Assembly (NCBI GenBank): GCA_050173015.1 | Contig: JBFXLE010000046.1 | Span: forward strand, 1 to 13,988 | Direction of reading: 5' to 3' | Source of the DNA: Calditrichaceae bacterium | GTDB taxonomy: Bacteria; Calditrichota; Calditrichia; Calditrichales; JBFXGD01 | Length of the DNA stretch: 13,988 nt | Shown here: piece by piece, positions 1 through 13,988 of the stretch | Position numbering within the stretch: position 1 is the stretch's first letter | How the letters are laid out: every line of letters begins with the position of its first letter | Notes under the pieces: model-generated | What the model saw: only the letters and a program-made list of their open reading frames with translations | Told to the model about the DNA's origin: nothing | Database searches by the model: none | Made by a program: the position numbers and the translations under genes

Positions 1-35
1 GCGCTATAACGCAGACATACATCTTGTCCTTCCAT
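1..35 (-). CDS. Possible 5' end of a gene running off the left edge (MEGQDVCLRYS...)
   Basis: Minus-strand ATG at 35, preceded by purine-rich AAGAAAGGGA (SD-like); frame open to the window edge. Only 11 codons are visible, so no product call. Confidence 0.4.
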   Translation of the reverse strand, partial: MEGQDVCLRYS

Positions 36-285
36 AAAGATCCCTTTCTTTGTTTAGAGTAGCACCCTTTGGGCAAGGGTAATAAATTAACACTTTTTTG
101 TCAATTTATTCAGGACAAGTCACTTTTCTTCTTCTCCCTACTTTTTGAATGGCCAAAAAGTAGCAAAAAGCCCTGGCGAATTTTAACTCGTGTTAACTAT
201 TTCTATTTTTCTCATTTATGCACTCGAACAGAAAATTCGCCCCGAAGAATCTCCCAGGTTAATTTGGAATTCTTAATCATGTAAT

Positions 286-328
286 TGTCTGAACTATGAT
301 TCGTGTGATTAAATGATGGGCTATGATT
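286..328. repeat. Solo arm of a TGATT-periodic inverted-repeat element
   Basis: TGTCTGAACTATGATTCGTGTGATTAAATGATGGGCTATGATT closely matches the reverse complement of 6432-6473 (TGTCTGAACTCTGATTAGAATGATTAAATGATGACCATGATT). Confidence 0.7.
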
Positions 329-441
329 GGGATTTTTAAGCATGAAACAATATTATCCACCAAGGCGGACAGGTCACCGTTCAGACCGTTCTTACTCTTT
401 TTTCTTTTATCTTTTATCTTTTTTCTTAGACTTCTCACTCA

Positions 442-505
442 GGGCACGAGTATCGTGCCCCTACTCTTAACTCCTAACGTTCTAACTTATTTTTCTTTTC
501 CTTCC
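442..505 (-). repeat. REP-like hairpin with GTAG tail, followed by pyrimidine-rich 7-mer repeats
   Basis: Perfect stem GGGCACGA-gta-TCGTGCCC (442-460) plus CTAC (461-464; GTAG on the minus strand), then TCTTAACTCCTAAC... Same layout as the modules at 6005-6958 and 13781. Confidence 0.7.
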
Positions 506-630
506 TCAAACACAACACGATGCGTCTCCACCTTTTCTATTTTTTTCCCAAACATTTCCATGTATTTTTCGTTTATAACTCTAAAATTTAATCAATTCAG
601 AAAGAATATCTCCTTGTTTAGGGAGGTGTT

Positions 631-1725
631 ATGAAATCAAAAATACTATATTTATATTCGGCAGTTTTGCTTCTCGCTGTTTTACCCCTGCAGGCCCAGG
701 ATCAATCCGGCGGTGAAGCGCGTACAGTCAATCGCAATATCACTTATCTGCCGATTCTCTTTTATACGCCTGAAACGAAAATTGCCGGCGGTGGGCTGGT
801 CAACTACAATTTTTACGCATCCCACGACAATGGCACTGCGTTCCCGTCAACGATTATGCCCACGGTTATTTACACACAAAACCGTCAATTAATCAGTGAA
901 CTATACGGCGATCTGTATCTGAGCGGTGGCTATCATTTGCAGGGTCGGCTGGGTTACAAAGATTTCCCCGATAAATTTTACGGAACCGGCAGCCGGACCG
1001 ATGACGGGGTGGTGGAAGATTATACCGAGCAGAGTGTTGAAGCGATGATTCTGGCCCAAAAAAGATTGTTTTACAAGATTGATTTTGGGGTTTGGTACAC
1101 ATTCGCCTACCGGAAAATCACCGAAAGCGAACCGGGCGGGCAGCTCGAGCGGATGGAAATTCCGGGCAGCGAATCCGGCTATACCTCGGGCGCGGGTCTC
1201 GTTATTACAAGAGATACCCGTGACAACAAGTTTTTCCCCACCGGCGGCGCGTTTCAGGAACTCGCCTGGGTGTATTACGGAAACGAGACCGGAAGTGATT
1301 ATCTGTTCAGTCAGTACAAGATTGATGTAAAGAAATATTTTTCCCCGGCAGAAAATCAGGCGCTGGCTTTTCGGGCGATGGCCGGTTTCACCGCGGGGAA
1401 TCCCCCGTTTCAGAATATGTCCGCATTCGGCGGGCCAAACATTTTGCGCGGCTATTACGCGGGCCGCTACAGAGACCGGCAGATGACCGTGTATCAGGCG
1501 GAATACCGTTTTCCGTTGTTCGGTCGGCTCGGAGCGGCATTTTTCGCGGATCTTGGTCATATCGCCCACGAACTGCATGATTTCAAATTGAATGATTACA
1601 AATATTCCCTGGGATCGGGTCTCCGCTACAGGATCAATAAAAACGAAAAATTGAATATTCGGTTGGACCTGGGTATGACGAAGGAGGGCAGCGGTTTATA
1701 TATCACCCTTGGCGAAGCGTTTTAG
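631..1725 (+). CDS. Omp85 (BamA/TamA) family outer-membrane beta-barrel protein, barrel only (no room for POTRA domains)
   Basis: Strong SD GGGAGG(TG) before the ATG; signal peptide ending LQA-QD; YTPET motif near the N-terminus; DTRD...FPTGG; loop-6 motif LRGY..GRYRD; C-terminal beta-signal YITLGEAF. Confidence 0.88.
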   Translation: MKSKILYLYSAVLLLAVLPLQAQDQSGGEARTVNRNITYLPILFYTPETKIAGGGLVNYNFYASHDNGTAFPSTIMPTVIYTQNRQLISELYGDLYLSGGYHLQGRLGYKDFPDKFYGTGSRTDDGVVEDYTEQSVEAMILAQKRLFYKIDFGVWYTFAYRKITESEPGGQLERMEIPGSESGYTSGAGLVITRDTRDNKFFPTGGAFQELAWVYYGNETGSDYLFSQYKIDVKKYFSPAENQALAFRAMAGFTAGNPPFQNMSAFGGPNILRGYYAGRYRDRQMTVYQAEYRFPLFGRLGAAFFADLGHIAHELHDFKLNDYKYSLGSGLRYRINKNEKLNIRLDLGMTKEGSGLYITLGEAF

Positions 1726-1750
1726 GGGGAAGCTTTTTAATTTAAAAATA

Positions 1751-3730
1751 TTATAGGATTTCGATGCCAATATCTCTGAGATACTGATATGTCTCATCAT
1801 AGAATTCAGATTTTCTAGTTAAGTCATCTTCAACACCGGCTGGAACAACTATAACCATCCCTTGCCTTGCTCTGGTTAAAAGTACTCTATATGCGTTTTT
1901 TAGATATCTTTTTCGATCATCTTTATTTATTCTGTACCATTTCTTTCCAACAAAGGAGAATGTTTTCCAACCATCTTTTGAATACCGAAAATCTGCATCC
2001 CAAGTGACGCAAACCCAATCAAGTTCTAATCCTTGAATATGAAATTCAGTCGCCACGTCTTCTAGATAATATGACGATCTCACATCATCTTTCTCATTTA
2101 AAAACCAATGAATTGGATTTATCGGTGATTTTACATCAATCGCATAAGGTTTTAGCCTCTGTGCTTGTGAAGAAACCGTTATTCCATATCTTTCGCTACC
2201 CCTTGCTTTTTCTTTTAACCATTTTTTAGCTTTAGTAAGGTCTCTTGTTAAGACCATTGGATACTTCTTTTTAATCATTCTATATACATCCCGAGCTTTT
2301 TCTATTTCTAAATCAAGAAGATATTTTACAAATAAAGAAACATTTTCCGCCCGAAAAGAACGCATCGAAACAGCCAGATGTAAATCTGCATTTTTATTAA
2401 CGTAATTTCTTCCTTCAAGTAGTGTCAAAGCTTTGCCAGCCGCATACTCGCTATCTGTTAATTTATCCGAAATATATATATGCCAATGTGGAAATACATT
2501 TACTAAAGATTCAATCCATTCTCCTATTCCCGCTTCTCCAGTATTAATTTCTTGACCTCCTCCCACCAGGCAGACGATGACAGCCCAATCTTTATGCCTA
2601 TCAAGACAGGAGACTAAAAATTCAGGCTCGGAATGAATAAAATCAGGTACACCCTTCTTTCGCTTCATAAACCCCGATGTTTGTTCTCTGTTCCATGCCC
2701 GCTGTGCTTCATCGAATATAGTGACATGATCAAATGGAGGGGATGACTTTTGAATTAAGCATTCATCTCTAAAATGATGAACGTTTTGAATAAACATCTT
2801 TACTTCTCTAAAAATATCACCTTTTCTCTTTTTATTACCTTTTTCCTTTTCACGCTTCACCCTGTCGCGGGTAAGTGCTTCTCTTAATATTGAAACAAGG
2901 GGACCATTTCCTGATAAGAAGACACTTGTCGATTTTTTCTTTTTATCTAAATATTTAGTAGCGATATCCAAACCAACTAACGTTTTTCCTGCCCCTGGTA
3001 CTCCTGTAACAAAACAAATAGATTTGTAACCATTTGCTTTAGAGGCATCAATGATTTTACCGATCGCATTACTTGTTCTACTTAGATTAATTGCGGATGC
3101 ATCATTTCTAGATATTTCCACGACAGAATGATTATTATAAAGAGCCATTGCAGCCTCTATAATAGTAGGAGTAGGCGAGTACTTACCTGTCGCCCATCTA
3201 TCTAAATCAATTCTCTCACCATCTGCAAAAATAAGTACATTTTCTATCACTTCTTTCAGTGATGTTGGATTTGCCTTTATCGGAAAAATGATGTTATCGT
3301 TATGTGGTGTCGTGGAAATTTCAATTAAACTACTCTGACTCTCGGTAGCAATTAATATTGGTGCAATGAAGTGTTCATGACTGGTTTCGTGAAAATTCTT
3401 CAAGTCAAGACAATAGTCCATTACTTGGTCAATAGCACTTGAGTTAAATACTTTTTCACCTACTTTGAATTCCAATACAAAAATAACATTTTTGATTAAA
3501 ATTACGACATCAATTCTACTTCCCATTCTTGGAATAGAATACTCAAAAAAGACCCGACCATCAAAATTGTTTAAATTTTCTTTTAGGATATTTATTTGCT
3601 GAATCCAGGCATTTTTTTGTGTCAGCTCTAAGGAGAATTCATTGTTTTGAGACAGAATACCTAAAATTTCGTTAGCATTATTTTTTAAAAAACCAGATAG
3701 CGAATTGGAGTAAAAATATCTTTTCATCAT
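1751..3730 (-). CDS. DUF2075 (Schlafen group 3-like) SF1 helicase with N-terminal PD-(D/E)XK-type nuclease domain
   Basis: N-terminal E..RID-(x)-LEFK and QxxxY (QVMDY); Walker A GVPGAGKT; Walker B IFDEAQR; helicase motifs QGLELD and YRVLLTRAR. The ORF is open to 3775, but ATG-ATG at 3730/3727 (MMKRYFYS) seems the more likely start. Confidence 0.88.
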
Positions 3731-4096
3731 CCGTGGCCGATCTTCCTCAGTTATTCCAACCGAATTGTATAACATTTTAGGGCAAATATCATACTTAGAT
3801 TTATGGAGTAAGCATTTGAAAAGCCATTTAAATGTTTAATTTATAGGCAATTTCCTAAATTTTTAGAAGATGTTCCGCAATAAATCACATAGACACTCAT
3901 TCACAATAACGTTATTAATATAGAATATGCATTAAATATTTCCAACAAAATATAAGCCTTATGATTATTAAATTTACTTTAAACTTCTTGGGGATCACAA
4001 AAGATTTTTAGTCTTTTCCATGTTCCAATTGTTCTATCGATGAAATACTGCTTTCCATCTCTGTTGTTTCTGCTTCAATTTGCATAAATAACAATA

Positions 4097-4216
4097 CGGA
4101 AGGGGTGAAACCTTAGTAGCATGATTTGTCCCCTGATCATCTGCGACCCCGTCGGGGTCCTACAATCACCGCGGAACTCTCTCTTCTACAAAGATGTGAC
4201 GCCTATGGCGTCGGGT
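4097..4216. repeat. REPIN/REP-like multi-hairpin element, copy 1
   Basis: Hairpins GACCCC-gtc-GGGGTC and GACGCC-tat-GGCGTC, GTAG/CTAC tetranucleotides, TTCTACAAAGAT; direct repeat of 4283-4404. Confidence 0.75.
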
Positions 4217-4282
4217 TTATATATCCAGTCCATTTAACATTGTTACATCAACCCAGGGTTTTCAATTTATACGTTAAGCCTA

Positions 4283-4404
4283 ATCCCGAAGGGATGAAAT
4301 TTTTGTAGAAAAACAAACCCCACACCATTTCGCGACCCCGACGGGGTCGTACAATTACCGCGGGAATCCAGTTCTACAAAGATACGACACCTACGGCGTC
4401 GGGT
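4283..4404. repeat. REPIN/REP-like multi-hairpin element, copy 2
   Basis: ATCCC-gaa-GGGAT; TTTGTAGAA (4302-4310) inverted with TTCTACAAA (4372-4380); central CGACCCC-gac-GGGGTCG; terminal GACACC-tac-GGCGTC. Confidence 0.78.
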
Positions 4405-4425
4405 GGTTAATTTAAATGGAATTTA

Positions 4426-4682
4426 CTTCCCCGATTAAATTTTGGCGTTCCCCGTAAGTGAGGCAGACTTCCCCGGTGAAACTTTTTCTTCCCCGGGTGG
4501 TGAGGGACCCTCCCCGGTAAGAATATGGGGCTCCCCGGTGAACCGGTACCCCTTCCCGCCGGCTTTGACGCCTTCCCCGGGAGTGAGGTGATGCTTTCTT
4601 CTTGAAAAGTAACGCTTCCCGGGAGAGTGTGACCTTCCCCGGAAGAGAGTGACCTTCCCCGGGGCGGAGGTACCCGCCCCGG
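4426..4682 (-). repeat. 13-unit interspaced short-repeat array, period 20-21 nt, core CCGGGGAAG (plus strand CTTCCCCGG) with 11-12 nt variable spacers
   Basis: Plus-strand cores start at 4426, 4447, 4468, 4488, 4509, 4530, 4551, 4572, 4593 (degenerate), 4614, 4634, 4654 and 4674; spacings are 21,21,20,21,21,21,21,21,21,20,20,20. Confidence 0.85.
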
Positions 4683-4699
4683 AGCGGTCTGGAGCTATA

Positions 4700-5458
4700 T
4701 TATTGTTCATTCAAGCTATCTGTTTCTTGTATATTTTTGTTGTCCGGTTTGGTGTTCTTTTGACGATGATATTTGCTGGTATAGCCTTTTAGTCTTTGCT
4801 GATTTCGCCAGAATACATACTGTCCGCACTCGCGTACCGCGTCCACCGCTTCTTTTAAGTACGTGTAGGCTTTGTCCCGTGTAATTTTGTTAATGTTTCT
4901 ATCCTGACGGTCACCGGTAACAATGGCCAGAAGCTGGGCCATTTCATCGGCAGCGGTCGCCGCCTGTTCCAGCAAACTCATATCAAATTTTATACCGTTT
5001 AAAAGATCGCTGTTTTCTCTGCCCAGGATAGCAATGTCATTCAAATCCTGTATCATATCGGCGTGTCCGTATCCTTCATCAATTTCAGAAACGCGTTTTA
5101 GCAATTCATTGTTATCGCGGAAAGCATAGCGCAAAGCATGCAGCAACCGGTCACGTAAATCATAAATTTCGGGCGCTTTTTCTTCCCACTCTCGTCCCGC
5201 TTCTTCTCGATCATATCGTTCCTTAAACCAAATCGATTCCGCCTGACGCAACGCGCCCGCCCTTACCGATATATCCTGTACCAAATTCCAGTCCAATCCG
5301 GCTCCGGTCAACGCGTCCTTATCAGCCTGACTCCAATGGCGCAGATTTTCCGCTTCCTGTAAAAAGGTACTGATCGGCATGTTTGGCAACTTGATGTCTT
5401 CATCGGGAATCGCTTCGATCTCCGCCTGCTTTGCCGTAAAATCACTTGCATTTGACAT
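4700..5458 (-). CDS. Uncharacterised, predicted all-alpha-helical protein (252 aa)
   Basis: SD GGAGG 9 nt before the ATG; soluble amphipathic-helix composition; no signal peptide or TM segment; basic C-terminal patch (FWRNQQRLKGYTSKYHRQK). No catalytic motif recognised. Confidence 0.85.
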   Translation of the reverse strand: MSNASDFTAKQAEIEAIPDEDIKLPNMPISTFLQEAENLRHWSQADKDALTGAGLDWNLVQDISVRAGALRQAESIWFKERYDREEAGREWEEKAPEIYDLRDRLLHALRYAFRDNNELLKRVSEIDEGYGHADMIQDLNDIAILGRENSDLLNGIKFDMSLLEQAATAADEMAQLLAIVTGDRQDRNINKITRDKAYTYLKEAVDAVRECGQYVFWRNQQRLKGYTSKYHRQKNTKPDNKNIQETDSLNEQ

Positions 5459-5641
5459 AACAATTTCCTCCGTGTTTAATTAATGGTATGATTAGTAAAA
5501 TCCCCCCTTTGTCTGTTCTTTGTCTTTCATGAACTTTGTACGGATTGCCGGGATTCTTATCCGCATAAATGTCCCTTTTAGCATGAAATGTATAGTGTTT
5601 GTCTTTGTCCATAACGGTAAAAAAGTACTTCAATGATGTAT

Positions 5642-5683
5642 AAAAAAAATGCCTGTTTATACCGGATGGGGATTAAACAGGCA
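5642..5683 (-). terminator. Intrinsic terminator-like hairpin ~185 nt upstream of the 252-aa gene
   Basis: Minus strand reads TGCCTGTTTA-(14 nt)-TAAACAGGCA followed by T8. Confidence 0.6.
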
Positions 5684-6004
5684 ACGCGTTTTAGATTTTC
5701 TCGTTTTATATTGCAAAGAAGATGATAAAAAATGTAAATAGCTGCCGGAGCAGTTGATATTTTGGAAACAAGCTGCAAAAAATATAAATCATTGTTTAGG
5801 AAATGGCAAAGCTAAAGAAATAATTTTTGACATTTTAATAGATACTAAATTCCAAATTATGCCCATCATTCAATCACCTTAACCATGTAAAGGTGGATAG
5901 CTCAACGTTTAGACAGTCTTGATTTGCTGTTCTTTTACCCTGATCGAGAAAAACAAAGAATCATCTTCTCTTGCTCCCAACTTCAGGAATGGATTTCTGT
6001 GACC

Positions 6005-6958
6005 CGGCGCCCATATGGGGACGCCCCGACTCTTAACTCTTAACTCTTTTCTCTTAACGCTCTTAAATTCTTACTTCCTACTTCCTACTTCTTACTTTTT
6101 TGTTCTCAGCATTTTCCCAAGCAAGCAGAAGATCCCTGCGGGATGACATGCTGTGTTGATTGTCAGCTACGGGCGCCCATATGGGACGCACCTACTCTTA
6201 ACTCTTAACTCTTTTCTCTTAACGCTCTTAAATTCTTACTTCCTACTTCCTACTTCTTACTTTTTTGTTCTCAGCATTTTCCCAAGCAAGCAGAAGATCC
6301 CTCCGGGATGACACAAGTGTGTTGTCTAACAGGTAAGGTGCCTCTGCTCTTTACTCTTCTCGCTTAACTATTCTTACTTGTCCAAACTATGATTTATCTG
6401 ATGATCTGAATACTCTGATTTCCAATTTCTTAATCATGGTCATCATTTAATCATTCTAATCAGAGTTCAGACAACTTCTTACTTTTCATCTCTTCCCAAG
6501 CAAGCAGAAGATCCCTGCGGGATGACATGCTGTGTTGATTGTCAGCTACGGGCGCCCAAATTGGGACGCACCTACTCTTAACTCTTAACTCTTTTCTCTT
6601 AACTTTTCCTACTTCTTACTTTTTTGTTCTCAGCATTTTCCCAAGCAAGCAGAAGATCCCTCCGGGATGACATGCTGTGTTGATTGTCAGCTACGGGCGC
6701 CCATATGGGACGCACCTACTCTTAACTCTTAACTCTTTTCTCTTAACGCTCTTAAATTCTTACTTCCTACTTCCTACTTCTTACTTTTTTGTTCTCAGCA
6801 TTTTCCCAAGCAAGCAGAAGATCCCTGCGGGATGACATGCTGTGTTGATTGTCAGCAAAGGGCGCCCATATGGGGACGCCCCGACTCTTAACTCTTACAC
6901 TCTTAACTCTTAACGCTCTTAAAATTCTTACTTCCTACTTCCTACTTCTTACTTCCAC
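6005..6958. repeat. Mosaic (BIME-like) tandem repeat with a ~165-bp unit: REP-like hairpin, 7-mer microsatellite, and ATCCC/GGGAT hairpin module
   Basis: TTCCCAAGCAAGCAGAAGATCCCT(G/C)CGGGATGACA at 6114, 6279, 6493, 6638 and 6803; GGCGCCCA..TGGGACGC..C(T/G)AC at ~6005, 6171, 6550, 6695 and 6860; each REP is followed by CTCTTAA/CTTCCTA/CTTCTTA runs. Confidence 0.92.
6379..6473. repeat. Imperfect long inverted repeat with ~42-bp arms, inside the mosaic array
   Basis: Left arm TGTCCAAACTATGATT...CTGATT (6379-6420); right arm AATCATG...AATCAGAGTTCAGACA (6432-6473). Confidence 0.7.
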
Positions 6959-7672
6959 TTACGCCTTATTATACACCGGAATACTCGCTCCGCTGATCTC
7001 CGAGGCGGCGCCGGATGAGAGAAACAGGATGGCGTCGGCGATCGCTTCCGGGGTGGCCCAGTCTTTGAAATTGGCATCGGGCATGGCTTTGCGGTTGGCG
7101 GGGGTATCGATGATGCTGGGAAGGATGGCGTTTGCGGTGATATTATGTGGCCGTCCTTCATCGGCGATGGTTTGTGTTAAATTGATCAGCGCGGCTTTTG
7201 ACGCGGCATAGGCGGCATAATTGGCCGCACCCTGCAGCCCGGCGCGTGAACTGATGTTGATGATCCTTCCGCTTTTTTGTCGGATCATCTCCGGCATGAT
7301 ATTCTTACACGACAGAAAGACCGTCTTCAGGTTTAGATTCATCATTTTATCCCAGTCCGCTTCAACGGTTTCCGTGATCGGAACACCACCGGAAAATCCG
7401 CCGACCAGATTAACCACGACATCAATTCTCCCGAACGCGTTTATCATTGCCTCTACCATCGATTTGACACCCGCGTCGGTCAGAACATCCGCCCTGATGC
7501 CGGTCAGATTGCTTTTATCGCCGTTCATGGTCGCTTCGTACGTTTCCCATTCTTTATCAATGATATAAACCGCGCCGACTTTGGCTCCGGCCTTTAAAAA
7601 TTCACGCGTGACAATACGACCGAGACCGCCGGTTGCTCCGGTGATCAAAACTGCTTTATTCTTTAGGCTCAT
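6959..7672 (-). CDS. Classical short-chain dehydrogenase/reductase (SDR, FabG-like NAD(P)-dependent oxidoreductase)
   Basis: TGATGGLG nucleotide-binding motif, NLVGG (NNAG variant), catalytic Ser in INISS and YAASK (YxxxK); SD AAAGGAG upstream. Confidence 0.93.
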   Translation of the reverse strand: MSLKNKAVLITGATGGLGRIVTREFLKAGAKVGAVYIIDKEWETYEATMNGDKSNLTGIRADVLTDAGVKSMVEAMINAFGRIDVVVNLVGGFSGGVPITETVEADWDKMMNLNLKTVFLSCKNIMPEMIRQKSGRIINISSRAGLQGAANYAAYAASKAALINLTQTIADEGRPHNITANAILPSIIDTPANRKAMPDANFKDWATPEAIADAILFLSSGAASEISGASIPVYNKA

Positions 7673-7739
7673 AACAGACTCCTTTGTGTGATGGAACGAT
7701 CATCCGGGGGATCAAAATTTTTGTCCTGTAAACAGGATA

Positions 7740-7757
7740 TTGAATATATGTATTCAA
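7740..7757. promoter_or_regulatory. Palindromic candidate operator upstream of the SDR gene
   Basis: TTGAATA-tatg-TATTCAA, next to a second inverted repeat TCCTGT-aa-ACAGGA (7724-7737), 50-85 nt upstream of the SDR start. Confidence 0.4.
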
Positions 7758-7888
7758 ATAGAACCCATATTCACTACCCGTCATTCCATATAAAATTGAT
7801 TTTTTAGGCGTCCGGCCGCTTTGCGGCGATGTTTTTAAAATTGAGATGTGGTTGGTTTTCGAAGAAAAGGAAGACGGGGGCAGGGAAA

Positions 7889-8212
7889 TCAGTGAGAATG
7901 CTCTTCGAGCGCTTTCTTCATCCGTTCCCGTGATTCATCATTTAACGTCACATCCGGCAGATTCTCCTCCTTCTCCAGTTCAATCGAATATTGGTGAATC
8001 ATATCGTGCATCGCTCTTAGCTGCCGGAGATAACGCTCGCATAGTTTGCAGGTCAAAATATGTATCCTGATCATGATCCGGTCATACAGCGAGATGCGTC
8101 TGTCCATGGATTCCGACATTTTCATGGTAATCACATCGCACGCCGGCATCACTTTGGACATAAAAAACATAATAATCGCCATGAGGCCGTTCAGTATCTT
8201 TTTGATCATCAT
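7889..8212 (-). CDS. zf-HC2 (ZAS) zinc-binding anti-sigma factor
   Basis: C..IT...S...D..(x)..HILTCKLC (HxxxCxxC); start overlaps the sigma stop codon (ATGA). Confidence 0.88.
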   Translation of the reverse strand: MMIKKILNGLMAIIMFFMSKVMPACDVITMKMSESMDRRISLYDRIMIRIHILTCKLCERYLRQLRAMHDMIHQYSIELEKEENLPDVTLNDESRERMKKALEEHSH

Positions 8213-8814
8213 TTATCCTTTTTTGTTTTTTTCCCAAACCAATTGAATTCAAGACAATGCCTTAACTGGGCGCGGGCCCTGTGAAGTAAAACCCATAAAT
8301 TAGACGAGGTTATTTTTAATTCCTTACAAATGTCATCGGAGCTGATCTCATCGATTTCCCGCATGGAAAACACCGCCGCCATCTTCGCCGGGAGCAGGGA
8401 GATGCATTCGCGCAAAATACGCATAAATTCTTTCTGGCTGATGGCGTCTTCGGGATGTTCCCCCCAGTCGGACGGTCCCCGTTCTTTATCCCAGTGGCCC
8501 CGTGTAATGCCGCCGGTTTTAAAATCATCGGCAGGATCAAATTCACCATGTTCCGGAACTTCATGCTCTTTCCGGCGGCTGCTTTTCCGGTACTGATCGA
8601 TGATTTTGTGTTTTAGAATGCTCACAAACCAGGTGCGTTCCGAACTTTTCCCGTCAAAATTGGATTGCGATTTCAACGCGGCAAGAAAAGTTTCCTGAAC
8701 TAGGTCTTCAGCGAGAGTCCTGTCGTTCACACGGGCGAAAGCATAGCGGAAGAGAAAATCGCCGTACAATTCAACCCATTCCGGCGGATTTAACGAATTT
8801 TTTTTTGAAGCCAA
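8209..8814 (-). CDS. ECF sigma-70 family RNA polymerase sigma factor (TIGR02943 / Neisseria sigmaE-like)
   Basis: Region 2 AEDLVQETFLAA...TWFVSILKHKIIDQYRK; linker GHW....P..W...PE; region 4 ICKELKITSSNLWVLLHRARAQLR. TTG start with GGAG SD. Confidence 0.93.
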   Translation of the reverse strand: MASKKNSLNPPEWVELYGDFLFRYAFARVNDRTLAEDLVQETFLAALKSQSNFDGKSSERTWFVSILKHKIIDQYRKSSRRKEHEVPEHGEFDPADDFKTGGITRGHWDKERGPSDWGEHPEDAISQKEFMRILRECISLLPAKMAAVFSMREIDEISSDDICKELKITSSNLWVLLHRARAQLRHCLEFNWFGKKTKKDK

Positions 8815-8931
8815 ATAAAATCTCCGTCTTTATGAAGATTAGAACAGAAGCCGGTAAAAAAATAGTCATAATAAAAATAGTGCGCAATTTAAAAATTAAA
8901 ATTACGGCTGAGAGAATCCCGGACTCAAAAC

Positions 8932-8959
8932 TGTAAGGTTGAAAGCTCGGATTCGACTA
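8932..8959 (+). promoter_or_regulatory. Candidate ECF-sigma promoter (-35 TGTAAGGTT, -10 CGACTA) for the divergent operon
   Basis: GTAAG (8933-8937), 16 nt, CGAC(TA) (8954-8959), ending 32 nt before the ATG at 8992. Resembles the GTAAGGTT...CGTCT motif I recall for Neisseria sigmaE (ECF13). Confidence 0.6.
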
Positions 8960-8991
8960 TACACTTAGTCACATATCAGAGTGAATCTCAA

Positions 8992-9972
8992 ATGCGGAAT
9001 TTAATTTATCTTATGGCCGCCGTCGTTGTTTTTCAGGCGGAATACATATACGGGCAGGCCTGCTGTTCAGCGGGTACGCCGATCCTAAGCGCCCTCGAAA
9101 TATCGGCGACACCGGAAAGGACCTGGCAAGTCGTGCTCACCTATGAATATAATTTCCTTCAGGATGTGGTGGCCGGTACCGAGCAATTGGATGATGGTAC
9201 AAGACAGCGCCTGAGTCAGTCCTTTTTGCTGGAAACCTCATACGGATTCAACCGTCTTTTTTCCATCAGCATGCTGCTGTCTTATATCCAACAGGAACGG
9301 AAACTCAATTCGGCCAATGATGAGAATTCAGACGAAAAGCTGATCACACGAGGATTCGGTGACGCGGTCATTCTTTTAAAATATAATCTTCTGCCGATCA
9401 CTATCTCTTCCTCCAGGCAGATTTCCGTGGGAGCAGGAATCAAATTGCCCACGGGCGAATCCGGTCTGAGGAGCAACGGAATACTCCTGCCCGCGGATAT
9501 GCAGCCGGGAACGGGCGCCCGGGACGGCATTTTGTGGGGATATGTTTTTCAGGGACTGACCGCCGATTCCCGGTATAATCTTTTTGCTAATACTACCTAT
9601 CGTTTTACCGGAACAAATGACCGTTTCCGCCTGGAAAATACATCCATAAAAGGATACAAATTCGGCAATGAATTTGTCATGACTATTGGGACGGCTTTTC
9701 GTACCCGATCACTGCTCGATTTTTCCCTTCTTGCCCGTTACCGCCATCTTGTCCCGGACCGTTTCTCGGGTTCCGAGGTTTCCAATACCGGTGGCAAATG
9801 GTTTTATCTTGTGCCGGGGATAAATCTGAATTTCAATCAAACATCCGTCCGTTTATCGGGTCAGCTTCCTGTTTACAGGGATCTTAATGGCATCCAGCTA
9901 ACCACTTCCTACACAGCATCCCTTTCCCTGTTCTATGTTTTTCAATCAAAAACAAAAGGAGGATCCGAATGA
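8992..9972 (+). CDS. Outer-membrane beta-barrel 'transporter' family protein (Phenol_MetA_deg/COG4313-like) with N-terminal Cys-Cys motif
   Basis: Signal peptide followed by QACCSAG; family motifs GFGD...KY, GIKLPTG, QPGTG..D and YKFGN; alternating aromatic beta-strands. Confidence 0.75.
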   Translation: MRNLIYLMAAVVVFQAEYIYGQACCSAGTPILSALEISATPERTWQVVLTYEYNFLQDVVAGTEQLDDGTRQRLSQSFLLETSYGFNRLFSISMLLSYIQQERKLNSANDENSDEKLITRGFGDAVILLKYNLLPITISSSRQISVGAGIKLPTGESGLRSNGILLPADMQPGTGARDGILWGYVFQGLTADSRYNLFANTTYRFTGTNDRFRLENTSIKGYKFGNEFVMTIGTAFRTRSLLDFSLLARYRHLVPDRFSGSEVSNTGGKWFYLVPGINLNFNQTSVRLSGQLPVYRDLNGIQLTTSYTASLSLFYVFQSKTKGGSE

Positions 9973-11066
9973 GGATCTACAATATAAACTCAGCCGCTCT
10001 AAGCGTATTTTTTGCAGGAATTCTTTTGCTTTCCTGTGAAAATGTCGCCGACTCGGGTTCATCACAATCCCGGCAGACAGGTGATTGGCTTATTCCCGCC
10101 GGGGAGGTTTTTGACGGCGGTCCGGGAAAGGATGGTATCCCCGCGTTAACAAGTCCCGAGGTCGTTCCGTCGGATCAGATTTCTTATCTTTCAGATGATG
10201 ACCTGGTGCTCATTTACAAATCAGGGGACATAACGCGCGCGTATCCTCATCCGATTCTGGACTGGCACGAAATCATCAATGATGAAGTAAACGGGGTGAA
10301 ACTTTCTGTCTCATACTGCCCGCTGACCGGATCCGGCATCGGTCTGAGCCGTGAAATAAAAGTAAACAACGCGGCGCGGGAAACCACATTCGGCGTTTCG
10401 GGATTGCTTTACAATACCAATCTGATTATGTATGACCGGCTGACGGACAGTTACTGGTCACAAATGAAATTTCAAAGCGTGCACGGCGAGCTGATCGGTC
10501 AGGAGCCTGAATTTATTCTAATCATTGAAACAACTTTCGGGACTTTGAAAAAAATGTATCCGAACGCGGAAGTAGTCTCGAATTCGACCGGTGTGTACGG
10601 CACCAGCCAGTACGGACGTTATCCCTATGGCGATTACAAAACAAACGACGGGCGGCTGCTCTTTCCGATTTCACCGGACGACAACCGGCTTCCGAGAAAA
10701 GAGAGGGTACTGGGGATTATCGGAGAGACGGAAAACCGGGTATATCAATTCAAACACTTTTCAAACGACATCCGGGTAATCAGCGATGAACTGGATGGAA
10801 AAACCCTTGTCATTGCCGGGAGTGAGAATCTGAATTTTATGACGGCGTTTTATGCCGAAACAAATGACGGAACAAAACTGACATTTACACCGCGTTTAGA
10901 TGATCTTCCAAATATTATGGAAGACAATAGCGGCAATGTGTATGATATATTTGGTCTGGCGGTGGTAGGTCCCGATCAGGGAAGACAGCTCCGCGCGCCG
11001 GAATCCTATATCGCGTTTTGGTTCGCCTGGGGCGCGTTTTATCCCGGGATTGATATTTACGAATGA
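9969..11066 (+). CDS. DUF3179 domain lipoprotein
   Basis: Lipobox LLLSC; GGPGKDGIPAL, WHEIIND, YCPLTGS, FGVSGLLYNTNLIMYDR.T.SYWSQ, C-terminal FWFAW..FYP; ATGA coupling to the upstream gene. Confidence 0.9.
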   Translation: MRIYNINSAALSVFFAGILLLSCENVADSGSSQSRQTGDWLIPAGEVFDGGPGKDGIPALTSPEVVPSDQISYLSDDDLVLIYKSGDITRAYPHPILDWHEIINDEVNGVKLSVSYCPLTGSGIGLSREIKVNNAARETTFGVSGLLYNTNLIMYDRLTDSYWSQMKFQSVHGELIGQEPEFILIIETTFGTLKKMYPNAEVVSNSTGVYGTSQYGRYPYGDYKTNDGRLLFPISPDDNRLPRKERVLGIIGETENRVYQFKHFSNDIRVISDELDGKTLVIAGSENLNFMTAFYAETNDGTKLTFTPRLDDLPNIMEDNSGNVYDIFGLAVVGPDQGRQLRAPESYIAFWFAWGAFYPGIDIYE

Positions 11067-11067
11067 T

Positions 11068-11448
11068 TTACCGCAGCACTTTAATAATATAATACAGAAT
11101 CACCGCCCCCGCGGCGAATGATGTAGTATCCAGCACACGGTCCCAAAACATACGGATGCGCAGATCCTGATTAAAATACTGTTCCACTTCCCGGATGCCG
11201 CCGGCAAGCAGTCCCATCAGCGCTGCTCCGGAATATGAACCGATCAGGATCACGGGAAGCAGCAGCAACGCCCCGTATAACGCGTGCAAACCCTGATCAA
11301 TTAAATTGGCCAGGCCCTCGCGGCGGGGACGCCATGGTCTTTTCCTGGCGGCGGCATTCAGAATACGGTGATATTCAGGCGGTTCGCAATCCTTGAGGAT
11401 CTCAATAACCGCCAACAGCTTTTCGTCCTGATTCTTTTTTTTCATCAT
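11068..11448 (-). CDS. Small hypothetical membrane protein, VanZ-like motif pattern
   Basis: Three hydrophobic segments with D-x-x-x-H (DQGLH), E-x-x-Q (REVEQ) and a distal D (RVLDT); GGGGG SD upstream. Confidence 0.65.
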   Translation of the reverse strand: MMKKKNQDEKLLAVIEILKDCEPPEYHRILNAAARKRPWRPRREGLANLIDQGLHALYGALLLLPVILIGSYSGAALMGLLAGGIREVEQYFNQDLRIRMFWDRVLDTTSFAAGAVILYYIIKVLR

Positions 11449-11559
11449 CCCCCCGAAAAGAATTAAGAGAAAAGAGTATATGACCGGACAATGAACGCGC
11501 CGTCAGGATTTTTCATATACTCTTTGATTTTCAGAACCGCGCGATTACCGTATCCAGGG

Positions 11560-13680
11560 CTAAATACTGATTCCGGAAAGATTCAGCAAAAACGCGTATT
11601 GAAAGGCAACTTCCCGGTAGCCCTTATACCTACCAGAAACGCCTCCGTGTCCCGCTTCCATCTCGGTTTTCAACAAAAGCAGATTATGATCTGTTTTCAT
11701 CACCCGCAGTTTTGCCACCCATTTTGCCGGTTCCCAGTACTGCACCTGCGAATCATGAAGACTTGTCAGAACAAGTATATTGGGATAGGCTTTCTTTTCA
11801 ACATTATCGTACGGTGAATAGGATCGGATATAATCATAATAAGTTTTATCATTCGGATTGCCCCATTCATCATATTCACTTGTGGTAAGAGGAATATTTT
11901 CGTCGAGCATGGTTGTGACAACATCAACAAACGGCACCGCCGCGATCACGCCTTTATATAAGTCGGGCCGCATATTTAATATCGCGCCCATCAGCAGGCC
12001 GCCCGCGCTGCCGCCTTGCGCGAACAAATTTTGAGGACCGGTGTACTTTTCTTTTATCAGAAAATCGGCGCAGGCGTTAAAATCGGTAAATGTGTTTTTC
12101 TTTTTCAGCAGTTTCCCGTCCTCATACCACTGACGGCCCAGCTCCTGTCCGCCGCGCACATGGGCAATGGCATAAATGAAGCCACGATCCAGCAGGCTGA
12201 TACGGTAAGGACTAAAATAGGCATCCATGCTGTAGCCGTACGAACCATAGCCATAGAGAAGCAGCGGATTGCCGCCGTCCTTTTTCATTCCCTTCGCATA
12301 GACGATTGATATGGGAATCTCTGTTCCGTCGTCCGCTGTCGCGTATAACCGTTCCGTCTGATAGTTGGAGGAAAGAAATCCGCCAAGGACTTCTTCCTGT
12401 TTCAACAAAGTTTTCTTCCGTGTGCTCATATTATAATCATACACCGTTTTCGGCGTGGTCATTGAAGTATAAACATAGCGGAGTTCAGGAGTGTCAAAAT
12501 TATGGTTATCGCTGGGTGAGACAAAATATGCCGGCTCGCCAAAGTCGAGATAATACTCATCTTTGCCATTCCATGGCCGGATGCGTAATTGAATCAGGCC
12601 TTTTTTTCGTTCTGAAACAACCAGGTAATCTTTAAATATTTCGATATCCTTAATCAGGACATCCGGTCTGTGTGGAATAACCTCCTGCCAGTATTTCCGC
12701 CCGGGATTATCCACCGGGGTTTTCATCAACCGGAAATTTTTGGCATGGTCATTTGTAATAATATAGAAATTCTTCCCGTAATGATCGACAGCATACTCAT
12801 GATCCCTTGCCCGCGGTTCGATAACTTTAAACTCGCCCTGCGGATTATCCGCGTCCAGAAAACGGTATTCGGAACTCAAAGTCTGCTCCGATGAAATCAT
12901 AATATATTTCCCGGATTTGGTTTTAAAGACAAAGCAGCTGAAAGTATCATCTTTTTCCTCATAAACCAGTTGGTCATCCTCAGGATTCGTTCCAAGAATA
13001 TGTTTATAGATTTGATACCATCTCAATGTTGACAGATCCTGCTTTGTGTAATACAGGGTTTTGCTGTCATTCGCCCAGGCCACATTGCTCGTGACAGAAG
13101 GAATCATGTCATTTAAGAGTTCACCTGTTTCTAAGTTTTTAAAACGTATGGTATAAATGCGTCTGCCCACGGTGTCTTCCGTGAAAGCAAGCAGTTTCTG
13201 ATCGTGGCTGACAGCGTACTGTCCCACGGAAAGAAACCCTTTCCCTTCCGCCATCACATTCAAATCCAGCATAATTTCTTCCGCGGCGCCCGGTGAGTCC
13301 TTTTTCCGGCAGTAGAGGGGATACTCATGGCCTTCCACTACGCGTGAATAATACAGATAATCGCCCTTTTTATAGGGAACGGAGATATCGGTCTGTTTGA
13401 TACGGTTTTTAAATTCTTCAAACAATTTTTCTTGCAGCGGCTGAGTAGAGGCCATAACGGATTCGGTATAGGCATTCTCGGCATTGAGATAATCAATGAC
13501 TTTGGGATTATCGCGTTCTTTTAGCCAGTAATAATTGTCATAACGAATATCACCGTGTTTTTCGAGTTTTTCAGGAATGATTTGCGCTGACGGCGGACGA
13601 ATATCCTGACCGGGTAAATTTTGGACTAAAAGCGCCGCCAGGAATGTTGTCAGCAGGAATAATCTTTTTGATATAAACAT
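11560..13680 (-). CDS. ptrB: Oligopeptidase B / protease II (S9A peptidase) with N-terminal signal peptide
   Basis: DNYYWL N-terminal motif; YGYGSYG, HVRGGQELGRQWY, catalytic GGSAGG, EYDEWGNP, HDSQVQYWEPAKW, AGHGG. ATG at 13680 (MFISKRLFLL...) has SD AAGGGGG and a signal peptide, and is preferred over 13737. Confidence 0.93.
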   Translation of the reverse strand: MFISKRLFLLTTFLAALLVQNLPGQDIRPPSAQIIPEKLEKHGDIRYDNYYWLKERDNPKVIDYLNAENAYTESVMASTQPLQEKLFEEFKNRIKQTDISVPYKKGDYLYYSRVVEGHEYPLYCRKKDSPGAAEEIMLDLNVMAEGKGFLSVGQYAVSHDQKLLAFTEDTVGRRIYTIRFKNLETGELLNDMIPSVTSNVAWANDSKTLYYTKQDLSTLRWYQIYKHILGTNPEDDQLVYEEKDDTFSCFVFKTKSGKYIMISSEQTLSSEYRFLDADNPQGEFKVIEPRARDHEYAVDHYGKNFYIITNDHAKNFRLMKTPVDNPGRKYWQEVIPHRPDVLIKDIEIFKDYLVVSERKKGLIQLRIRPWNGKDEYYLDFGEPAYFVSPSDNHNFDTPELRYVYTSMTTPKTVYDYNMSTRKKTLLKQEEVLGGFLSSNYQTERLYATADDGTEIPISIVYAKGMKKDGGNPLLLYGYGSYGYSMDAYFSPYRISLLDRGFIYAIAHVRGGQELGRQWYEDGKLLKKKNTFTDFNACADFLIKEKYTGPQNLFAQGGSAGGLLMGAILNMRPDLYKGVIAAVPFVDVVTTMLDENIPLTTSEYDEWGNPNDKTYYDYIRSYSPYDNVEKKAYPNILVLTSLHDSQVQYWEPAKWVAKLRVMKTDHNLLLLKTEMEAGHGGVSGRYKGYREVAFQYAFLLNLSGISI

Positions 13681-13780
13681 CTGCGCTGCCCCCTTCTTCT
13701 TAATAGGAATCAATATGTGATTTAATAATAGACGCACGATCCGGCTGTTAAATTATACAGATAAATTATAATTATCAAAT

Positions 13781-13905
13781 GGGCGCCCAAATTGGGACGC
13801 CCCAACTCTTCACTCTTACACTCTTAACGTTCTTAAATTCCTACTTCTTACTTCCTGCTTCTCTTAACCCACCCCGGGCCTGATAAATCATGCCCTTCCC
13901 CTCCC
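13781..13905. repeat. Dispersed copy of the REP-like hairpin plus 7-mer module, with a second REP-like hairpin
   Basis: GGGCGCCCAAATTGGGACGCCCCAACTCTT...CTTAA matches the 6550 unit; GGGCCTGAT-aa-ATCATGCCC at 13876-13895. Confidence 0.8.
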
Positions 13906-13988
13906 TTATGCATCAGGCTGTTGCAGATTATTGTTGAGGGGATAGTTCATATTACGTAAATTTATTGCCATAAACTGAGTCATACTTT

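Follow-up and report, generated by a model that had tools for sequence, protein, structure and literature searches.

The centromeres of plasmid partition systems are arrays of iterated sites beside the gene of a site-specific binding protein, of which many copies assemble on the array. F sopC (SopB) has 12 direct repeats (PMC3177203), type II parC (ParR) consists of tandem repeats that are either continuous or split (PMC5016525), the omega protein of pSM19035 binds 7–10 iterons and wraps the DNA helically (PMC5016525), and short degenerate boxes with AT-rich spacers between them form the array of TP228 parH (ParG; PMC3130281). The centromeres sopC, parC, the parS of omega and parH share this layout with the locus described here, in which an array of short units lies beside the gene of a 252-aa protein that is predicted to bind it. 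Here, however, the system is chromosomal, with no relatives of the protein in 72,556 plasmids and several orphan arrays per genome, the array usually lies downstream of the gene, and each 21-bp unit keeps only a core of 7–9 bp. No partition NTPase (ParA, ParM or TubZ type) was found in the window or among 111 neighbouring ORFs from 26 loci, and the 252-aa protein has no RHH or ParB-HTH family or fold match.

Iteron replicons such as RctB/oriCII combine a Rep protein with 17–22-bp iterons at ~22-bp spacing, and their specificity diversifies between coexisting systems. The present locus is similar in having phased direct repeats, about two helical turns apart, beside the gene of a predicted reader protein, but there is no Rep family and no plasmid context, and two-arm arrays with dyad symmetry occur. 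Multiple ~20-bp sites in direct and inverted order are also known as subterminal transposase-binding repeats (Tn7 and Mu ends; plant CACTA and hAT elements), whose non-autonomous copies retain the sites and lose the gene. Sites of ~20 bp in both orders, and gene-less copies that keep them, recur here; unlike in those elements, the two arms are on the same side of the gene, the protein matched no transposase family (DDE or other), and copies of the module showed neither target-site duplications nor defined ends.

The features of the window (the whole stretch of DNA analysed, 13,988 nt from a Calditrichaceae bacterium) are listed in Table 1. An earlier note made from the sequence alone had reported an array on the minus strand after the 252-aa gene, and this array was recovered. 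It begins 17 nt past the stop codon (4700–4702) with no T-run terminator in between, and a search of the window for CCGGGGAAG with at most one mismatch found 13 matches, including 8 on the minus strand within 4426–4662, against 3.17 ± 1.76 expected from shuffled sequence (13 matches were reached in none of 200 shuffles). The other units are more degenerate; the 13 units first counted are better given as about 12 to 13, and a chain finder joined 12 across 4427–4696. The pattern CGGGGA[AG] has nine matches, at spacings of 20, 62, 42, 21, 21, 20, 21 and 21 nt, and all units of the array lie in a single orientation. TRF detected only the two adjacent near-identical units that had been read as a recent duplication (4618–4662, period 20, 2.2 copies), and outside this pair the array keeps the core only.

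Table 1. Positions of the array, the gene and neighbouring features in the window.
Feature	Position	Strand	Remarks
Array, about 12–13 units at 20–21 bp spacing	4426..4682	-	Core CCGGGGAAG, GTCAC often next
Perfect 9-bp hairpin/palindrome CCGGGGCGG-GTACCT-CCGCCCCGG	4659..4682	-	Array head; 3' arm overlaps first forward core
Two REP-like dispersed structured repeats	3776..4425	-	Between array and next gene; outside module
Gene, 252-aa all-alpha protein of large unannotated family	4700..5458	-	ORF
Variable C-terminal tail codons, residues 227-252 after invariant G225-Y226	4703..4780	-	Proposed specificity determinant
Upstream leader common to paralogs	5459..5841	-	Homology with C1 and C4 copies
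Promoter-like site TTGCCA-17-TATATT	5781-5809	-	In leader; putative; GC hairpin next
Terminator-like hairpin and T-run	5642-5682	-	In leader; then variable 130 nt and RBS

The hairpin at the head of the array recurs in each of the four genomic copies and in the ortholog from genome G001, and it is the sole strongly predicted stem when the region is folded as RNA. It is not a classical intrinsic terminator because no T-run follows it. The 91-aa ORF across the array described in the earlier note does exist (4435–4710), but all three frames of the purine-rich strand are open for 91–95 codons each; the ORF is therefore a compositional artefact, and a coding role was ruled out. The REP-like repeats have dozens of copies across the genome and form small hairpins with tetraloops. 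Neither the window nor 12 homolog loci matched an Rfam family, and a tRNA scan of the window found no tRNA.

A regular layout of repeats and variable segments beside a conserved gene, together with frequent defence-gene neighbours (8 of 26 loci; DUF2075/PDC-S41 in the window), could suggest a guide-RNA or antitoxin array. CRISPR repeats are ~23–55 nt long and are separated by unique spacers of similar size, whereas here the unit is 20–22 nt, the core is 7–9 nt and the variable segments are just 11–13 nt. These segments differ within the array, as first noted; they are, however, conserved between the four same-genome copies and the G001 ortholog. The array is for this reason not CRISPR-like, and the "repeat-spacer" description was not supported. 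None of the 11 window proteins belongs to a Cas family in Pfam, and PADLOC, run on three proteins, gave only weak partial matches, all within the DUF2075 helicase, to models of Cas4 and Csx23. In TIGR-Tas systems, a Nop-domain Tas protein accompanies tandem interspaced units of ~36 nt, in contrast to 21-nt units beside a protein with no Nop family, whose comparison with the Nop5 coiled coil (Z 6.2) is within noise. In ToxIN-like type III toxin-antitoxin systems, near-identical RNA repeats lie upstream of an endoribonuclease toxin gene; here the array is downstream and in either orientation, its units share the core only, and the protein has no PADLOC family. The 252-aa protein matches no nuclease, Cas, Nop or ToxN family. 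A guide or antitoxin array is scarcely credible, and CRISPR-, TIGR- and ToxIN-like readings were ruled out because of the unit size, the conservation of the "spacers" and the families that are missing, in agreement with the first assessment that neither CRISPR nor TIGR fits.

The 252-aa protein was initially described as an uncharacterised helical protein, and its AF2 model (pLDDT 90.6) is all-alpha with 12 helices. It has no Pfam, NCBIfam, PADLOC or PHROG family, a profile search with its family against PDB sequences gave no match at E ≤ 10, and Foldseek gave none at E ≤ 0.001. The best VIA-align match (Z 9.6) lies inside the range of helical-bundle noise, and the fold searches recognised no DNA-binding fold and nothing exceeding that noise. 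A protein atlas contains unnamed clusters only, the nearest named cluster being DUF6261 at 0.82, which is a lead only; DUF6261 is absent among the Pfam families listed for members of the 252-aa family. Residues R194, R222 and Y226 are invariant, with a spacing suggestive of the R..HxxR..Y of tyrosine recombinases, but within the 25 families listed, no match to the Phage_integrase model at E ≤ 1 was found for any of 56 family members, and the fold-search lists contain no recombinase. The variable tail is modelled as a short helix (229–236) followed by disorder from residue 240. Homology of the leader with the C1 and C4 copies begins ~383 nt upstream of the ATG.

The family is large, with 925 relatives and 2110 clusters at 50% identity, and spans at least seven phyla. 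No relatives were found among phages and IMG/VR contigs, and no fused or longer forms among 7999 candidates, the latter being weak evidence. Literature searches yielded no account of the family or of adjacent 21-nt arrays. The proposal that protein and array belong together, against which homologs lacking a periodic array downstream would have counted, is supported by the homolog loci: a dominant period of 20–22 nt was found in the 600 nt downstream in 61 of 77 loci and upstream in 5 of 75. At least one of the 16 loci that failed this criterion, G001:C174, has a degenerate array visible by eye. Array-bearing homologs in other phyla have ~50–60% protein identity, chains of at least five units occur at 54 loci, and the ortholog of the window array is at G001:C93. 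The module is chromosomal and multi-copy, with a patchy distribution over phyla, and often lies within variable or defence-gene regions.

The core was predicted to co-vary with the protein, and it does so specifically with the C-terminal tail. In partial Mantel tests (45 of the 54 loci were usable), core and tail distances were correlated with the body held constant (r = 0.367, reached in none of 2000 permutations), while core and body with the tail held constant gave r = -0.07. Loci L056 and L059 encode bodies that are 98% identical and tails that end in YWRKQNRKK and YWRKLHRKQ, respectively, and every unit reads ACAGG in the former and GCAGG in the latter. Across 18 loci with Asn or His tails, the base before CAGG was 98 A : 7 G : 1 T for Asn tails and 101 G : 7 A : 2 C : 4 T for His tails, and all 18 loci pair an Asn tail with A-CAGG or a His tail with G-CAGG. 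Asparagine usually contacts adenine, and histidine or arginine usually contacts guanine, and the observed pairing matches these contacts.

At an orthologous locus, tail and array (~300 nt) are the sole diverged part, with 46–74% identity between flanks that are 90–100% identical. The window gene and its C1 paralog have 91% nucleotide identity in the body, with tail and array swapped together, and paralogs in the same genome carry different cores. Judging from these sequence comparisons, the core changes with the short basic tail at the C-terminus, irrespective of the body of the protein, and tail and array appear to be exchanged jointly, as a cassette. Because the tail codons are next to the array, part of the co-variation could come from linkage and joint inheritance.

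Linkage is central to another explanation, in which the arrays are self-propagating satellite or MITE-like repeats that need no binding by the 252-aa protein, the 3' end of the gene being part of the same mobile cassette. The replacement of tail and array as one block is consistent with this, as is the abundance of arrays without a gene. Genome G000, to which the window belongs, contains 21 intergenic arrays of at least five units, in about nine core families by our reading, and two family genes. The window array has paralogous copies there at C20:60431, C5:198906 and C23:68491, and of the four window-type arrays, three have no intact gene next to them. The earlier note had held that a core array scattered independently of the gene would count against its proposal, and to this extent such scatter was found. 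Thirteen of the 21 arrays match the core of neither family gene, so, unless the assembly (97.5% complete) lacks some genes, the 252-aa family cannot be the sole partner. Orphan arrays are common, with copies in four genomes; in three genomes, two of five, one of four and one of five CAGGR arrays adjoin a family gene (in G042, the real pattern gave 22 matches and a reversed-pattern control 13). Five of six partial gene copies retain the 3' end, with an array next to four of those five; no array is visible at the 3' fragment in G045:C22. Metagenome contigs include one gene-less joint and variants in unit number, with differences of 84 and 63 nt, both multiples of 21, and an apparently unrelated 220-aa family with 21-nt arrays would also fit repeats that spread independently. 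Against this, linkage leaves unexplained why a change in one tail residue is accompanied by the chemically expected change in every unit, why the core is conserved while the rest of the unit drifts, and why gene and array remain associated at ~50% protein identity across phyla. Orphan arrays orthologous between two species keep the CCTG core in nine of nine units while the adjacent intergenic DNA has diverged, and because the orphan cores are conserved between species and match tail types in the genome, we read these arrays as sites or copies rather than as a refutation. We therefore regard satellite-like propagation without binding as unlikely.

Two mechanisms had been put forward for the array, a phased set of DNA binding sites and a co-transcribed 3' RNA cut into ~21-nt units. 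The 344 unit spacings measured were 19 (2), 20 (98), 21 (213) and 22 bp (31), with a mean of 20.79 bp. Unit positions 16–20 are A-rich (0.39–0.54), and reversed arms show T-tracts at the same positions. Relative to the gene, arrays are forward at 22 loci, reverse at 9, two-armed with a palindromic centre at 14 and ambiguous at 9, and the dyad arrays include divergent and convergent forms. A terminator-like hairpin with a T-run lies between gene and array in 22 of 54 arrays. A second box, GGTCA, was found on the canonical strand 62 times and on the opposite strand 9 times among 423 units. As far as sequence can indicate, the varying orientation and dyads, the 20.8-bp spacing, the in-phase A-tracts and the terminators before arrays favour phased double-stranded DNA sites over RNA.

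In an RNA-level system, the array would be transcribed as a 3' extension of the gene or from its own promoter, the basic tail would bind the core RNA in the manner of an arginine-rich peptide, and the RNA would act as a sponge, a scaffold or a source of processed units. The purine-rich strand is the gene strand in the 22 forward-only loci and in the window, and the short distance from the stop codon to the window array, with no T-run terminator, also fits co-transcription. The tail is similar in composition to arginine-rich RNA-binding motifs, and a box similar to the consensus TAnnTTTG precedes the forward arm in some Draconibacterium loci, e.g., TACACTTTG in L056. One 213-nt contig from an oligo-dT RNA-seq library joins the 3' end of the gene (4745–4878) to units at 4598–4639, which is weak evidence and no proof of transcription because DNA can occur in oligo-dT libraries; the four read runs consist of contigs that carry no starts, ends, strand or expression level. 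Reverse-only and two-arm arrays, including convergent dyads, and arrays behind terminator-like hairpins argue against transcription with the gene, and the reversed array of L071 fills the gap between convergent genes. RNA folding z-scores were only -1.9 on either strand, most of which is supplied by one hairpin, there is no Rfam family, and in-phase A- and T-tracts at a mean period of 20.8 are meaningful for B-DNA and not for RNA. A system acting through RNA is accordingly improbable, and processing into ~21-nt units found no support.

A related possibility is that the array is a sponge that takes up an RNA-binding regulator of the host, for instance CsrA. The sponge RNAs CsrB and RsmZ carry many short GGA-containing motifs at ~20-nt intervals, which is similar to the spacing here, cores such as GCAGGAAG and ACAGGA are similar to the repeat of CsrB and to the SELEX motif of CsrA, and G000 encodes a CsrA. 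However, CsrA was found in none of the five other array-bearing genomes, many cores lack GGA (CTATCCGG, TTACTCG, ACGGGTCAA), cores differ among paralogs of one genome, orientation varies and no CsrB/Rsm match was found in Rfam. This very improbable reading was rejected.

We lean towards a reading in which these proteins are a new family that binds DNA sequence-specifically and assembles on phased arrays of sites, in cis and in trans. The array would be a row of candidate sites for the 252-aa protein on double-stranded DNA, with the short basic tail reading the 7–9-bp core within each 21-bp unit; many units additionally contain the family-wide GGTCA box and an A-tract. With sites two helical turns apart, bound copies would lie on one face of DNA bent in phase and could form a cooperative nucleoprotein complex. 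Tail codons and array would travel and be exchanged as a cassette, giving several orthogonal pairs of protein and array per genome, and gene-less arrays would serve as sites for binding in trans. Candidate roles include anchoring or organising DNA, insulation or silencing, autoregulation and self-propagation of the module. More tentatively, and with less confidence than we place in DNA binding as such, the modules may form an undescribed chromosomal class in which the tail of an all-alpha protein follows a simple residue-to-base code at one position (Asn to A, His to G) and the exchange of tail-array cassettes between copies yields mutually orthogonal, self-recognising complexes, with orphan arrays as sites in trans or as silent cassette donors.

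Confirmed binding would make this a large family of sequence-specific nucleic-acid binders that has neither annotation nor a recognisable DNA-binding fold, and specificity would reside in ~10 tail residues and shift with single residue changes. Two questions then become open to direct test: how a helical scaffold with a minimal peptide tail could recognise a 7–9-bp site, and which function phased site arrays in multiple copies have on bacterial chromosomes. Compact orthogonal DNA-binding parts could be drawn from the family, which also accounts for a class of intergenic repeats of 21-nt period that interrupt the assemblies of sediment bacteria.

The 220-aa helical family mentioned above is a second one with 21-nt arrays, which lie upstream of its genes. 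Comparison of the 252-aa and 220-aa families with hhalign (probability 2.6%, E 0.018) supported no relationship, and the arrays of the second family hint at a wider class.

The array that the earlier note had described behind the 252-aa gene was confirmed: on the minus strand, a perfect hairpin is followed by units that share a CCGGGGAAG-like core. With up to one mismatch allowed, this core has 13 matches in the window, eight of them inside the array, against a shuffle expectation of 3.17 ± 1.76; none of 200 shuffles reached 13. The nine strict matches are spaced by 20, 62, 42, 21, 21, 20, 21 and 21 nt, and 12 units were joined by the chain finder. TRF detects just two adjacent near-identical units, so elsewhere in the array the core alone is retained. 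The array strand is purine-rich and T-poor, and all three frames lack a stop over 91 to 95 codons; the 91-aa ORF spanning the array was therefore rejected as a by-product of this composition. RNA folding of the array is shuffle-like except for the leading hairpin (z of -1.92 and -1.88 on the two strands), and no Rfam family matched the array in the window or at the 12 homolog loci searched.

Features of the window and further arrays in G000, the genome that carries it, and at two homolog loci (L136, L137); C numbers are contigs
Feature	Location	Strand	Remark
DUF2075/Schlafen-group-3 helicase, 674 aa	1751-3775	minus	Pfam; next gene downstream of array
Two REP-like structured repeats, ~190 nt each	3776-4425		dozens of copies genome-wide
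Array units, CCGGGGAAG-like core	from hairpin down to 4426	minus	read from sequence
Perfect hairpin	4659-4682	minus	begins 17 nt past stop codon of 252-aa ORF
252-aa ORF	4700-5458	minus	stop codon 4700-4702
Conserved leader upstream of gene	5459-5841	minus	common to C1 and C4 paralogs
G000 arrays with other cores	C18:68011, C11:283, C25:582, C1:259956, C31:209, C5:35811, C16:14549, C10:5741, C4:32014, C5:153217, C6:15735
220-aa family loci	G000 C3:268601-269672; L136 1068-1323; L137 2170-2400

Four copies of the window-type array are present in G000 (C46, of which the window is the entire contig, C20, C5 and C23), and all four have the hairpin and the same succession of inter-core segments. 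The variable spacers read from the single copy were thus not borne out. The C20 copy is preceded by a 3′ fragment of the gene, and the C5 and C23 copies adjoin no gene. At the syntenic locus of a same-genus genome, G001, the flanks are 83% identical and only a 3′ remnant of the decayed gene is left, with the array still in place. Contigs from other metagenomes carry array variants shorter by four units (84 nt) or three (63 nt), as well as one array copy without the gene. Five of six partial gene copies retain the 3′ end, and an array lies behind four of these five; the sixth (residues 99-217, G034:C64 in another genome) has no array.

The 252-aa protein had no family match in Pfam, NCBIfam, PADLOC or PHROG and no PDB sequence match. 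AlphaFold2, run on a 56-row alignment, gave a confident all-alpha model (pLDDT 90.6, pTM 0.76) of 12 helices, including one of 50 residues and a short helix at 229-236, with disorder from residue 240. This model had no Foldseek match at E ≤ 0.001 in PDB and BFVD, and the best Z in a full VIA-align scan (9.6 over 94 residues) lies within helical-bundle noise according to the tool's own note. The family has 925 matches among the candidates scored and comprises 2110 clusters at 50% identity (E ≤ 0.001), nearly all of 230-270 aa; longer fused forms were not found among the candidates searched. Named sources are Calditrichaceae (the window's lineage), KSB1, Neomarinimicrobiota, Gammaproteobacteria, Aminicenantes, Gemmatimonadota and many Bacteroidota, chiefly Prolixibacteraceae. 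The family is present in 5 of 41 relatives of G000 and was not found in the plasmid, phage and IMG/VR collections searched.

Autocorrelation downstream of homologs, as the earlier note had proposed, showed that the array goes with the gene. We fetched 80 homolog loci, 77 of which had at least 200 nt available downstream, and scored a locus as periodic when exact 6-mers at lags of 20-22 recurred at least five times and outnumbered all 21 other lags (12-35) combined. Downstream regions were periodic in 61 of 77 loci, compared with 5 of 75 upstream regions, and among the 16 remaining loci at least one degenerate array is visible by eye (G001:C174). Chains of at least five units were found in 54 loci. 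Cores vary widely (GCAGGAA, ACAGGA, CCCGGGAAGG, CTATCCGG, TTACTCG, CATTCCGG, ACGGGTCAAC, CGTGGGAAGG and others). A second box, GGTCA, recurs in many units whose cores are unrelated (among 423 units, 62 occurrences on the canonical strand versus 9 on the opposite one), and an A-rich stretch follows at unit positions 16-20.

Core sequence co-varies with the variable C-terminal tail of the protein and not with its body: the partial Mantel correlation of core with tail, given body, is 0.367 (reached in 0 of 2000 permutations) and that of core with body, given tail, is -0.07 (45 usable of 54 loci). The two paralogs in G000 share 91% nucleotide identity up to about codon 228, beyond which both tail and array differ (tail ..KGYTSKYHRQKN with CCGGGGAAG versus tail ..KGYISQYRKRWT with CGGAGGGAAG). 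Likewise, homologs L081 and L095 have bodies that are 95% identical, different tails, and the cores CTATCCGG and ACAAGGG. At the orthologous locus L056/L059, identity is 94-100% from -250 to about codon 230, just 46-74% across tail and array, and back to 90-98% downstream. A quick ML tree has tail and core types intermixed inside the Draconibacterium clade. Co-variation is sharpest among the 18 loci whose tail reads YW[RK]K-x-[N/H]-R. In the nine loci with Asn, the base preceding CAGG is A 98 times, G 7 times and T once; in the nine with His, it is G 101 times, A 7 times, C twice and T 4 times. Within an array, all units change together. The usual major-groove contacts are Asn with adenine and His or Arg with guanine. 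Linkage contributes to the co-variation because the tail codons adjoin the array; it does not predict the direction or the concerted nature of the change.

The units could be read either as a co-transcribed 3′ RNA processed into ~21-nt pieces or as phased sites on DNA. A terminator-like hairpin with a T-run precedes 22 of 54 arrays, and the first unit lies 2 to 298 nt past the stop codon. Orientation with respect to the gene is forward-only in 22 arrays and reverse-only in 9, another 14 consist of two arms around a palindromic centre (e.g. TTCCTGTTAAACAGGA), and 9 are ambiguous by the purine criterion; arms diverge from the centre in Draconibacterium and converge in Prolixibacter and in one D. 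mangrovi array. The 344 spacings are of 19 (2), 20 (98), 21 (213) and 22 bp (31), with a mean of 20.79 bp, or two B-DNA turns. Orientation independence, dyad symmetry, this helical period and in-phase A/T-tracts favour the arrays as candidate double-stranded DNA sites, the better supported of the two alternatives. A CsrA partner, suggested by CAGGAAG-like cores, was rejected: CsrA is encoded in G000 but in none of five other carriers.

From these sequence patterns, we read the locus as a member of a new family of putative sequence-specific binders in which the C-terminal tail would read a short core. Protein copies would gather on arrays whose units lie two helical turns apart, tail-plus-array cassettes would be swapped between gene copies, and orphan arrays, which have no family gene beside them, may serve in trans. 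The proposed mode of working resembles that of iteron or centromere arrays. By membership tests, the system belongs neither to partition systems nor to iteron replicons, and the exclusion of CRISPR and TIGR held as well. ToxIN and Csr sponge readings also fell on these tests, the latter on the lack of an Rfam match and on the distribution of CsrA.

Orphan arrays are paralogous to gene-linked ones. A CAGGR x3 pattern picked out five arrays on a complete Draconibacterium chromosome, two of which adjoin a family gene, four in D. mangrovi (one beside such a gene) and five in Prolixibacter (again one); reversed as a control, the pattern matched 1, 2 and 13 times, respectively. One orphan array, orthologous between two species, retains CCTG in all nine of its units as well as its T-tracts, with divergence in the intergenic DNA past it. 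A single genome can hold three or four gene/array pairs with distinct cores and tails. An unbiased scan of G000 for 20-22-nt periodicity gave 51 regions (14 inspected by eye, all classified), of which 21 are intergenic arrays of at least five units in, by our own reading, about nine core families: three of window type, five of C1 type and 13 others. Family genes in G000 number two full-length copies and two fragments only. This leaves three options: such arrays are read by additional protein families, the assembly lacks some genes, or arrays can persist with no reader. The other-core arrays listed in the table have 5-14 units and no adjoining family gene; several share the grammar of core, GGTCA and A/T-rich stretch, and some adjoin restriction-modification genes or sit at contig ends. 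One of the 13 lies 187 nt upstream of a gene whose 220-aa helical product belongs to a second unannotated family, which has two paralogs in G000 and members in 4 of 41 relatives. Homologs in two further genomes also have 21-nt arrays upstream; the arrays of this family lie about 50-190 nt from the gene (cores CCGGTAGAA, GACCGGTA and AAAGGCA). A relationship between the 252-aa and 220-aa families was not supported by hhalign (probability 2.6%). Separately, a 21-nt palindromic unit, ATATGAAGGATCGTTCATATT, is repeated three times in tandem at each of two sites in G000, C43:10142-10205 and C43:16579-16642, in opposite orientation; these repeats look operator-like, unlike the arrays studied here.

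Gene neighbours vary, with no conserved set among 111 ORFs of 26 homolog loci, and ParA, ParM, Rep and integrase genes were not found among these ORFs. Restriction, nuclease or toxin-type genes occur in at least 8 of the 26 loci and IS200-like (RAYT-type) Y1 transposases near arrays in three. Over its full length, the window's helicase fits PDC-S41, a candidate defence model in PADLOC (E 2e-289), and it is missing at the syntenic G001 locus; other G000 arrays adjoin an EcoO109I-type restriction-modification pair, a type I HsdR and a Fic protein. The leader contains, in order, a promoter-like site, a small compensated hairpin (GCTGC-NNNN-GCAGC) and, ~180 nt ahead of the ATG, a terminator-like hairpin plus T-run; it may function as an attenuator or as a small RNA. 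A different structured leader, for which Rfam has no match, is conserved at Prolixibacteraceae loci. The REP-like repeats form tetraloop hairpins (GACGCC-GNAG-GCGTC, GACCCC-GNN-GGGGTC and ATCCC-TTCG-GGAT). A 165-nt tandem repeat of 5.6 copies at 6006-6954 and 13805-13862 is built from runs of the heptamers ACTCTTA and TTCCTAC, and pieces of it are scattered in many copies over G000 and G001. Abutting direct repeats of another heptamer, TAACTGA, have been described from intergenic DNA of marine Beggiatoaceae, Cyanobacteria and Bacteroidetes (PMC4679880). The window also encodes, at 7889-8814 on the minus strand, an ordinary ECF sigma factor with Sigma70_r2/r4_2 matches and, after it, a small putative anti-sigma factor that is zf-HC2-like.
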